IMG/VR virus record: IMGVR_UViG_3300047160_001842
Location: 1-64,000 of that record
Origin: a virus
Taxonomy: Duplodnaviria > Caudoviricetes
Reading direction: 5' to 3' (one strand)
Length of the DNA stretch: 64,000 nt
The notes under the pieces are model-generated. The model worked only from the letters and a program-made list of their open reading frames with translations. It was not told the origin of the DNA and did not search any database. Both the position numbers and the translations under genes were made by a program. This document shows positions 1 to 64,000 of the stretch, in pieces (the first letter of the stretch is position 1; each line of letters starts with the position of its first letter).

Positions 1-237
1 TGCAATGACCCGCAAGTCACGGTTAGCGCACTCGCGGATTACATCGCCGGGGTGAAAGACCGAGCCCTCACGCCCCAGGAGCCGGCAGAGCCGAGCGACT
101 TGATCGCGGCATTGGATCGCATCGACGACTTCATTGCCCGCTGCAATGGCGATGATCGAGGATCGAGCGCCGATGTGAACCTCCTGCGCGCCGCCCTCAC
201 CCGCAAGGCCGACAGCAAGGGAGGTGCAAATGACTGA
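1..237 (+). CDS. 5'-truncated small accessory protein ending in the ALTRKADSKGG linker
   Basis: Frame 1 is open from base 1; stop overlaps next ATG (230); carries linkers shared with neighbours. Confidence 0.6.
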   Translation, partial: CNDPQVTVSALADYIAGVKDRALTPQEPAEPSDLIAALDRIDDFIARCNGDDRGSSADVNLLRAALTRKADSKGGAND

Positions 238-898
238 GCGCGAACGATTCGACGCCTATTGGCTGGCCCGTCAGCGCGCACGAGGCTTCGGCGACAGGCT
301 GACCGATGCTGAGATGCTGGCCTATCCTGACCGCCGGAAGGATGAGTTCCATGCGTGGGTGGCCGCACGGGCCGACAGCACCGAGGCGCAGGCAGAGATA
401 ACCGATGATCAGATCGTCAGCGCAATTCAAGATGCGGGGTTCAATCTGGCCTTTCGCAACTTCGAAGACGACCTCAAGCTGGCCCGCGCCATCCTCGCCC
501 TGCGAGCGCCACGGCAGGCGCTGGAGCAGGCAGAGCCGAGCTTCGCCGAAGCATGGGTGGCAAAGGGCTACCAGTACAGCGACTCCAACGTCGCCAAGGT
601 TCGACTGGGCTGGGATATGGCAATCGCCGCCCTCACCCGCAAGGCCGACAGCGCAGTCATCGCCGATGTTATCGCCGAGCGCAAGCGCCAGGACGAACAA
701 TGGGGCGGCCCTGCGCATGACGACCTCCACGATGCGGGCGATTGGGGTGCGTACATTCGGCACCAGTTGAAGCGCCTTGTCGGCGTGAACTACGCGGAGT
801 CTTTCGCACGCGAGCGCTTCATCAAGATCGCAGCACTCGGCATGGCCGCAGCCGAATCGCTCACCCGCAAGGCCGACAAGGGAGACGGCAATGCTTGA
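230..898 (+). CDS. Mosaic accessory protein with a C-terminal MazG-like helical module
   Basis: GGAGG RBS, ATG 230; last module VIAERKRQDEQWGG...RERFIKIAALGMAA resembles phage MazG-like proteins. Confidence 0.75.
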   Translation: MTERERFDAYWLARQRARGFGDRLTDAEMLAYPDRRKDEFHAWVAARADSTEAQAEITDDQIVSAIQDAGFNLAFRNFEDDLKLARAILALRAPRQALEQAEPSFAEAWVAKGYQYSDSNVAKVRLGWDMAIAALTRKADSAVIADVIAERKRQDEQWGGPAHDDLHDAGDWGAYIRHQLKRLVGVNYAESFARERFIKIAALGMAAAESLTRKADKGDGNA

Positions 899-1190
899 CC
901 GCGACTATCAGGAAATGGCTGCAAACGGCATCTGTCAGGCAGCGCAGCAGGCGTCCATCGCCACCCATCAATGTGCCGCCGACGTGGCCCGTGAACAGAT
1001 GCGCCCATGCGTACTGTTCCGCCCTGCGCTGAGCATTGACGGCGACCAGTGGTGCGCACTCTACGGCGGTAACCTGCAAGACGGCGTCGCAGGCTTCGGG
1101 GATACGCCCGGTGAAGCCATGTCCGACTTCGACAGACAGTGGACCACCTGCCATGCCCGCAAGGCCGACAGCAAGGGAGGCGAGGCATGA
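891..1190 (+). CDS. Conserved phage hypothetical protein
   Basis: RP..LFRPALSIDGDQWCALYGGNLQDGVAGFGDTP motif familiar from phage accessory genes; ends RKADSKGG. Confidence 0.75.
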   Translation: MLDRDYQEMAANGICQAAQQASIATHQCAADVAREQMRPCVLFRPALSIDGDQWCALYGGNLQDGVAGFGDTPGEAMSDFDRQWTTCHARKADSKGGEA

Positions 1191-1342
1191 AGTGCCAAAA
1201 CTGCGAGTACATCGGCGGTTGCCCGCATCTGGAATCGGGTGATTGCGAAGGCGGTCCTTACAGCTACACCGTTGAGGATGGACGGTGCTACCAGTGGATC
1301 AAGGTGGAAGACGACAGCCCTGAAGGAGGCGAACATGACTGA
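1187..1342 (+). CDS. Small Cys-rich protein
   Basis: GGAGG RBS, ATGA coupling; MKCQNCEYIGGC... Confidence 0.6.
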   Translation: MKCQNCEYIGGCPHLESGDCEGGPYSYTVEDGRCYQWIKVEDDSPEGGEHD

Positions 1343-1781
1343 GCGCGAAAATCACTTGCAGCGGTGGCGTCGAGTGATCATGGATGGGGCTGTAGAGCAA
1401 GCCGCATGGGCCGACAGCACCGAGGCGCACCCTCCCCGAGTTACCACGGCTGACTACAAGAAGCTCTATGAGGACGCAATCGCGCTCTCGGAGATTCGAG
1501 AACGCCGGGAGGAGCGTGCCAAGCGGCTTGGCACCCAGGCGCAGGCGGACGCTTGGGTTGTCGGTGCGTCTTACTTTGCCAAGTTCGAGAGCATTCCTGC
1601 CGCCCTGCGCGCAGAAGCAAAGCCGCTAGTCCTCGCCCTGCAAGCGCCACGGCAGGCACCGCTGGCCAGCGAACAGATCGACAGGATTTGGTCTGCCATG
1701 GGCAGCTTCACCGCCAACGATCATCGCGTCTTCGCCCGCGCCATCGAAGCCGAACACGGCATCCTGCCCGCGAAACCATGA
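1335..1781 (+). CDS. Mosaic accessory protein sharing its scaffold with 230-898
   Basis: Same MTERE start, ADSTEA and LAL.APRQA linkers, different inserts. Confidence 0.7.
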   Translation: MTERENHLQRWRRVIMDGAVEQAAWADSTEAHPPRVTTADYKKLYEDAIALSEIRERREERAKRLGTQAQADAWVVGASYFAKFESIPAALRAEAKPLVLALQAPRQAPLASEQIDRIWSAMGSFTANDHRVFARAIEAEHGILPAKP

Positions 1782-2047
1782 AACGTCGCTCACTACTCCT
1801 TGGCCTTCTCAGCGCAGCTGCGGCCCCAATCGTTCCTGCGGCAGTCAAGCCGGTGTTGCCCTTTGGCGTGTACGTGGACGCCATGGGCAATGTGCCTGTG
1901 CCGTGGGCGCACCAACACGGTGTCTATGATCCAGGACACTCCCACGGCATCTGCTCTGATGAGGAGTTGGCGTGCTACGAACACAGCCACAGCGTCACCG
2001 ATCCTGGCCACACCCACGGCATCCACATCTACAGGGGCGGCTTGTGA
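1778..2047 (+). CDS. Small protein with Tat-like signal and DPGHxH repeats
   Basis: MKRRSLLLGLLSAAAAP; HQHGVYDPGHSHG and HSHSVTDPGHTHG; ATGA-coupled. Confidence 0.7.
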   Translation: MKRRSLLLGLLSAAAAPIVPAAVKPVLPFGVYVDAMGNVPVPWAHQHGVYDPGHSHGICSDEELACYEHSHSVTDPGHTHGIHIYRGGL

Positions 2048-2232
2048 TCACCCAAGGACACGGCTACACGTGGATGGGCTTCCAGCACGTCATTGCGCTG
2101 GAGACGACAGACAAGTCACCAGTCAAGATTGTGCGAGTTGATAACGGCTGGCCTGGGCAGAAGGGACTGGCTGCCATCCAAGACCTTGAGCAGCGCCCAA
2201 TGAACTACTTCCACGGTCAGATGCCAAAATGA
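2044..2232 (+). CDS. Hypothetical protein
   Basis: GTGA coupling to upstream gene. Confidence 0.55.
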   Translation: MITQGHGYTWMGFQHVIALETTDKSPVKIVRVDNGWPGQKGLAAIQDLEQRPMNYFHGQMPK

Positions 2233-2391
2233 CTGAGAAACCGGACATGTCGCATCTCCCACTGTGAGACTGCGCCGACCACGGATCAACGTGTCGCGGC
2301 AGACGGGAAGGACACGCATGCATGGCCCATGACGATTGGTACACGCGACCCGCGCGAGAATCCAGAGACAACCACTGGATGGAGGATGAAC

Positions 2392-2571
2392 ATGCTGTGT
2401 CGATACAAGTGTTCCAACTGCGATGACTGGCACGCGCTTGCGGGAGTTCACACAGAGGACTTGGTGCTTTGCTGGATGGAGTTCATGGCCCGTCCACCAG
2501 AGCCATTCTCGCGCCAAATCTGGGACATGCTACTCAAGTTGGAGATGCGCCGTCGCGGCGTACACATATGA
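2392..2571 (+). CDS. Small CxxC protein
   Basis: GGAGG upstream of ATG 2392; YKCSNCDDWH; start uncertain. Confidence 0.5.
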   Translation: MLCRYKCSNCDDWHALAGVHTEDLVLCWMEFMARPPEPFSRQIWDMLLKLEMRRRGVHI

Positions 2572-2726
2572 TTGTTGAGCCTGAAGCACGCCTGGCCTTC
2601 TGGGCCTTAGCCTTCCTTGTCCGACTCCACAAGACCGGTGAGGTGCCGCAATCAGCCGCCACCGCCTATAAAGCGCTGGACGAGTTCGATGCTGCGACCA
2701 GAGTTATCCAGGCGGACGAGGAATGA
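2568..2726 (+). CDS. Hypothetical protein
   Basis: ATGA coupling at both ends. Confidence 0.6.
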   Translation: MIVEPEARLAFWALAFLVRLHKTGEVPQSAATAYKALDEFDAATRVIQADEE

Positions 2727-2947
2727 TGACGTCCATTGAGTGGGAGTACCGATACAAGGCGCTCCGACAGGTGTTCATCGAGCAACACCCGCGTCTGAGT
2801 GATGTGGATGTTGACGCGATGGTGGACGAGCGGATTGCGGAAGCGACGGCGCTGGCCTTCGATCCGCCCGCCGACCTCCAAGCGCTCGGCGAACCCGGCG
2901 CGGACACACGAGGAAGTGTTCAGCTGGGCGATCCGACCAAACCCTAG
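2723..2947 (+). CDS. Hypothetical protein
   Basis: GAGG RBS, ATGA coupling. Confidence 0.6.
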   Translation: MMTSIEWEYRYKALRQVFIEQHPRLSDVDVDAMVDERIAEATALAFDPPADLQALGEPGADTRGSVQLGDPTKP

Positions 2948-2964
2948 GCCAGGGTACAGGCCCC

Positions 2965-2992
2965 AAAGAAAAACGGCCCGTAGTGGGCCGTT
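2965..2992 (-). terminator. Intrinsic terminator between convergent units
   Basis: Stem AACGGCCC (2972-2979)/GGGCCGTT (2985-2992), T-rich tail on minus strand. Confidence 0.75.
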
Positions 2993-3013
2993 CTCATTTC
3001 CGGTTCACGCAGC

Positions 3014-3574
3014 TTATCGCTTGGTGGCCTGGGCATCCGCCGCGAGCTTCCCGACGATATCACCATGGCGGCGCGATCCTTCGGACGATCCCAGCCAGTA
3101 GTTGCACACTTGACCGAATGCGATAGACAGCGCACCGAACATCACGTTGAGGAGCTGGAAAGCGTTTGTCGGCAAATCCTGTGGGACAATGAACAGCCGA
3201 TAGATGCAAAAGAAGTAGCCAAGAACGATGAGTGTTGAGACAGCCGGAGCACCCCAAGCAATCGGGGACTTCGTCTGAGCCAGGGACACCGTCTGCTGGC
3301 GCGCGGAGGACACATCGGCCAGTGACGCCTTCGCCTGATCGGCCACCAGCTCGGCCAGACGTACTTCCTTGTCCGCTTCGATCTGCTTGAGCTTGATCAG
3401 CGCGTCGGGGTTCTGCATCAGTGCCGCGTTGACGGCTTCCGGTGTGTTGTCTGTCCCTAGTGCAGAGGCGATCATGCCGCCGACCGCGACTGCGGCGCCA
3501 GCAGGGCCGGTCAACAGTGTTCCGAGCATCGGGGCTGCTTTGCCGACAAGCGCGGCGACTTCTTTCCATTCCAT
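3014..3574 (-). CDS. 3TM-type holin family protein
   Basis: MEWKEVAALVGKAAPMLGTLLTGPAG...DVSSARQQ...VCNYWLGSSEGS, typical 3TM holin pattern with hydrophobic segments. Confidence 0.8.
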   Translation of the reverse strand: MEWKEVAALVGKAAPMLGTLLTGPAGAAVAVGGMIASALGTDNTPEAVNAALMQNPDALIKLKQIEADKEVRLAELVADQAKASLADVSSARQQTVSLAQTKSPIAWGAPAVSTLIVLGYFFCIYRLFIVPQDLPTNAFQLLNVMFGALSIAFGQVCNYWLGSSEGSRRHGDIVGKLAADAQATKR

Positions 3575-3584
3575 GTGCGTGTTC

Positions 3585-4079
3585 CTACCTCGTGATTGTG
3601 AAACATGGCGCGGCGATGATCCGCGCGGACGGTCCTCTGAGCACATACGTCCGCCAGCCCATCTTGAGCTGAAGTCCCCAGAAGAGGTCGCGCCGAGTCC
3701 ACCAGAACTCACCGTTGCGATAATGGCCCGGTTCAGGAGGCCACGGCAGATCAATCGGCACTGCCCAGATCATGTCGAAGCCGAGCATGCGGTTGCGAAT
3801 CCCGAGCCAGTACCACGAACACCAGAAGCGTCCGAAGGCGTGCAGCGCATCGGCAACAGTGGGCTCGTATGTCCCACCTGGGAGCCGTTCATCAGGGGTG
3901 GAGTACCAAGACGCCCAGCGCGGCAAGTCTCCGCGAATGACGTCAGGGAATTTGCCGTTGGAGTCGGCGGAGGGCGTCTTGTCCCACTTGGCGAATGGGA
4001 GTGCGACGAGGACGATGAGAGGGGCCGTGAGGCCGAGGAGGAAAGAGGCAAAGCCAACCAGCCGTGGATACTTCGTCAA
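3585..4079 (-). CDS. Membrane protein of lysis-type cassette
   Basis: N-terminal TM segment, Trp-rich body; co-oriented between holin-like genes. Confidence 0.65.
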   Translation of the reverse strand: MTKYPRLVGFASFLLGLTAPLIVLVALPFAKWDKTPSADSNGKFPDVIRGDLPRWASWYSTPDERLPGGTYEPTVADALHAFGRFWCSWYWLGIRNRMLGFDMIWAVPIDLPWPPEPGHYRNGEFWWTRRDLFWGLQLKMGWRTYVLRGPSARIIAAPCFTITR

Positions 4080-4309
4080 GGTTTGCCGCCCCAGTGGCTG
4101 AAGATGAATGTGATGACCGATCCTGCGGCAGAGGCCAGTGTCATCGCGGCCCAGAAAGCGCCCTTTGACTTGTTTGCCATGCCCATGAGTTGATCGATTT
4201 GGTGCGACATCCTGAGCAGTGTCGCGTCCGTTCTCTCTAGCTGCTTATCGAGCTGTTCCACCAGCGCTTCGAGTCGCCCAAACTCTTGCGGTGATATGTT
4301 GAATGGCAT
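4076..4309 (-). CDS. XhlA-like coiled-coil protein with C-terminal TM (putative holin/antiholin)
   Basis: EFGRLEALVEQLDKQLE...KSKGAFWAAMTLASAAGSVITFIF; start chosen at MPFN. Confidence 0.7.
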   Translation of the reverse strand: MPFNISPQEFGRLEALVEQLDKQLERTDATLLRMSHQIDQLMGMANKSKGAFWAAMTLASAAGSVITFIFSHWGGKP

Positions 4310-4525
4310 GCCGTATACAAATTGCCGGAGGCCTGTCCGGTATGCAGTCCTCTCTCCTCCGAGAGGCACCGGGATAATAGTGTTAAACGTAGCGATCCGT
4401 AACGCGCCCATAGGTAATCCCCCTTTGGACACTGGTTGTAACCGCTACAGAGTGGCCTCGATATAGGCCAATAGTTATCTTCAGCGTAAGACTTCGTTAC
4501 AAGCGTTAGCGGTCTGCCGCCGTGC

Positions 4526-4660
4526 TCAGGAGTCAAAACGGAAGGATGGGCGTAAGGTCCAGCGCTGGCCGATCCGCCGATAGAGCCATACACCGAACAC
4601 GCGCAAGCCAGACATCTGGCCAACTCGCGAATACTCAAAACCAATTTTGCCGTAGTTCAT
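4526..4660 (-). CDS. Small hypothetical protein (44 aa)
   Basis: Hand-translated MNYGKIGFEYSRVGQMSGLRVFGVWLYRRIG...; below ORF-track cutoff. Confidence 0.45.
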   Translation of the reverse strand: MNYGKIGFEYSRVGQMSGLRVFGVWLYRRIGQRWTLRPSFRFDS

Positions 4661-4736
4661 GAACACCTCGAAAGCCACCACGGAACAAGGAAGGCGGACG
4701 CCATGATGACACCTCCCTTGAATCCGCTCCTAGGGT

Positions 4737-4760
4737 TCCAAAACGGATAGCTCCGTTTGG
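4737..4760 (-). terminator. Possible terminator hairpin
   Basis: AAACGGA-TAGC-TCCGTTT inverted repeat at 4741-4758. Confidence 0.4.
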
Positions 4761-4810
4761 GCTTTAAACGTGTCCTCATGGGTCGATTGGATCGGTTGAT
4801 ACTCCGCCCC

Positions 4811-5098
4811 TTACCACCACGCGTAAACGCCCAGGAAGGGCCGGACGCGCGAACGCAGCCACTGTCGGAAGGACAGGCGCTTGGTCGCGGCGACCTCGCG
4901 CGACTCGCCAAAGAAGCCGCACGCGGCGATTGGGATATCAAATTGACGATCCGTCCGGAGCGGGACGGCCTGCGCCCTGCAATCTCCGATGGCCAACCCG
5001 GTCTTCCCAAAGTGCGTGATCATAGGGATGGGGCCTGTACTCTTCTTCATCTTGGACCTTAGCTTGTTTAGGTCCAATGATTTTACCTTGTGGTGCAT
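4811..5098 (-). CDS. Hypothetical protein
   Basis: ATG 5098 lies 2 bp from upstream stop. Confidence 0.45.
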   Translation of the reverse strand: MHHKVKSLDLNKLRSKMKKSTGPIPMITHFGKTGLAIGDCRAQAVPLRTDRQFDIPIAACGFFGESREVAATKRLSFRQWLRSRVRPFLGVYAWW

Positions 5099-5100
5099 GT

Positions 5101-5397
5101 TCACCCCACACAAGATGGTGAGACGCGCCTGAGTGGGCAATGACTGCGGCGCGGTTTGACTGCGGCAGGTTCTGGCTCAGGCTCCGGGTCATCGATACGG
5201 ACGCGCACGGCCATCGTTGGCCAGAACACAATGGTTCTGGGGTGGAACACCGGATAGCTCAGCCACCTGGTGTGCTCTATTGTTGGGTCTGCCACGGGCG
5301 CGATGATACGCCCGGTCTTTGTGGACACCGATTGCGCGGCAATCCAAGTCTCGTAAACGTCCCGCCGCAGTGGCGACTCGCCTTGGTTGCCGTACAT
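5101..5397 (-). CDS. Hypothetical protein
   Basis: TGATG coupling with upstream gene. Confidence 0.5.
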   Translation of the reverse strand: MYGNQGESPLRRDVYETWIAAQSVSTKTGRIIAPVADPTIEHTRWLSYPVFHPRTIVFWPTMAVRVRIDDPEPEPEPAAVKPRRSHCPLRRVSPSCVG

Positions 5398-5783
5398 CAG
5401 TAGGAGCCTGCGTTGTCGATGGCATCCTTCGCCAAGTCCAGTTGAGCAATGACCGTCTCGTGGTCCTCCGACTCAGCCGCTGAGTGTGCTTCGTGAAAGG
5501 CATTATCCGCATCGTCTAGCTCTGAGACGACTGATTGCGCGTTATCGCCCTTCTCACCGCCCTGCAAGCCGGACGGCATGTTGTAGTAATACTCTTGCTC
5601 CTCGTCCTTGATCGATTCGCACTGTTCGCGAAGACCTTGGATATCGTCCGCCAGCGCTGCGAATTCGAGCTTGTTGGCTCGGTCTGGGACTTCCTTCTGA
5701 TCAAGGTCCAGTTGGACCTTCTGTACGAGGGAGTCCACATCCGCGTGGAGTGCGCTAAGTTGGGCGCGACGAATCTTGTTCAT
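5397..5783 (-). CDS. Acidic helical phage protein
   Basis: AAAGGA RBS; IKDEEQEYYYNMPSGLQGGEKGD motif familiar from phage hypotheticals. Confidence 0.75.
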   Translation of the reverse strand: MNKIRRAQLSALHADVDSLVQKVQLDLDQKEVPDRANKLEFAALADDIQGLREQCESIKDEEQEYYYNMPSGLQGGEKGDNAQSVVSELDDADNAFHEAHSAAESEDHETVIAQLDLAKDAIDNAGSY

Positions 5784-5918
5784 AGCTATCCTTTGTTGAT
5801 GGAATAGCTATTCTATCGCGCGCCGAAGATGGCCATGAACAACTCTGGTGGCAGATCGACTTCGCACACATCCACTTCCGAGTACACGCCTTGGGGTTCG
5901 AATAGGTATGCCATAACA

Positions 5919-6257
5919 TTAGTCCGAGGAGTCAATGCCTTCAAGCCAGTTCGCCCGCTTCTGGCCGAAGCGATAGTAACGGACACCGCCTGCCCAGTAG
6001 TCGTTGACGATTGAGTAGCCAAGTCCGGATGGCATCCAATGGAGGTGTGCGGACACCGCCATCTCAAGCCCCGTTCGCGGCGTCGGGATCATCTGCCTGA
6101 ACTCGGTCAGAACCGGAGTCCAAGTGAAGTAGTCCGACTTGGCGAAGGTTTGGGCATCAATCTCCTCCCAGTTCGTTGGGAAGTTGTTGAAGCCGCCGTG
6201 GGACACTCTATGGTCCGCTTGCTCGGCCTGTGAGAGGTCGTAAAGTTCTTTGATCAT
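5919..6257 (-). CDS. Hypothetical protein
   Basis: AGAAAG RBS, ATGA coupling. Confidence 0.7.
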   Translation of the reverse strand: MIKELYDLSQAEQADHRVSHGGFNNFPTNWEEIDAQTFAKSDYFTWTPVLTEFRQMIPTPRTGLEMAVSAHLHWMPSGLGYSIVNDYWAGGVRYYRFGQKRANWLEGIDSSD

Positions 6258-6520
6258 TTATGTTCTTTCTGTCGCAATGCAAGCATTACTTTTCTGCCGT
6301 CAACATCCAGCTGGATGTACCCTCCGTTCTTCATCATCGCGCCACGGACGCCTCGTGAGCCGTCCATTCCGAGGGAACGGAGGGCCGCGCCAACGGACTT
6401 GTACTCGGTCACTTTCCGCCCAACCTTCATCGCAGCAGCGTACCGTTTAGAACGCGCGGCGGCGATCTTCGGGTTGGCCCAGGTGGCGGCAGCAGCCTTA
6501 GATATTGCGGTGTTAGTCAT
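6254..6520 (-). CDS. Small basic putative DNA-binding protein, paralog of 8143-8418
   Basis: TWANPKIAAARSKRY...YKSVGAALRSLG. Confidence 0.75.
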   Translation of the reverse strand: MTNTAISKAAAATWANPKIAAARSKRYAAAMKVGRKVTEYKSVGAALRSLGMDGSRGVRGAMMKNGGYIQLDVDGRKVMLALRQKEHK

Positions 6521-6567
6521 ATAGGTCTTTCTGGATGTCCGGTCAGACGATCTGGCCGGTCAAACAA

Positions 6568-6591
6568 ACTTTAGACCTACTTGACGTGTCC
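6568..6591 (-). promoter_or_regulatory. GGACAC-N12-TAAAGT phage-type promoter
   Basis: Same hexamer and 12-bp spacing as 18417 and 23579. Confidence 0.6.
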
Positions 6592-6660
6592 GCAAAGCAA
6601 GACCCTATGGCTGAGTCCAGGAACTACTGCCGTACACCATCACTAGAGGGATTCCCCTAG

Positions 6661-7350
6661 TTATTTCCAGACGAAAGCCGCGCCGACACCAACCGCGCCG
6701 GAGCCGCGCGAATCGACGCCAACGGACGCCTTGCTGATCCACTTCCCCGACTCGGAGCGATAGGACACACCGATGGCCAGCGCCGACTCGCCCCGGAAGT
6801 ATCCAGCGCCCGCGCCGACGATCTTGGTTCCCGGCTCCGGAGCTTGCGGAATGGACGCGATGGCCGTGGCGCTCGCGGTCCCGGCGTAGGCGTTCCGCCC
6901 CTGCGCGCGCATCTCCTCGCGGAGCGTCTGGTTGGCGTAGTTCATCTGCGCGGCGGTGTTCGCGAGCTGAGCCTGTGTCGCGGCGTCGGGGGCGGTTGCA
7001 TCCTTCCCGTTCTGTCCGGTTTGGCCGTCCTTGCCGTTGGCTCCGGCAGCGCCATTCGTCCCGTTGGCTCCGGCGACACCTTGCGCACCGTCCTTGCCGT
7101 TGGTGCCGTTGCGACCGTCAGCGCCATTCGTTCCGTTGACGCCATCGACACCGGGGAGGCCCTGCGGACCTTGAGGGCCGACTGGACCTTGCGGACCAAC
7201 CGGGCCGACGATCACCACCGGATCACCGCAGCCATTGGTCGTCTGGCCGACACCGCAGCCTCCGTTACCGTTGCCGTTGTTGCCGTCGATGGCGTGTGCC
7301 GACGACATTGCAGCTGCCAGAATGCCGAGGGCGAAAAGAGACTTTTTCAT
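6661..7350 (-). CDS. Trimeric autotransporter (YadA-type anchor) with collagen-like stalk
   Basis: Sec signal MKKSLFALGILAAAMSSAHA; 23 consecutive Gly-X-Y; anchor GTASATAIASIPQ...GAGYFRGESALAIGVSY...GVGAAFVW. Confidence 0.9.
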   Translation of the reverse strand: MKKSLFALGILAAAMSSAHAIDGNNGNGNGGCGVGQTTNGCGDPVVIVGPVGPQGPVGPQGPQGLPGVDGVNGTNGADGRNGTNGKDGAQGVAGANGTNGAAGANGKDGQTGQNGKDATAPDAATQAQLANTAAQMNYANQTLREEMRAQGRNAYAGTASATAIASIPQAPEPGTKIVGAGAGYFRGESALAIGVSYRSESGKWISKASVGVDSRGSGAVGVGAAFVWK

Positions 7351-7402
7351 TGCTTCTTCCTTCTTGGTTGTGGAACTTGGATTCTCCCTGATGGCGAGTG
7401 AA

Positions 7403-7810
7403 CTATCCACCCCACATGCGAATCACGTTGGATATCCGCTCGCGGCGGGCGATGTCCTCGCAGACCTGCCGGTTGTAGGCGTCCGCGAAGCGCGCGCAAT
7501 CAAACTGCGGCGATGACGGGTACACTGGCACCGGCTCACGCGGAGCGCGGACCTGGACGTTGCCGACCTTCTGGACGCGACCACTAGCCAGCCACTCGAT
7601 GCGATTCTGGCCATTCTCGCTGACGAAGCAGCCTACCTGCTCGCCCTTGATCGCGATGTGGCCTCTGGTGGCCTTATCGCCACTCATGCACGGCTGCGTG
7701 TAGACGTTTGCGACTCCGGGAATGAACCCGATGATGTCCTCTGGGCCGGGGACCCCGGCTGCGAGCGCTGGTGCGGCGATTGCCGCCATGAGGATGGCCG
7801 AGAATTTCAT
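7403..7810 (-). CDS. Secreted/periplasmic protein with four Cys
   Basis: Sec signal MKFSAILMAAIAAPALA; ATGA coupling. Confidence 0.7.
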   Translation of the reverse strand: MKFSAILMAAIAAPALAAGVPGPEDIIGFIPGVANVYTQPCMSGDKATRGHIAIKGEQVGCFVSENGQNRIEWLASGRVQKVGNVQVRAPREPVPVYPSSPQFDCARFADAYNRQVCEDIARRERISNVIRMWGG

Positions 7811-8076
7811 GATCGCTCCGGTGTAAGGTAGGTTGCGACGACCCACTTGGCGCGGTTGAGCGTCTGGCGGGCATCCTCGCGGAGGTTACGCGCGATCTCC
7901 TCCTGCGCGTCGGACATCAGCGACATTGCGCACATTCCGGCGCCGGAGTGCTTGAAGGTCAGGGAGGATTCGATGGTTGCCTTGAGGATGGCGAGTGTGC
8001 ACCCGTAGATGCGCTCCTCTCTGCGCTCGCGAGCGTCGATGGCGTCTGCGGACTCGGTGATCTTGATATCTGGCAT
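7807..8076 (-). CDS. Hypothetical protein
   Basis: AGAAAGACCAGAATG RBS. Confidence 0.7.
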   Translation of the reverse strand: MPDIKITESADAIDARERREERIYGCTLAILKATIESSLTFKHSGAGMCAMSLMSDAQEEIARNLREDARQTLNRAKWVVATYLTPERS

Positions 8077-8142
8077 TCTGGTCTTTCTGGTTGGTGATCG
8101 AAGCTGATCAGCTAGTCCCGACTCGCGAGACTAGCGGAGCGC

Positions 8143-8418
8143 TTAGATGACTTCAAGCGCGGTGATGACCGCCTTCTGGCCGTCCACCTCCAACTCGACA
8201 TATTGGCAGTCGCGGGCGGCGGCGCGAACCGAACGCCAGCCGGACTCGACGCCGAGGGCGCGGAGGGCGGCGGGAACGCTCTTGAACATCTCGACGCGCT
8301 CGCCGATTTGGACGCTCGCGGCGTAGCGCTTGCTGCGGGCGGCGGCGACTTCGGGGACGGCCCACGAAGCGACGGCGGAAGCGGAGATGGCGGCATTGAA
8401 TTGATTAGCGGTGTTCAT
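8143..8418 (-). CDS. Small putative DNA-binding protein, paralog of 6254-6520
   Basis: SWAVPEVAAARSKRY...FKSVPAALRALG. Confidence 0.75.
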   Translation of the reverse strand: MNTANQFNAAISASAVASWAVPEVAAARSKRYAASVQIGERVEMFKSVPAALRALGVESGWRSVRAAARDCQYVELEVDGQKAVITALEVI

Positions 8419-8450
8419 GATTCTGGTCTTTCTAAAGAGTTGGTGAACGA

Positions 8451-8478
8451 ATTATAACGCAGTTTCTGGCTTTCTCAA
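8451..8478 (-). promoter_or_regulatory. sigma70-like early promoter
   Basis: TTGAGA-16-TATAAT. Confidence 0.7.
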
Positions 8479-8547
8479 AATCCCTTCATTTCTGAGGGGT
8501 CTTTGCTAGCAGTTCCCGTCGTTTCCTTCGTTTCCTGCTATGCCTCA

Positions 8548-8575
8548 AGTATAACGCAGTTTTTGAAAATCGCAA
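8548..8575 (-). promoter_or_regulatory. sigma70-like early promoter, tandem copy of 8451
   Basis: TTGCGA-16-TATACT; 8453-8468 and 8550-8565 differ by 1 base. Confidence 0.65.
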
Positions 8576-8582
8576 AGTCCTT

Positions 8583-9356
8583 TCATGACGTAGGGTTATT
8601 GCTGAGCCGGACTGCCGAGTTCACCGGGCGATTGCCTTCCACACCCGGCACAATCTCGATTGCCGCGCCGCGTACACGTCCGGCCTGCAGGGCGTCCCAG
8701 CCCTCGTTGCCTTTGACTTCGAAGGGCTTGGCCGTCCCGTACTTCACATTGCCGAAGTGCTTGCTGACGGCGTCCTTCTTGATGATCATCAGCGCTGTCC
8801 CTGATCCTACGTGGGTGATGGTGTCGCGCTCCTCCGTCATCGCCTTTAGCCGCTCGGCCACGATGTTCGTTGCACCCTCCTCGAATGTCCGGAGGAGCTG
8901 GGCGACTAGTTTCCCGTACTTCGCCTTGCACCAATCCTGTCCGAGCTTCTTAATGGTGTTCGTTAGGCGGGAGTACATCGCCTGGGCCAGCTCCACGTCC
9001 GATTGGTAGCCCATGAAGACGATCCGCCGACCAACACGCGGTTTGCCGCTGACTCCGGCGTTGTAGAACCCGCCTTCGAACCGCGCCTGGCAGTCGTTGA
9101 ACTGGGCGATCCGGACGGCCAGGCCCTCGACAAACCGGCTGACGTCAGGCATGTACGACTTGGTGGCTGGGCCGGTCATGAACGCTTCGGTGACTTCCTT
9201 TGAAACGTCGAATTCGCTGACCTGGTATTTGTCCATCAGCGACCGTGCGCGCCCTGCGGCAATCGCGGCCTCGTTCGGGCTGGAGGCATCTGCCGCCATC
9301 GCGAGGAGCTTGGCGATGCGGTCCTTGATCTTTTCGATATCGATATGTTCAGTCAT
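8583..9356 (-). CDS. DUF2786-domain protein
   Basis: KIKDRIAKLLAMAADASSPNEAAIAAGRARSLMDKYQV N-terminal signature. Confidence 0.85.
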   Translation of the reverse strand: MTEHIDIEKIKDRIAKLLAMAADASSPNEAAIAAGRARSLMDKYQVSEFDVSKEVTEAFMTGPATKSYMPDVSRFVEGLAVRIAQFNDCQARFEGGFYNAGVSGKPRVGRRIVFMGYQSDVELAQAMYSRLTNTIKKLGQDWCKAKYGKLVAQLLRTFEEGATNIVAERLKAMTEERDTITHVGSGTALMIIKKDAVSKHFGNVKYGTAKPFEVKGNEGWDALQAGRVRGAAIEIVPGVEGNRPVNSAVRLSNNPTS

Positions 9357-9382
9357 TCTTTTCTTTCTGGTGGTGATCGATG

Positions 9383-9835
9383 TTAGCGCTTTTTGATGGC
9401 GTCAAGTGAACGTTCGTCAGCGAGGACGGCGCGCAGCCCGTGGTGGAGGTTCTGCGGCAAATCGTCCAGCGACACCCACGCCGCCTCGTCCGTTTCCCAG
9501 TTCAGCACAGGGCAGAATTCCCGGTCAACGATGGCGAGGAAGTTGTGATAGGTGAACGATCCGGATCGGAACACCAGCAGCTGGCGGAGGTCCACCGCGC
9601 CGAGATATCCGCACTCTTCCGTCATCTCGCGCAGCGCGGCTGTCTCCGGGTCGTCGCCGGGATTCAGCGCGCCTCCCCAAGTGCCGTAGGTGCCTGGGTG
9701 TTCGCACTCGTCGCTCCGGAGAGGGAGGAGGATGCGCCCGGTGTCCTTGGCCACGATCACGCAGCCAGCGCCAGCCTTCCCGTAGAAGCCGGTGCGCTGG
9801 AGCGCTTCGAAGTGTTCGGTTTCGTCTTCGATCAT
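9383..9835 (-). CDS. Nudix hydrolase
   Basis: Nudix box GGALNPGDDPETAALREMTEECG. Confidence 0.9.
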   Translation of the reverse strand: MIEDETEHFEALQRTGFYGKAGAGCVIVAKDTGRILLPLRSDECEHPGTYGTWGGALNPGDDPETAALREMTEECGYLGAVDLRQLLVFRSGSFTYHNFLAIVDREFCPVLNWETDEAAWVSLDDLPQNLHHGLRAVLADERSLDAIKKR

Positions 9836-10122
9836 TTCTTGCCCTTGGATAGTCGTTGGAGGATAGGATCGCGCTTCTCAGCCGCCTTCAGAAGGGCGTT
9901 TGCCTTCTTGAGGTGCTTGATGATCTTGTCCTGATTCTCGCGTGTACGCGGGCAATCGACGGCGAGTTGCTTGGCGGTCGTTACGTGGATGGCTGCGCGA
10001 TAGTGTCCGTTCGTACGGAGTTCGGCGGCGAGGTCTGCGAGGGCCGGCACAACGTTCACCCAGTGGACGTATTTGAAGCGCGGGATTGCCTCGATGAGGT
10101 CTTTGATCTTGATCATGATCAC
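9832..10122 (-). CDS. Hypothetical protein
   Basis: ATGA/GTGA coupling at both ends. Confidence 0.6.
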   Translation of the reverse strand: MIMIKIKDLIEAIPRFKYVHWVNVVPALADLAAELRTNGHYRAAIHVTTAKQLAVDCPRTRENQDKIIKHLKKANALLKAAEKRDPILQRLSKGKK

Positions 10123-10334
10123 TCGCTGATGCCACGGAGGGCGCGGCTTCTTGCGTAGGCGTCTGCCGTGAGGCCTTGGTGGTACTTCGCGCTCTCCCGC
10201 CCGAACCTTTCCTGGAGGCCCTGGCAGAAAGCGAAGTCCAGGGCCGCGCCGTTCTGGGAGGTGATCGCCCGTTGGCGCTGCATCTCGGCTTGGTTTGCCG
10301 TGCGCCGCTGGCGCTCTTGTTCGCGCTTGTTCAT
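10119..10334 (-). CDS. Hypothetical protein
   Basis: Start MNKREQ 1 bp from upstream stop. Confidence 0.6.
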   Translation of the reverse strand: MNKREQERQRRTANQAEMQRQRAITSQNGAALDFAFCQGLQERFGRESAKYHQGLTADAYARSRALRGISE

Positions 10335-10335
10335 C

Positions 10336-10557
10336 TCAGGCCACCACGTTGAATTTGAAATGGATGCCTTCTTGGATGGCGCGTTCGCCGATGAAGACCG
10401 GGAAGAATCGACCGTCCGTGTGCGTTGCGATGAAGTACGTTTGCTGGCGCGCGAAGTCGCGATCACCATAGAACTTTTCGACTGCCTTCTGTGCGTTCTC
10501 GCGGGTTGCGTAGGTCTTCGAAGGGGTCAGCTGGATCAGGGCTTGGGCGATTTTCAT
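10336..10557 (-). CDS. Hypothetical early protein
   Basis: AAGGA RBS within a 24-bp leader identical to that of 12099. Confidence 0.7.
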   Translation of the reverse strand: MKIAQALIQLTPSKTYATRENAQKAVEKFYGDRDFARQQTYFIATHTDGRFFPVFIGERAIQEGIHFKFNVVA

Positions 10558-10583
10558 TTCAGTTCCTTGGTTGGTATGGCTCA

Positions 10584-10610
10584 ATTCTATACCATTTCTG
10601 AGAATCGCAA
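10584..10610 (-). promoter_or_regulatory. Possible sigma70-like promoter
   Basis: TTGCGA-15-TAGAAT (short spacer); -10 aligns with the 12126 promoter relative to the shared leader. Confidence 0.45.
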
Positions 10611-10624
10611 AGCCCTTTCTCACG

Positions 10625-10837
10625 TCATGGGTATTTTCTGCTGAACGTCGCCGTTCGCCGGTAGCACTTCGCCACCCGGTCGTACTCCATGTTGTCTGGC
10701 GCGGCCTCGATGTACGCGCGGATATCGAGGCTCGCTTGCGGAGTGGATAGGTCAAAGAAGCGTTCGATGGCGCTCCGGTTGACCGTTCCATACTCCTCTA
10801 GCATAACGTCGATGAACTTCAGCCGCCACTCTTTCAT
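10625..10837 (-). CDS. Stand-alone winged-helix domain resembling the N-terminus of CapW/BrxR-type WYL repressors
   Basis: RLKFIDVMLEEYGTVNRSAIERFFDLSTPQASLDIRAYIEAAPDNMEYDRVAKCY; only 70 aa, no WYL domain. Confidence 0.8.
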   Translation of the reverse strand: MKEWRLKFIDVMLEEYGTVNRSAIERFFDLSTPQASLDIRAYIEAAPDNMEYDRVAKCYRRTATFSRKYP

Positions 10838-10914
10838 TTCGGGCCTTTCGGCAGAGGAGGCTTGGGAACCGGCATAGGGTCGCGCGGTTCCTGCGGCAGT
10901 GGGATGATGGTCAT
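10834..10914 (-). CDS. 26-aa proline-rich micropeptide
   Basis: MTIIPLPQEPRDPMPVPKPPLPKGPK; ATGA overlaps at both ends. Confidence 0.5.
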   Translation of the reverse strand: MTIIPLPQEPRDPMPVPKPPLPKGPK

Positions 10915-11165
10915 TCTGTCGTCACCTCGATTCCGTGAACGTCTCGCATGTACTCTTTGAGTCCATCCAGATCGGGCACGCCCGTCAGCAGCGTCTCATA
11001 CACAACGCCGCCAGCGCAATTGGAGAGGGTGCCGGATTCGTCCGGCGTCGGCAGCAGCGCCATGTTGTAGAGCGCGACGTACACCACCAATGCCGTCTCC
11101 TCGCTGGAGCCGACCGCTTCGATAGCCGGAAGGCTGCCGTTGGATTCCGATTTGATAACGAACAT
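10911..11165 (-). CDS. Hypothetical protein
   Basis: GGAG RBS; coupled stop. Confidence 0.6.
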   Translation of the reverse strand: MFVIKSESNGSLPAIEAVGSSEETALVVYVALYNMALLPTPDESGTLSNCAGGVVYETLLTGVPDLDGLKEYMRDVHGIEVTTE

Positions 11166-11169
11166 GATT

Positions 11170-11268
11170 TCAATCTCCACAGATGAGGGTTAGGATGATC
11201 TTGGCGACGCCATAGAAGACGCCCGCCACAACAGCGGCGATGACTAGAAGGATGAGGACGGCGCCCAT
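11170..11268 (-). CDS. 32-aa membrane micropeptide
   Basis: MGAVLILLVIAAVVAGVFYGVAKIILTLICGD; fills the gap in the operon. Confidence 0.5.
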   Translation of the reverse strand: MGAVLILLVIAAVVAGVFYGVAKIILTLICGD

Positions 11269-11269
11269 G

Positions 11270-11485
11270 TTAGCCCTTCTTGATGTTAACAAAGGTCGCC
11301 AGCGCGCTGATGTACTTGTCGGCATTCTCGATGAGGTGGTTGGTGAGTTCGTGCGGCTGCATATCTCGCCACCAAACGCCCTCCACCAGGACCTCTAACG
11401 GTCTGCGGCGGTCAACCTCCCACTGCGCCTTGCGCTCCTGAAGAGAGGCCAGCTGGGCCTCGTCCTCGAATGTCCAGCCTTCCAT
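11270..11485 (-). CDS. Hypothetical protein
   Basis: GGAGG RBS. Confidence 0.6.
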   Translation of the reverse strand: MEGWTFEDEAQLASLQERKAQWEVDRRRPLEVLVEGVWWRDMQPHELTNHLIENADKYISALATFVNIKKG

Positions 11486-11486
11486 C

Positions 11487-11786
11487 TCACTCCTCCATCC
11501 GAGCGTTGAGGTTGTTGATAAGGGCCTCGCGGATGTCCTCGTCATCGAACACATCGACGGGCATCAGCACGCCAGTATCGAGGTCGTAGAACGTCTGCGG
11601 CTCGACGGATTCCAGCGACACGAGGAAAGCGCCCTTGACACCTCCAAGGTCGCGCTCCAGAATCTCACCCTTGCAATCGTGCTCGATGACGGCGCTGAAC
11701 TCCTTCACGAAGTCCTCCGGCGCGTTCAGATTCAAGTACATCGGCTCGTCGCCGGTTTCGTACATCAAAATGACGTATTCGGTCAC
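11487..11786 (-). CDS. Acidic hypothetical protein
   Basis: AAGGAG RBS, GTG start. Confidence 0.6.
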   Translation of the reverse strand: MTEYVILMYETGDEPMYLNLNAPEDFVKEFSAVIEHDCKGEILERDLGGVKGAFLVSLESVEPQTFYDLDTGVLMPVDVFDDEDIREALINNLNARMEE

Positions 11787-11796
11787 AATGTTCTCC

Positions 11797-12099
11797 TTAG
11801 AGCGGGCTATATGCCGCGACGTTGGTTTGGATGAGGTTGCTGACGGAGGTGTACGCGCCGACCGGAGCGCCCCACTGCTGTTCCGGATATCCGCCGGTCT
11901 TGAGTCTGCCGTACTCCCAGGAAGGAACGGCCTTGACTTTTTCCAAGAAGCGCTCGGCGCGGCGTCGATCCTTGAAAACTGCCGCGTGGGCGATGGTTTC
12001 CCAGAAGCTATCCGAGCAATCCCGGTAGATTCCTTGGATTTGGAAACCGGCAATCCCGGCGATGGTAACCTGCTTGATTTCGAGGTTGCGGATGGTCAT
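11797..12099 (-). CDS. Hypothetical early protein
   Basis: Leader identical to that of 10557; downstream of consensus promoter. Confidence 0.7.
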   Translation of the reverse strand: MTIRNLEIKQVTIAGIAGFQIQGIYRDCSDSFWETIAHAAVFKDRRRAERFLEKVKAVPSWEYGRLKTGGYPEQQWGAPVGAYTSVSNLIQTNVAAYSPL

Positions 12100-12125
12100 T
12101 TCAGTTCCTTGGTTGGTATGACGCA

Positions 12126-12154
12126 ATTATAGGTCAGAAATGAACGTTCGTCAA
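12126..12154 (-). promoter_or_regulatory. sigma70 early promoter
   Basis: TTGACG-17-TATAAT. Confidence 0.85.
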
Positions 12155-12160
12155 TACCCT

Positions 12161-12487
12161 TCATTCTGGTCTGATATTCAGAAACTCGCCGTGCTTCTCG
12201 CGCGCCTCGTCCACGACTAGCAGGTGGGCCTCCAGCGCCTTATCGTACCCCTCCACGATGATCGAGCCGTTGTCGCCGATCCTGACCGGCATCAGTTCGG
12301 GCGGGAAAGCGTAGGACGGATTGACGCCCGCCACGAGCATGTGCAGCGAGCGCTTGCGCCAGAGGTCGCCGCCCTTCGTCAGCGTCACCTCGCCGTCCTG
12401 CCATACCTCGTACACCATGGAGTCCGCTTGGCGCTCCGGCTGGTGGAGGGATAGGAACCGGGTTAGGTTCGTTTCTTGTGTGTTCAT
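12161..12487 (-). CDS. Hypothetical protein
   Basis: Start MNTQET; fills operon. Confidence 0.65.
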   Translation of the reverse strand: MNTQETNLTRFLSLHQPERQADSMVYEVWQDGEVTLTKGGDLWRKRSLHMLVAGVNPSYAFPPELMPVRIGDNGSIIVEGYDKALEAHLLVVDEAREKHGEFLNIRPE

Positions 12488-12573
12488 CTTGGATAGAATG
12501 TGTTCGGTTGGGACGAGTCGGCGCGGCTGGAGCCTAGCCCCAACCCGCCCGTCGATGGTTCCTAGCGGGCCTC

Positions 12574-13167
12574 TCACCCGAAGAAGTTGCCACGGCATAT
12601 CGGGCCGATCCCAAGCTCAATCGAGAGCGCGTTGGTGAGCGTCCGGCTGCAGACAGAGCAGGAGCCGTACTGACGCCCGTAGGCCACGGAGGTTTCCTCC
12701 GGATGTCCGCAAGCGTCGATGATGTCTGCTTCTGCCTCGACATCGCATTCGTAAGAGCGGAAGAAGTGACCGGCCTTGACCTTCCCGAGGTAGGTGCCGG
12801 CCTCGTCCTTGACGTAGAGCGCTCCGGCGTTCGATCCGAAGGCTGGCGCCTGCGAGATGACGTAGGTGGCTCCGGCCTTGCTGAAAAGGCGCATCTTGGG
12901 GCGGTTGATCCCGTTTCCGTTGGCCCTCTCGAAAGCCTTCTCAATGAGAGATACGTCCACGGCGGATTCCGGCTTAGGCGCGGCTGGGGCCTTCGGGGCG
13001 GCGCACTTCTTCGCTGCCGCCATCTGACGCTCCGTGAGGAGTTTTCCGTGGTTGACTTGATCGCGGAGCGAAAGGGCGAATTCGAAGTTGGTGTTGTTCC
13101 ACCACTTCGCGATATCCGGATGAACATCCTCAAAAGCGAGGAGGAAGGTGGTCTTGCTATCGGTCAT
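12574..13167 (-). CDS. DUF6011-like zinc-ribbon protein
   Basis: C-terminal CSVCSRTLTNALSIELGIGPIC. Confidence 0.8.
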   Translation of the reverse strand: MTDSKTTFLLAFEDVHPDIAKWWNNTNFEFALSLRDQVNHGKLLTERQMAAAKKCAAPKAPAAPKPESAVDVSLIEKAFERANGNGINRPKMRLFSKAGATYVISQAPAFGSNAGALYVKDEAGTYLGKVKAGHFFRSYECDVEAEADIIDACGHPEETSVAYGRQYGSCSVCSRTLTNALSIELGIGPICRGNFFG

Positions 13168-13194
13168 TCTGATCTTTCTAGAGTTGATGTCCGG

Positions 13195-13223
13195 ATTCTA
13201 GCGCCATTTCTGACGCTAGGCAA
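13195..13223 (-). promoter_or_regulatory. sigma70 early promoter
   Basis: TTGCCT-17-TAGAAT. Confidence 0.75.
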
Positions 13224-13229
13224 GGAATT

Positions 13230-13916
13230 TCACTCAACCAGCTCAAATTTGTACGACTTCCCGCCAAACTCGAACGTCTCGACGCCCGCCGCCTTGAGCT
13301 TGAGGCGGAACCGGATGTGCTTGGAGACGGGGAGGTTGAGGCTGTGGAAGGCAGCGAGCGTCGATTTGAACTCACCGAGCAGTTCGCCGTCTTCGTCGGT
13401 GACGTTGACGCCGTGGCGGGTGAGTCGTTCGGCGCGGACGGTCGGAACCTGCCAGCTGATCGATACGCCCAGGCTGTTGGATGCGCGCCCGATGTGGTTG
13501 CGCGGCGGCTCTTGCTTCTTGTTGGACATCGCGCCGAGTGCGCCGCCCATGTGGCCGAAGGTATTGACGGAGTGGTCTTGCTCCTCCTCGTCTTCCTCCT
13601 CCGGTTCGCCGTCCTCCTCGACGGACATCGACTTGACGTTGGTGGATTGTTCCGCCGCCTTGATCTGAACCGGCTCGCCCGTCTCGTCGTCGGTGAGTTC
13701 GCCTACGAAAATCATCCCCTCGTCTGGGAAGACTTCGCCTTCTTTCCCTTGGAAGTATGAAGCGAGCTTTTCGACTAGGACGTTGACGCGCTTTTCGGCG
13801 GTCTTACGGTCTGCGAATTTGTTGACGGGCTTACCGTCCTGGAGGCGGACTGCGTGGGTGTTGTAAAAGGAAATGAGGTCCGCCATCTTGGCTTCGGTGA
13901 TCGCGATCTGTTGCAT
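13230..13916 (-). CDS. First early gene; acidic linker plus C-terminal domain shared with 6254 and 8143 proteins
   Basis: SWQVPTVRAERLTRHG...FKSTLAAFHSL; AAGGAAG RBS. Confidence 0.8.
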   Translation of the reverse strand: MQQIAITEAKMADLISFYNTHAVRLQDGKPVNKFADRKTAEKRVNVLVEKLASYFQGKEGEVFPDEGMIFVGELTDDETGEPVQIKAAEQSTNVKSMSVEEDGEPEEEDEEEQDHSVNTFGHMGGALGAMSNKKQEPPRNHIGRASNSLGVSISWQVPTVRAERLTRHGVNVTDEDGELLGEFKSTLAAFHSLNLPVSKHIRFRLKLKAAGVETFEFGGKSYKFELVE

Positions 13917-13978
13917 GTGAACTTCCTTCTCTCTTGGGTTGACTTTCTTTTTGGCTCTTATCGAACCGGCGTGACGCT

Positions 13979-14036
13979 ATTATGGCCCCTTTTCTCTCAC
14001 CTGTAAACACTTTTCTTGATTTGCATCAAAAAATTT
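13979..14036 (-). promoter_or_regulatory. sigma70 promoter with A/T-rich UP-like element
   Basis: TTTACA(14007-14002)-17-CATAAT(13984-13979); A/T tract 14011-14036. Confidence 0.75.
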
Positions 14037-14141
14037 TCGCTATCGGGTGAGAACTCGGTGATAGCTAGGGCCTATTGATGTACGGTCCACGGTGATCTTC
14101 GGCTAGGATCGGTCGTAACACCGTCCTCTAGAACACCTCCC

Positions 14142-15578
14142 ATGGGCCTCCCCCTTCTCAAGCCGACACTCCCGTTTCCAGAAGCGTCGAATTCACCGTC
14201 ATATTATACGCTGAACGTCGCCCTTCGTCCATTCTGGGCGGCTCAGGCGCGGCACAAGATTCTTTATGGCGGGCGGGCATCCTCCAAGTCGCACGATGCC
14301 GCTGGGCACGCGATCTTCCTGGCGGCAAACTTCTGCGTGAAGTTCATGTGCGCGCGGCAGTTCCAGAACCGGATCAGCGAGAGCGTCTACACGTTGCTGA
14401 AGGACAAGATCAACACAAGCCCTTACAAGCGTGAGTTCGAAGTCCTCAAGACCAGCATACGCCACAAGCTGACCGGCAGCGAATTCCTGTTCTACGGTAT
14501 CGCGCGGAACCTTGAGGAAATCAAGTCCACTGAGGGCGTCGATATCCTCTGGCTGGAAGAGGCTCACTATCTGACGGAGCTTCAATGGCAGGTCATTGAG
14601 CCGACGATCCGTAAGGACTGCTCGCAGGTCTGGCTGATCTTCAATCCGGCAGAGTTCACCGACTTCGTGTACCAGAACTTCGTCGTCAATCCTCCGGCAG
14701 ACAGCATTGTTCGCGAAATCAACTGGCGTGAGAATCCATACCTCTCCCAGACGATGCTCAAAGTCATCTATGATTACTACAAGCGCGAGCCGGAATCCGC
14801 GCGGCATGTCTACGGTGGCGAACCGAAGATGGGCGAGGACAAATCGGTCATCCCGCTCAAATACATCATTGCCGCCATTGACGCTCACAAGAAGCTCGAT
14901 TGGACTGCTGGTGGTCAGCGGACCATCGGCTATGACGTTGCCGATGACGGAGAGGACAAGAATGCTTGGGTCGAGTCCCACGGCAACATCATCATGAAGG
15001 CGGAGGAGTGGCAGGGCCTGGAGGATGAGTTACTCAAGTCGTGTGCGAAGGTCTACAACGTGGCCGTCCTCGCCAACGCGAACATTGTCTGGGACTCTAT
15101 CGGCGTGGGAGCGTTCGCTGGATCGAAGTTCGCCGACCTCAACGCCGAACACAAACGCAAGGTCGTGTACGAACCGTTCAACGCTGGCGGCGCTGTGGAG
15201 AATCCCAAGGGCGCGTACATGAAGCTGCCGCACGTGACGATCACCAACGGTGAACACTTCAGCAACATCAAGGCGCAGAAGTGGGATGAGGTCGCCATAC
15301 GCTTCCGGAGGACCTATGAGGCGGTGGAGCTTGGCGTCAAGCACCCGCTCGATGAACTGATCAGCCTCAACTCTGAGACGCTGGGCGCGACAATGCTGAA
15401 GAAAATTCAGCTGGAGCTGGCCTCGCCGCAGAAGGATATCGACAAGATGGGCAAGTTCAAAGTTGAGTCGAAAGAGGATATGCGCGAGAAACGCGGCATC
15501 AAGTCCCCCAACGTCGCCGATGCCCTCATCATGTCAATGATCCGGGTGAAGCGGAACCCTTCTACGTTCTTTGGTTGA
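14142..15578 (+). CDS. terL: Terminase large subunit (PBSX-like)
   Basis: Walker A KILYGGRASSKS, Walker B ILWLEEA, nuclease IGYDVAD and SPNVADAL. Confidence 0.95.
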   Translation: MGLPLLKPTLPFPEASNSPSYYTLNVALRPFWAAQARHKILYGGRASSKSHDAAGHAIFLAANFCVKFMCARQFQNRISESVYTLLKDKINTSPYKREFEVLKTSIRHKLTGSEFLFYGIARNLEEIKSTEGVDILWLEEAHYLTELQWQVIEPTIRKDCSQVWLIFNPAEFTDFVYQNFVVNPPADSIVREINWRENPYLSQTMLKVIYDYYKREPESARHVYGGEPKMGEDKSVIPLKYIIAAIDAHKKLDWTAGGQRTIGYDVADDGEDKNAWVESHGNIIMKAEEWQGLEDELLKSCAKVYNVAVLANANIVWDSIGVGAFAGSKFADLNAEHKRKVVYEPFNAGGAVENPKGAYMKLPHVTITNGEHFSNIKAQKWDEVAIRFRRTYEAVELGVKHPLDELISLNSETLGATMLKKIQLELASPQKDIDKMGKFKVESKEDMREKRGIKSPNVADALIMSMIRVKRNPSTFFG

Positions 15579-16662
15579 TCCAGCCTCGCGCGACGGTCAA
15601 CACCTGCTCGTCAAAGTGCTTCTTGAGAGCGGTTCCGTCGCTGAGGTTGGCGTTGGCCCAACTCGTCAGAAACTCGGTGGGCGTCTGAACACGGATCGAC
15701 TCGTTGCGTCTGGACACCATCGGCGCATAGTCGCCAATCACGCCGTGCGTGGTCGATCCAACGTACACCGTGTTCACCATCCCCTTCTCGATCATCCGCT
15801 TCAACTCTGACGGACTCTCGGCGAGTAGCGCGCCGGGGTGGCGCTTGTCGAACAGTTCCATCAGCGCAGCCTTGATCAGTTCTGGCGACGAATACCTGGC
15901 ATAGTAGAGGTCAGGGACGTCATCGTAAATCATCTGCGCCACTTCGTCGTGCCGCTTCGATTCGTACCACATGTCGCGCGTCAGACAACGCAGGTCCCAG
16001 TCGCTGACCGTCTGCCGGTCGCGCTCCAGCGAGATGAACTCAGGCTTGACGTTATAGCCAAACTTTAGGTTGTGCTTGTCGCTGATGAGCAGTGAACCCA
16101 CGTAGAGTTCACCGGGCCGGTCCAGCAGGATATCGCCCTTCATCGTCGGGATGGTCTGGCCGACTTCCGGCTGCATCTTCAGGCAGCAGCGCTCAATCGT
16201 CGCTCTGTCGGCATCGCTCAACCCTTCAACGATGAACGTCAGGCCGGTTCGCGAGCGCTTCTCAATGACCTCCTCGATGCACAGCAGATCGGTCCCATAG
16301 TTCTTGTTCATACGGAACATCGGCGTCCACGTGCGCTCGTTGTTGTAGATCGTGACCGGGTGGCCGATCCGGGTCAGGACCAGCAGGGCTATCTTGAAGC
16401 CCTCTCCGAACGAGCCGATGGCGCCTGAGTCGTTGGCCTTGCTGGTCGATCCGAGCAGGAGGTGATGCGGCTCCAAGCGTGAGTGCTCGCTTTTGAGCTC
16501 GAACGCCCATCCGCCGTCTTCTGCCGCAGGAATGAACGAGTACTGGAACGGCGAGTTGCTATCCAGAGAATTCTGGATGAGTTCACGCGCAGCTTCTGCC
16601 AAACCCCAGTGACTCACGTAGTCCTTGACGAGACTCAACTCATACACTTTGTTTCCGAACAT
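15562..16662 (-). CDS. GHKL-superfamily ATPase
   Basis: N box ARELIQNSLD; G boxes LLGSTSK and IGSFGEGFKIAL. Confidence 0.85.
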   Translation of the reverse strand: MFGNKVYELSLVKDYVSHWGLAEAARELIQNSLDSNSPFQYSFIPAAEDGGWAFELKSEHSRLEPHHLLLGSTSKANDSGAIGSFGEGFKIALLVLTRIGHPVTIYNNERTWTPMFRMNKNYGTDLLCIEEVIEKRSRTGLTFIVEGLSDADRATIERCCLKMQPEVGQTIPTMKGDILLDRPGELYVGSLLISDKHNLKFGYNVKPEFISLERDRQTVSDWDLRCLTRDMWYESKRHDEVAQMIYDDVPDLYYARYSSPELIKAALMELFDKRHPGALLAESPSELKRMIEKGMVNTVYVGSTTHGVIGDYAPMVSRRNESIRVQTPTEFLTSWANANLSDGTALKKHFDEQVLTVARGWINQRT

Positions 16663-16665
16663 TTC

Positions 16666-17007
16666 TTAGCTTTCTTCTGGCAACGGGATGATCTTGTATT
16701 CGCGATCCGGGTTGATGTCCTGGAACGTCTTCATGGACGACTCGGCATCCTCGCGCGAGTACGGGCCGATGAGAACCCACTCCGTCCAGACCATGGCGGA
16801 GGAGTAGTTGGCGCCGTCATAGCAACGCCGCTGTGGATCTGTGTTCACCTCCACCTGCTGACGGAAGTAGAGTTCAACCACTTCCTTCTTCAGCGGCAGG
16901 GCGATCTGGGCACTGCCGATCAGCGCGGCTACAGCCGCCATGCTGCGATTCTTTCGGGCCACTGACTTGTCCACTCCCGGCCCGATGCTGTATGTCTTGG
17001 CGGCCAT
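16666..17007 (-). CDS. Hypothetical protein
   Basis: AGGAG RBS. Confidence 0.65.
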   Translation of the reverse strand: MAAKTYSIGPGVDKSVARKNRSMAAVAALIGSAQIALPLKKEVVELYFRQQVEVNTDPQRRCYDGANYSSAMVWTEWVLIGPYSREDAESSMKTFQDINPDREYKIIPLPEES

Positions 17008-17015
17008 GTACGCTC

Positions 17016-17078
17016 CTACATCACAAGACTGGTGACGAGATAGATCACGGCCACGAAGGCGATTGCTTCCGCGTACAT
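17016..17078 (-). CDS. 20-aa hydrophobic micropeptide
   Basis: MYAEAIAFVAVIYLVTSLVM; GGAGG RBS. Confidence 0.4.
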   Translation of the reverse strand: MYAEAIAFVAVIYLVTSLVM

Positions 17079-17079
17079 G

Positions 17080-17394
17080 TCACCCTCCTGCGCTGCCGTA
17101 GTCAACAACGATGCCGCGAGCGACGCGCCTGACCGTATAGATCAGAACGCCGTTATCGTGAATCTCCGCTCGCGCGTGCTCCTCCTCGAACACCCGAACC
17201 ACGGCGGCGCGTATCGCCCCCTTCTCGCTGGCGCTCGCGCCGTGGGCGCTGTGTTCGCCGCCACGCGCCGTCCCGTAGTACAGCGTCTTGTACGGGCGGG
17301 CGGCTCGCGGCTTCGTTTCCACGAGGTGGAGGTGTGGCCGCTTCGTTCTCGCGCGCCCTGTTTTCGCTCTCTGGTCTTTCTGTGCTGTGTTCAT
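17080..17394 (-). CDS. Basic hypothetical protein
   Basis: ATGA coupling. Confidence 0.65.
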   Translation of the reverse strand: MNTAQKDQRAKTGRARTKRPHLHLVETKPRAARPYKTLYYGTARGGEHSAHGASASEKGAIRAAVVRVFEEEHARAEIHDNGVLIYTVRRVARGIVVDYGSAGG

Positions 17395-17708
17395 CGCTTT
17401 AGTACCTCACTAACTACGGTCAGAAAATCCCGCTCGCCACGTAGGCTGACGAGTCGGGAGCCTTCAACGCGACAGATGAAGAAGTCTCCATAGATCGGAA
17501 TCAGCCCCATCGTCGTATTGACGGCGAAGCCACTGGACCGTTCTTTGAGAATCCCCTCCTCGTCGCAGATGCACACAAATCCTTGGCGCATCCGGATCAA
17601 CTCGATGTACCCGCCGACTGCATCCTGCAGGGTCTTCAGATCGTCGTTGATCTTTTTGATTCTAGGAGTTTCACCGACGATGCAGTGAAGTATTTCAAGC
17701 TGCGGCAT
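17391..17708 (-). CDS. DUF3846-like protein
   Basis: LKTLQDAVGGYIE...ICDEEG...IYGDFFI. Confidence 0.7.
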   Translation of the reverse strand: MPQLEILHCIVGETPRIKKINDDLKTLQDAVGGYIELIRMRQGFVCICDEEGILKERSSGFAVNTTMGLIPIYGDFFICRVEGSRLVSLRGERDFLTVVSEVLKR

Positions 17709-17883
17709 TGACTGTTCCTACGTTGTTACCGTAGAGCGCCATCCACGCCTTGATGACGGTGTTCGACTCGCAGGGCGTCAACCCCTCGTCCTTCAGCCGC
17801 GACTGGGTCGCGTGAATGGTTCGATCCTCGTCAGCCATGCTATCGACGATGGCGAGAAAGTGGTCCATTACTTCGCGGATCAT
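17695..17883 (-). CDS. Hypothetical protein
   Basis: GGAGG RBS. Confidence 0.55.
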   Translation of the reverse strand: MIREVMDHFLAIVDSMADEDRTIHATQSRLKDEGLTPCESNTVIKAWMALYGNNVGTVNAAA

Positions 17884-18105
17884 TTAATCCTCCGTGGTGG
17901 TAGAAGCGACCACAACCATGTCACGCTCACCCTCGATGTTCAGCTGAACGAATTGGGCGTCAGTCATTCCGAGTTGTGGACAGTGGGCCAGAGCTTCGTT
18001 ATCGACGGCGGTGACGTCGATTCCGACACTCCCAAGCCGGTCGCGACGATCTTTGACGGCTTCATCGCCGTGTATGTAGTTGAGCCTGGCTGTAACGATT
18101 CTCAT
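17884..18105 (-). CDS. Hypothetical protein
   Basis: Abuts downstream gene. Confidence 0.55.
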   Translation of the reverse strand: MRIVTARLNYIHGDEAVKDRRDRLGSVGIDVTAVDNEALAHCPQLGMTDAQFVQLNIEGERDMVVVASTTTED

Positions 18106-18133
18106 GTTCGGTTTCTTGGTTATCGTCGGTCAA

Positions 18134-18370
18134 TCACCGACCGTTTGAGTATACGCCAGATGGGTGGCCGCTGAGTGATCCTTTCTCGCGCTCCAGAGTG
18201 ACGGTCTTGCCGCAATGGACACAGATTGCCTCGCGCTCGCTCGTCTTCCCGGTGGCAGGATCGAACGCCCACTGCCACTTGTGTTCGCGCTTGGCTGTGT
18301 CGCAGCGACTGTGGACCTCCCACTGTTCCAGCGGCATCGGCTTCTGTCCAGGATTCAGTGTCGCAAGCAT
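18134..18370 (-). CDS. Small Cys/His protein
   Basis: AGGAG RBS; C..H and CxxC motifs. Confidence 0.55.
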   Translation of the reverse strand: MLATLNPGQKPMPLEQWEVHSRCDTAKREHKWQWAFDPATGKTSEREAICVHCGKTVTLEREKGSLSGHPSGVYSNGR

Positions 18371-18416
18371 ATTCTGCTCCTATTGAGTGGGAGGATATCT
18401 TATGAGTTGCAAACAT

Positions 18417-18440
18417 GGACACGCGAACATAGGCCATAAT
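18417..18440 (+). promoter_or_regulatory. GGACAC-N12-CATAAT late-type promoter
   Basis: Hexamers and spacing identical to 23579-23602; upstream of portal. Confidence 0.7.
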
Positions 18441-18474
18441 CCTCTGCGCTCGACAACTTCGATCACCTACGCCT

Positions 18475-21400
18475 ATGTTCAAAAAGATCGCCACTTGGCT
18501 CAACCCCAAGCAGGACTTTGTCGATGAAGCGAAAACGCCGACTCCACCGACAGAGGCCAAGGCAGTCGATCCTCTCGATCCACTTGATGCAAAATCACGG
18601 CACACGCCGTGGCCTGAAGACAAGCTTGCCTTGGCCTTCGTCAAGGTTTCTGAATTCCCCACTTTCGACGGCCTTGCTGGCGGTGAAGTCCAGCAGGCGC
18701 GCGTCATGGATGGCGCCATCGCGAAGTCGAAAGCCACAATGGACATGCTCAGCGGCTCCAACGATAGCGAAGGGTCGCTGGGGCTTGCTATGAAGGGTGG
18801 TGGCTCGTTCCTCGGCGTTCCGGAGTCTCTTGGCCTCTGGTATATGTCGCAGGGCTTCTTCGGCTACCAGGCTTGCGCAATCATCGCCCAACATTGGCTC
18901 GTGGATAAGGCCTGCTCGATGTCCGGCGAAGATGCCGCGCGTAACGGGTGGGTTCTGTCCGCTCGCGGCGGTGATGAGGATTTGTCCAAGGAAGATCACG
19001 ACAAGCTGCTGGCTGAGGACAAACGATTCAAGATCAAAGAGAACCTGGTGGAGTTCAACCGGTTCAAGAATGTCTTCGGCATTCGCATCGCCATCTTCAA
19101 GGTCAAGTCGTCCGATCCGCTCTATTACGAAAAGCCGTTCAATCTCGACGGCTGCGGCATGGGCTGCTATGAGGGCATCTCCCAGGTGGACCCTTACTGG
19201 ATGACGCCTGTGCTGACTTCGGCTGGTTCCAGCGATCCGTCCACCATCGGCTTCTATGAGCCGCAGTACTGGGTGATCAACGGCAAGAAGTACCACATCA
19301 GCCACCTCGCAATCGTTCGTGGGCCGCAGCCAGCAGACATTCTGAAGCCCACGTACATCTTCGGCGGCATCCCGCTCACCCAGCGCATCTACGAACGGGT
19401 GTATGCAGCTGAGCGGACGGCCAACGAGTCTCCGCTGATGGCAATGTCCAAGCGGACAATGGCCATCCACGCCGACCTCGACAAGGTGTTGGCCAATCAG
19501 TGCGAGTTTGAGGAACGTCTCGCCCTGTGGATTAAGTACCGGGACAATCACGGCGTGAAGGTGCTTGGGACTGAAGAGTCCATGGAGCAGTTCGATACGT
19601 CGATGACGGACTTCGATTCCATCATCATGAACCAGTACCAACTGGTGGCGGCAATCGCGCGGACTCCGGCCACGAAGTTGCTTGGGACCTCGCCGAAGGG
19701 CTTCAACGCCACCGGTGAATTCGAGTCCAAGAGCTACCACGAGGAGTTGGAGAGCATCCAAGAGCACGTGATGCAACCAATGCTGGAGCGGCATTACGAG
19801 TTGTCTGCGCGCTCGATTGGCCTCCAAGTGCAACTCGACGCCGTTTTCAATCCTGTCGATTCCGTCTCCACCAAGGAACGCGCCGACCTGAACAAGCTCA
19901 AGTCGGACATGGGCGTGGCGCTCATCAACGCAGGCGTTATCTCGCCAGAAGAGGAGCGCCAGCGTCTGCAAGACGATGAGCACAGCGGCTATGACCGCCT
20001 TGCGGAAGGACAAAGCGCTGAGACGGAGCCGGGGATGTCGCCGGAGAATCTTGCGGCACTCCAAAAGGCTGGCGCCGCAGAAACGGCTGCAGAGAATCCA
20101 GCCGCTCCGAACCGGCCCCAACCCGGCGCGCGGGCGGACGTTGTAGAAAGTGTTCCTGGCCAATCGCCTGGGACGCTTGCGGCCCTCCTCCCACTCCTCC
20201 TCTCCGGTGTGTCTACGGACCCAGGAAAGCCGCCCGCCGACCCCACCATGGCAGCGCTGCTCCTCGTTCTGGCGAAGATGGCTGGCGCGACGGCTCCGGC
20301 GAATGACTCACCCACGAACGGATTCAGCGTTCAACCGTCAGTCAAAGGATCGGTTAAGGGAGGCATCCAGCGCGGCATTGCCCAGGATGACGGCGAAGTC
20401 GTCCGAAAGATGCCGCAGCACAAGTTGCCGAAGATGCGCTTGAACGGCCTCAACCTCGTCATCGAGAATCCGCGCGGAACGATCCGCACCGGTATCGATC
20501 TTGACGGCGTGGAGTGGGCTTCTCAAATGCCCGACCACTACGGGTTCATCAAGGGATACATGGGTGCGGACGGCCAGGACGTGGACTGCTTCATCGGCCC
20601 CAACCTCCGTGCCAAGTACGTTTTCGTAATCTCACAAAAGTGCCCTGAGACCGGTGAGTTTGACGAGTACAAGTGCATGTTGTGCTACGATACACCGGCG
20701 CACGCGGTCGCGACCTACAACATGGCGTACACGCCTGACTGGGACGGCTTCGATAGCCTGCTGGAGCCGATGGACTGGGACGAGTTCAAAGAGTGGCTGG
20801 AGTCTGGCGCGGCTGCAGAGGCTCCGGTGCATACGATATCCATGGCAGATGCGGCCGAGTGGAAAGAGTCCGATCACCCGCGCGCCAAGAACGGTCAGTT
20901 TGGATCGGGTGGCGGCGGTGGAGGTGGCTCCAGCAACAAGGGCGGTCTGGGCTCGGAAAAGGCTGGCGGCCCCACGGCACTCAACAAGAAGCTCGGCGCC
21001 AAGAAGGACGCCCTGCCCGCGCTCGCGAAGTCGCTGCACGAAAAGACAGGCAAGATTCCATCATCGGCTGAGTTCCACAAAGCCGCAACGGAGATGGGCT
21101 TCAACATCATCCAGGCTCAGTCGGACAAGTACCTGAAGATGTACAAGCCGGGTGCTCCCGCTCCGTCAGCGCAAGCGGTCAAAGCTGCGGCTGCGGCACC
21201 GCTTCCGCCCGCCTCCGATCCGAAGCCGCCAGTGGCGCAACCGGCTCAGACGGTCCAGGCCGATCACAAGAAGGAATCGGCTGACCTTGCGAAGTTCTAC
21301 AAGAAGGATTCGCCCACTGCGCTGGCCGAGTGGTACGCTGGCGCCGTCGGATATCCCAAGGAAGGAGTCTACAACGGCATAGCCTACTTCAAGGCTGCGA

Positions 21401-22176
21401 GCGGTCAAAAGGTGAGCTACAAGGAAGACACGGACACCTGGATGGCCATGGGTCCGGACAAGAAGGTGTTGGCACAAGGATCAGGCGTCAAGTCGATGAT
21501 GGAGTGGGCTGCAAAAAATCAGCAACCAGCCACAGCGCCAGCATCGACCACCGCGCCTTCCGCGACGGTCCACAACACGTCAACCGAAAGCGCCAAGACC
21601 TATGGCCACTCGGCTGTGCCGTATGAGAAGTTCACGTTCTCGACAAAGGGCATCGCTACTGAGAGTGCGTTCACTTCGAAGGTCAAAGAAGCTATCAAGG
21701 TCTATCGCGGCAGCGGATACAGCACGATCAATGACGCGATGCGATATAGCGCGCACTTCGATCCAGACACCGTCAGTCCGCAAACGATGGCTCACATCCT
21801 GAACCTCCAGCGCGCGTTCGCCCAAGTGCCGCCGACGCAGAAGGATGCATCTGTCGTTCGCAAGATCAAGACGGATGCCCTCAAGGCGCTGGCCAAGGAT
21901 GCCGGAGTGAAAGACCTCAAAGACCTCGCACCTGGGATGGTGTTCCGCGAGTCCGGTGTTATGTCCACGTCGCATGGCGAGATTGGATGGAGCGGGGACG
22001 TTAAGCTATCGATCAAGATTCCGAAGGGCTCAAAGGCAATCGACCTTAGCGAGACGATCAACACAGGTGAGCAAGAGGTGATGCTACCTCCGGATTCGAA
22101 GTTCAAGATCACCAACGTCACCAACACAAACGGCAAGCACCACATCGAGTGCGAGTTGTTGCAACACCACCACTAA
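18475..22176 (+). CDS. Portal protein (DUF1073-type) fused to a pyrophosphatase-like domain and an ADP-ribosyltransferase
   Basis: aa ~1-510 portal (AIIAQHWLVDKAC, LVAAIARTPATKLLGTSPKG); aa ~650-780 VIENPRG..HYGFIKG..GADGQDVDCFIGP; aa 796 WKESDHPRAKNGQFG; ART R1129, STS 1164-1166, EQE 1199-1201. Confidence 0.93.
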   Translation: MFKKIATWLNPKQDFVDEAKTPTPPTEAKAVDPLDPLDAKSRHTPWPEDKLALAFVKVSEFPTFDGLAGGEVQQARVMDGAIAKSKATMDMLSGSNDSEGSLGLAMKGGGSFLGVPESLGLWYMSQGFFGYQACAIIAQHWLVDKACSMSGEDAARNGWVLSARGGDEDLSKEDHDKLLAEDKRFKIKENLVEFNRFKNVFGIRIAIFKVKSSDPLYYEKPFNLDGCGMGCYEGISQVDPYWMTPVLTSAGSSDPSTIGFYEPQYWVINGKKYHISHLAIVRGPQPADILKPTYIFGGIPLTQRIYERVYAAERTANESPLMAMSKRTMAIHADLDKVLANQCEFEERLALWIKYRDNHGVKVLGTEESMEQFDTSMTDFDSIIMNQYQLVAAIARTPATKLLGTSPKGFNATGEFESKSYHEELESIQEHVMQPMLERHYELSARSIGLQVQLDAVFNPVDSVSTKERADLNKLKSDMGVALINAGVISPEEERQRLQDDEHSGYDRLAEGQSAETEPGMSPENLAALQKAGAAETAAENPAAPNRPQPGARADVVESVPGQSPGTLAALLPLLLSGVSTDPGKPPADPTMAALLLVLAKMAGATAPANDSPTNGFSVQPSVKGSVKGGIQRGIAQDDGEVVRKMPQHKLPKMRLNGLNLVIENPRGTIRTGIDLDGVEWASQMPDHYGFIKGYMGADGQDVDCFIGPNLRAKYVFVISQKCPETGEFDEYKCMLCYDTPAHAVATYNMAYTPDWDGFDSLLEPMDWDEFKEWLESGAAAEAPVHTISMADAAEWKESDHPRAKNGQFGSGGGGGGGSSNKGGLGSEKAGGPTALNKKLGAKKDALPALAKSLHEKTGKIPSSAEFHKAATEMGFNIIQAQSDKYLKMYKPGAPAPSAQAVKAAAAAPLPPASDPKPPVAQPAQTVQADHKKESADLAKFYKKDSPTALAEWYAGAVGYPKEGVYNGIAYFKAASGQKVSYKEDTDTWMAMGPDKKVLAQGSGVKSMMEWAAKNQQPATAPASTTAPSATVHNTSTESAKTYGHSAVPYEKFTFSTKGIATESAFTSKVKEAIKVYRGSGYSTINDAMRYSAHFDPDTVSPQTMAHILNLQRAFAQVPPTQKDASVVRKIKTDALKALAKDAGVKDLKDLAPGMVFRESGVMSTSHGEIGWSGDVKLSIKIPKGSKAIDLSETINTGEQEVMLPPDSKFKITNVTNTNGKHHIECELLQHHH

Positions 22177-22178
22177 TC

Positions 22179-22478
22179 ATGCCGCAGCTATATCAATCGG
22201 CGGAAGACCTCAACTCTGAAGCCGTCATGGAGACGGTTCTCGCAGCCACAAAGGCAGGCCTAATTCAGCAAGTCGTTGACGAGGGCCACGTGTTCTGCGC
22301 CAGGCCGGATTCGATGGAGCTTGTCGATGTCTTTCCGGACGGCTCTTGGGAGTACCAAAACGCCCTGGAAGACGGAGACATGGTCACGATGTCCGGCGCC
22401 AACGCAATGCTGCTGGCCATGTACCTATCCAGCGACGAAAACAAAGCCTTGTTCGAGAAAGAGCAGGGCGGCGAGTAA
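22179..22478 (+). CDS. Small acidic protein, candidate ART immunity/partner
   Basis: 99 aa, D/E-rich, 2 bp after ART stop, overlaps MuF start. Confidence 0.7.
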   Translation: MPQLYQSAEDLNSEAVMETVLAATKAGLIQQVVDEGHVFCARPDSMELVDVFPDGSWEYQNALEDGDMVTMSGANAMLLAMYLSSDENKALFEKEQGGE

Positions 22479-23335
22479 TGGCGTTCCAAGCGCGCAAGAC
22501 TCGTGAGCGGAAACGCCCTGATCCAGTCGGACAGGGCAAGCCGCTTACGCCAAGCGCGCCGATCCGCATTTGGTATCAGAACCAGATGTGGTCGGTTGTG
22601 AAGCCGATGCTGGAGGACTATCGAACCACCATCAAAGCGGCCCTAGAAGACCCAGAGGTGGCTCGTTTCTATGCGATGGACGATACCTCTACCATCCTTC
22701 AACGAACGCTCAACGCGCTCAACAAGAAGTGGTCTGATATCTTTCGCGGCTTCGCTGCTCAACTGTCGCCGAAGTTTGTTGCGAAGGTGGACGCGCAATC
22801 GAAGTCGTCAACGTGGTACAGCCTCAGCGCGGCAGGTGTCGAGCAGCCGCGCCAAGCATACACAGAGTCCGTCGCCAACACCCTCCAGTCGTCCGTGGAC
22901 TTCAACCACACTCTGATCACCAAGATTCAAGAGGATGTCCACGAGGAGCTTTACAACTCAATCATGCTTTCGCTGACCTCTCCGAATCCGGAGGAGCAGG
23001 GTATGAGTGGTATCCAGAACGCCCTCAACAAGGTCGGCATCACATCGAAGAAGCGCGTGGACCTTATCGCCCGCGATCAGAACAGCAAGGTGTATACGTC
23101 CCTGGCCACTGAACGCATGCGGCAGAACGGCGTTGAATACTTCGAGTGGATGCACTCTTCTGCCGGCAAGGTGCCGCGCCAGACCCACGTGGACAAGGAT
23201 GGAATGGTGTTCCAGGTGGACGATCCGCGCCTGTGGACCGGTCCAAAGGCAGACCAAGGCCCACCGGGCTGGGCAATCAACTGCCGGTGTCGCATGAAGC
23301 CCCTTATCGGATACAACCCGGAAGACGACGAGTAG
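22478..23335 (+). CDS. MuF/SPP1 gp7-family head morphogenesis protein
   Basis: LIARDQNSK...FEWMHS...PRQTHVDKDG...PPGWAINCRC. Confidence 0.9.
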   Translation: MAFQARKTRERKRPDPVGQGKPLTPSAPIRIWYQNQMWSVVKPMLEDYRTTIKAALEDPEVARFYAMDDTSTILQRTLNALNKKWSDIFRGFAAQLSPKFVAKVDAQSKSSTWYSLSAAGVEQPRQAYTESVANTLQSSVDFNHTLITKIQEDVHEELYNSIMLSLTSPNPEEQGMSGIQNALNKVGITSKKRVDLIARDQNSKVYTSLATERMRQNGVEYFEWMHSSAGKVPRQTHVDKDGMVFQVDDPRLWTGPKADQGPPGWAINCRCRMKPLIGYNPEDDE

Positions 23336-23347
23336 TTGGAGGTCAAT

Positions 23348-23554
23348 ATGCCGCTGATTCAAAGCTCATCGAACAAGGCCAGGTCTGAGAACATCGGGCG
23401 CGAGATAAACGCAGGCAAAGACCCAAAGCAAGCTGCGGCCATCGCCTACTCCGTCCAGCGGAAGAATGCCGGTGATATGGCGGCAATAAAGGCCAAGATT
23501 CGAGATGCCGTGAAGGTGCTTCGCGCGCTCGATGCCGCGTTGTCCAAGAAGTAA
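23348..23554 (+). CDS. Small basic head-region protein
   Basis: [27 protein letters not shown] motif; GGAGG RBS. Confidence 0.7.
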
Positions 23555-23578
23555 TAGTGACGCACATTTCGTCGGCTA

Positions 23579-23602
23579 GGACACTAGCTGCCGGGACATA
23601 AT
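23579..23602 (+). promoter_or_regulatory. GGACAC-N12-CATAAT late-type promoter
   Basis: ATG 23613 lies 10 nt after the -10; no SD. Confidence 0.7.
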
Positions 23603-23612
23603 ACACGGCGAC

Positions 23613-25115
23613 ATGCCAGCATCCGCCCGCCAACAAGACCCCAACGGCTTCCTCCTCGTCAAGGGGTGCCCCATTTCGTCTTACGGCGTCTTCGAATACT
23701 CAGCCGCGCAAGTCGGCCTGAAGGATGGCGACCCCAACCGCATTGTGAACGTGTATCGTCCTGAGTCGGCGATCACTGACCCGAATTTTCTGGCGAGTCT
23801 CGACAACATCCCTCTCATCAACGATCATGAGATGCTGTCCGGATTCCCCGGCGACGAGTCTGCCACCGCACCTGAAGAGTATGGCGTTGACGGAGTTCTG
23901 TATGGCGTCCAATACTCTCAGCCGTGGGTCAAGGGCGACCTGAAGATGTTCTCTCGCTCGATGCAAGAGGAGCTGGACAGCGGCAAGAAAGACCTTTCCC
24001 TTGGCTACACGTGCGACTTTGTGCTGAGTGATGGGACGTTCAACGGAACGCCCTATGAAGTCATCCAAACGGACATGCGAGGGAACCATATAGCGCTGGT
24101 CGCAGCTGGCCGCGTCCCAGGCGCGCGAGTCCTCGATAGCCGACTTTCGAGCAAGACGGTACGCTGCTACGATCACCTAGATTTTCATCCACCAACGAAG
24201 GAAAGCCAAATGGCAAAACGTAAGGCCATGGATGGCGATGCGGTCGCCAATCTCCGCGCCCAGCTCAAGGCTCTACTGCCGGCCTTTGAGCAGTTCCTGA
24301 ACGAGGAAGCTGCCGAACCGGCCCACGCCGATCCTGCTGCAGCCGCTGCGGCCACCCCGGCTGCTGCCGCCGAGTCTGCCGATCCGACCGCTGCTGCACC
24401 CGCCGCTCCTGTCGCCGATCCGGCTGCTGCAGCCGCTCCGGCTGAAGCTGCGGCACAACCCGCTGCGGCACAACCCGCTGCGGCTGGCGCTCCCGATGCA
24501 AGCGCGCTTCTGGCGCAGCTCCAAGAAATCTGCAATCAGCTCAAAGCCCTCACGGGTGGCGAAGGTGGTGGCGGTGAAGAAGGTGCAGGTGGCGACCCCA
24601 CTGCCGCGCCGAACCCTGAATCAACCAACAGCGAGGGCGATCAAATGCCGGAAGCAAATCAACCGGGCGCAGAAACGCCCAGCGAAGATGCTGTGCAAGG
24701 TCTTGCAGAAGACCCCAACAGCCACAAACTCAACGTGGACAGCGCCGAGTCCGGCGCGACCGGCGAACAAGGCCAGGCATCGCCCGGTCCCGCCGCTGGT
24801 AAGCACACCGGCCAAGACGCTGCCCTGCGCGCCGTCTACGCCGACACCGCTGCCAAGAACAAGCTCTATGACCGCCTGTCCAAGGTGGTTGGCGCTTTCG
24901 ACGCGGCGCTGGACATCCCCACGGCAACCGCCGCAGATGTCGCCTCGTATGGCCTCAAGAAGTTGAACCTCAAGGCTGCGAAGGGCCAAGAGTTCACCGT
25001 GCTGGATTCGTACCTGCGTGGTGTCGAGTCCGCACGTTCCGCCCCCGTGCAGCGCGCCGTCGCGGCTGATGCCGCAGCCGAAGTGCCTGCCATCGCTGCC
25101 TATTTCAAGGAGTAA
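23613..25115 (+). CDS. DUF2213 prohead protease/scaffold
   Basis: PLINDH, DLSLGY, GNHIALVAAGR; Ala/Pro/Glu-rich scaffold; position before capsid genes. Confidence 0.9.
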   Translation: MPASARQQDPNGFLLVKGCPISSYGVFEYSAAQVGLKDGDPNRIVNVYRPESAITDPNFLASLDNIPLINDHEMLSGFPGDESATAPEEYGVDGVLYGVQYSQPWVKGDLKMFSRSMQEELDSGKKDLSLGYTCDFVLSDGTFNGTPYEVIQTDMRGNHIALVAAGRVPGARVLDSRLSSKTVRCYDHLDFHPPTKESQMAKRKAMDGDAVANLRAQLKALLPAFEQFLNEEAAEPAHADPAAAAAATPAAAAESADPTAAAPAAPVADPAAAAAPAEAAAQPAAAQPAAAGAPDASALLAQLQEICNQLKALTGGEGGGGEEGAGGDPTAAPNPESTNSEGDQMPEANQPGAETPSEDAVQGLAEDPNSHKLNVDSAESGATGEQGQASPGPAAGKHTGQDAALRAVYADTAAKNKLYDRLSKVVGAFDAALDIPTATAADVASYGLKKLNLKAAKGQEFTVLDSYLRGVESARSAPVQRAVAADAAAEVPAIAAYFKE

Positions 25116-25121
25116 TCAACC

Positions 25122-25745
25122 ATGGGACTGCAACAAACCGTCCAACGTGCCTACACCGGTGGCTTCGCAGGCCAACTGGTGGCGGATGGCCCGCGCCGCG
25201 CCAAGCCTGCGCGCATCAGCTCCGCTACCATCGGTGCGGATGCGAACCACTCCACCAACCACATGAGCCGTGCATTCGGCTGGAGTGGTGAGATTCCGTC
25301 CGGCGCTGCCGGTCAGGCTCCGGTGGGGGTGGGCTACGTCGCAACCGTCGCAGTCGGCACCGGCCCCTTCTTCGGCATCCTCGGCCAGCCCACCAGCTAC
25401 GCCCTCCAAGGCTCGGCAGGCAACTCGCTCGCTCCGACGATGGACCTGGCCATCGGCACCGTGGGCGAATTCTTCGACATGGCCACCGGCCTGATGGTCG
25501 AACTCTTCAACGACACGACCGCTGCGAAGGCTTCGGCTTTCGGCGATCAGGTCGCCTACTGCTCGGCTGCAGGCGATGCGAACGGCGTGCCGCTGGGCGG
25601 TCTGATCGGCGTGGCGGCAGGCGCTGCTGCTCCGGCAGGCTACACGCTCATCCCGAACGCGCGCATCATGCGTCCGCTGTCGGTCCCTGCATCTGCGGCT
25701 GGTGCGGCTGTGTTCGCGCTGACCGTCATTCAACTCACCGAATAA
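25122..25745 (+). CDS. Head decoration/cement protein
   Basis: MGLQQTV...GFAGQLVADGPRRAKP; between scaffold and capsid. Confidence 0.8.
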   Translation: MGLQQTVQRAYTGGFAGQLVADGPRRAKPARISSATIGADANHSTNHMSRAFGWSGEIPSGAAGQAPVGVGYVATVAVGTGPFFGILGQPTSYALQGSAGNSLAPTMDLAIGTVGEFFDMATGLMVELFNDTTAAKASAFGDQVAYCSAAGDANGVPLGGLIGVAAGAAAPAGYTLIPNARIMRPLSVPASAAGAAVFALTVIQLTE

Positions 25746-25761
25746 GAGGAGCGGTTAGATC

Positions 25762-26922
25762 ATGCTGCAACTTTCTCGCACCCGCTCCAGCCTCAGTGGC
25801 CGCAAAATCGCACGCGGTCCTCTGGCGATGGACGCGAAGGACATCACCGCCGCAGCGGTGAACGAACTCGCCAGCAAGTTCGGTATCGTCTTCGATCACT
25901 CGATCGTTGCCGACCAAATCCGACTGCTCGGCGCCACCAACGGAGACAACAGCGGTCGCGCGATGGACGCGGTTGCGTTCGTGGCTCCGGTCACGACCGG
26001 CTCCATCCCCACGCCGGTGCAGTTCCTCCAGCAGTGGCTCCCTGGCTTCATCAAGGTGATGACGTCCGCTCGCAAGATCGACGACATCATTGGCGTGAAG
26101 ACCGTGGGCGGCTGGGAAGACGAGGAAATCGTCCAGGGCATCGTGGAACCTGCCGCGACGGCCACCGAGTATGGGGACATGACCAACATCCCGCTCGCCA
26201 ACTGGAACACCAACTTCATCAAGCGGACCATCGTTCGCGGTGAGCTGGGCATGCAAGTCGGCCTGCTGGAAGAAGGTCGCAGCGCAGCGATGCGCCTGTC
26301 GAGTGCCGAAACGAAGCGCCAAGGCGCGGCTGTCGGCCTCGAAATCTTCCGCAACGCCATCGGCTTCTATGGCTGGAACGCTGGCAACAACCAGACCTAC
26401 GGTTTCCTGAACGACCCCAACCTGCCGGCGTACATCGCCAGCTCGGTGGCGGGCGGCTGGAACTCGGCTGCTGGTACGTTCCAAGGCATCACCGGCGACC
26501 TCCGGATGATGATCGTTCAGCTGCGCACGCAGTCGCAAGACCAGATCGACCCCGAAAAGGTCGAGATGACCCTGGCGCTGCCGACCGACCGCGTGGACTA
26601 CCTGTCGGTAACGACCGACTATGGTGTGAGCGTCCGCGACTGGCTCACGCAAACCTACCCGAAGGTGCGCGTGGTGTCTGCTCCGGAACTCATCAACGCC
26701 AACGCTGGCGCGCACGTTGCCTACCTCTTTGCAGAGGAGATCGACAGTGCCGTGGACGGCAGCACGGACGGCGGCGAAACCTTCGCCCAGCTGATCCAGA
26801 CGAAGTTCACCACCCTGGGTGTTGAGAAGCGCGCCAAGTCGTATGTCGAGGACTACTCGAATGCGTCTGCAGGCGCACTTTGCAAGCGTCCTTGGGCAGT
26901 TGTCCGCGTCACGGGCATCTGA
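25762..26922 (+). CDS. Major capsid protein (DUF2184-type)
   Basis: [39 protein letters not shown]; strong codon bias; followed by terminator. Confidence 0.92.
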
Positions 26923-26945
26923 GCTTCGGCCGCTCTAGAGTGTGG

Positions 26946-26973
26946 ACGGGAGGCCAGGTGCGCCTCCCGTTTT
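26946..26973 (+). terminator. Intrinsic terminator after capsid gene
   Basis: ACGGGAGGC/GCCTCCCGT stem followed by T run. Confidence 0.85.
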
Positions 26974-26980
26974 CACAGGG

Positions 26981-27004
26981 AGACACTTGGACATAGGGTA
27001 ACAT
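26981..27004 (+). promoter_or_regulatory. AGACAC-N12-TAACAT late-type promoter
   Basis: Variant of GGACAC-N12 motif directly after terminator. Confidence 0.5.
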
Positions 27005-27087
27005 TCCTCTTGTACGCGCGAATATCCGCATGTATCGAGGGCGAAGGCTTCAGGGGCCAACGCCACGTAAACCACAAGGACTGAACC

Positions 27088-27549
27088 ATGACCAAGTATG
27101 TTCTCTCAACGATGACCAATTCGGTGTCGTATCGCAACTATCGGTTTGTCGGCGACCGCAACGCCACGCAGAATCAGGCGCTGTTGCCGATCCCCACGGA
27201 CACCGTGGTGATTCGCGGCGGCGCAAACCGCCCCAGCCAAAAGGGCGGATTCGGTGAACAGGCAAACGATCTGAACGGCAATGTGCTGTGGACGCCGCGC
27301 GGCGTGATCACCGTGCTCACCGATGAAGAGTATGACCGCGTCAAGGACCACTGGCTGTTCCAAAAGCATATGGCAGGCGGATATCTGGAGGTTGTGAACG
27401 AGGATGTTCACGGCAACCACAAGAAGGTCGCCAAGATCGCCGCCGCGATGGAAGGGCAAGACCCCGGCGCACAGTTGACCAAGGATACGCTCGCACAGCG
27501 CATCAAGGTCAAGACCCCCGACAAAGAAATCAGCGTTGAAGGCTACTAA
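27088..27549 (+). CDS. Virion-region hypothetical protein
   Basis: AAGGA RBS; position. Confidence 0.75.
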   Translation: MTKYVLSTMTNSVSYRNYRFVGDRNATQNQALLPIPTDTVVIRGGANRPSQKGGFGEQANDLNGNVLWTPRGVITVLTDEEYDRVKDHWLFQKHMAGGYLEVVNEDVHGNHKKVAKIAAAMEGQDPGAQLTKDTLAQRIKVKTPDKEISVEGY

Positions 27550-27551
27550 GA

Positions 27552-28004
27552 ATGCCTGCTTACAACGACGCAAACTTCAGGCTGCTCTTTCCGGCCTTCG
27601 CCGATGCGACGAAGTGGCCGGAGCCGTTGTTGTCCGGGTACTGGGACATGGGTACGGAGTTCATCAGCGTGAATGACTGCCCGTGTCGCATCCTTTCTGG
27701 CGCGTCCTTGCAGATGGCGCTGGACTTGATGTGTGCGCAAATCGCGACGCTAATGAACCCGAATGCCGCAGATGCAGGCGGCGCGGCAACTGGCAGCGGC
27801 ATCGTTACCAACGCCTCGGTCGGTGCAGTGTCCGTTGGCGTGATGGCGCCGCCGGTGAAAGATATGTGGGAGTACTGGCTGGGTCAGACCCCATATGGAC
27901 AACAGTTGCTTGCACTTCTGAAGATGAAGGGCGTGGGCGGCTTCTACGTTGGCGGTCTGCCGGAGCGTTCGGCTTTCCGTAAGGTCGGTGGAGTGTTCTA
28001 CTGA
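27552..28004 (+). CDS. Head-tail adaptor (DUF4054-like)
   Basis: FRLLFPAFAD...WLGQTPYGQQLLALL. Confidence 0.8.
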   Translation: MPAYNDANFRLLFPAFADATKWPEPLLSGYWDMGTEFISVNDCPCRILSGASLQMALDLMCAQIATLMNPNAADAGGAATGSGIVTNASVGAVSVGVMAPPVKDMWEYWLGQTPYGQQLLALLKMKGVGGFYVGGLPERSAFRKVGGVFY

Positions 28005-28387
28005 TGCTCATTCCAGGCGCAAACCTGCTGAATCTCGCGCATCGCCTCATCTCGTGGCAGAAGGTCAAATACTTCGTCACGACTGGGCGGACTCTCAACG
28101 CGGCAAAGCAGTGGGTTGCGACCTATGACGCTGGTAAGGACATCAGCTGCTCCATCCAGGCCATCAATCGCAGCACATACGTCGCGATGGGCCTGGACTT
28201 CAATGTCCTCGCAGTAAACATCTTTGCGCCTCTCAACTTGATCGACCTCCAGCGCGACTCCAGCGGCGATCAATTCGAGTACAACGGCGACCGCTACAAG
28301 ATGGCAAACGGACAGAATTGGTTTGAGCAAGACGGGTGGGCGACTTGTATGGCGGTCAGGATCGGCCCTGTGGTTGCTGCGCCATGA
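28004..28387 (+). CDS. Head closure protein
   Basis: Position; GDQFEYNGDRY. Confidence 0.7.
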   Translation: MLIPGANLLNLAHRLISWQKVKYFVTTGRTLNAAKQWVATYDAGKDISCSIQAINRSTYVAMGLDFNVLAVNIFAPLNLIDLQRDSSGDQFEYNGDRYKMANGQNWFEQDGWATCMAVRIGPVVAAP

Positions 28388-28953
28388 AGGACAACGACCT
28401 GATCGCCCTCTTTTCGTCTCAGCTTGAGGCCGCGCTTGCCATGGCCGGGTGGAGCTACACCGTCATCCAGAGCCAACAACCGACGCAACAGGGCATGCCC
28501 AGCGCGCCATTCGTCTTCTTTGAGAAGCTGTTTGATCATGAGTATGGCTGGCCGATGTCGTCTGGCTATACGCTCAATTCCGTTGCACCTCCTGGGATGG
28601 CTTTGCCGGACTTCCAACAGGCAGAAAAGCAGTGGGTGGAATCGACGTTCCAAGTGTCCGCAATGGTCATCCAAGACCCTGTTGACTTGTCGATTCCGAC
28701 GCCATCGGATGTGTGTCACTATCTGAAGCAATACCTCAACGCGCGGCAAACGATCTATGCATTCAGCCGCGCGGGCGCTCCGATTCTCCGCATCACCGAC
28801 ATCCGCAATCCGAAGTTCACCGATGACCGGATGTTGATTGAAGCGAACCCGAATTTTGACGTTGTGCTTCAACACCTCCGCATCATGGACTTTTCTGTTC
28901 CAGGGTCGGACATTGTCGTTGGTGACGTCTACGGCATATCGGAAGGGGTCTAA
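28384..28953 (+). CDS. Neck/tail-completion protein
   Basis: Position; ATGA coupling. Confidence 0.7.
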   Translation: MKDNDLIALFSSQLEAALAMAGWSYTVIQSQQPTQQGMPSAPFVFFEKLFDHEYGWPMSSGYTLNSVAPPGMALPDFQQAEKQWVESTFQVSAMVIQDPVDLSIPTPSDVCHYLKQYLNARQTIYAFSRAGAPILRITDIRNPKFTDDRMLIEANPNFDVVLQHLRIMDFSVPGSDIVVGDVYGISEGV

Positions 28954-28954
28954 T

Positions 28955-29461
28955 ATGGCGGCAAAACCATGGGGCCACTCGGAGATCATCAAAGAGCAGG
29001 TCAAGAAGCTAAAGGCCATGAAAGGCTACAGCGTATCTGCTGGTTGGTTCGAAACCGCACGCTATCAAGCCGCGAAAGGCGTGCCGCAGCAGATGGTTGG
29101 TGTTCCAATTGCCACCATTGCGAAGATCAACGAGTACGGAGCCTCGATCCAGCGCGGCAAGACGAAGGTGATCATTCCGGCCCGCCCGTTCATGCGTCTG
29201 GCTGCGCAGAGCGTCAAAAAGAAGGGGCCTGACGTCACCCGTAAGCTCGCCAGGAAGATTGTGGACGGCAAGATCGACATCAAGCAAGCCCTCGCACAGC
29301 TCGGCATGTTTATGGAAGGTGAGATTGTGAACAGCATCAAGAATGGTGGCTGGGTGCGTAACGCGCCGTCAACCATCAAGAAAAAGGGTTTCGACAAGCC
29401 TCTGATCGACACCGCCCAGATGTGGCAGAGCGTCTCATCGAAAGTTTCCGAACCAAAGTAA
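28955..29461 (+). CDS. Neck protein (HK97 gp10-like)
   Basis: INEYG...IPARPFMR...NAPSTIKKKGFDKPLIDT. Confidence 0.78.
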   Translation: MAAKPWGHSEIIKEQVKKLKAMKGYSVSAGWFETARYQAAKGVPQQMVGVPIATIAKINEYGASIQRGKTKVIIPARPFMRLAAQSVKKKGPDVTRKLARKIVDGKIDIKQALAQLGMFMEGEIVNSIKNGGWVRNAPSTIKKKGFDKPLIDTAQMWQSVSSKVSEPK

Positions 29462-29476
29462 ACCAGGAGTATCCAA

Positions 29477-30997
29477 GTGATCAGCCAAAGTCGTTATATC
29501 AAGATCATTTCTGGTGTTGGTGCCGGGGCAGTCGTCGCGCAGCGGCAACTGATCATGCGCGTCATCACCCAGAACGCAACCCTGCCGCCCGGTCTGGTTG
29601 CGGAATTCGCCAATGCAGAAGCAGTCGGCGCGTACTTCGGCACCTCTTCGGAGGAGTACAAGCGCGCGGTCGCATACTTCTCGTTCATCAGCAAGTCGAT
29701 CACCTCGCCACCGCGCATCTCGTTCTCGCGCTGGGTGAGCGCAGCGATTGCGCCGATGATCGTTGGCGACTCCATCGAAAAGCAGTTGTCCACCTTCACG
29801 CCTATCACGGCTGGCACTCTGCGCCTCCTCAGCGGCTCTACGACTGTGGACCTCGGACCTCTGGACTTCAGCGGTGCCGTTGACCTCGCAGCCGTCGCGG
29901 CTGTCGTCCAAACCGCTGCGCAAGCGTCCGGGAACGCCCAGCTGGCCACAGCTACGGTGACGTTCAACACGAACACCAACCAGTTTGTCCTGACCGGCTC
30001 CACGCCGGGGGCGGGCACCCTCCACGCGGTCGTCTCCGGCCTGCCTACGGATGTGTCCGACGAGCTTGGCTGGACCACGGGCGGCACGGTCAACGTACCG
30101 GGCCAAGGCGCTGATACGCCGGCAGATGCTGTGGGCAAGTCCACGGACATCAGCAACAACTTCGGCTCGTTTGTCTACGCAACGCCGTCCACGCCGCTGA
30201 CCAACAGCCAGATCGTTGATATTGCCGCGTGGACCGACCTGCAGAACAACTTGTTCATGTATTCGCTCGCGACTCCGCTGGCGAATCTGCAGACGCTCTA
30301 TGCGCTCATCAAGGGCTACAGCGGCGTGGGCATCAACATCCTGTCCGCCACGCAGGCCAACGACTTCATCGAGCAGTCGCCTTGCGAAATCCTCGCGGCC
30401 ACGGACTACGATGCGCCGAACGCTTCGCAGAACTACATGTTCTATCAGTTCCCGAAGCGGAACACCACCGTGAGCGACGACAACACGGCAGACACCGTGG
30501 ACGCATCGCGCGGCAACTACATCGGCGTCACGCAGTCCGCTGGCCAGCAAATCGCGTTCTACCAACGCGGAGTGCTCTGCGGCGGTTCCCAAGCCGCTGT
30601 GGACATGAACACGTTCGCGAACGAGATGTGGCTGAAGTCGGCCTTCACCACGGCCTTCTTCCGTCTGTTCCTGAACGTGCCTGAAGTGCCTGCCGATCCG
30701 GTCGGCGAAGCAATGCTGCTCGGCGTCATGAACCCGGTCATCACGCAAGCGAAGCTGAACGGAGTCATCTCCGCCGGCAAGACAATCGACGCGGTGCAGC
30801 AGCAGTACATCAGCCAAATCTCGGGCGACCCCCAAGCATGGCGGCAAGTCCAGACTCTGGGCTACTGGTTGAACATCTCGTTCTCCAGCCGCACAAACCC
30901 GGATAACGGCCTGACGGAGTGGGTGGCCAAGTATCAGTTCATCTACTCGAAGTCTGACGCGATCCGCGCCGTCATTGGCTCGGATGTGATGATCTAA
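29477..30997 (+). CDS. Contractile tail sheath (DUF3383-type)
   Basis: 506 aa; VGAYFGTSSEEYKRA, NGVISAGK, GYWLNI, IYSKSDAIR. Confidence 0.92.
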   Translation: MISQSRYIKIISGVGAGAVVAQRQLIMRVITQNATLPPGLVAEFANAEAVGAYFGTSSEEYKRAVAYFSFISKSITSPPRISFSRWVSAAIAPMIVGDSIEKQLSTFTPITAGTLRLLSGSTTVDLGPLDFSGAVDLAAVAAVVQTAAQASGNAQLATATVTFNTNTNQFVLTGSTPGAGTLHAVVSGLPTDVSDELGWTTGGTVNVPGQGADTPADAVGKSTDISNNFGSFVYATPSTPLTNSQIVDIAAWTDLQNNLFMYSLATPLANLQTLYALIKGYSGVGINILSATQANDFIEQSPCEILAATDYDAPNASQNYMFYQFPKRNTTVSDDNTADTVDASRGNYIGVTQSAGQQIAFYQRGVLCGGSQAAVDMNTFANEMWLKSAFTTAFFRLFLNVPEVPADPVGEAMLLGVMNPVITQAKLNGVISAGKTIDAVQQQYISQISGDPQAWRQVQTLGYWLNISFSSRTNPDNGLTEWVAKYQFIYSKSDAIRAVIGSDVMI

Positions 30998-31019
30998 GCA
31001 CAGGAAAGAGAGAAGCAAA

Positions 31020-31487
31020 ATGGAAGAAATCAGCGTATTTGGCCTGACGGCAAATATCGTCGCGTCCAACACCTTCCCCAACGGGTTTGTGGTGACGGCG
31101 TTTGCCGATGACGGCGACCCTCTCGACAGCTCTGATCTGGAAGTCGCCGACACGGCCATGGGTCCGAACGGCGACGGCCTGACCTGGAGTCGCCCGATGA
31201 TGGTGGACTGCGCGGTCAACGTCATCCCGCAATCGCAGGACGACTTGAACCTGCAAGCCCTCGTGGACGCAAACCGCGTGGCCAAGGGGAAGTCCTCGGC
31301 GCGCGACATCATCGGCATCGTGTGGCGCTATCCCAACGGCACCACCGTTACGTTGTCCAGCGGCAAGCTGGTCAGCGGCCCGGTTGTTCCCTCGGGTACG
31401 TCCGCTGGCCGGATGAAGTCGAAGCGTTACATGTTCCGCTTTGAGCAAGTCTCGCGACAAACCTCCTCCGCAGTCGTGGCTGGTTGA
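31020..31487 (+). CDS. Tail tube protein
   Basis: Follows sheath; FPNGFVVTAFADDGDPLD. Confidence 0.85.
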   Translation: MEEISVFGLTANIVASNTFPNGFVVTAFADDGDPLDSSDLEVADTAMGPNGDGLTWSRPMMVDCAVNVIPQSQDDLNLQALVDANRVAKGKSSARDIIGIVWRYPNGTTVTLSSGKLVSGPVVPSGTSAGRMKSKRYMFRFEQVSRQTSSAVVAG

Positions 31488-31810
31488 TGCTGCTTATCCC
31501 GCTGGTACAGGTTCCGAATCAGACGTTGTCGTTTAATGCCGACAACGTCCTTTGGACCGTGCATGTATATCAGGCCGCGAAATTTGTTTGCGCTGATATC
31601 TCTATCAACGGGACGGCAGTGTTCAATGGCGTTCGATGCTTCGCCGGGACCAAGCTCTTGCAGTACGGGTACATGACGGCCCCGAGCCTCGGCAACTTCC
31701 TCTTTGACGAGGATGCCGACTGGACAAACTTTGGAGCATCCTGCAATCTGTACTACCTGAGCCCCGGCGAGATGTCGCAATTCGAAGCCGCAATGAGGAA
31801 TTGGCATTAA
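31484..31810 (+). CDS. Baseplate-associated protein
   Basis: IPLVQVPNQTLSF...FGASCNLYY. Confidence 0.7.
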   Translation: MMLLIPLVQVPNQTLSFNADNVLWTVHVYQAAKFVCADISINGTAVFNGVRCFAGTKLLQYGYMTAPSLGNFLFDEDADWTNFGASCNLYYLSPGEMSQFEAAMRNWH

Positions 31811-32172
31811 TGGCCACGTTGACGATCCAAGCTGACGAGAACAACGACATTGCGCTGGAAGACGGTCGCAACATCTCGTTCATCAGCGGCTCGGATGCGT
31901 GCGCCCAGAACCTCCTCGAAAAGTCGCTCATGCGGCTGGGTGAGAACGCCTACGACACAACGGATGGCGTTGACTACTTCGGCACCATCTTTGCGCCGCA
32001 ACCCAACTTCGATGACGCGCGACAGTCCATCATCAAGAACCTTCTTGAGTGTCCCGACGTCATCAGCATCCGGTCGCTGACGATCAACGTCACCGGAGAT
32101 GTTTTCACATACGTCGCGCAGATCAATACGATCTACGGACCAGTCAATGTCAACAACTCAGTGAGTGCCTAA
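31810..32172 (+). CDS. gp25-like baseplate wedge/sheath initiator
   Basis: LMRLGENAYDTTDGVDY motif. Confidence 0.7.
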   Translation: MATLTIQADENNDIALEDGRNISFISGSDACAQNLLEKSLMRLGENAYDTTDGVDYFGTIFAPQPNFDDARQSIIKNLLECPDVISIRSLTINVTGDVFTYVAQINTIYGPVNVNNSVSA

Positions 32173-32174
32173 TC

Positions 32175-32399
32175 ATGCCGCTGCACGCTACCCAAATCGG
32201 ACCCGGAACCGTTCTGTTCACGGCAAAGAAGTCTCCGCCGCCTCCGTCCACGGTCGTTACCACGACTCCTCCTGCGCCGCCGCGAGGGCAACTGCCCGCT
32301 GCAGTCGTTCAGTTCGCCACACAGACGCTCGCGGCTGAACCGGTCGCTGCTGGCGAACCGCCGCCGCCTGTGGTCCAGAACGCCATCGTATTGGGCTAA
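32175..32399 (+). CDS. Pro-rich hypothetical protein
   Basis: Fills gap in operon. Confidence 0.5.
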   Translation: MPLHATQIGPGTVLFTAKKSPPPPSTVVTTTPPAPPRGQLPAAVVQFATQTLAAEPVAAGEPPPPVVQNAIVLG

Positions 32400-32405
32400 G
32401 TCGCG

Positions 32406-32906
32406 ATGATCGATATCAGCACTGCGGGAAGTGGGATAACCATTTTCTCGCTCAATAGCTTCCCGGTTGGGTTCCAACTGCGCTCGTTCGCGGACGATCA
32501 AGAAGCGCTCGATATCGAGGACACCGAAGTGGCCGGTTACGAACGCCTCTATGATGGAAACATCTTTGCGTTCGATAAGACCTCTCCAATTCTGCTGTCG
32601 GTCGGCGTCATCCCGAACACATCAGACGACATCAACCTGAAGATCATTCTTCAGAAGCGCAAAAGCAACAACACGCAACTCGCGCTTCTGGATACGGTCA
32701 CGATGGTCATCGGCTACGCTGACGGTGGCCGCGTGGTGTTGTCTGAGGGAACGATCCTTGGCGGCTCAATTGCGGACAGCCTCACTTCGAACGGCCGCAA
32801 GAAGTCCAACCGCTACCACTTTGCATTCGGTTCGTTTGACGGATTCCAGAGCTTCAAGCAGTTTGCTGCGAATGTGGTGGAGACGGGCCTGAGCCTGTTG
32901 CTGTAA
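32406..32906 (+). CDS. Tail-tube paralog
   Basis: FP.GF...FADD...LD and G..KS.RY.F.F shared with 31020. Confidence 0.75.
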   Translation: MIDISTAGSGITIFSLNSFPVGFQLRSFADDQEALDIEDTEVAGYERLYDGNIFAFDKTSPILLSVGVIPNTSDDINLKIILQKRKSNNTQLALLDTVTMVIGYADGGRVVLSEGTILGGSIADSLTSNGRKKSNRYHFAFGSFDGFQSFKQFAANVVETGLSLLL

Positions 32907-33448
32907 TGGCAGATAGCATTCTCTCAAGCGTTCTCTCTAAGCAGTCTTTCTCTCTCAAGAGCGACAAGACCGGACAGGACGCAGCTGAGAATCTGAAGGT
33001 GATCGCCGTCAACTTCCACTATCGCGCTCGCCCCATGCGGCATATGCGCGAAGACGGCACCAGCATCGTTGACTCGAAAGTCGTTGATCCGGCCCTCGTT
33101 GAGATCGACGCGATCTGCCCGACACTAGACTCCATCAACAAGATCAACACCGCGCTGATGGACCGGACGAGCACCTACACGGTCACGTCCAAGGGCATCC
33201 AACTTCGCGATGTGTCCAACGAGCACTTCGAGTTGCGGCAGACTCCGGATATGCTGTCTGCCAGCCCGATTCGCATCACGCTCAAGCAGCTGCTGCGCCA
33301 AGGCGGAGTCGCAAGCGGAGTGGTTGTTGAGCAGCCGGCAGACTCCTCGATGTTCTCGCGCGGAATTCAGTCGGTGGCCGCTGTGACGACTCCGGTGGAC
33401 AATGCGTTCTCACGGGTGATCGGAACCTCTTTGCCGCCATTGCAGTAA
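32906..33448 (+). CDS. Tail/baseplate structural protein
   Basis: Position; coupled. Confidence 0.7.
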   Translation: MADSILSSVLSKQSFSLKSDKTGQDAAENLKVIAVNFHYRARPMRHMREDGTSIVDSKVVDPALVEIDAICPTLDSINKINTALMDRTSTYTVTSKGIQLRDVSNEHFELRQTPDMLSASPIRITLKQLLRQGGVASGVVVEQPADSSMFSRGIQSVAAVTTPVDNAFSRVIGTSLPPLQ

Positions 33449-34096
33449 ATGTCCAATACGATCCTCACGGCCAACTTCAGCCGCCCTCAGTTTATCGCCA
33501 CCAACGAGGTGACGAATGCCGAGATTTGGCGCGGCTTGGCCGTGGTCAGCGCTGAGATCGATCCTTCTGCCGCAGTGACGGAGATGCCGATTGCGGTTGA
33601 CGGCCCGAAGGATTCGAACACAACGGTCCAGATTCAAGAGGCCGATCTGCGTGCAACAAAGATCATCCAGCCGGTGCGGCTGAAGGTCCAAGCGGTCATC
33701 AGCGACCTCTCGGTCATCGAGAGCATCATTTCACTGTTGAATGGCGACACCACAACGCTCTCGGTCAACACCAAGTCAATTATTACGCGCAACCTGCTTC
33801 TGACTGACGTAGGAATCCAGCAAAGCGGTGAGATGACTTCTGCCGCGCGTGTGTCGATGATGTTCGAACAGGCCCAACCGCCAGCAGGCGAGGGCTATAA
33901 TCCCGAACAGCCGGCAGACGCCTCGGTGTACGGAATCGGGTTCCAAGACCTCAGAAACGTTAGCGCACTAGGATCGCTCATGAAGTCGGTTACTGCCGCT
34001 CTTTCTCGCCCAGTTGAAGTGGTCTTTGGACCTCTTATCAACATGCACGGCGGGCCGGTTGCTCTTGACCACCCAACCCAGGGGCAAATCGCATGA
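33449..34096 (+). CDS. Tail/baseplate structural protein
   Basis: Shares QP.D.S...G end motif with 32906. Confidence 0.7.
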   Translation: MSNTILTANFSRPQFIATNEVTNAEIWRGLAVVSAEIDPSAAVTEMPIAVDGPKDSNTTVQIQEADLRATKIIQPVRLKVQAVISDLSVIESIISLLNGDTTTLSVNTKSIITRNLLLTDVGIQQSGEMTSAARVSMMFEQAQPPAGEGYNPEQPADASVYGIGFQDLRNVSALGSLMKSVTAALSRPVEVVFGPLINMHGGPVALDHPTQGQIA

Positions 34097-34953
34097 GCGT
34101 GCATGTGTACGTCCCCGGCGAGATTCTCACCGCCGCAAACCTCAATGCCTCTTTCGACAGCAAGGCGGACGGCACCAACACGAGCATCGACGGCGGTGTA
34201 ATTCAGAACATCGACAAGATATCGATTGTCGGCGCTTATCCCTCTACCACGCCGACCACCGGCGCTTTGACGGTTGTTGGCGGAGTCGGCATCCAAGGGG
34301 ATACTCACACCGCCGGTCTGATCGTCAGTCAGAACAACACCCCCTCTACGTCCAAGACTACGGGTGCCTTGGTTATCCTTGGCGGGGCTGGAATTTCCGG
34401 CGACGTATACCTAGGGTCCAACCTCTCCGTCGCTGGCCAGCTGAACACATCCGGTCCAGCCGGATTCGCCGATTCCACGGCCTCGACTACTCCGGGGACA
34501 GGCGCGGTCGTCGTTACGGGCGGCGTCGGTGTCGGAGGAGCGCTCAACGTGGGCGGCGCGGTCAAGTCTGGTGGGGTTATCACAACCACCAACGCAACTG
34601 CGTCTACGACACCAGCAAACGGCGCTCTCGTGGTTTCTGGTGGGGCGGGTATCGGCGGCGACATCAATGCTGGCGGAAACATCGGCGTCGGCGGAACGAT
34701 TGATGTGACCGGAGTTGCGACGTTCCACGCGGCAGTCAACCTTCCCGGCGCTCCGGGTGGAGTGAACGAAGCCGCGAACAAGGGATATGTCGATTTGGTC
34801 GCAGGCTCCGTCGCATCCGCAGCGGTGCAGAAGGCTGGCGATACCATGACCGGCCCCCTCGTCCTGTCCGGCGACCCTACTGCCGCACTCGGCGCGGCTA
34901 CTCGGCAGTACGCAGATGCAACCGCAATCACTTACGCAATCGCACTGGGATAA
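34093..34953 (+). CDS. Fibre shaft protein
   Basis: Four ST...GA.V..GG.G..G repeats; KAGDTMTGPL and AATRQYAD. Confidence 0.85.
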   Translation: MSVHVYVPGEILTAANLNASFDSKADGTNTSIDGGVIQNIDKISIVGAYPSTTPTTGALTVVGGVGIQGDTHTAGLIVSQNNTPSTSKTTGALVILGGAGISGDVYLGSNLSVAGQLNTSGPAGFADSTASTTPGTGAVVVTGGVGVGGALNVGGAVKSGGVITTTNATASTTPANGALVVSGGAGIGGDINAGGNIGVGGTIDVTGVATFHAAVNLPGAPGGVNEAANKGYVDLVAGSVASAAVQKAGDTMTGPLVLSGDPTAALGAATRQYADATAITYAIALG

Positions 34954-34956
34954 CCA

Positions 34957-35283
34957 ATGGCCTCAGTCCTCAAATCAGCTTTCATCCCGGGCGTCGGAAG
35001 TGGCGCGCCAACGGTCTGTCTAACGGCGGGTGCCGCAACCACCATCACCATCATCGGTCTGATGATGGCGAACGTATCGGCAAACCCGATCAAGGGAACG
35101 GCCCAAGTGAAGCGCGGCGCGACCGTCGCGAACATCATCGCCGGTGGCCCCATCCCGAACGCGAACACGATGTGCCCTGTCGGCGAGAACGGGAAGATTG
35201 TGTTGATGCCGAATGATATTCTCCAGTGCATCACCGACACTGGCACGATGGACGTTGTCGTCTCCTACCTGGAGCAGACATGA
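34957..35283 (+). CDS. Fibre-module structural protein
   Basis: GKIVLMPNDIL...DVVVSYLE motif typical of fibre-associated proteins. Confidence 0.75.
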   Translation: MASVLKSAFIPGVGSGAPTVCLTAGAATTITIIGLMMANVSANPIKGTAQVKRGATVANIIAGGPIPNANTMCPVGENGKIVLMPNDILQCITDTGTMDVVVSYLEQT

Positions 35284-36368
35284 GCTACATGGGTCCTGAC
35301 CAGATTCAGGGCAACCTGCCGCCCAACTCGGTTCCTGCCGGTGTGTTGCAGGCCGCGTCTGTTGCGTGGCCGAATCTGACACCTGACGTTCAGTCGTTGT
35401 TCGTCGGGATGAAGAATCGCATCATCAATGGCGATTGCAGAATCGCACAGCGCGGCAACAACGCCTCGTTCGCTGCTGGCATCTCAGGGTTCGGTGGGCC
35501 GGATCGCTTTGGCTGTGCGAATCAGGCTTCAGGCACCTTCGTCCAACAGCAGACTTCGACGTTCACTGTCGGCACAAAGACGAGAACTGGCGTCCAGCAG
35601 TTTGTGTCTGTCGCCGCTGGCGCATTCTCAGCAGGGCAGTACTGGGGCGGCATTCAACAGGTGATCGAAGGCTATAACGCATTCGACCTCATCGGCCAGC
35701 CGGTTGCTATCTCGTTCTGGTTTGGTGCCATTCCAAACGGGACGTATGGTGGAGTTCTGAGAGACGGCACAGGAACCCTCACATTCCCGTTCACGTTCAA
35801 CTACAACGGCGGCGGAACGATGCAACTCGTGTCCGTTTTGGTTCCGGCGATACCTGCAAACGCAGTCGTGCCGATGAACAACGCCAGTGGGCTGATCCTC
35901 ACAATCGGAGCGGTCAGCGGAAACACATTCGTCGCTCCATCGTCTGGTGCTTGGATTGCTGGCAATTACCTCCAGCCGCCTGGTGTGATGAATTGGTCAA
36001 CGGTGGTGAACAACTGGATCGGGTTGACCGATCTTCAGCTTGAGGCTGGCGTCATCTGCACGCCATTCGAACGTCGCCAACAAGGCCTAGAGGTTCTGTT
36101 GTGCCAACGCTACTATCAAGTGATAAGCGACTTCCTGTGCGGCGGATATCAAGGTGCTGGCGGCATTGTGTACGCTGACGCAACCCTGCCGGTTCCGATG
36201 AGAGCTACGCCATCAGGAGTCCTGTTGAATGCAGCAACCTACTTCAACGCCTCTGGATACTCACTCAATTCGGCCAGCAACAGCAAATTCAGGACGTCAA
36301 TAACTATCGGATCGGCAGGATATGGTTATGGGTATGGTGCCTCAATAGGCTTTCTTGCGGAGTTGTAA
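35280..36368 (+). CDS. Putative receptor-binding/fibre protein, paralog 1
   Basis: NRIINGD..I.QRG ... QLEAG..CTPFE ... CQRYY ... PMRATP ... AEL. Confidence 0.8.
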   Translation: MSYMGPDQIQGNLPPNSVPAGVLQAASVAWPNLTPDVQSLFVGMKNRIINGDCRIAQRGNNASFAAGISGFGGPDRFGCANQASGTFVQQQTSTFTVGTKTRTGVQQFVSVAAGAFSAGQYWGGIQQVIEGYNAFDLIGQPVAISFWFGAIPNGTYGGVLRDGTGTLTFPFTFNYNGGGTMQLVSVLVPAIPANAVVPMNNASGLILTIGAVSGNTFVAPSSGAWIAGNYLQPPGVMNWSTVVNNWIGLTDLQLEAGVICTPFERRQQGLEVLLCQRYYQVISDFLCGGYQGAGGIVYADATLPVPMRATPSGVLLNAATYFNASGYSLNSASNSKFRTSITIGSAGYGYGYGASIGFLAEL

Positions 36369-37915
36369 TGTCCTATATCGCAGGCAACCCCAAAGCACTC
36401 GGCACCCGGCAAGTCTGGGAGGGCGCAGCTGTCGCCGGTCAACGCTCCATCGTCATTCCTGGCGGCTTCACCCCAGGAAGCTGCGATGTGTTCGTTGGCG
36501 GCGCAAACCTTCTCAGCTCTGATTACGTCGATAGCGACGGCGGGCAGATTCTCCTCAATTCCGGTATGGCCGCTGGGACGGCGTATCGAGTCGTCCTGAT
36601 GCCGCGCTTCAGTGGTATCGTGCAGAACACGCCGCGACTGATCACGGACGGCGCAGCGACTGCCGGCCAAACGATCATTCCAATCCCTGGCGGCTTCATG
36701 GGCGGCGCAGGGATGACGGATGTTTTCGTCAACGGAATCGCACTCACGGCTGGGGCCGATTACGACGACACCAGCGGCACGCAGATCGTCCTCACGAAGG
36801 GGATGAACGCTGGCATGCAGTTCCGGGTGGCATCCTATGCACCAGGCGTCTCCGTTCAGCCAGTAGGTGGCCAACTAGCTGGCTTCCGCAACAGGATAAT
36901 CAACGGGGCTTGCACGATCAATCAGCGCGGCACACTTAGTTCTGCGAATCCATTCGGCGGTCCTGATCGATACTGGATGCAGGTCAGCGGTGCTGGCGGC
37001 GCGTTCAACCAGTCTCAAGGCACGATCACGTTTGGCGGAGTCGTCAAGCAGGCAGTCGTTCAGACGGTGACCACGCCGGTCGCCGACTTGTCTGCAAGCA
37101 AGTACTGGTCCGGCATAACGCAGTGGATTGAGGGCTTCAACGCCTACGATCTGATCGGCAAGCCGCTGGCCGTTTCGTTCATCTTCCAGGCAAGTATCTC
37201 AGGCAACTACTCGATCAACCTGAGAGACGGAACGGACGCAAATTCTTACGTCACCACGTTCAACGCCGTCGCTGGCGTTCCTCAGAAGGTGACGGTGATT
37301 GTTCCGCCGATTCCGTCTAACGCTGGAATTCCAAACAGTAACAGTCGCGGCTTGGTGATCTGGATCGGCGCGCAGAATGGTGCAACGCTCGTGATGCCAC
37401 CGGCTCAGCTCGGTCAGTGGGTGAACGGCTTGTACCTCACAGCCAACAACATCGTTACCTGGGGCCTCACGAGCGGCGCGACGATTGCCGTGGCCGAGCT
37501 TCAGGTTGAGCCGGGCACTGTCGCAACGCCATTCGAGAACAGGCCATATGGGTTGGAGCTTTCCTTGTGCCAGCGCTACTTCGCAAAGACGTATGGCGTG
37601 GGGCTTCTCCCAGGAAGCGTGAACAGTGTTGGCCAGGTCGGGATTCTCGGCATGTCCACAGGCGCGGCATCATACTGGGGTGTGAATTGGAAGTTCCCAG
37701 TGTCGATGCGCGCTACGCCAAGCGTCACCGTCTATAGCCCATCCACAGGCGCAGCTGGTGTGATGCAACTCGTCGGAACAGGCGACATCGGGGCCGTAGC
37801 AATCAACATCAGTGATTCGGCATCGATGATCCTCATCAACAACGGCAACGTCTACACGCCTGGCAGCGGCAATCCTGCTTACGCACAAGCCATTGCAGTG
37901 GCAGAAGTACCATGA
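36368..37915 (+). CDS. Putative receptor-binding/fibre protein, paralog 2, with two N-terminal repeats
   Basis: Two ~75-aa repeats (IPGGF...DVFV.G..L...DY.D..G.QI.L..GM.AG) then the NRIING domain. Confidence 0.8.
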   Translation: MSYIAGNPKALGTRQVWEGAAVAGQRSIVIPGGFTPGSCDVFVGGANLLSSDYVDSDGGQILLNSGMAAGTAYRVVLMPRFSGIVQNTPRLITDGAATAGQTIIPIPGGFMGGAGMTDVFVNGIALTAGADYDDTSGTQIVLTKGMNAGMQFRVASYAPGVSVQPVGGQLAGFRNRIINGACTINQRGTLSSANPFGGPDRYWMQVSGAGGAFNQSQGTITFGGVVKQAVVQTVTTPVADLSASKYWSGITQWIEGFNAYDLIGKPLAVSFIFQASISGNYSINLRDGTDANSYVTTFNAVAGVPQKVTVIVPPIPSNAGIPNSNSRGLVIWIGAQNGATLVMPPAQLGQWVNGLYLTANNIVTWGLTSGATIAVAELQVEPGTVATPFENRPYGLELSLCQRYFAKTYGVGLLPGSVNSVGQVGILGMSTGAASYWGVNWKFPVSMRATPSVTVYSPSTGAAGVMQLVGTGDIGAVAINISDSASMILINNGNVYTPGSGNPAYAQAIAVAEVP

Positions 37916-38958
37916 CCCAAGCACAATCAGCCGCAGTCGATCTAACCCAAGTGTTCGCGCTTGGCGCGCTGTCGTTTCGCAATCGCATCATCAACGGCGA
38001 CATGCGCATTCCACAGCGCTCGCCGCTCGCCGCTGTTGCCACTACTGGCTGGGCCTATGGGCAGTGTGATCGGTGGTCCTCATACACCAGCGCGCCATCG
38101 ACGGTGGCCAGCATGGCCGCAGCTTCTGGCGGCGTGTTTGGCGTCTCGAATCGCTGGTGGACGAAGTACACCGTGACCACGCCTCCGAGCGATCTGACCG
38201 GCAACAATATGATCGTGCCGTTGTGCCAGATCATCGAGGGCGTCAATTGCTTTGATCTGAACTCCTCTCCGATTGCAATCTCATTCATCTTCAACGCTTT
38301 CGTGGCCGGTCAGTACAGCGTTGCGGTGATGGTCATGGGTAACGGCAACGTAACTCAAGGCGTGTACGTCACGACGTTCAACTATGCGACTGCACAAACG
38401 CCGCAGGTTGTAAAGTTGATCATTCCTCAAATGCCTGGCAGCTTCGCCCTCGCAAATGACAGCGGCAACGGCATCAGGCTATCGATCGGCGCGATCAATA
38501 CAGGAAACTTTCAAGCCTCTGCGCCACAAGTGAACAGTTGGGTTCCTGGCAGCGGCGCGTACTCTGCGCCTGGCAACGTCAACTGGGCGGCCAATGCAAA
38601 CAACTGGGTCATGCTGACTGACGCTCAGCTGGAGATGGGTGCTGTTTGCACACCGTTCGAACGCAGGCCGCAGAGCGTGGAGTACGCGCTGTGCCAGAGA
38701 TACTATCAAACGGCTCGCGGCGAGTTGGGTGCGTATGCCCCATCTGGCGGAACGATCACAGGCTACATGAACTTCATGACGATCATGCGCGCATCGCCAA
38801 CTGCTGCAGTCGTTGGAAGCGTCTCCTACAACAACACCAGCGGCTATGTCGTGGACACCGCCACTCCGACAGGATACCGTGTGTATGCTCTCGTCACGAC
38901 TGCCGGTGTCGGATTCGTCACGGGCACAAGCCTATCTTTCAACGCGGAGCTATCATGA
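37912..38958 (+). CDS. Putative receptor-binding/fibre protein, paralog 3
   Basis: FRNRIINGDMRIPQR ... QLEMGAVCTPFERRP ... CQRYY. Confidence 0.8.
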   Translation: MTQAQSAAVDLTQVFALGALSFRNRIINGDMRIPQRSPLAAVATTGWAYGQCDRWSSYTSAPSTVASMAAASGGVFGVSNRWWTKYTVTTPPSDLTGNNMIVPLCQIIEGVNCFDLNSSPIAISFIFNAFVAGQYSVAVMVMGNGNVTQGVYVTTFNYATAQTPQVVKLIIPQMPGSFALANDSGNGIRLSIGAINTGNFQASAPQVNSWVPGSGAYSAPGNVNWAANANNWVMLTDAQLEMGAVCTPFERRPQSVEYALCQRYYQTARGELGAYAPSGGTITGYMNFMTIMRASPTAAVVGSVSYNNTSGYVVDTATPTGYRVYALVTTAGVGFVTGTSLSFNAELS

Positions 38959-39140
38959 CCAAGAAGTACACCATCCAGAAACATCTCATGGGTGAAGTCA
39001 TCATCCTGGAAGAGGACGATCAGCCTACCAAGTTCATTCCTTTTGACGAAGGCAACATGGACTATGTCGCCTATCTCGCTTGGGTTGCAGAAGGCAACAC
39101 AGCGCCTGTGAACGATATCACCCCGCCGCCTGCCGCTTAA
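38955..39140 (+). CDS. Small fibre-associated protein
   Basis: FIPFDEGNMDYVAYLAWVAEGNT motif. Confidence 0.75.
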   Translation: MTKKYTIQKHLMGEVIILEEDDQPTKFIPFDEGNMDYVAYLAWVAEGNTAPVNDITPPPAA

Positions 39141-39142
39141 TC

Positions 39143-40117
39143 ATGAGCCAAGCCCAAGACCTCGCCACGTTGTCGCAGTTGTTCTCTGCGCGTGCAGTTC
39201 CTTTCCGGAATCGCATTATCAACGGGGACCACCGCGTCAACCAGCGCGGCGGTGGCGCCACTGTCGTCGACTCGTATTCGTATGTCGTTGACCGTTGGTA
39301 CGTGGCGGCGAATGGCGCGGCAGTAACGGCAAACAACAATGGCGGCGCGGTCGGCGCAGCTGCACAAAGCCTCGTCGCAAACGGCGCGGCAGGGAACACA
39401 AACGTCAGCATCGGCCAACGTATCGAGTCGCGCAATATCCAAGACCTTGCTGGGCAGAAAGTCACGCTTTCCGGATATCTCTACGCCACGCAGGCGCTGC
39501 AACCCGTCCTGACGCTGAACACACCTACGGCACAGGACAACTTCGCCTCGATGAACGTCGTCGCTGGCCCGGCCTTGCCGCTGATCGTGCCGAATGCCTG
39601 GAATTATTTCCGCGTCACCGCGACACTTGCCGCGAGCGCGTCGAATGGGCTACAGGTTGACTTCTCGTCCGGCGGCGCGGTGGGTGCCGGCGTCTCATAC
39701 GCCATCGGCGCGATCCAGTTGGAGGCAGGGGAAAACCTTAACCCAGGCTTCGAGATCATCCCATTCTCGGAGTCTCTGGCTCGCTGCCAGCGGTACTTCT
39801 TCAGCAGCTATCCTGTAGGCTCTTTCGTCGGAGCCAATGACATCGTCAATGCCATGCGCGGAATCGCCATGGACGCCAACAACATCGTAATGTTCAACCG
39901 TCTGCCAGTTCCGATGAGGGTGGCGCCGAGTGTGAGCATATTCAACCCAAGTAACGGAACGGCAAACCAGGCGCGCAATTCTGCTTCCGGTGCAGCCGCC
40001 GGGATCACAGGAGTCAACCCTTCTGCACTGGCCGGTGCCTACAGCTTGACGAGTTCAGGCGGCTTCACGGCGGGCAACCCATATGACTTTCACATCTACG
40101 CCAGCGCGGAGTTGTAA
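39143..40117 (+). CDS. Putative receptor-binding/fibre protein, paralog 4
   Basis: FRNRIINGDHRVNQRG ... QLEAG ... CQRYF ... PMRVAP ... AEL. Confidence 0.8.
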   Translation: MSQAQDLATLSQLFSARAVPFRNRIINGDHRVNQRGGGATVVDSYSYVVDRWYVAANGAAVTANNNGGAVGAAAQSLVANGAAGNTNVSIGQRIESRNIQDLAGQKVTLSGYLYATQALQPVLTLNTPTAQDNFASMNVVAGPALPLIVPNAWNYFRVTATLAASASNGLQVDFSSGGAVGAGVSYAIGAIQLEAGENLNPGFEIIPFSESLARCQRYFFSSYPVGSFVGANDIVNAMRGIAMDANNIVMFNRLPVPMRVAPSVSIFNPSNGTANQARNSASGAAAGITGVNPSALAGAYSLTSSGGFTAGNPYDFHIYASAEL

Positions 40118-40128
40118 AGGAGAATGCC

Positions 40129-40305
40129 ATGGTCCAGTCGATTCTCATCACGCTCGTTCTCGCAATCCGCAGACTCCGCCGCGCGTTGAACCTTCCGACT
40201 GCCGACCTATCGAAACGTGAAGGCCCAGTGTCCAATGGCGTCCGCGTCGCAGAGGAGGCTCTGGGCGTTACGCAACCGCAGTCGCTGGACAAGGACAAGC
40301 AGTGA
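40129..40305 (+). CDS. 58-aa protein with N-terminal hydrophobic segment and basic patch, possible lysis regulator
   Basis: MVQSILITLVLAIRRLRRAL...; AGGAG RBS; GTGA overlap with endolysin. Confidence 0.55.
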   Translation: MVQSILITLVLAIRRLRRALNLPTADLSKREGPVSNGVRVAEEALGVTQPQSLDKDKQ

Positions 40306-40802
40306 ACACAGGACCATACCTCAAGGCCATCGGGCACTACTATGAGAACCTCAAGAACAAGGCTTATCCCGATCCTGCTACTGGCGGCGATCCTTGGACT
40401 TGCGGCATCGGATGCACGGGCGTCGATTCAGAAGGCAACCAGATCACAAAGGATACCTACTGGGACGACGACAAAGCCCTGTTCGAGTATGCCCACCGCA
40501 TCGATAAAGAGTTTGGCCCCGGAGTCTCCAAGGTTGTTCGCACCCCTCTCAATCAGAAAGAGTACGACATGCTGGTGGACCTTGCGTTCAACATCGGCAT
40601 TCCTAACTTCAACTCCAGCACGCTCCTCCGCAAGCTGAACGCAGGCGACCGTGCAGGCGCGGCTGAACAGTTCCTCGTGTGGAACAAGGGCGGCGGGAAG
40701 GTGATGAAGGGGCTGCAACGCCGCAGGTGGGCAGAGCGCCACGTGTTCCTCGGCGGCGAACCGGCAGACGGTATCGCAGAGGCGTTGGCGAAGTACCCTT
40801 GA
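40302..40802 (+). CDS. Endolysin, GH24 lysozyme
   Basis: YENLKNKAYPDPATGGDPWTCGIG; AFNIG..NF.SSTLLRKLN; GLQRRR.AE. Confidence 0.92.
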   Translation: MNTGPYLKAIGHYYENLKNKAYPDPATGGDPWTCGIGCTGVDSEGNQITKDTYWDDDKALFEYAHRIDKEFGPGVSKVVRTPLNQKEYDMLVDLAFNIGIPNFNSSTLLRKLNAGDRAGAAEQFLVWNKGGGKVMKGLQRRRWAERHVFLGGEPADGIAEALAKYP

Positions 40803-40815
40803 AAGTTGTGTCCTC

Positions 40816-40838
40816 GAACACCCAGGCAACGGTAGACT
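40816..40838 (+). promoter_or_regulatory. GAACAC-N11-TAGACT late-type promoter variant
   Basis: ATG 7 nt after the -10; no SD. Confidence 0.45.
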
Positions 40839-40845
40839 AGGCGCC

Positions 40846-41247
40846 ATGAATATCGAGCTGTGCACGCCAAACGGCACCGTCCGCCGAGTCGCAATAGAAC
40901 AGTTCGGTGCAATGGACGGGTGGGACATTCAAGAGCGCTTCGTCAGGTTTGCCGCAAGCAAAGACGCCAAGCTGCGGAAAGAGTACACAATGGAAGTGCT
41001 CAAGTACGCGACAATCCTCACCGCTGATGGCGGCAAATTGCCTCTGACAACGGACGCACTCATCAACAATCACCTTGGCTCTTGGGAGAACGTTCGTGAC
41101 GTCTTCGAAGAAGTCTTGCGGCAGAACGGGATCAAACCCGCAGAACACTGCCGTCGCGCAAACTACTGGGTGGATGCCGGATCGGCCATGGCCACCTCGT
41201 TCGTTGCCGAAGTCTCAATCAAGATCAACGAATTCGTTAAGAGATGA
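40846..41247 (+). CDS. Tail assembly chaperone-like protein
   Basis: Upstream of tape measure; paralog of 41244. Confidence 0.7.
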   Translation: MNIELCTPNGTVRRVAIEQFGAMDGWDIQERFVRFAASKDAKLRKEYTMEVLKYATILTADGGKLPLTTDALINNHLGSWENVRDVFEEVLRQNGIKPAEHCRRANYWVDAGSAMATSFVAEVSIKINEFVKR

Positions 41248-41672
41248 CCGACCTCGCCACAAACCAAATTTCGGTGACCACCAGCGCTGGTGACCGTATC
41301 GTCACACTCAATGTCTTTCCGGCACTGGAAGGATTCGAGCTTGACCGCCGATATCGCACAGACTACAAGGTCCAGCCGGATCGCCACGTGCGGCGAGAGT
41401 ACACGCTGGCCGTCCTCTCCCACGCCGAGTGCAATGGCGCGTCTCTGGCCACTCCTGACCACATCAACGCATCTCTGGAGAGCTGGAAGAATGTCGAAGC
41501 GGTGTTCCAGGCGGTGCTCAATTTCAACGGCGTCGATCTGGAGCTTGAAGAGGAGAAAGCGCGGTGGTTTGAGTATGCTGGCTCTGAGCTTGCCGCGACG
41601 TTCATTGCAACGACGACGCAACTCATGGGTCCTTTCCTGACGACCCTTGAGGAGCCAACGTCAAATGGCTGA
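41244..41672 (+). CDS. Tail assembly chaperone-like protein
   Basis: R.EYT..VL, IN..L.SW.NV..VF..VL..NG and AG...A..F shared with 40846. Confidence 0.7.
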   Translation: MTDLATNQISVTTSAGDRIVTLNVFPALEGFELDRRYRTDYKVQPDRHVRREYTLAVLSHAECNGASLATPDHINASLESWKNVEAVFQAVLNFNGVDLELEEEKARWFEYAGSELAATFIATTTQLMGPFLTTLEEPTSNG

Positions 41673-43788
41673 TAATGTCGAAGAGTTCATCCTCAAGTAC
41701 AACGTTGACGTAGCGGAGACGCTGCGGCGACTCGACGCACTCAACAGTAAGCTCGACAAGACCGGTCAGAAGGCCAAGCAGAGTGTCGGCGGACTCGGCA
41801 CTGAGATAAAGACCGTTGCCAAGGAATTCGTCGCGGCTGGCGCGGCGATCTATGGCGCGTGGATGACCATCAGCAAGGGCATCAGGATTGCTACGGAGGC
41901 GATGAAGGACTACAACGAGCAATACTTGTTGTCCCGTCGCTCCGGTGTCGGCACACTCGCGCTGGAGGGGGTGAGTCAGAACATGTCTCGGGCGTCCGGA
42001 GGGTTTGTTGGCCGCGCGGCGTCCAGACAGGCCCTGGAAGCCATCAGCAGTGTGGTGAACCAAGCATACACCGACCCCACCCGCATGAACATGCAGAACG
42101 TCAAGTTGCGCATGATGGGTATCTCTCCGACCGGCAAGAATGGCCTGGTGGCGAACTCCGGCGAAGTTATGGACCAGCTGTCGAAACGCTGGTCAACGAT
42201 GACGAAAGAGATGGCGCAAGCAGAGGGTGAATTGCTTGGCCTCACGCCGCAGGCCACGGATGCCATGCGCGCCCTCGCCGGTTCCGTAACGGACACCACC
42301 AACGTAACACTCGTGGCGGCAAAGCGCCAACAGGAAGCCGCAGAAGCCGCAAAGAAGCTCAACGATGCCACCGAAGGCTTCTCAACGGACATTCAAACGA
42401 TCACGAAGGTCATCACAGACGAGTTGATGAAGCCGCTCGCGGACGCGGCGAAGAAGCTGCAAGGCAGCTCTCACTCGTTCGCCACGAAGTTGAATGACGA
42501 AGGATCGAAGGGCTTCACCCAGCACGCCGGTCGCTACTTCCAAGAGGTTTGGAAGCGCATCAAGGCAGGCGAAGGTCTGCCAACCGATCTGAAGGACCAA
42601 GAAGCCCTATGGGACAAGACGAAAGAGCAGAAGTCTGAAGCTCAGGTCAAGGAAGAGGCAAACCAAGTCAAACAAATCACCGACGAGCAGCGGAAAGCCG
42701 CCGACATTCAGCACGAAGCCGCGCAGAAGCAACAGCTCACGGCGAATCAATTTGCAATGGCCGTCGCGGCCATGCCCGGTTCCATCTCGATGCAACAGGC
42801 CATCGCGGCGTGGGCCGGAGAAGCGGCTAAGGGGGCTACCTCGGGAGGCGCGGGAAGTCCCAGCGGAACACTTTCTAGTGGAGGCGCGGCGGGTAAGGGC
42901 GGCGGAGCGGGCGGGCACGGGCCGGTAGTTGAAGCCTTGATGTCGCACGGATGGACGCAGGAACAGGCCATCGGTATCGCAGCCAATCTCAAGCATGAGA
43001 GTAACTTCGATCCCACCGCAGTCGGCGACAGCGGCAAGGCATATGGCATCGCCCAGTGGCATCCGGATCGTCAGGCGAAGTTCAAAGAGTTGTACGGCAA
43101 GGACATTCGCGGCTCCACGATGCAGGAGCAGGTTGCCTTCGTGAACTGGGAGCTGCGGAACACTGAGAAGGGCGCGGGCGACCGTCTCGCCAACGCTCGT
43201 GGTGCAGGTGAAGCCGCGTCGATTGTCTCGCAGTACTACGAGAGGCCCGCAGACCGGATGGGCGAAGCCGCGCGACGTGCAGCAACGGCTCAAGGGATGG
43301 CTCCTACTCCTCGTGGACGGTTCGGCTTGAGCGAAGCGCAGCGCTGGCAGACGGGCGCGTCAATCGCAAACCAAATCCACATGAGCCCAGAGCAGTTCAT
43401 GCGCGAGACGGCCTCCGGAAAGGGTGTTACGTCAGGGGATGTTCAGTACGGCATTGATGCCCAGCGGAAGGGCATGATCAACAACATCTACCGGCTGGAG
43501 AATGAGATCAAAGCCTACGAAGCCGCAGGCAAGCCGCAGATGATGCATCAGAAGGAGCAGGAGCTGTTTGCGATGAAGCAGCAAATGCGCGGCTTTGAGC
43601 AGTACGCCGGTGGCTTCCTGGACACTGCAAAGGTGGGCGGCGCTCAACGGACAGAAGGCATGCCGCCAATCCAAATCATCGTCAACGGAACAACTGATCC
43701 GCGCTCCGTGGCAGAGCACGTGAAGCAAGTCCTCGGACAGGAGATGCACAAAGTCGTCAACGACACAAGCAGAAAGCACGTGTCATGA
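41665..43788 (+). CDS. Tape measure protein with phage-tail lysozyme domain
   Basis: Helical Ala/Lys/Gln-rich; GIAANLKHESNFDPTAVGDSGKAYGIAQWH...YYERPAD. Confidence 0.88.
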   Translation: MADNVEEFILKYNVDVAETLRRLDALNSKLDKTGQKAKQSVGGLGTEIKTVAKEFVAAGAAIYGAWMTISKGIRIATEAMKDYNEQYLLSRRSGVGTLALEGVSQNMSRASGGFVGRAASRQALEAISSVVNQAYTDPTRMNMQNVKLRMMGISPTGKNGLVANSGEVMDQLSKRWSTMTKEMAQAEGELLGLTPQATDAMRALAGSVTDTTNVTLVAAKRQQEAAEAAKKLNDATEGFSTDIQTITKVITDELMKPLADAAKKLQGSSHSFATKLNDEGSKGFTQHAGRYFQEVWKRIKAGEGLPTDLKDQEALWDKTKEQKSEAQVKEEANQVKQITDEQRKAADIQHEAAQKQQLTANQFAMAVAAMPGSISMQQAIAAWAGEAAKGATSGGAGSPSGTLSSGGAAGKGGGAGGHGPVVEALMSHGWTQEQAIGIAANLKHESNFDPTAVGDSGKAYGIAQWHPDRQAKFKELYGKDIRGSTMQEQVAFVNWELRNTEKGAGDRLANARGAGEAASIVSQYYERPADRMGEAARRAATAQGMAPTPRGRFGLSEAQRWQTGASIANQIHMSPEQFMRETASGKGVTSGDVQYGIDAQRKGMINNIYRLENEIKAYEAAGKPQMMHQKEQELFAMKQQMRGFEQYAGGFLDTAKVGGAQRTEGMPPIQIIVNGTTDPRSVAEHVKQVLGQEMHKVVNDTSRKHVS

Positions 43789-44333
43789 GGCAAACCAAAG
43801 AGATCAAGTTGTTCGGGCAGCGCTATCGCCTCTCGCAGATATCTGCGGCAGAGGGCTTCCGGTACATGAATGTGAAGCGCGATGCCACTGACGAGTTGAT
43901 GGCGTTGATTGATGAGACGGCGATCTACGTGGGGGGCCAGTGGCAGCGGCTGACGAAAGAGAACATCGACAACTACGTCAAAGATGCAATCGACGTCATG
44001 CAGCCGCGACTGGTGCTCAAGGCTCTGGTTAAAGAGTTGAATGACTATAACTTCGGCTTCCTCAACACTCGCAAGACCTTCCGCGTCCCATCCTATCTGC
44101 GGCCTGATCATGACTATGAAGTGCGGCAAATCGAGGGCGAGAGTCCGGTGATGGGTGTTCTTATCTCGGAGGGCAAGGCCACTCTCCGTGAGCTTCAGGA
44201 GTATTACTCACTGGAGGATGCCTTCAAGATTTACGACATCCTGTTCGTTGAGAAGCTGAACAGCGCAGAAGCGCACCACGAAGCAGTCAAGAAGACGAAG
44301 TCCAAGAGCGGGAAGTCAACTCATGCCTATTAA
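43785..44333 (+). CDS. Tail chaperone-like protein with gpT-like C-terminus
   Basis: SAAEG near N-terminus; GKATLRELQEYYSLEDAFKIYDIL. Confidence 0.65.
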   Translation: MRQTKEIKLFGQRYRLSQISAAEGFRYMNVKRDATDELMALIDETAIYVGGQWQRLTKENIDNYVKDAIDVMQPRLVLKALVKELNDYNFGFLNTRKTFRVPSYLRPDHDYEVRQIEGESPVMGVLISEGKATLRELQEYYSLEDAFKIYDILFVEKLNSAEAHHEAVKKTKSKSGKSTHAY

Positions 44334-45198
44334 GAAGCGTCGAATCAAGGTCACGCTAGACATGCAGGATGGCCAGCTGGTGCTGGACGAGTCGTTGGAG
44401 CTTCGCGTTGCCATCCACAAGGACTGCCTCTCGATGCAGGCGACCTGCGACATCGATGTAGTCAACCTTACCGTTAGCCAACGTGAGTATCTGCTAACGA
44501 ACTTCAGCGCTTGGAATGTCCGGTTGGCCCAGACCGGAGTCACAACCAATCCGGTGTACGTCAACGTCAAGGTGGAAGTCGGCTACGACAACGACACGGC
44601 ATTGGTATTCACCGGGCAAGTCGTTGAGACATCGCTTGTGTCGCCGCCGCCGAACGTTTGTGTGCGCCTTCACTGCGCATCGCGGCAGATCGACAAGACA
44701 AAGGACACCGCGCAGCCGCCATCGTCCAGTGTCACGACCTTCAAAGAGTACGTCCAATGGGCGGCGGACCAGATGGGTGTTTCGCAAGCGGACTGCCAGA
44801 CCACGCATGACGACGAGGTGATCCCAGGCATGTTCCGATCTGCATATGACGTGCAGGCTCTGATCTGGGCCATCCAGTCGGCGTTCGATCCTCACGTGGT
44901 GGCTTACATCGACAACGACCGACTGACGGTGCGTGAGATAAACGTGCCGCTTGCTGAAGAAGGCATTGTGAACGTCAATGAGTTCATCGGCATTCCAACT
45001 TGGACCTCGTATGGATCGACATTCACAGCCCTCTTCGATCACCGCATTCATTTGGGCGGCTTGGTTAAGCTCCACAGCTCCATGAACCCAAGTCTGAATG
45101 TGACGAATTCGTGGCTGGTGTTCGGGATCGATTACGAGCTTTCCAGCCGTCACGAGTCCTTCTACAACCGCGTGACTTGCTATCTGCCGGCCTCCTGA
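44323..45198 (+). CDS. Baseplate hub protein
   Basis: VKVEVGY...LVFTGQV; I.LGGLVKLHS. Confidence 0.8.
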   Translation: MPIKKRRIKVTLDMQDGQLVLDESLELRVAIHKDCLSMQATCDIDVVNLTVSQREYLLTNFSAWNVRLAQTGVTTNPVYVNVKVEVGYDNDTALVFTGQVVETSLVSPPPNVCVRLHCASRQIDKTKDTAQPPSSSVTTFKEYVQWAADQMGVSQADCQTTHDDEVIPGMFRSAYDVQALIWAIQSAFDPHVVAYIDNDRLTVREINVPLAEEGIVNVNEFIGIPTWTSYGSTFTALFDHRIHLGGLVKLHSSMNPSLNVTNSWLVFGIDYELSSRHESFYNRVTCYLPAS

Positions 45199-45207
45199 GA
45201 GGCGTGT

Positions 45208-45231
45208 CCACAGGTACATTCGACATATACT
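45208..45231 (+). promoter_or_regulatory. CCACAG-N12-TATACT late-type promoter variant
   Basis: Followed by CGACGGCGAC-ATG, matching ACACGGCGAC-ATG at 23603. Confidence 0.55.
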
Positions 45232-45241
45232 CGACGGCGAC

Positions 45242-46030
45242 ATGGCGCTCCAGAACAACCCCATTCTAGGCACAAGGCCGGATGAGCTTTCATTCGCCAA
45301 CGGCATGCGCAAGCTGATGGAGTTGAATAAGCAAAGCGCAGACGGCCTTATGCCTGCGCGAGTCGTCTCATACAACCGCGCAAAGAACACAGCGGTGATC
45401 CAGCCGCTGATCATGCTGGTGGATACGAACGGCAACACGCGCCTGCGCCATTCGCTTGAAGACGTGCCTGTGTTCTCGTTCGGCGGCGGCGGATTCCACA
45501 TCAACTTTCCTCTCCAACCCGGCGACCTCGGGTGGATCATGGCGGCTGATCGGGACATATCCCTGTTCATGAGTACGCTCGATGCCGCAAAGCCAACGAC
45601 GACTCGCAAGAAGACGTTTGGTGACGCGTGGTTTATCCCGGATGTGTTCTACAAGTACACCATTGCCGGTGAAGACGCTAGTGCGATGGTGATCCAAGCG
45701 CTGGACAGCACAACCCGAATTTCGATCAGCAACGGCAAGGTAAACATCACTGCGCCGACCTCCGTCAAAGTCGATACGCCCATTGCGACGTTTACCCACG
45801 ACGTTCACATCCAAGGCAAGTTGACAGTGGACCAGGACACAGCCCTCAACGCAAACCTCACCGTCATCGGGCTAACCTCGGTACAGGGCGGATTCATTGC
45901 CGTTGCAGGCGCGGGAACTGTCTGCACACTTCCGAACAACACGACCATCGGCGGCATCGTTGTGTATGGCCACGGTCACACCCAGACTGCCGTTGCTGGC
46001 CAGCGCACTTCCGGCGGCATGGTTGCCTAG
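45242..46030 (+). CDS. Baseplate central spike (Gp138-like N-terminus)
   Basis: PARVVSYN, FPLQPGDLGWIMAADRDI; HGH tip motif. Confidence 0.85.
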   Translation: MALQNNPILGTRPDELSFANGMRKLMELNKQSADGLMPARVVSYNRAKNTAVIQPLIMLVDTNGNTRLRHSLEDVPVFSFGGGGFHINFPLQPGDLGWIMAADRDISLFMSTLDAAKPTTTRKKTFGDAWFIPDVFYKYTIAGEDASAMVIQALDSTTRISISNGKVNITAPTSVKVDTPIATFTHDVHIQGKLTVDQDTALNANLTVIGLTSVQGGFIAVAGAGTVCTLPNNTTIGGIVVYGHGHTQTAVAGQRTSGGMVA

Positions 46031-46038
46031 GACTCAAT

Positions 46039-47301
46039 ATGACCGCATCCTACTCATACCTAATCAACACCGGCACAATTGCCGTAGATTCGACCGACCT
46101 CCTCAGCGATGTGGAAGCTGAATGGCAGCTTGCCTTCGGCTCCTCGCTGAATGTGGACGCATCGACGCCGCAGGGTACGATGATCGCGGCTGAGACGACA
46201 GCTCGAATCAGCGTGATGAAGAACAACGCCGATCTGGCGAATATGCAGAATCCCAACCTCGCATACGGCACGTTCCTCGATGCCATCTGCGCGTTGCTTG
46301 GTGTGGATCGCGGCGAGAACATCAGCACGACCGCGACGGCTGTTCAGATCAACGGCACTTCCGGCACGGTCATTGCTGCAGGTTCGCGCGTCAAGACGGT
46401 CAATGGCGACATCTTCGTGCTTCTCAACCAAGTCACCATCCCATCGGGCGGCACGACTGTCGGCACATTCCAATCGCAAGCCTATGGAGCCATTGCAGTT
46501 CCTGTCGGCGCAATGACGATTATTGATGGGGTGATCGGATGGGGCAGCGCCATCGTTGTCGGAACGACGACCGTTGACCCAGGCTCTACCCAGTCAACAG
46601 ACGCGCAACTGAAGAACAAACGGAACCAGCAACTGTCCGTCCAAGGAACCGGCTCCAGCGCCTCGATCCTTGCGCGGGCGATGAACGTCCCCAACGTCAC
46701 CTCGGTCAATGTCGTAGAGAACAACACCAGCGCGGCGGGAACGGTCAACGGTGTCACCTTCACCAATGGCAATGCCGTGTGGGTTTGCGTGGCCGGGAAT
46801 CCGGTACTTGCTGATGTTGCAGCCGCGCTCTACGCCGCGCACAACAGCGGAACGGCGTGGGACTTCGGCGGCGCGGGCAACGGTGTTCCGGTCAACTCGC
46901 CAAACGGCATCTCAGTCCAAGACCCAAGCACCGGCAAGCTATACAACGTCAAGTTCACCACGCCTATCCTTTACGACACCTACATCCATGTGGACGTCAA
47001 GCAATCGCCATCAGCGTCTCCTGGGGCCACGGAGATTCAGAAGGTGATACTGGACTTCTGCCAAGGCCTGCTGGGCGGCGAGGCGGGCTTGGTGGTCGGG
47101 GCTTCCCTGTCTGCCTTCGAAGTCTCCGGCGCGGTTGCGCGTGCGTATCCTGGCCTATACGTCCAAAACTGCAAGGTGGCCGCAGTCCCGGTTGGATCGG
47201 CCGCGCCTGTGTATCCTGGCGGCTATGCGTTGGAATGGGTGGCAACTCCGTTCCAACAAGGCGTTCAGCAGATTGGCAACATTGCGGTGAATCTGCTATG
47301 A
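46039..47301 (+). CDS. Baseplate J-like wedge protein
   Basis: STPQG.MI, AYGTFLDAI, G.VI.AGS.V, S.DAQLK.KR. Confidence 0.88.
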   Translation: MTASYSYLINTGTIAVDSTDLLSDVEAEWQLAFGSSLNVDASTPQGTMIAAETTARISVMKNNADLANMQNPNLAYGTFLDAICALLGVDRGENISTTATAVQINGTSGTVIAAGSRVKTVNGDIFVLLNQVTIPSGGTTVGTFQSQAYGAIAVPVGAMTIIDGVIGWGSAIVVGTTTVDPGSTQSTDAQLKNKRNQQLSVQGTGSSASILARAMNVPNVTSVNVVENNTSAAGTVNGVTFTNGNAVWVCVAGNPVLADVAAALYAAHNSGTAWDFGGAGNGVPVNSPNGISVQDPSTGKLYNVKFTTPILYDTYIHVDVKQSPSASPGATEIQKVILDFCQGLLGGEAGLVVGASLSAFEVSGAVARAYPGLYVQNCKVAAVPVGSAAPVYPGGYALEWVATPFQQGVQQIGNIAVNLL

Positions 47302-48197
47302 CCATGATTCCGTATGATCCGGCGATCACGCGTGCCCTGCGTTGGCAGCAGAACAAGGCGCCGCGCATCACATCGGTCCTCAACCAGAAGCAACAGTGGT
47401 ACGACCGCTACAACACCCAGTTCTGGGAGCAGTGGCGGACGGGCATATTTGACCTCAGGACGGCCAACCCCTTCGGACTCGCTGTCTGGTGCATCATACT
47501 CGGCTTGCCGCTGGATATCTTCAACTTCGAACCGCTCACGAATGCTTGGGCATACGGGATTCAGCGCGGCAACTACATCGGCCCTCTTCCAACGCTGCCT
47601 CTGAACGTCACGACCGGCCCGACCTTCTATGCCAATGGCGTGGTCGATCCCACAGCGTCACTCAACGCAGCGACCGGCCATGTCCACTACTCCGCGCCGC
47701 CGCCAGTGGGTGCTGCCTTGTCTTGGAGCGCAGTCGTCACTGAGTCGGGCGGAGACATCACATTCAATCGCAATCCCATAGGAGTCGGCGACGGCGTGCA
47801 GAACGATTGGTTGCTTCTTGATCCGGCCCACTTCAATGACGTGGGATACAACTTCCAAGGCGGCGGCGACCAGTCGGTGTCGCTGCTCTCGGATGTGCGC
47901 TATGCCTGCCAGTTGCGGTATGTGGCGCTCGTCTCCAACGGCAGCCAACAGTGGATCAACCAGATGCTGAAGTACATCTTCAACAACAATGAAGACTGGG
48001 ACTTTGCCGGCAAGAAGTATTTCTATCTCACAGACGCGACTGAGGATGGCTCTGTGCTCGCGGATATGACGATGCAATATCACATCGGCGCGAACATGCC
48101 GCTGTCCGCCCAGTTCATCAACTTGCTGAACAACCGGCAGTACGGCATTACGCCGCAGCTTTCTGGCGTTCCTTACACCGTGATCCAGGACCCATAA
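47298..48197 (+). CDS. Baseplate wedge protein (DUF2612-like)
   Basis: FDLRTANPFGLAVWCIILG. Confidence 0.8.
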   Translation: MTMIPYDPAITRALRWQQNKAPRITSVLNQKQQWYDRYNTQFWEQWRTGIFDLRTANPFGLAVWCIILGLPLDIFNFEPLTNAWAYGIQRGNYIGPLPTLPLNVTTGPTFYANGVVDPTASLNAATGHVHYSAPPPVGAALSWSAVVTESGGDITFNRNPIGVGDGVQNDWLLLDPAHFNDVGYNFQGGGDQSVSLLSDVRYACQLRYVALVSNGSQQWINQMLKYIFNNNEDWDFAGKKYFYLTDATEDGSVLADMTMQYHIGANMPLSAQFINLLNNRQYGITPQLSGVPYTVIQDP

Positions 48198-48198
48198 T

Positions 48199-49527
48199 AT
48201 GCCCCTCATCATCCCACCACTGATCCAAACGCCGTTCGCGGACTCCGGCGACAAGACCACTGTTCCACAGACAGACCCAAGCGGGTTTGTGAGCTTCTTG
48301 ACCGGGTATACGCCTGACTATGAGCTCAACCTTGCTTCCGGCGACCCACAAGCAAAGGCCGTGGAGCGCGGGATTCAGAACTATCTGTTCAACACCGGTA
48401 CGCTGGCCACGAAGGCCTGGCAGACAGCCGCGCGTCCGCCATGGTACAACACCATGCCCGGAGGCTATGCTAAGTGGGCAGAAGTGGTGTACGACACCGG
48501 CGACGGCAACCCCAAGCCTTTCCGCTCGCTGGTGTCCGGGAACGTCGCCGCGCCGGGAAGCTCGCCCAACTGGGAGTACATCCAAGGCTCCGGCGAGATG
48601 ATCAAGAACATCCCGATGCCCAGCGGCGGTGCGGGTGGCCCTGGTACGTACCTCATCACAGTCGCAACGGACTTCAACACGATCACCGGCAACGGCTCGT
48701 GGCAGTTCCAAAGCGATGCAATCGTCACAGGCTCTCCGAACTCTCCTCAGAATGGCGGCAACCAGGCCCAAGCTGGTATGCTGGAGGTGTCCTCGTGGGC
48801 GAACGGCGCCAACGCCTACGTCACCCAGTTCTATCGCGACAAGGCCGGACTCGGGTGGATGCGCGGCGCGGTCAACGGCATCTGGACTGGTTGGAAGATT
48901 TGGGCCGCAGCCAACCAGTTTGTGGTAGGCGAGATTCGCATGTGGAACGGGACCGCGACGCAAGCCGCGATCACAGCCGCGTGGGGACCGGGTTGGCGGC
49001 TTTGCGATGGTACGAACGGGACGGCCAACCTCAAGGACCGATTCATCATCGGCGCTGGCGGGACGATTGGCGCGACCGGAACGACTGGCGGCGCGTCGGC
49101 TGTTGCTCTGGCGATAGCCAATATGCCGGCCCACAACCACGTTATCAACATCGGCGACCCCGGACACGCACACAGCGTTTACGATCCGGGGCACAACCAC
49201 GGCGTCAGCGACCCTGGGCACTCACACGGGGTCGCTGACCCTGGGCACAACCACTCGTTCAACGGCGGTGCGATTGCAGTTGCCGGCTCGGCTGGCGGCT
49301 TCTTCATGACGAGTGGCGGTGCAACCGGGACGTCAACAAACGGCACCGGGATCAGCATCTACGGAAACGGGACCGGGATCGGCATTGCTGCGAGCGGAAC
49401 CGGCATCGGCATTTACGCCAACGGCACTGGCATCACCGCCAGTTCCAACAACACTGGTAGCGGGACGGCCTTCAGCATCATGCCGCCATACTACGCTTTG
49501 TGCTTTGTTCAATACACAGGAGCTTAA
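48199..49527 (+). CDS. Main tail fibre with collar domain and His-repeat needle
   Basis: PFADSGDK..VP; VGEIRMW..GWRLCDGTNGT.NLKDRFIIGAG; four DPGHxH repeats; PPYYALCFV. Confidence 0.9.
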   Translation: MPLIIPPLIQTPFADSGDKTTVPQTDPSGFVSFLTGYTPDYELNLASGDPQAKAVERGIQNYLFNTGTLATKAWQTAARPPWYNTMPGGYAKWAEVVYDTGDGNPKPFRSLVSGNVAAPGSSPNWEYIQGSGEMIKNIPMPSGGAGGPGTYLITVATDFNTITGNGSWQFQSDAIVTGSPNSPQNGGNQAQAGMLEVSSWANGANAYVTQFYRDKAGLGWMRGAVNGIWTGWKIWAAANQFVVGEIRMWNGTATQAAITAAWGPGWRLCDGTNGTANLKDRFIIGAGGTIGATGTTGGASAVALAIANMPAHNHVINIGDPGHAHSVYDPGHNHGVSDPGHSHGVADPGHNHSFNGGAIAVAGSAGGFFMTSGGATGTSTNGTGISIYGNGTGIGIAASGTGIGIYANGTGITASSNNTGSGTAFSIMPPYYALCFVQYTGA

Positions 49528-49529
49528 TC

Positions 49530-49862
49530 ATGTCCTTCAGCATCAAGGTTACCAATCGCAGCGACTCGTACATCAACCTGGACGGCGGCGAAGTCAACGC
49601 CGACATCCGCCCCGGCGACAGCGCTGAACTCCACTTCCAGGACGACGACATCATTGTGGTGACTCGTCACGATCCGATGGCAGCGGCAGAGTCGGACGAG
49701 TCAGAAGGTGAGCCGCTGGCGCCCCCTCCGGTGAACGGACAACCGGACGGTACGAACCCGCCTGCTGGCGGCGACACGAATACGGAAGGCGATGGAGTCG
49801 GCTCTGGCGGAACGGATCAGGCGAAGGATACGCCGCCCGCCGATACAGCCGCGTCCAACTAG
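49530..49862 (+). CDS. Acidic hypothetical protein
   Basis: Follows fibre via TAATCATG junction. Confidence 0.6.
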   Translation: MSFSIKVTNRSDSYINLDGGEVNADIRPGDSAELHFQDDDIIVVTRHDPMAAAESDESEGEPLAPPPVNGQPDGTNPPAGGDTNTEGDGVGSGGTDQAKDTPPADTAASN

Positions 49863-49975
49863 AACGTGTTCTGACGGGCTTTCCCGGCCCGGTCTAGGCT
49901 ACCCTACGCCGAGCCGGGAGAATGGCTTAAAAACCATCCAAACGGACACTCTTTTAAGCCTGTTCCCGAAAAGCT

Positions 49976-50011
49976 AACGGCCCTCGCTAGTTGCCTAGAG
50001 AGGGCCGTTTT
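49976..50011. terminator. Terminator between convergent virion and replication arms
   Basis: AACGGCCCTC/GAGGGCCGTT outer stem, CTAG/CTAG inner stem, T run on plus strand. Confidence 0.8.
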
Positions 50012-50024
50012 AGTGTTCGGAAGG

Positions 50025-50915
50025 TCAGAGGTCTTCGCTACCCCGGATCGCCTCGAATACGCCGTGTCGCGGCACGTCCACCACGCCATGCGGGAAGTAT
50101 TTGTAGCGCGCGAGCCTCCCGATGTAGTCGTTGGGGTTCTCCCAAGCCTTCTTCCGGTCCTTGTGGCTGAGTCCGGAAGCAGAGATGCGGAACTTGCCGT
50201 AAGTCGGCGTCTCCACCACAAACGCGCCGACCATCCCGGTGCCCACTTGCGCGTCCTTGGACACCGACTTCTTCGCGCGCCCAAGCAAGTCCTCTTCACT
50301 CTCGGTAAGGTTCTCCACCTGCTCTTCAAGCGCGACAATTGTGGCCTCCTCGGACACAAAGCGCTTCACCTTCAGCAGAAGGTTCTCGACCAGAGTTGAC
50401 CGACCGAACTTGTAGTGGCCGTTGGGGTCGCGCAGCATGACCCCTTCGAAGCCTTGGTCAACTGCCAGACTTTCGAAGGCCAGCATTGATTCAAGGTTCA
50501 TGACCGGGCGGTGCGTCAGGAGGACCAAGCGCGGATGATTGATCGCGGCCACTCGTTCAGCCGCGCGTTGAATCCGCTCGCGGAACGGCGCGCGTGGATC
50601 GGTACGGTCATCAAAGATGTACCACTTCACGTCCGGTTCGCCGATCTTCTTGCGAACCGGGCCGGAGGTGTTGTGAAATGCGTTTCTGTCGTTCCACGGC
50701 CCGACGATGAGTTCACCGTCAAGGCAATCGAAGTCCAGTCCATCGAACTCGTTGCGGGTGAAGTCGTTGAGAACTGGAGTGCCGCTGCTCGTCCGAATCT
50801 TCCCCTCAGCGCTGAACGCCCGATAGCCATCGAGCTTGAAGCTGGCCAGATACGGGAAGCGCAATCGCGCCTCCTCGTAATCCTCGGCCTTCATCGGCTT
50901 ATCAATGAACGCCAT
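50025..50915 (-). CDS. ATP-dependent DNA ligase
   Basis: SFKLDGYR (KxDG), LDGEL, FEGVMLR, LLKVK. Confidence 0.93.
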   Translation of the reverse strand: MAFIDKPMKAEDYEEARLRFPYLASFKLDGYRAFSAEGKIRTSSGTPVLNDFTRNEFDGLDFDCLDGELIVGPWNDRNAFHNTSGPVRKKIGEPDVKWYIFDDRTDPRAPFRERIQRAAERVAAINHPRLVLLTHRPVMNLESMLAFESLAVDQGFEGVMLRDPNGHYKFGRSTLVENLLLKVKRFVSEEATIVALEEQVENLTESEEDLLGRAKKSVSKDAQVGTGMVGAFVVETPTYGKFRISASGLSHKDRKKAWENPNDYIGRLARYKYFPHGVVDVPRHGVFEAIRGSEDL

Positions 50916-51561
50916 CTTTGAACAGGAAGTCCAGAACCAGCTTGCTCCAGTTCTCATAGCCCTCGGTGGACTCCGGCTTCTGGATGAGTCCGACCGTCTC
51001 CAACTCCTCCTCGCGGCAGCGCACGGTGAAGCCGTCCGGAATCCGGATGGACATCAGAATGCCGTAGTGAACGCGCCCGACTTCGTTGGAGGTGTCGTTG
51101 ATGATGCCGAGCATGTGCGGGTACATGCCTTGCTGGACCGCAGGGGCCAGGTCTTCCAGCGAGAGGTCCACGCCGTCCTTCGTGAGCACCAGCTCCTCGT
51201 TCAGCTCGCGCGTGATCGCGGCGGCGATGGTCGCGAGCGGATGAATGATGCTGGCGTCGCTGAACTTGACGTCATTCGCGTCGATGTGGCCGCCGATGCC
51301 GATGGAGTAGTTGCCTGCCAGCCGCTGCTCGCCAACCTTCGCCGTCCGACGATAGGTGAAGATGCCGGTGTCGTTCATCACGACGACATACGGGAGGGCT
51401 TGACCAAACTCCTCGTTGATCTCCAGCTCGTGGCGGCGACCGATGAAGAGTGAACGCTCAGCGCGCTCTTTCAGATCGGCAATGCCCATGGGCGTGATGC
51501 CATCGCCTACTTCACCGAATTGCTTCTTGTGAAAGGCGACGATGTACTGTGGATGTTTCAT
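50902..51561 (-). CDS. Nudix-fold phosphoesterase-like protein
   Basis: QALPYVV, YRR...EQRL, SIGIGGHI, RELNEEL, VGRVHYG. Confidence 0.8.
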   Translation of the reverse strand: MKHPQYIVAFHKKQFGEVGDGITPMGIADLKERAERSLFIGRRHELEINEEFGQALPYVVVMNDTGIFTYRRTAKVGEQRLAGNYSIGIGGHIDANDVKFSDASIIHPLATIAAAITRELNEELVLTKDGVDLSLEDLAPAVQQGMYPHMLGIINDTSNEVGRVHYGILMSIRIPDGFTVRCREEELETVGLIQKPESTEGYENWSKLVLDFLFKDGVH

Positions 51562-51571
51562 GGTTTGGAAT

Positions 51572-51656
51572 AAAAAGGGGCGTAGTGCGCGGGAATCTCC
51601 TGGCGGAGGGAGGAGGTAGAAGAAGACGCCAGGAGGGCAATGGCCGCGCACGCCCC
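51572..51656 (-). ncRNA. Structured intergenic RNA/terminator with CCUCCUCCC loop
   Basis: Perfect 9-bp inner stem 51597-51605/51627-51635, 21-nt loop, 13-bp outer stem with 3-nt bulge, U5 tail on minus strand. Confidence 0.55.
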
Positions 51657-51665
51657 GTAAGTGGT

Positions 51666-52538
51666 TTAGAAGCTGTCTGCCTTCTGCGCTTCGCCGGACA
51701 CCTCGCCAGCATCGCCAGCGGATGGGTCCTTCGAACGGTCAACCTTCACGTCGCCAGCCGCGACGGCGTTGTAGAAGTCTTTCGCCAGTTGGTAGATGTC
51801 CTTGTCGGTCACCATACCTTCCAACTCAAACTTGGCGCCGGACCACGAGCCTTTCTCGTTGGACAGGCCCACGGTCGTCATCCGCGCGATGTTCGCGAAG
51901 GTCGGAGGGGTCCGGTTCACGCCGCCAACGTTGACCTTCTTCTGCTGGAGAGTCGTCATCAGCATGCGGCTGGACTTGATCTGGCTGGACGAGAGCGAGA
52001 TGATCGCTTGTCCCACTTCCTTCGTCTCTTCATCGATGACGAGGACGTAATGCGAGCGGGTGTCCGCGTAGTAGTCCGACTTCTTCGGGTTGACTTCGCC
52101 CTTGTCGTCCTTCACGAGCGGGCGATTGTCCACGATCTCGATCTTGCCGCTGGCCACGATCTTGTCGAATTCCTCCGGCGTGATTTCACCCTTGAAGCCG
52201 CCTTCGCCCTCGCGGCCACCCCAGAGGATGTACGAGCGGCGGAAGAAGCACGGAATGAAGGTCAGGCCGACCTTACCGTCAATCAACTTCCCGGTGACGG
52301 TGTTGTAGAGCATCCCAGCCTTCGCACCTTCGATGTGCTTGGGGTCGTCTTCGTCAACCATCGGCGACATCTTCTGGAGAATCTGGATAAACGGAATCGC
52401 ATACGAGTCCTTGTCCGCGTTCTCGAAACCTTGATTGCCGCCGAAGTCGCTGGCGTCCATGAAATCGGCCGCGACTGCAATGCCGGTGTTCGGCTTCACT
52501 GCGACTTCGGTGCTTGCTGCTGCGTTTTTGGTAGCCAT
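51666..52538 (-). CDS. Putative ssDNA-binding/recombination protein
   Basis: IPFIQILQKMSP...FIPC...YILW; acidic C-terminal tail ending in F. Confidence 0.6.
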   Translation of the reverse strand: MATKNAAASTEVAVKPNTGIAVAADFMDASDFGGNQGFENADKDSYAIPFIQILQKMSPMVDEDDPKHIEGAKAGMLYNTVTGKLIDGKVGLTFIPCFFRRSYILWGGREGEGGFKGEITPEEFDKIVASGKIEIVDNRPLVKDDKGEVNPKKSDYYADTRSHYVLVIDEETKEVGQAIISLSSSQIKSSRMLMTTLQQKKVNVGGVNRTPPTFANIARMTTVGLSNEKGSWSGAKFELEGMVTDKDIYQLAKDFYNAVAAGDVKVDRSKDPSAGDAGEVSGEAQKADSF

Positions 52539-52544
52539 TTGGCG

Positions 52545-53120
52545 TTAACCTTTCTTTGGTGCTTTGGGAGGGGTGATCTTTGCAATCCGGAACTCGAAAA
52601 CGCCGAACGTTTCAAGTGGAATCTTGTCGCCAGCTTCTAGTCGTTCCTTCACGAACGATTTTAGCGTGGATGGGTGAACGGAGTCCTTTATTTCCGCGTC
52701 AGTGTAGCCAGCGGCGATGAGGGCTTGGCGGGCCTTTTCCGCCTCTGCGGCTTCGCCCTTACCAAAGTTCACAGCCACAGCGGTCTTAATGATCCCGTCA
52801 TAGTCGTGGGCGCGTAGCCAGCCAAAGGCTTCGGGCTTCCGCTCCTCGGAGATGGAACACTTGACATCTTCCTTCACGGATATCTTCGCGCCGTCAGACA
52901 TCTTGAAGTCTTCTAGACCCAACTCCTCCATGATGTCCGGGATACGTTCACGGAGGATTTTGTCGAGCTTGTCTTGCTTCTCAGCGAGCGCGGCTTGATC
53001 GGCGAGGAGTTGGCCTTCAAGGTCTTTGGCCTCGGCGGCGAGTCCCACCAACCGTTCGATGGTTGGGGCTGGTTTCTCGGCGTCTTGTTGATCGTCTTCG
53101 AAGTAGTCGATGGTGCTCAC
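52545..53120 (-). CDS. Conserved replication-module protein
   Basis: IPDIMEELGL..F...DG; VHPSTLKSFVKE. Confidence 0.7.
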   Translation of the reverse strand: MSTIDYFEDDQQDAEKPAPTIERLVGLAAEAKDLEGQLLADQAALAEKQDKLDKILRERIPDIMEELGLEDFKMSDGAKISVKEDVKCSISEERKPEAFGWLRAHDYDGIIKTAVAVNFGKGEAAEAEKARQALIAAGYTDAEIKDSVHPSTLKSFVKERLEAGDKIPLETFGVFEFRIAKITPPKAPKKG

Positions 53121-53452
53121 AGGGTAACCTCCAAAACGATATAGCCGTTTCGCTTCCTATCCCATTTGAGCATCTTCAAGCAGTCCACTTGTCGAAAGAT
53201 GAGCGACGAACAGATCGCAATGATCGACGGGTCGCCGACTGCCACGAAGTAGTCGTCAGGCGTGTAGTGCTTGAGGACGGCCTTGGCCTTCGATACGACG
53301 AGTGGGATGAACAGCGGGTTGTCCTCGCGCGAGAGGACGGGGGTCAGCGTGCCGTAGGTGGCCGCGTCGGTGAAGTCATACGCTGGTGCCATTCTCTCGT
53401 GCGTCGGGTCCCACCGCTCGATCAGCTGTGGGATGTATACCTTGGGTAACAT
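53117..53452 (-). CDS. Hypothetical protein
   Basis: AGAAAGG RBS, coupled. Confidence 0.7.
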   Translation of the reverse strand: MLPKVYIPQLIERWDPTHERMAPAYDFTDAATYGTLTPVLSREDNPLFIPLVVSKAKAVLKHYTPDDYFVAVGDPSIIAICSSLIFRQVDCLKMLKWDRKRNGYIVLEVTL

Positions 53453-53502
53453 TGTTTTCCTTTCTGGGTTAGCGCGGCTCTATTATCTATGGTATCTGGT
53501 GA

Positions 53503-54981
53503 TCAGCCGAGTGGAATCCCGTCGATAACGTGATCCGCAATGGCATTCTTGCTTTGGCGCGACTGGGCCGCGTCCTCGTCAATAGTGTTCTCGGCAATGA
53601 GGTCAATGTACAGGACGGAATCGCCCTTAGTCCCGATGCGGTGGTTGCGGTCTTCCGACTGGCTGCGAATGTCGTTATCGAAGTCACAGCTGTAGTAGAT
53701 CGATGTCTGCGCCGCAGTCAGCGTGATGCCCGCATACGCGGCTTTGTTGCAGACGAATGCGGTGTACTTGCCTGCTTGGAAGTCGTCAATGGCTTTCTCA
53801 CGGTCGTCGTCGCTGATGTCTCCGTGGTACTCGACAGTGGTGATTCCCTGCTCGTTCAGCTTCTCAATGATCTGGCGAATCTCCTCTTTGTAGATGGCCC
53901 ATACGATGAACTGCCCTTCCAAGTCGTCCACGACATCCAAGAAGGCTTCCATGCGCGGGTTCTCGTCCGCTGCAATCAGTTCCAGCTGGCCTTGGACGTA
54001 GATGAACCCGGAGGTCACCTGCTTCATCTTCTGTCGCGCCGCGATGGCTTCGAACGACTGCGGCCCAGCGCTCTTGGAGACGTAGCTGTAGTCGGCTTGC
54101 AACTCGTCATAGACCTTGCGCTGCTTTTCGCTCAGCTCGAATGGCCTGACCTCGTACACCTTCGGCGGCAAGTTGAGGACATCGGACTTCCTCACGCGGA
54201 ACGTATGCGGCTGGGTGAGGTTGTAGAGCTTGTCCAGATTCCGGTACATCTTGTTGCCAGCTTCATCGGTGTCGACGACTTGAGCCCAAGCAGCCTTCGG
54301 CCCCATCTTCTTTATCAAGCCCATCATCTTCGGTGAGCGCGGGTCCAGCAACACAGCAAATTCGGCCACGAAGGCGCGATAGCTCTTGGTCCCTAGCAAC
54401 CCCTCCTTCAGGAAGTCGAATTGGCTGTAGAGGTCCATAGGAGCCTTCGCCAGTGGCTTCCCGGAGAGGATGCGACGGGCGGTGGCCTTGCGGGCGGCTT
54501 CGATGCAGTAGATGGTCCGCTTGGCCTTCGGGTTGCCGATCTTCTTGGACTCGTCGCACACGGCCAGCGTCTTGTACGTGGTGACGAACTTGTCCACAAC
54601 CTCGCGGCCACTCTCCGTCAGCATCATCTCAAAGTTGACGGAGAGGACACGTAGCTTCCGCTCCTCGCCCTCGTATTGCTTTGCGTACAGCCGCTCCATC
54701 GAGGCTTTCTGTCGCTTCGTCTTGATAGGGCCATCCCAGCTATGGCAGATGGTTGGAACGGACATGTGCGTTGGAATCTCACGGAGCACCCAGTTGGAGT
54801 GCGGCCCTTTTGGAGCGAACACCACCATGGCCTCGATAAGACCCTCCAGAAACAGCCGCTCAGCGTCCGCCATGGTCATCCACGTCTTGCCGGTGCCCAT
54901 CTCTGCGAACAGCGCAAAGTTGCGCTTGCGAGCCGACACCTCAAGGTAAGTCAGCTGATGGTCCATTCCAGTCGTCTTCAT
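53503..54981 (-). CDS. SNF2-family helicase
   Basis: EMGTGKT, CDES, LSGKP, GITLT, QSEDRNHRIG. Confidence 0.92.
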   Translation of the reverse strand: MKTTGMDHQLTYLEVSARKRNFALFAEMGTGKTWMTMADAERLFLEGLIEAMVVFAPKGPHSNWVLREIPTHMSVPTICHSWDGPIKTKRQKASMERLYAKQYEGEERKLRVLSVNFEMMLTESGREVVDKFVTTYKTLAVCDESKKIGNPKAKRTIYCIEAARKATARRILSGKPLAKAPMDLYSQFDFLKEGLLGTKSYRAFVAEFAVLLDPRSPKMMGLIKKMGPKAAWAQVVDTDEAGNKMYRNLDKLYNLTQPHTFRVRKSDVLNLPPKVYEVRPFELSEKQRKVYDELQADYSYVSKSAGPQSFEAIAARQKMKQVTSGFIYVQGQLELIAADENPRMEAFLDVVDDLEGQFIVWAIYKEEIRQIIEKLNEQGITTVEYHGDISDDDREKAIDDFQAGKYTAFVCNKAAYAGITLTAAQTSIYYSCDFDNDIRSQSEDRNHRIGTKGDSVLYIDLIAENTIDEDAAQSRQSKNAIADHVIDGIPLG

Positions 54982-55388
54982 TCTAGGCTTTCTAGCAAAT
55001 GGTAAATTGGTTTCTTGCCGATGGCGATTGCAGTGGTGACTAGCTGGTCTGCGGTCATCGCCTTCAACTCAAGGTCCGGATCAAGCAGGTAGTATTCCTT
55101 GCTGACGCGGAGGAGGACGAAGGCGCGGCCATTCCACCACTTCCACTGCCGCATGAACGGGACTTGTCCCGGTTCGAACGCGCCCAGCAGCGGATATGTC
55201 TTGGACTTGGCCGGCCAGTCCGCCAACGCCTTATTCTCCAGCCAGAAGGATACCCCGGCGCGGTTGATCCCAATGACGTCACACATGCCGTCAACACACT
55301 GGTTCTCGACACGGAACAACTTCAGCTTGGCTGGGTCGATATCGCATGAGAACGAATCCCAGGCGCGTTGCTCAGGCAGTCTCGACAT
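54978..55388 (-). CDS. PD-(D/E)xK nuclease (VRR-NUC/resolvase-like)
   Basis: RVEN...GMCDV...FWLENK. Confidence 0.7.
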   Translation of the reverse strand: MSRLPEQRAWDSFSCDIDPAKLKLFRVENQCVDGMCDVIGINRAGVSFWLENKALADWPAKSKTYPLLGAFEPGQVPFMRQWKWWNGRAFVLLRVSKEYYLLDPDLELKAMTADQLVTTAIAIGKKPIYHLLESLE

Positions 55389-58182
55389 CGCCGTCCAGTC
55401 GCTTGATTCCGATGACGTTAAACATCTGGTATTCGCTCAGACGCTTCACCTTGATCAACCACCAGCTACCCTTCGGCGCACCTTCGGCGATGGCCTTGCC
55501 GTGGGACAGGTACATGTCGCGACCAATCCGGAACCGCAGTGCGGAGTCTGACGAGTCATCAACCATAAACATGTCCAGGAAGATCGTTTGACCCTTGTAG
55601 ACCTTCCCGCCGCGCTTTTTCACGCGGATCGGCTCGTTGGCGTCGGAGATGGTCTTGCTCATCAGCTTCGCGATCACCAAGCTGGTAACGCCATCCACGC
55701 AATCGGCCATGTTCATAATCGGCCTGCCGGACGTAACGCCAGCAAGCGCAGGGTCGCGGTAGTAGTGACCCCACTTGGTGTGCGCTTCGGCGAGGTCTGC
55801 ATACTTGATCTCAGCGTTGGTGAGACGGTCCTTGTCCTTCTGAGTGAGTGTGCCCGCCTCTCGCTTCTGGACATAGGACAGCGCCTTGACCGGCCCATAT
55901 CCCTTTGCATTCTGGATGCCTCCGATGAGTCGCCCGTCCGCCACCTTCCAATTCATGTCGCTGAAGTCCGGATCAATAGGCGTGTACTCGATCCCTTCGC
56001 GGCTGATCTCACGGAGAATCGCGATTGTCTGCTCATCGTCCTTCGCGGCACGGAGGGAAGCTGCAGCGTACTCCAGAGGGAAGTAACGTTTGAGATAGCA
56101 AGTCCAATAGGTGACGATTGCATAACTGACGCTGTGCGACTTGTTGAAGCCCCAGGCTCCGAAGGTCGCCATTTCTGACCATATTTTCTTGGCTTCGGCT
56201 TCGGGGATGCCATTCGCCACAGCACCGGCCACGAAGTCCTGGCCGAGCTTGTTGAAGTATTCCTCGCCCTTGCGCCCAGACATCGCCTTACGCACGGTGG
56301 AGGTCTTCTGCCAGTCGAATGAGCCAAGCTCTTTCACCATCGACATGATCTGCTCTTGGTACAGAATCACGCCATAGGTGTTGCTGAGATACTTCTCAAG
56401 TTGCGGCACATCGTAGGTGATCGGCTCTTTTCCCGCCGCGCGTGCAATGTAGCGCTGGGCCATACCGGAGGAGAGCGGGCCGGGTCGCGCCAGCGCTGTG
56501 AGATGGTCGATCTTGCTGAAGTCGTCCACGTTCACGGAGCGCGTAACGGATCGCACCGCATCGCCTTCGAATTGGAAGATGCCGGACACCTTATCCTCGT
56601 TGAGGATATCGAGCACGGACTTATCATCCAGCTTCAACCCGTACAACTCCTCTGCGGTGATAACACCGGCGTCCTCGATCACTCCGAGTGTCCGAAGGCC
56701 CAGGGCGTCAATCTTGAGCAAATTGAGGTATTCAGAGTCGGGCTTATCGATCTGCGCCACGCCGTCTTCCGTCACAGTGCAGTAGTCCGTCACCGGATCG
56801 TTACACACAAGGATGCCAGCCGCGTGGACGCCGGAGTGCGATGGATGAATCTCGATATCACCCATGCAGGCGGCAGCTTTAGGCCACTTGAGTTGGAAGT
56901 CCTTGCCAGGCTCCGTCTTCGTCATGGTGTCCTCCAGACCCTTCCCATAACGCTCGTCAGCGGACGAGTATTCGATGAGCGAGTTTCGGATGTTCGAAGT
57001 CTCCCAGACTGCAATGCCGAACTTCTTGCCGACTTGCGCGAGCACGGACGCGGCCTTGAGGGTGTTGATGTTCCCCAGCTTGGACACGTTATCTTTGCCG
57101 TACTTGTTCTGCAGGTACTCGAACACCAGGTGGCGCTTCGTGTCGGTGAAGTCGATGTCGATATCCGGAAGGTCTGCGCGGCTGATATCGATGAAGCGAT
57201 GGAAGAGGAGCTGGTGCGGGAGCGGATCGACTTCAGTGATGCCGATGAGGTAACAGATCAAAGAGCCAGCGGAGGAGCCGCGTGCAGGTCCGACCAGCAT
57301 ATGCTCCTTGGCGTAGCGCACGAGGTCCGACACCACCAGAAAGTAGCTGTCGAACTTCTTGAGTTTGATCTGGTCTAGCTCAAGCTTGAACCGCTCCTCG
57401 TACACCTGAGTCCACTCGGCGATATGCCCACGCGCTAGGCGGGAGGCTTGGCCCTCGCGGGCGAGCGCTTCTAGGTCGCCGTCCAAGTAGATAAGCGGAG
57501 CCTTGGCTAGGATGTGTCCCTGGAGGCTTTCGGCGACGGCGCGGGTATTCGCCCCAGCCTCTTCGAACTCGTCTCTGGACATTACCTCTTGGAGGACGCT
57601 CCACATCTCCTCCTCGCTCGCAATCCACCTCATGCCCACAGAGTCGCGAACCTCCCAAGCGTGGGCGAACGGCTCGTGCTTCTTGTCCGGCATGTCGTTG
57701 TATGACGTCAAAACCATCGGCTTGCCTGTCTGTCGCGCTAGTCGGACGGCCTTGGCTGCGTGGAGGTAAGAGGACGGGTTAACGTCGATGTAATCGTATG
57801 CGTCTTCAGGAAGGTCCAGGGCGCCACCGATGAAGCGGATGAGACCTGGGGCTGCGGCCAGTTCCTCCGGTGTCGCTCCGCCATTCCTAACCACGCGGCT
57901 GGTGAAGTTGTAGAGCTTCTTCGTATCGGTGGCGAGCACCCATGCGACAGGCTTGAATCCGTTGTCCGGGTTGATGATCGGGACTTCCATCCCGAACATC
58001 GGATGCATCTCGGCTTTCTTGAGTGCCTGTTCGAAGCGGACATGACCCCAAGTGCCGTGATCGACTAGACCAGCGCTGGTGACGCCTAGCTCCTTCAGTT
58101 TGGTCACTATCTCCGGCATTCGCCCGTAGGCGTTGCGGTAGGAGTAGCCTGAGCGGACGCGGAGTTGCGGCAGAGTGGTCAT
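55372..58182 (-). CDS. dnaE: DNA polymerase III alpha-like (family C) polymerase
   Basis: GPARGSSAGSLICY.IGITEVDP, PDIDIDF, GVHAAG, LKIDALGL, GFNKSHSVSY. Confidence 0.96.
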   Translation of the reverse strand: MTTLPQLRVRSGYSYRNAYGRMPEIVTKLKELGVTSAGLVDHGTWGHVRFEQALKKAEMHPMFGMEVPIINPDNGFKPVAWVLATDTKKLYNFTSRVVRNGGATPEELAAAPGLIRFIGGALDLPEDAYDYIDVNPSSYLHAAKAVRLARQTGKPMVLTSYNDMPDKKHEPFAHAWEVRDSVGMRWIASEEEMWSVLQEVMSRDEFEEAGANTRAVAESLQGHILAKAPLIYLDGDLEALAREGQASRLARGHIAEWTQVYEERFKLELDQIKLKKFDSYFLVVSDLVRYAKEHMLVGPARGSSAGSLICYLIGITEVDPLPHQLLFHRFIDISRADLPDIDIDFTDTKRHLVFEYLQNKYGKDNVSKLGNINTLKAASVLAQVGKKFGIAVWETSNIRNSLIEYSSADERYGKGLEDTMTKTEPGKDFQLKWPKAAACMGDIEIHPSHSGVHAAGILVCNDPVTDYCTVTEDGVAQIDKPDSEYLNLLKIDALGLRTLGVIEDAGVITAEELYGLKLDDKSVLDILNEDKVSGIFQFEGDAVRSVTRSVNVDDFSKIDHLTALARPGPLSSGMAQRYIARAAGKEPITYDVPQLEKYLSNTYGVILYQEQIMSMVKELGSFDWQKTSTVRKAMSGRKGEEYFNKLGQDFVAGAVANGIPEAEAKKIWSEMATFGAWGFNKSHSVSYAIVTYWTCYLKRYFPLEYAAASLRAAKDDEQTIAILREISREGIEYTPIDPDFSDMNWKVADGRLIGGIQNAKGYGPVKALSYVQKREAGTLTQKDKDRLTNAEIKYADLAEAHTKWGHYYRDPALAGVTSGRPIMNMADCVDGVTSLVIAKLMSKTISDANEPIRVKKRGGKVYKGQTIFLDMFMVDDSSDSALRFRIGRDMYLSHGKAIAEGAPKGSWWLIKVKRLSEYQMFNVIGIKRLDGDVETA

Positions 58183-58349
58183 TTGCGGTGCAACTCCTGC
58201 TCAAGGCGGCGGATTGCTTGGGACATGGCCGCCATAATCTCCGTTTGGTGATCGATCCTGCCGCGCAGGAACTCGGCGTAAGCATAAACGCCAATGATCG
58301 CCCAAACCAGAGAGAAGAATGCCCAGTTGTCAAATATCCAATCAATCAT
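58179..58349 (-). CDS. Small membrane protein
   Basis: MIDWIFDNWAFFSLVWAIIGVYAY... Confidence 0.6.
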   Translation of the reverse strand: MIDWIFDNWAFFSLVWAIIGVYAYAEFLRGRIDHQTEIMAAMSQAIRRLEQELHRK

Positions 58350-58899
58350 TTTTCTTTCTTTCGAATGACTCGTACACACCAAGCGTCTGGCAGACTTTGT
58401 GGAGAAGCAGCACGTCATCGACGGCCCTGTGCTTCTGGACGTACTCGCCAACCAGAGTGTTGTATAGATCGGTCAGACGCATGCGGCGTCCATACATGTG
58501 GAAGGTCTGCTCCACCGTGCAGATTTCAATCTGATCCGTCCACCCCACATCGACCAGCGTCAGGCCTATCCTCCGCAGATCGAAGTCAAGCATACGCTTG
58601 TCGAAAGAGAGGTTGTGGGAGATGATTACGTCAGCCGCGCTGAAGTACGCCTTGAGGGCATCGAGATTATCAGAAAAGGGGCCGTAGCCCCTCAAGTCGT
58701 CATTCGTCAATCCGGTGATGTCCGTGATGATCTGCTCGATCTGGATCTCCGGGTTGCAGATGAACTCCGTTGTACTGATGACCTCGTTGCCGTCCGTAAG
58801 GATGCCGCCGAATTCAATTGTCTTCGGCTGCTGGCCCAACCGGGCGTCACTGTGAAGTGGGAGGCCGGTCGTTTCCCAGTCGTGAACGGCGAAGATCAT
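58342..58899 (-). CDS. DEDDh 3'-5' exonuclease (DnaQ-like)
   Basis: DWETTG, SHNLSFD, HRAVDD. Confidence 0.9.
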   Translation of the reverse strand: MIFAVHDWETTGLPLHSDARLGQQPKTIEFGGILTDGNEVISTTEFICNPEIQIEQIITDITGLTNDDLRGYGPFSDNLDALKAYFSAADVIISHNLSFDKRMLDFDLRRIGLTLVDVGWTDQIEICTVEQTFHMYGRRMRLTDLYNTLVGEYVQKHRAVDDVLLLHKVCQTLGVYESFERKKND

Positions 58900-58902
58900 G
58901 GC

Positions 58903-59403
58903 TTAGGCCGGATACGGCAAGCGAACGATGAACTTCAGATCAACACCGAGAATCTTCCGGGTATCGTAGATCACATAGTTGTAGCGGCGCGAGTCCTTGA
59001 TGGCCGGGTTGGTGTGGCCGTTTGTGAAGACTTCCTGAGCAATGCGAATGCCGTGCTTCTGCATCACTGCAGCAAACTCGTCCAGCTGCTCGCGGGTGAC
59101 GTGCATGCCGAGGTGTGAAACCGCTCCGACGCCAGACACGGTGCCCTTGGCGATGGACTCGTCCATCCAATTGTGCCCCTTGCTGTAATGGAGCACTTCC
59201 AGCTCCAGCGGCTTGTCGGAACCGGACTGGTAATTGAATGCCAGATCGGCCTCGTTCTTGCCGTCCGAGCCGAACACTTGGCCTGCGGCGGTCACCGTGT
59301 CGTAGACCCAGTCATCCAGGCCGAGGTCTTTGAGCAGGAGAAATGCCTTGTTCGTTCCGAGGCCTGGGAAGAGGGCGATTTGTTCTATTTGGAATTTGAG
59401 CAT
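58903..59403 (-). CDS. VOC/glyoxalase-fold protein
   Basis: EQIAL...LELEVL...SHLGMH pattern resembling epimerase-type VOC enzymes. Confidence 0.7.
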   Translation of the reverse strand: MLKFQIEQIALFPGLGTNKAFLLLKDLGLDDWVYDTVTAAGQVFGSDGKNEADLAFNYQSGSDKPLELEVLHYSKGHNWMDESIAKGTVSGVGAVSHLGMHVTREQLDEFAAVMQKHGIRIAQEVFTNGHTNPAIKDSRRYNYVIYDTRKILGVDLKFIVRLPYPA

Positions 59404-59406
59404 TGT

Positions 59407-60081
59407 TTACTTTCCGAATGGGATATCGCAGCCGGACAGATAGAGGCTGTTGCCGCTGCTGAGAAGGTTGGTGATCAAGTCTGCGACGGCTTCCGGGGGT
59501 GTCTCCAGACCGTGCATCAGGGCCTTGCGCTGGTATTCTCGCGCGTACTCCGGTGTCCAGCCGCGCACTCGCTGAACGTTCTCCTCGATGGACTTGGACA
59601 TGCCGGTGCCGGCCAGCTTGTTGGGGCTGACGCTGAAGACGGTGATGCCGTACTTCGGCGTCAGTTCGTGCGCCATCTGCTTGGTGATCATCAGCGCTGC
59701 GGCCTTGCTCGCGTTGTATGAGAGGCTGCTGGTCATAGGGATGTGCGCGGCGTTGGACACAATGTTGATGACCGTGCCCTTGGATGCCTTCAGCTGCGGT
59801 AGGACAGCCTGCGTCATCCTGACCATCGAGAATGCGTTGACGTCCATCAGGTGAAAGAAGTCATCTTGGCCGACTTCTTCAAACCAACGGTTGTCGTTGA
59901 TGCCTGCACAGTTGATGAGGCAATCGACGCGGTCAAGACCCATAAGAAAGGCAGACGGGCAGCGCACGTCATCGCCATCTGCATGGTCGTAATCGATGAC
60001 GATGTGGTTGGCCGCGATCAGCGCCTGGGCGATGGCTTTGCCCAGTCCGCTGCCGGAGCCGGTGACGATAACGTGCATCAC
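59407..60081 (-). CDS. Short-chain dehydrogenase/reductase
   Basis: TGSGSGLG, NCAG, IVS, YNASK. Confidence 0.92.
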   Translation of the reverse strand: MMHVIVTGSGSGLGKAIAQALIAANHIVIDYDHADGDDVRCPSAFLMGLDRVDCLINCAGINDNRWFEEVGQDDFFHLMDVNAFSMVRMTQAVLPQLKASKGTVINIVSNAAHIPMTSSLSYNASKAAALMITKQMAHELTPKYGITVFSVSPNKLAGTGMSKSIEENVQRVRGWTPEYAREYQRKALMHGLETPPEAVADLITNLLSSGNSLYLSGCDIPFGK

Positions 60082-60929
60082 AACACCTCGATTCGGTGAG
60101 CCTGCTTGGCCACGAGGTGTTCCACCATCGCAGCATACACGGCGATGTCGCGCATGGAGTCTTCGTGGGTCAGGCCGCTGTTGGCGAAGCGGGTGAGCTT
60201 GACGATGATCAGCTCAAAGAGATGGTACAGGTGGTGGTCGTCGTTGGAGCGAATGGCCACGCCGTTCGGGAACAGCGCCTTCATCACGTTGCCCACGTTG
60301 ACGGCATTATCCTTGTAGACGGCGTTGCGTTGCATGAACGTCGATGCGGCCTGCTGGAGGATGTGAGCCACGCTGCCGGTGACTTGCATTGCAACTTCCG
60401 TCATCTGGACAGGGCCGGCCATCGCGATGCCGTCCGCGTTGAGCACGCACGCGTTGAAGCCCTTCGAACGGTACACATCGACCACATCCTGACGGTCATC
60501 GTAAGCCGCGACGACTGGCCGACCGTTCTTGATGATGAAGTCGGCGAAGTCGGCCTTGACCATGTGCGCTGGCCGGATGTCACCTTGCGTCCGCATCAGA
60601 ATGCTGAAGTCGTTTTCGATGGAGATGCCGAAGTTGGACTTGATCCACGCCGCAGACTTCTCAGCGACACTGAACGGACGCCCGGTGGCGAAGAAGATGA
60701 TGTGGCCATCGGCGATGTGTTGGCGGAGGACAGCCGCGCCCGGTGCGAGGACCGGGTCACGGTCGCACACATCGTGGTAGGAGTCATATGCATCCTGGCC
60801 CGGTGTGGAACCTTCCTGCGCCTTGGGAAGTAGGTGTTGGCGCCAGCGGTCGTCGCTGATGCAGCCGTCCAGATCGAAGATCGCAACCTTGCGGTTGTCG
60901 TCTGCTTTGGTCATTGCGGGAGTGGTCAC
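60078..60929 (-). CDS. HAD phosphatase (PNKP-type) fused to a DUF6378/Nmad1-like helical domain
   Basis: FDLDG, ATGR, LMR, AYDDR; C-terminal KLTRF...HEDSMRDIAVYAAM. Confidence 0.85.
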   Translation of the reverse strand: MTTPAMTKADDNRKVAIFDLDGCISDDRWRQHLLPKAQEGSTPGQDAYDSYHDVCDRDPVLAPGAAVLRQHIADGHIIFFATGRPFSVAEKSAAWIKSNFGISIENDFSILMRTQGDIRPAHMVKADFADFIIKNGRPVVAAYDDRQDVVDVYRSKGFNACVLNADGIAMAGPVQMTEVAMQVTGSVAHILQQAASTFMQRNAVYKDNAVNVGNVMKALFPNGVAIRSNDDHHLYHLFELIIVKLTRFANSGLTHEDSMRDIAVYAAMVEHLVAKQAHRIEVL

Positions 60930-61234
60930 AGAATTCCTTTCGGGTTTTTGATGGTTCTCAATTCATAGCCGAGCATCGGCCAGATTTGTTCCAGCGCTTT
61001 CTCACGCGCATACTTGCGGCCCAGTTCAGGACTGAACTCTTGTTCGTCCACCGGGCCTTCGTTCACGCCAACGAGCTTGGTCCCGTTGACTAGGACGATG
61101 ATGTAGATGGTGACGTGGTTGATGTTGGCTTGCGGCAGCGTTGGCCGGTCCATCGCCTTGTCGGCGGTGAACCAGTACTCTGCCAAGATCAGGCTGTCGA
61201 TGTACGCCTGAGTGTTCTTGTCGGGGCGCTTCAC
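60926..61234 (-). CDS. Phage gp49/gp66-like protein
   Basis: IIVLVNGTKLVG...EFSPELGRKYAREKALEQIWPMLGY. Confidence 0.8.
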   Translation of the reverse strand: MKRPDKNTQAYIDSLILAEYWFTADKAMDRPTLPQANINHVTIYIIVLVNGTKLVGVNEGPVDEQEFSPELGRKYAREKALEQIWPMLGYELRTIKNPKGIL

Positions 61235-62208
61235 CCGGCGCTCTTTCCGTCGCCGGTAGCTACCGGGTTGTTGGTTTGGAGAGGCGTGGCCCAGAACACC
61301 TTTCGCAATTCCTCTTGCTCTGATCGAAGGTCCATCCATGGGCGGTAGAAGGTGCATTTCTCGCGACCATAGCGCGGGAAGGCGCACTGGCCTGTCGCAA
61401 CACACGAGACTTGGATGAGAGGATCGGCCCACGGGTGGACCTTTAGAACCTCCTCACGCATCAATCTGAATGCATTCTGGTATTCTCCGCCAGTCCGGAC
61501 ACAAAGCCGCACCTTGGCCATATCGCTGAGGGTACGAAGGCTGAACTTGGCTTGAATGTTCGTTGCGAAGTTGGATGGGAGGATCGCGCGTGCATCCTGC
61601 AGGTCCGCGCCAGCGCTGAGCAGTTCTTTGTAGGAGGCTTCGGCGTCGGCCACGGCGTCATGCCATATGGTCGCCAGCGTCTCATCGTTCAGGAACTTGT
61701 CCGGCTGAACGATCTCATTCACTTCCACAGCGCGGCTGGACTCCTGCTGGTACGCGCCCGCTCGCGTGCGGACGAGTTGATGAGTCATGTTCTTGGAGAC
61801 GCCCTCGATATTGAAGATGTAGTCCACAAAGTCAAAGGGGCTACGGATCGTATCAAGCATGTACTTGTACGCATCGTATAGCTCGGCTTCGGACATGTCT
61901 TCAGGCTTCTTGCCGCGCAGGCGTGTCGTCTTGGTGCCCACCAGCATTTGGAGGGCGTCTGGGGTGTATCTAATCAGACTGACTTTCACGGTGTTCCTTT
62001 CTAGGTAGTCCTTGATCCACTGCTGGACCTCGTGTGCTGCCGCGATGTACGCGGCGGATGGGGTTTTTGTAATCTCCTGGCCCGGTACGTATGCAGCCCA
62101 GATTTTATCCCTGAGATACTTGGGGAGTGTAAACCAGTGATCGCGACAACCCCACATCGACGGTGGGACTGCGCGCGGGCATCCGGGCCAATGGCAGGTG
62201 TGCTTCAT
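61231..62208 (-). CDS. thyX: FAD-dependent thymidylate synthase, in frame with an N-terminal Cys/His domain; internal GTG start at 61989
   Basis: FNIEGVSKNMTHQLVRTRAGAYQQESSR; EDAR-like QDARAILPSN; SLRTL; RLCVR. Confidence 0.88.
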   Translation of the reverse strand: MKHTCHWPGCPRAVPPSMWGCRDHWFTLPKYLRDKIWAAYVPGQEITKTPSAAYIAAAHEVQQWIKDYLERNTVKVSLIRYTPDALQMLVGTKTTRLRGKKPEDMSEAELYDAYKYMLDTIRSPFDFVDYIFNIEGVSKNMTHQLVRTRAGAYQQESSRAVEVNEIVQPDKFLNDETLATIWHDAVADAEASYKELLSAGADLQDARAILPSNFATNIQAKFSLRTLSDMAKVRLCVRTGGEYQNAFRLMREEVLKVHPWADPLIQVSCVATGQCAFPRYGREKCTFYRPWMDLRSEQEELRKVFWATPLQTNNPVATGDGKSAG

Positions 62209-62453
62209 TTGATCGCCATCTGCATCTTGGTGTAGGCATCCTTGAAGGTGCCATGGGCAGACCACGTGGAGCCTTCAACGTGCAGCCAGCGACCGTTCAT
62301 CAGCCGCTCCGTGGAGATGTAGTAGTGTCCCTTGCCGCCGATGATGTCGTCAGCGAATGGGCCGTCTTGCCGCTGCGTGATGACGTAGCGTGTCGTGTTC
62401 AGCGGCGGGAGAACAAAGTGCCAGATGACTTCGGAGAGGATGGCTTCGGTCAT
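62205..62453 (-). CDS. Hypothetical protein
   Basis: ATGA coupling. Confidence 0.65.
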   Translation of the reverse strand: MTEAILSEVIWHFVLPPLNTTRYVITQRQDGPFADDIIGGKGHYYISTERLMNGRWLHVEGSTWSAHGTFKDAYTKMQMAIK

Positions 62454-62650
62454 TTACTCCTCGCGGCTTCGGTGTTGCTGGCGAGCACGACTTGCGCGAG
62501 CTTCTGTGCCTGCGGCTGTTCCAACTCGACATGGAGGATCAGAGCGTCATCCGTTATCGCTCCGGCTTCGCTGTAGTTGAATCCCGCCGCGACGAGATTG
62601 CGAGAGAAAATCGGTAGCTTCCACTTATCGATGGCAATGGCGGCTTTCAT
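62450..62650 (-). CDS. Hypothetical protein
   Basis: GGAGG RBS. Confidence 0.65.
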   Translation of the reverse strand: MKAAIAIDKWKLPIFSRNLVAAGFNYSEAGAITDDALILHVELEQPQAQKLAQVVLASNTEAARSK

Positions 62651-62932
62651 TCACCCTCCGGTGTTGCTGTTGTCGCGCGTTGGGAAATTCATGTCGTCGT
62701 CTGGAGCCTTGTGCGGTCCCTTGACCATCATGAAGTTGTGGCCATCGCGCTTGATGTCGGTGATGCTGCCGCAGACTTCGCACTTGCCGCTGGTGTAGAA
62801 CGTGTTCGCCACGTCCATCGTCTGCTTCATGCCGCATTTGGCGCACTTGAACTGCTGATAGCAGTCAATGGTTGGATCGTTCAGGAGGTCGTTGACCTGA
62901 TCGAGGACTTGTTGAAATGGATAGAGGTTCAT
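62651..62932 (-). CDS. Zinc-ribbon protein
   Basis: CAKC...CEVC; AGAAAGACCAGAATG RBS. Confidence 0.7.
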   Translation of the reverse strand: MNLYPFQQVLDQVNDLLNDPTIDCYQQFKCAKCGMKQTMDVANTFYTSGKCEVCGSITDIKRDGHNFMMVKGPHKAPDDDMNFPTRDNSNTGG

Positions 62933-62942
62933 TCTGGTCTTT

Positions 62943-63119
62943 CTAGGGTCGCAGTGAATAAATGCGGGTGTAGAGACGGCGCAGCCAATCAATCTCAACC
63001 TCCGATAGAGGAGTTGCCTTGTCGTGCAGCCGCGCCAACTCTTTCGACTCTTCCTGAGTCATATAGCTGGTGCCGTTGAGGACGTTGAGCTTACTGATCA
63101 TCTGTTCCGTCTCGTTCAT
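62943..63119 (-). CDS. Hypothetical protein (58 aa)
   Basis: Hand-translated MNETEQMISKLN...; AGGAG RBS. Confidence 0.6.
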   Translation of the reverse strand: MNETEQMISKLNVLNGTSYMTQEESKELARLHDKATPLSEVEIDWLRRLYTRIYSLRP

Positions 63120-63128
63120 CTTTGGCTC

Positions 63129-64000
63129 CTATTTAGCAAGAACCAAGCGCCTATCGTAAGCGCTCGCGGCGATCAGCTTCTGAACTATTCCAATATCCTT
63201 GATGATGTCGTCCAGAAGGATATTGCGCCAGCAAGCAAACCTGCCAATACTGAAGACATTGAACTCCACCGAGAGCTTGTGGAGGAGCGCGCGGCGGACA
63301 TCGTTGTCGATGTTCACAATCTTCCCATAACGCTGGTTCACCTGCTCGATACGCTCCACCTCGTTCGGGCTGATCCCGAAGGCGCTGCATACATAGCCCA
63401 AGTCGTCGCTACCAGTGAATGCTGCAGCGGCGTGTGCCTGCTCGATGATGAGTAGATCGCCGGTGATACTCGCCCGGTACACACGGACATTCGGCTGAGG
63501 AAAGTAGATCGTTTGGTGGAGATCGGAGCCGCGCCGCAGGCGATACCGGCTTACTTGGATCGGAGAGGCCTGAAAGGACATGTCCGATGGGGCCGCCAAG
63601 CCACACGCGGCCAGGATTGCAGGAAGAGGTATCGTGGAGATAATCGCGTGGCTCTGGTCACGTTCTACGCGGTCCAAACGAGTGTTCAGACGGATGCGGG
63701 CGCGGTGTCGATGGACCAGTCGCTCGTGGAAGTCCTCCGGCGCGATGTAGCGAGTCTCTGACTTGAGGTTCCAGATGCTTCGATCACCGGACATGAAGCC
63801 AATAACCTTCTCAGCGTAGAGGTTCGCGAGTCGCGGCGTACACTGCATGTAGGTCGTTCCCTCATACTGGATCGCCTTGTGAACGGTGACGGGCTTGAAG
63901 GGGATGCCAGTGGCCTGCGCGACGGCCTCGCTGCGAAAGCGCAGTAGGGCCTTGTGTTCTGCGTTGCCGTTGCCTGCCTCGTGAATCGGGATGTCCGGGA
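63129..64000 (-). CDS. 5'-truncated putative flavoprotein oxidoreductase/mutase
   Basis: Frame open to window edge; ISTIPLP and SIGRFACWR resemble FAD-dependent oxidoreductase/UDP-galactopyranose-mutase-like C-termini; Rossmann N-terminus not visible. Confidence 0.6.
   Translation of the reverse strand, partial: PDIPIHEAGNGNAEHKALLRFRSEAVAQATGIPFKPVTVHKAIQYEGTTYMQCTPRLANLYAEKVIGFMSGDRSIWNLKSETRYIAPEDFHERLVHRHRARIRLNTRLDRVERDQSHAIISTIPLPAILAACGLAAPSDMSFQASPIQVSRYRLRRGSDLHQTIYFPQPNVRVYRASITGDLLIIEQAHAAAAFTGSDDLGYVCSAFGISPNEVERIEQVNQRYGKIVNIDNDVRRALLHKLSVEFNVFSIGRFACWRNILLDDIIKDIGIVQKLIAASAYDRRLVLAK

Follow-up and report, generated by a model that had tools for sequence, protein, structure and literature searches.

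A 70-residue phage protein is a stand-alone winged helix of the CapW/BrxR type and belongs to a conserved, phage-borne clade

Our analysis of a 64,000-nucleotide stretch of a tailed phage genome (the window) showed that it carries a gene for a 70-residue protein whose molecular nature is clear: it is the DNA-binding head of a repressor of the CapW/BrxR type. The protein is a conserved, phage-specific variant of a known DNA-binding domain, and its family is almost purely phage-borne. Its short relatives form one old clade rather than the products of repeated captures from hosts.

The gene and its genome

The virus record measures 72,434 bp, has direct terminal repeats and is rated complete; the window is its first 64 kb. 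The window has a GC content of 58.6%, and the winged helix-turn-helix (wHTH) gene one of 56.8%. The head-protease-like gene of this phage has distant kin in Wifcevirus/Pbunavirus-type phages (56% identity over 69% of the query).

Reading of the ORF indicated a real gene with an ATG start and a TGA stop (Table 1), and inspection of the sequence revealed no in-frame start that would extend it. A preliminary description had claimed that the ORF ends directly past the winged helix. This was confirmed, as the PDB alignment reaches the final residue. Residue 70 lies right after the wing, and no WYL domain and no C-terminal WCX or BrxR_CTD domain was found in the ORF. A search for WYL (PF13280) across the 72-kb phage gave no match, while control genomes did match, and the idea of a split gene was ruled out since there is no WYL anywhere in the phage. 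Over its recognition-helix codons, the wHTH gene itself contains an imperfect palindrome of 28 bp (10704-10731), with perfect arms of 8 bp around a 12-nt spacer.

Table 1. Coordinates of the wHTH gene, its unit, promoter-like sites, the recurring 9-mer and H-NS-like genes near relatives (window positions unless a locus is named)
Feature	Position	Strand	Remarks
70-aa stand-alone CapW/BrxR-type winged helix gene (WHD_BrxR, PF26109)	10625..10837	-	Stop codon included
Shine-Dalgarno-like GAAAGG	10844..10849	-	6 nt 5′ of the ATG; sequence reading
Helix 1 codons (residues 2-16)	10790..10834	-	With clade-specific M12 and Y16 of the predicted dimer interface
Recognition helix codons (residues 32-45)	10703..10744	-	S31-T-P-Q-A-S36 motif starts one codon earlier; contact residues: PMC9122588, PMC9122589
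Beta-hairpin wing codons (residues 50-61)	10655..10690	-	K57, Y59, clade-specific R61
Upstream gene of wHTH unit	11797-12102	-	No Pfam or PHROG family
Upstream gene of wHTH unit	11270-11554	-	No Pfam or PHROG family
Upstream gene of wHTH unit	11170-11325	-	No Pfam or PHROG family
Upstream gene of wHTH unit	10911-11180	-	No Pfam or PHROG family
Sigma70-like promoter TTGACG-17-TATAAT, 11/12	12126..12154	-	Heads the wHTH unit; inverted CATTTCTGA in spacer
Early promoter-like site	10584..10620	-	Just past the wHTH stop; TCAGAAATG in spacer
Early promoter-like site TTGCCT-17-TAGAAT	13195..13223	-	TCAGAAATG in spacer
Early promoter-like site TTGAGA-16-TATAAT (8478-8451, 11/12)	8451..8495	-	TCAGAAATG just 5′ of the -35 hexamer
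Sigma70-like site	8575-8548	-
CATTTCTGA copy	8487-8495
CATTTCTGA copy	10593-10601
CATTTCTGA copy	12134-12142	-
CATTTCTGA copy	13205-13213
CATTTCTGA copy	56170-56178
H-NS-like gene near short wHTH	L003 5684-5989
H-NS-like gene near short wHTH	L006 5702-6004
H-NS-like gene near short wHTH	L012 5914-6216
H-NS-like gene near short wHTH	L013 5289-5810
H-NS-like gene near short wHTH	L018 5489-5842

Similarity to CapW and BrxR

The best PDB match of the protein in a phmmer search was CapW of P. aeruginosa PA17 (7tb5, E 5.7e-14), with query residues 3-70 on chain residues 25-92. It was followed by CapW of S. maltophilia (7tb6, 2.5e-11) and R. leguminosarum (9c5g, 3.1e-11) and by BrxR (7qfz, 6.5e-3). 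The PDB sequence matches were to CapW and BrxR alone; DriD and PafBC were absent from the phmmer matches (E up to 10) and from the Foldseek matches listed. The AF2 model, built on a 35-row alignment, has a pLDDT of 96.9 and comprises three helices (residues 2-16, 21-28 and 32-45) and a hairpin (50-61). Foldseek placed it on CapW with an rmsd of 0.5 Å and a TM of 0.97. Its ranks 1-13 were all CapW/BrxR chains (TM 0.87-0.97 by query, rmsd 0.5-1.0 Å), and after a clear gap the next fold followed at TM 0.67. Precomputed annotation gives the protein PF26109 (WHD_BrxR). Our own Pfam scan returned no family, with a profile set that was without PF26109, and hence provides no evidence against membership in WHD_BrxR.

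In S. maltophilia CapW, mutation of R32 and of S42/Q45/S47 abolishes DNA binding (PMC9122588). The alignment showed that these residues are R21, S31, Q34 and S36 in the phage protein, all kept, and column statistics found them in 97, 97, 88 and 69% of the short clade, respectively. In the BrxR-DNA structure the equivalent recognition stretch and a Lys and a Tyr of the wing touch DNA (PMC9122589); the phage protein has K57 and Y59 in its wing. The preliminary description had proposed a sensor-less, stand-alone winged helix of the CapW/BrxR type, which it would have given up for want of a profile match. Both phmmer and Foldseek matched CapW/BrxR, and together with the kept DNA-contact residues they support the proposal. 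The residue pattern on which it had been based was also found to be real, its positions being conserved columns: R5, F8, I9, L13, G17, N20, R21, F28, S31, P33, Q34, A35, S36, D38, Y42, A46, P47, N49, Y52, D53, K57 and Y59.

CapW is a wHTH-WYL-WCX repressor of CBASS and other immune operons. In the three structures compared (7TB5 from P. aeruginosa PA17, 7TB6 from S. maltophilia and 9C5G from R. leguminosarum), its winged helix is the same as that of the phage protein (41-48% identity, TM 0.94-0.97, rmsd 0.5-0.7 Å), and the two have in common an extra N-terminal helix and the DNA-contact R, S, Q and S. Unlike CapW, the phage protein has no WYL sensor, no WCX and no domain-swapped dimer, and its gene sits among early genes, not beside a defence operon with a palindromic operator over the -10. 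The surface of helices 1 and 2 also differs (positions 7, 12, 15, 16 and 23), and there is a basic tail (R61, R67).

BrxR, a WYL protein that regulates BREX and defence islands (7QFZ, 7T8K/7T8L), has the same fold (TM 0.87-0.95) but is more distant in sequence than CapW (29% identity), and the phage protein is without its WYL and C-terminal domains as well. The S-x-x-Q at the start of the BrxR recognition helix, the wing Lys and the wing Tyr, all DNA contacts in 7T8K, have equivalents in the phage protein, while the base-reading R38 corresponds to variable position 32, a T in the phage protein.

The DNA-damage activators DriD and PafBC share with the cellular relatives the broad wHTH-WYL class and the sensing of single-stranded DNA (ssDNA); they are activators with WYL domains, hence not the source clade. 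CapS, a small immune-operon repressor, was considered as a relative and rejected, being a STAS-wHTH protein of the MarR type.

Short relatives form a clade of their own

HMMER, run exhaustively against 1.84 billion cluster representatives, returned 502 matches at E up to 1e-3. Among the best 150 of these 502, taken together with word-index matches, 52 proteins end within 6 residues of the end of the query. Thirty-six of those 52 cluster representatives stop at the identical residue, with a conserved F-x-R-x-aromatic-P tail. The query itself ends in F-S-R-K-Y-P, which fits F-x-R-x-[W/F/Y]-P.

In a weakly resolved tree of the domain (94 rows, 73 columns), 43 short proteins including the query formed one group (SH-aLRT 91), separate from 41 of the 42 full-length wHTH-WYL-WCX proteins. 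The label short or full-length changed 3 times on this tree, against a mean of 31 in shuffles. Within the best 150 representatives, the short forms were at most 57% identical to any full-length protein.

Where the domain is fused to another, the wHTH is always the C-terminal end and nothing follows the module, the reverse of the cellular layout. One such protein, P0006 (L009 4863-5300), has a Cro/CI-type XRE HTH followed by the wHTH; it is encoded on a 46-kb phage contig with a primase gene two genes downstream. Three others (P0018, P0126 and P0014) have Cys-rich, zinc-ribbon-like N-terminal extensions ahead of the wHTH.

The family of the query is that of the stand-alone phage WHD_BrxR proteins (70-80 aa, 38-68% identity), such as CPT_Sonora_088 of phage Sonora, which is annotated as 'hypothetical protein'. 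They have the end point and the diagnostic residues in common with the query and likewise lie among small phage genes of one orientation. The query, one of the shortest members, is without the usual 3-9 residues ahead of helix 1.

Diagnostic residues and a predicted homodimer

Seven positions of the domain distinguish the short clade from the full-length proteins (Table 2). With K7, M12, E15, Y16, A23, R61 and R67, the query fits the short clade. The overall net charge of the domain was 2.7 in short and 2.0 in full-length proteins, a difference that is not significant (p=0.14), and on this ground the idea that short forms are more basic overall was dropped.

Table 2. Diagnostic positions of the domain
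Position	Short clade	Full-length proteins
7	Basic 91%	Basic 17%
12	Hydrophobic 93%	Hydrophobic 5% (R/K 90%)
15	Variable	W 100%
16	Hydrophobic 93% (Y 72%)	Hydrophobic 10% (E/D/Q)
23	Hydrophobic 81%	Hydrophobic 5% (D 78%)
61	Basic 79%	Basic 19%
67	Basic 79%	Basic 0%

Prediction with two copies gave a homodimer score of 0.50, against 0.02 for the best control. Of proteins solved as pairs, 20 of 30 had reached this mark, and of those solved as single chains 1 of 23; these counts apply only roughly, since the prediction used our own alignment. All contacts agreed across three runs, and the pLDDT of the partner was at least 89. The predicted interface is symmetric and consists of residues 7-8, 11-12, 14-16, 20, 22-23 and 26-27, with Y16 opposite Y16. 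The clade-specific hydrophobic positions 12, 16 and 23 all lie within it, and the recognition helix and the wing are left free. Solved CapW/BrxR dimers that the model has memorised may account for part of this pass.

Cellular CapW owes its pairing chiefly to domain-swapped contacts of WYL and WCX (PMC9122588). As modelled, the hydrophobic interface of helices 1 and 2 would replace this lost pairing. The caveat raised at the outset, that the domains for dimerisation are missing, is largely answered by the clade-specific hydrophobic residues on helices 1 and 2 together with the predicted homodimer. Residues 12, 16 and 23 offer a direct handle on how a domain whose pairing normally relies on other domains became autonomous.

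Distribution of the family

The preliminary description had called for a survey of phages for stand-alone copies. Our pattern scan of IMG/VR found 62 loci, on contigs of 5 kb to 315 kb: 58 short with a stop at the same place, 2 full-length and 2 intermediate. This ratio is somewhat biased, the patterns having been derived from short proteins (a closer alignment, A2), although one of the two patterns also fits full-length proteins. The scan of viral contigs with the single query protein found nothing. Stenotrophomonas phage Sonora was the sole match in a tblastn search of the protein against phages, and megablast of window positions 9000-13000 against phages gave no match. The closest ESM Atlas clusters consist of WHD_BrxR alone; they are 69-77 aa long, have 56-94 members each and are mostly from Uroviricota.

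We then have the domain in 19 of 301 genomes of the order Xanthomonadales (the order around Luteimonas), in 21 places. Twenty of these places are longer frames, nearly all of about 300 residues, and one is short. This lone short-type match scored 117 bits (the others at most 87) and lies in a prophage-like stretch beside an RdgC-like gene. A scan of genome contigs with one narrow pattern gave 4 loci. In three of the four bacterial genomes that have a short copy, no full-length homologue was seen.

Relatives lie on IMG/VR contigs, and in the six gene contexts viewed they sit in arrays of small co-directional phage genes. The flanking ORFs are not conserved: 307 neighbours fell into 231 clusters with no fixed partner, and just two named neighbours recur, DUF7694 at 7 loci and an H-NS-like gene at 5. 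The wHTH gene looks accessory. Of about 65 phage loci, 5 have an H-NS-like gene (PF00816; Table 1) at most three genes from the short wHTH, and in two of these it is immediately upstream; the phage of the window has no H-NS-like gene. The literature that we searched holds no description of the stand-alone phage form and no tested function for its members, and databases name it automatically, from the Pfam domain.

The early block and its promoters

The wHTH gene lies in a leftward block, from about 14 kb to 1 kb, of small genes that mostly have no family. Families were found for a NUDIX hydrolase and for DUF2786/DUF7168, DUF6011 and DUF7338 proteins. The NUDIX hydrolase gene (PF00293, E 3.7e-14) is at 9383-9835 (-), three genes downstream of the wHTH gene. 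The label "early" given to the gene at first fits this layout, a leftward block of small genes that appears to be driven by sigma70-like promoters. Five genes make up the unit headed by the 12154 promoter. The wHTH gene is the last of them, and the next promoter-like site follows right after its stop. The 5′ leader of this 10620 promoter is 88% identical to that of the 12154 promoter.

Two repeated promoter/leader pairs were observed, 10549-10589 with 12091-12131 (88%) and 8450-8503 with 8547-8600 (72%). Owing to the first pair, two early genes have their leader, RBS and first codons in common. A GAAGGG-like stretch 5′ of the -35 is another shared feature of the early promoters. Two paralogous early proteins of 88-91 aa, encoded at 6254-6520 (-) and 8143-8418 (-), share AAARSKRYAA, and one of them is VirD1-like at a sub-threshold E of 0.002. 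They may represent another type of DNA-binding protein within this block.

The window has 5 exact copies of the 9-mer CATTTCTGA, where by our estimate about 0.5 would be expected on both strands. The excess disappears once one mismatch is allowed (10 copies, 13.5 expected). Of the five exact copies, four belong to early promoter-like sites: three sit in the spacer near the -10, one of these inverted, and the other is just 5′ of a -35. The fifth, inside a gene for 936 aa, is probably there by chance. The 9-mer could be a candidate operator of an early-encoded regulator. It was not found in the loci of close relatives.

No recurring palindrome was found in the window, and none in the promoters adjoining the wHTH gene. 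Palindromes were present in the 200 bp upstream of 23% of short genes, 25% of control windows and 37% of full-length genes (n=19), a test too weak to separate them. Those upstream of several full-length genes (L083, L084 and L100; Xanthomonadales-order genomes) share TATAC..GTATA-like cores, which may be a common operator type of the full-length branch. TATAC..GTATA and TATAG..CTATA cores are absent from the window.

Possible targets and roles

Occupation of host CapW/BrxR-type defence operators by the 70-aa protein, in a way that could not be induced, is a real possibility that falls short of being probable. On this reading the gene product would be a small, autonomous, signal-blind DNA-binding protein. 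It would have kept the helix-turn-helix and wing with which CapW and BrxR read half-sites of about 10 bp. It would have lost the WYL and WCX domains, the sensors of ssDNA and the holders of the cellular dimer, and would pair instead through the hydrophobic patch on helices 1 and 2. Produced early from a strong sigma70-type promoter, the dimer would occupy operators of the CapW/BrxR type, which in host defence-island promoters lie across the -10. The ssDNA signal of infection would fail to release a protein that has no sensor, and the induction or priming of BREX, CBASS and similar operons would be blocked.

In favour of the host-operator reading are the ancestry in defence regulators, the precise removal of the sensor, the kept contact residues, a distribution that is accessory and patchy, and an H-NS-like neighbour in some loci. 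We infer DNA binding in vivo and repression and, most of all, that a host defence operator is the target. Some observations pull the other way. Mimicry for the operators of varied hosts might lead one to expect repeated recent captures, whereas the short forms are an old monophyletic clade. The missing full-length homologue in 3 of 4 genomes with a short copy is neutral to mildly unfavourable. The same holds for the Sonora copy, which has its better score with CapW of Pseudomonas and not with that of S. maltophilia, its host species. The domain is also present in just 19 of the 301 genomes searched in the order. One study reports that derepression is unnecessary for stopping a first infection (10.1101/2025.11.13.688357), in which case the phage would benefit indirectly.

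The anti-defence reading is plausible. Its widest form, a large and old phage-specific family of signal-blind repressor heads with their own dimer interface that clamp host defence promoters against the ssDNA alarm, sometimes beside H-NS-like silencers, is one that we doubt more than we believe. If true, it would mean counter-defence at the level of transcription, while most known counter-defences hit defence proteins or their signals. CapW/BrxR-type regulators govern many defence islands, and the reason for their inducibility is an open question; if phages carry uninducible heads, induction matters enough to be attacked.

The protein may instead regulate early transcription of the phage itself, its dimer binding a shared element of the early promoters and damping them once early proteins have accumulated, in a Cro/Ner- or Aca-like feedback. 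We give this nearly the same weight as the host-operator reading, short of probable. Small phage HTH proteins mostly act on phage promoters, and this general habit speaks for self-regulation, as do the clustering of exact CATTTCTGA copies in early promoter-like sites, the last place in a unit behind an 11/12 promoter and the one relative fused to a CI/Cro-type XRE HTH. In addition, the wHTH is the sole recognised DNA-binding domain among the 21 early-block proteins scanned. However, each promoter has one non-palindromic 9-mer, while BrxR uses two half-sites 5 bp apart, and CATTTCTGA is absent at L101/L102, though protein P0002 there shares the first 13 residues of the recognition stretch. Upstream palindromes were not enriched over controls in what was a weak test, the patchy accessory distribution and ever-changing neighbours are unlike those of a core regulator, and the two paralogous 88-91 aa proteins could be the binder instead. 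If its target is the phage's own early promoters, the protein would be an ordinary early repressor of unusual ancestry.

Aca and Cro/Ner-type repressors are likewise small, dimeric, sensor-less phage DNA-binding proteins of strongly promoted early operons. They differ from the phage protein in HTH family, and no anti-defence neighbour or palindromic operator was identified in the phage. A strictly Aca-like role, in which the four upstream genes serve counter-defence and the 70-aa protein merely represses their strong promoter, is unlikely. The gene's position at the end of a short operon led by a near-consensus promoter is the acr-aca layout, and the -35 of the 12126-12154 promoter is flanked by CAGAATG and CATTTCTG, an inverted pair that is imperfect and widely spaced. 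Against it, the upstream genes have neither families nor known anti-defence relatives, and in relatives the gene is mid-operon, with overlapping start and stop codons and different neighbours. To our knowledge, no known Aca family is of the WHD_BrxR type.

We consider it very unlikely that the protein acts as a dominant-negative poison, forming mixed dimers with the winged helix of host CapW/BrxR or displacing it. The same fold and the identity to CapW heads would allow for this. But the interface differs from that of the full-length family (L against R at position 12, Y against E/D at 16, A/V against D at 23), the W at 15 that is invariant in full-length forms is lost, and the WYL/WCX contacts that mainly hold the cellular dimer are missing. 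Moreover, loss of repression would raise defence expression, to the phage's harm. The early suggestion that the protein might disturb the host regulator has become less likely with these changed interface residues.

Decay of the gene from a full-length WYL regulator, or a chance origin of the ORF, has nothing but the small size in its favour and can practically be dismissed: the end point is kept in 36 cluster representatives and 58 viral loci, the short forms have their own clade, the model is of high pLDDT (96.9), a WYL remnant is present neither downstream nor elsewhere in the phage, and the relatives, which on such a view should include a recently broken full-length WYL gene, are a conserved phage family.

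Other features of the window

A near-perfect palindrome of 20 bp (one mismatch) with a TAGAAT -10-like hexamer lies at 5798-5817, in the gap just upstream of the gene at 5397-5783 (-). Its layout is operator-like, and about 2 such palindromes are expected by chance in 64 kb. Periodic repeats of 27 bp (His, Asp-Pro and Gly codons; D3 and D4) were observed at 1916-2023 and 49151-49260, in two genes 47 kb apart.
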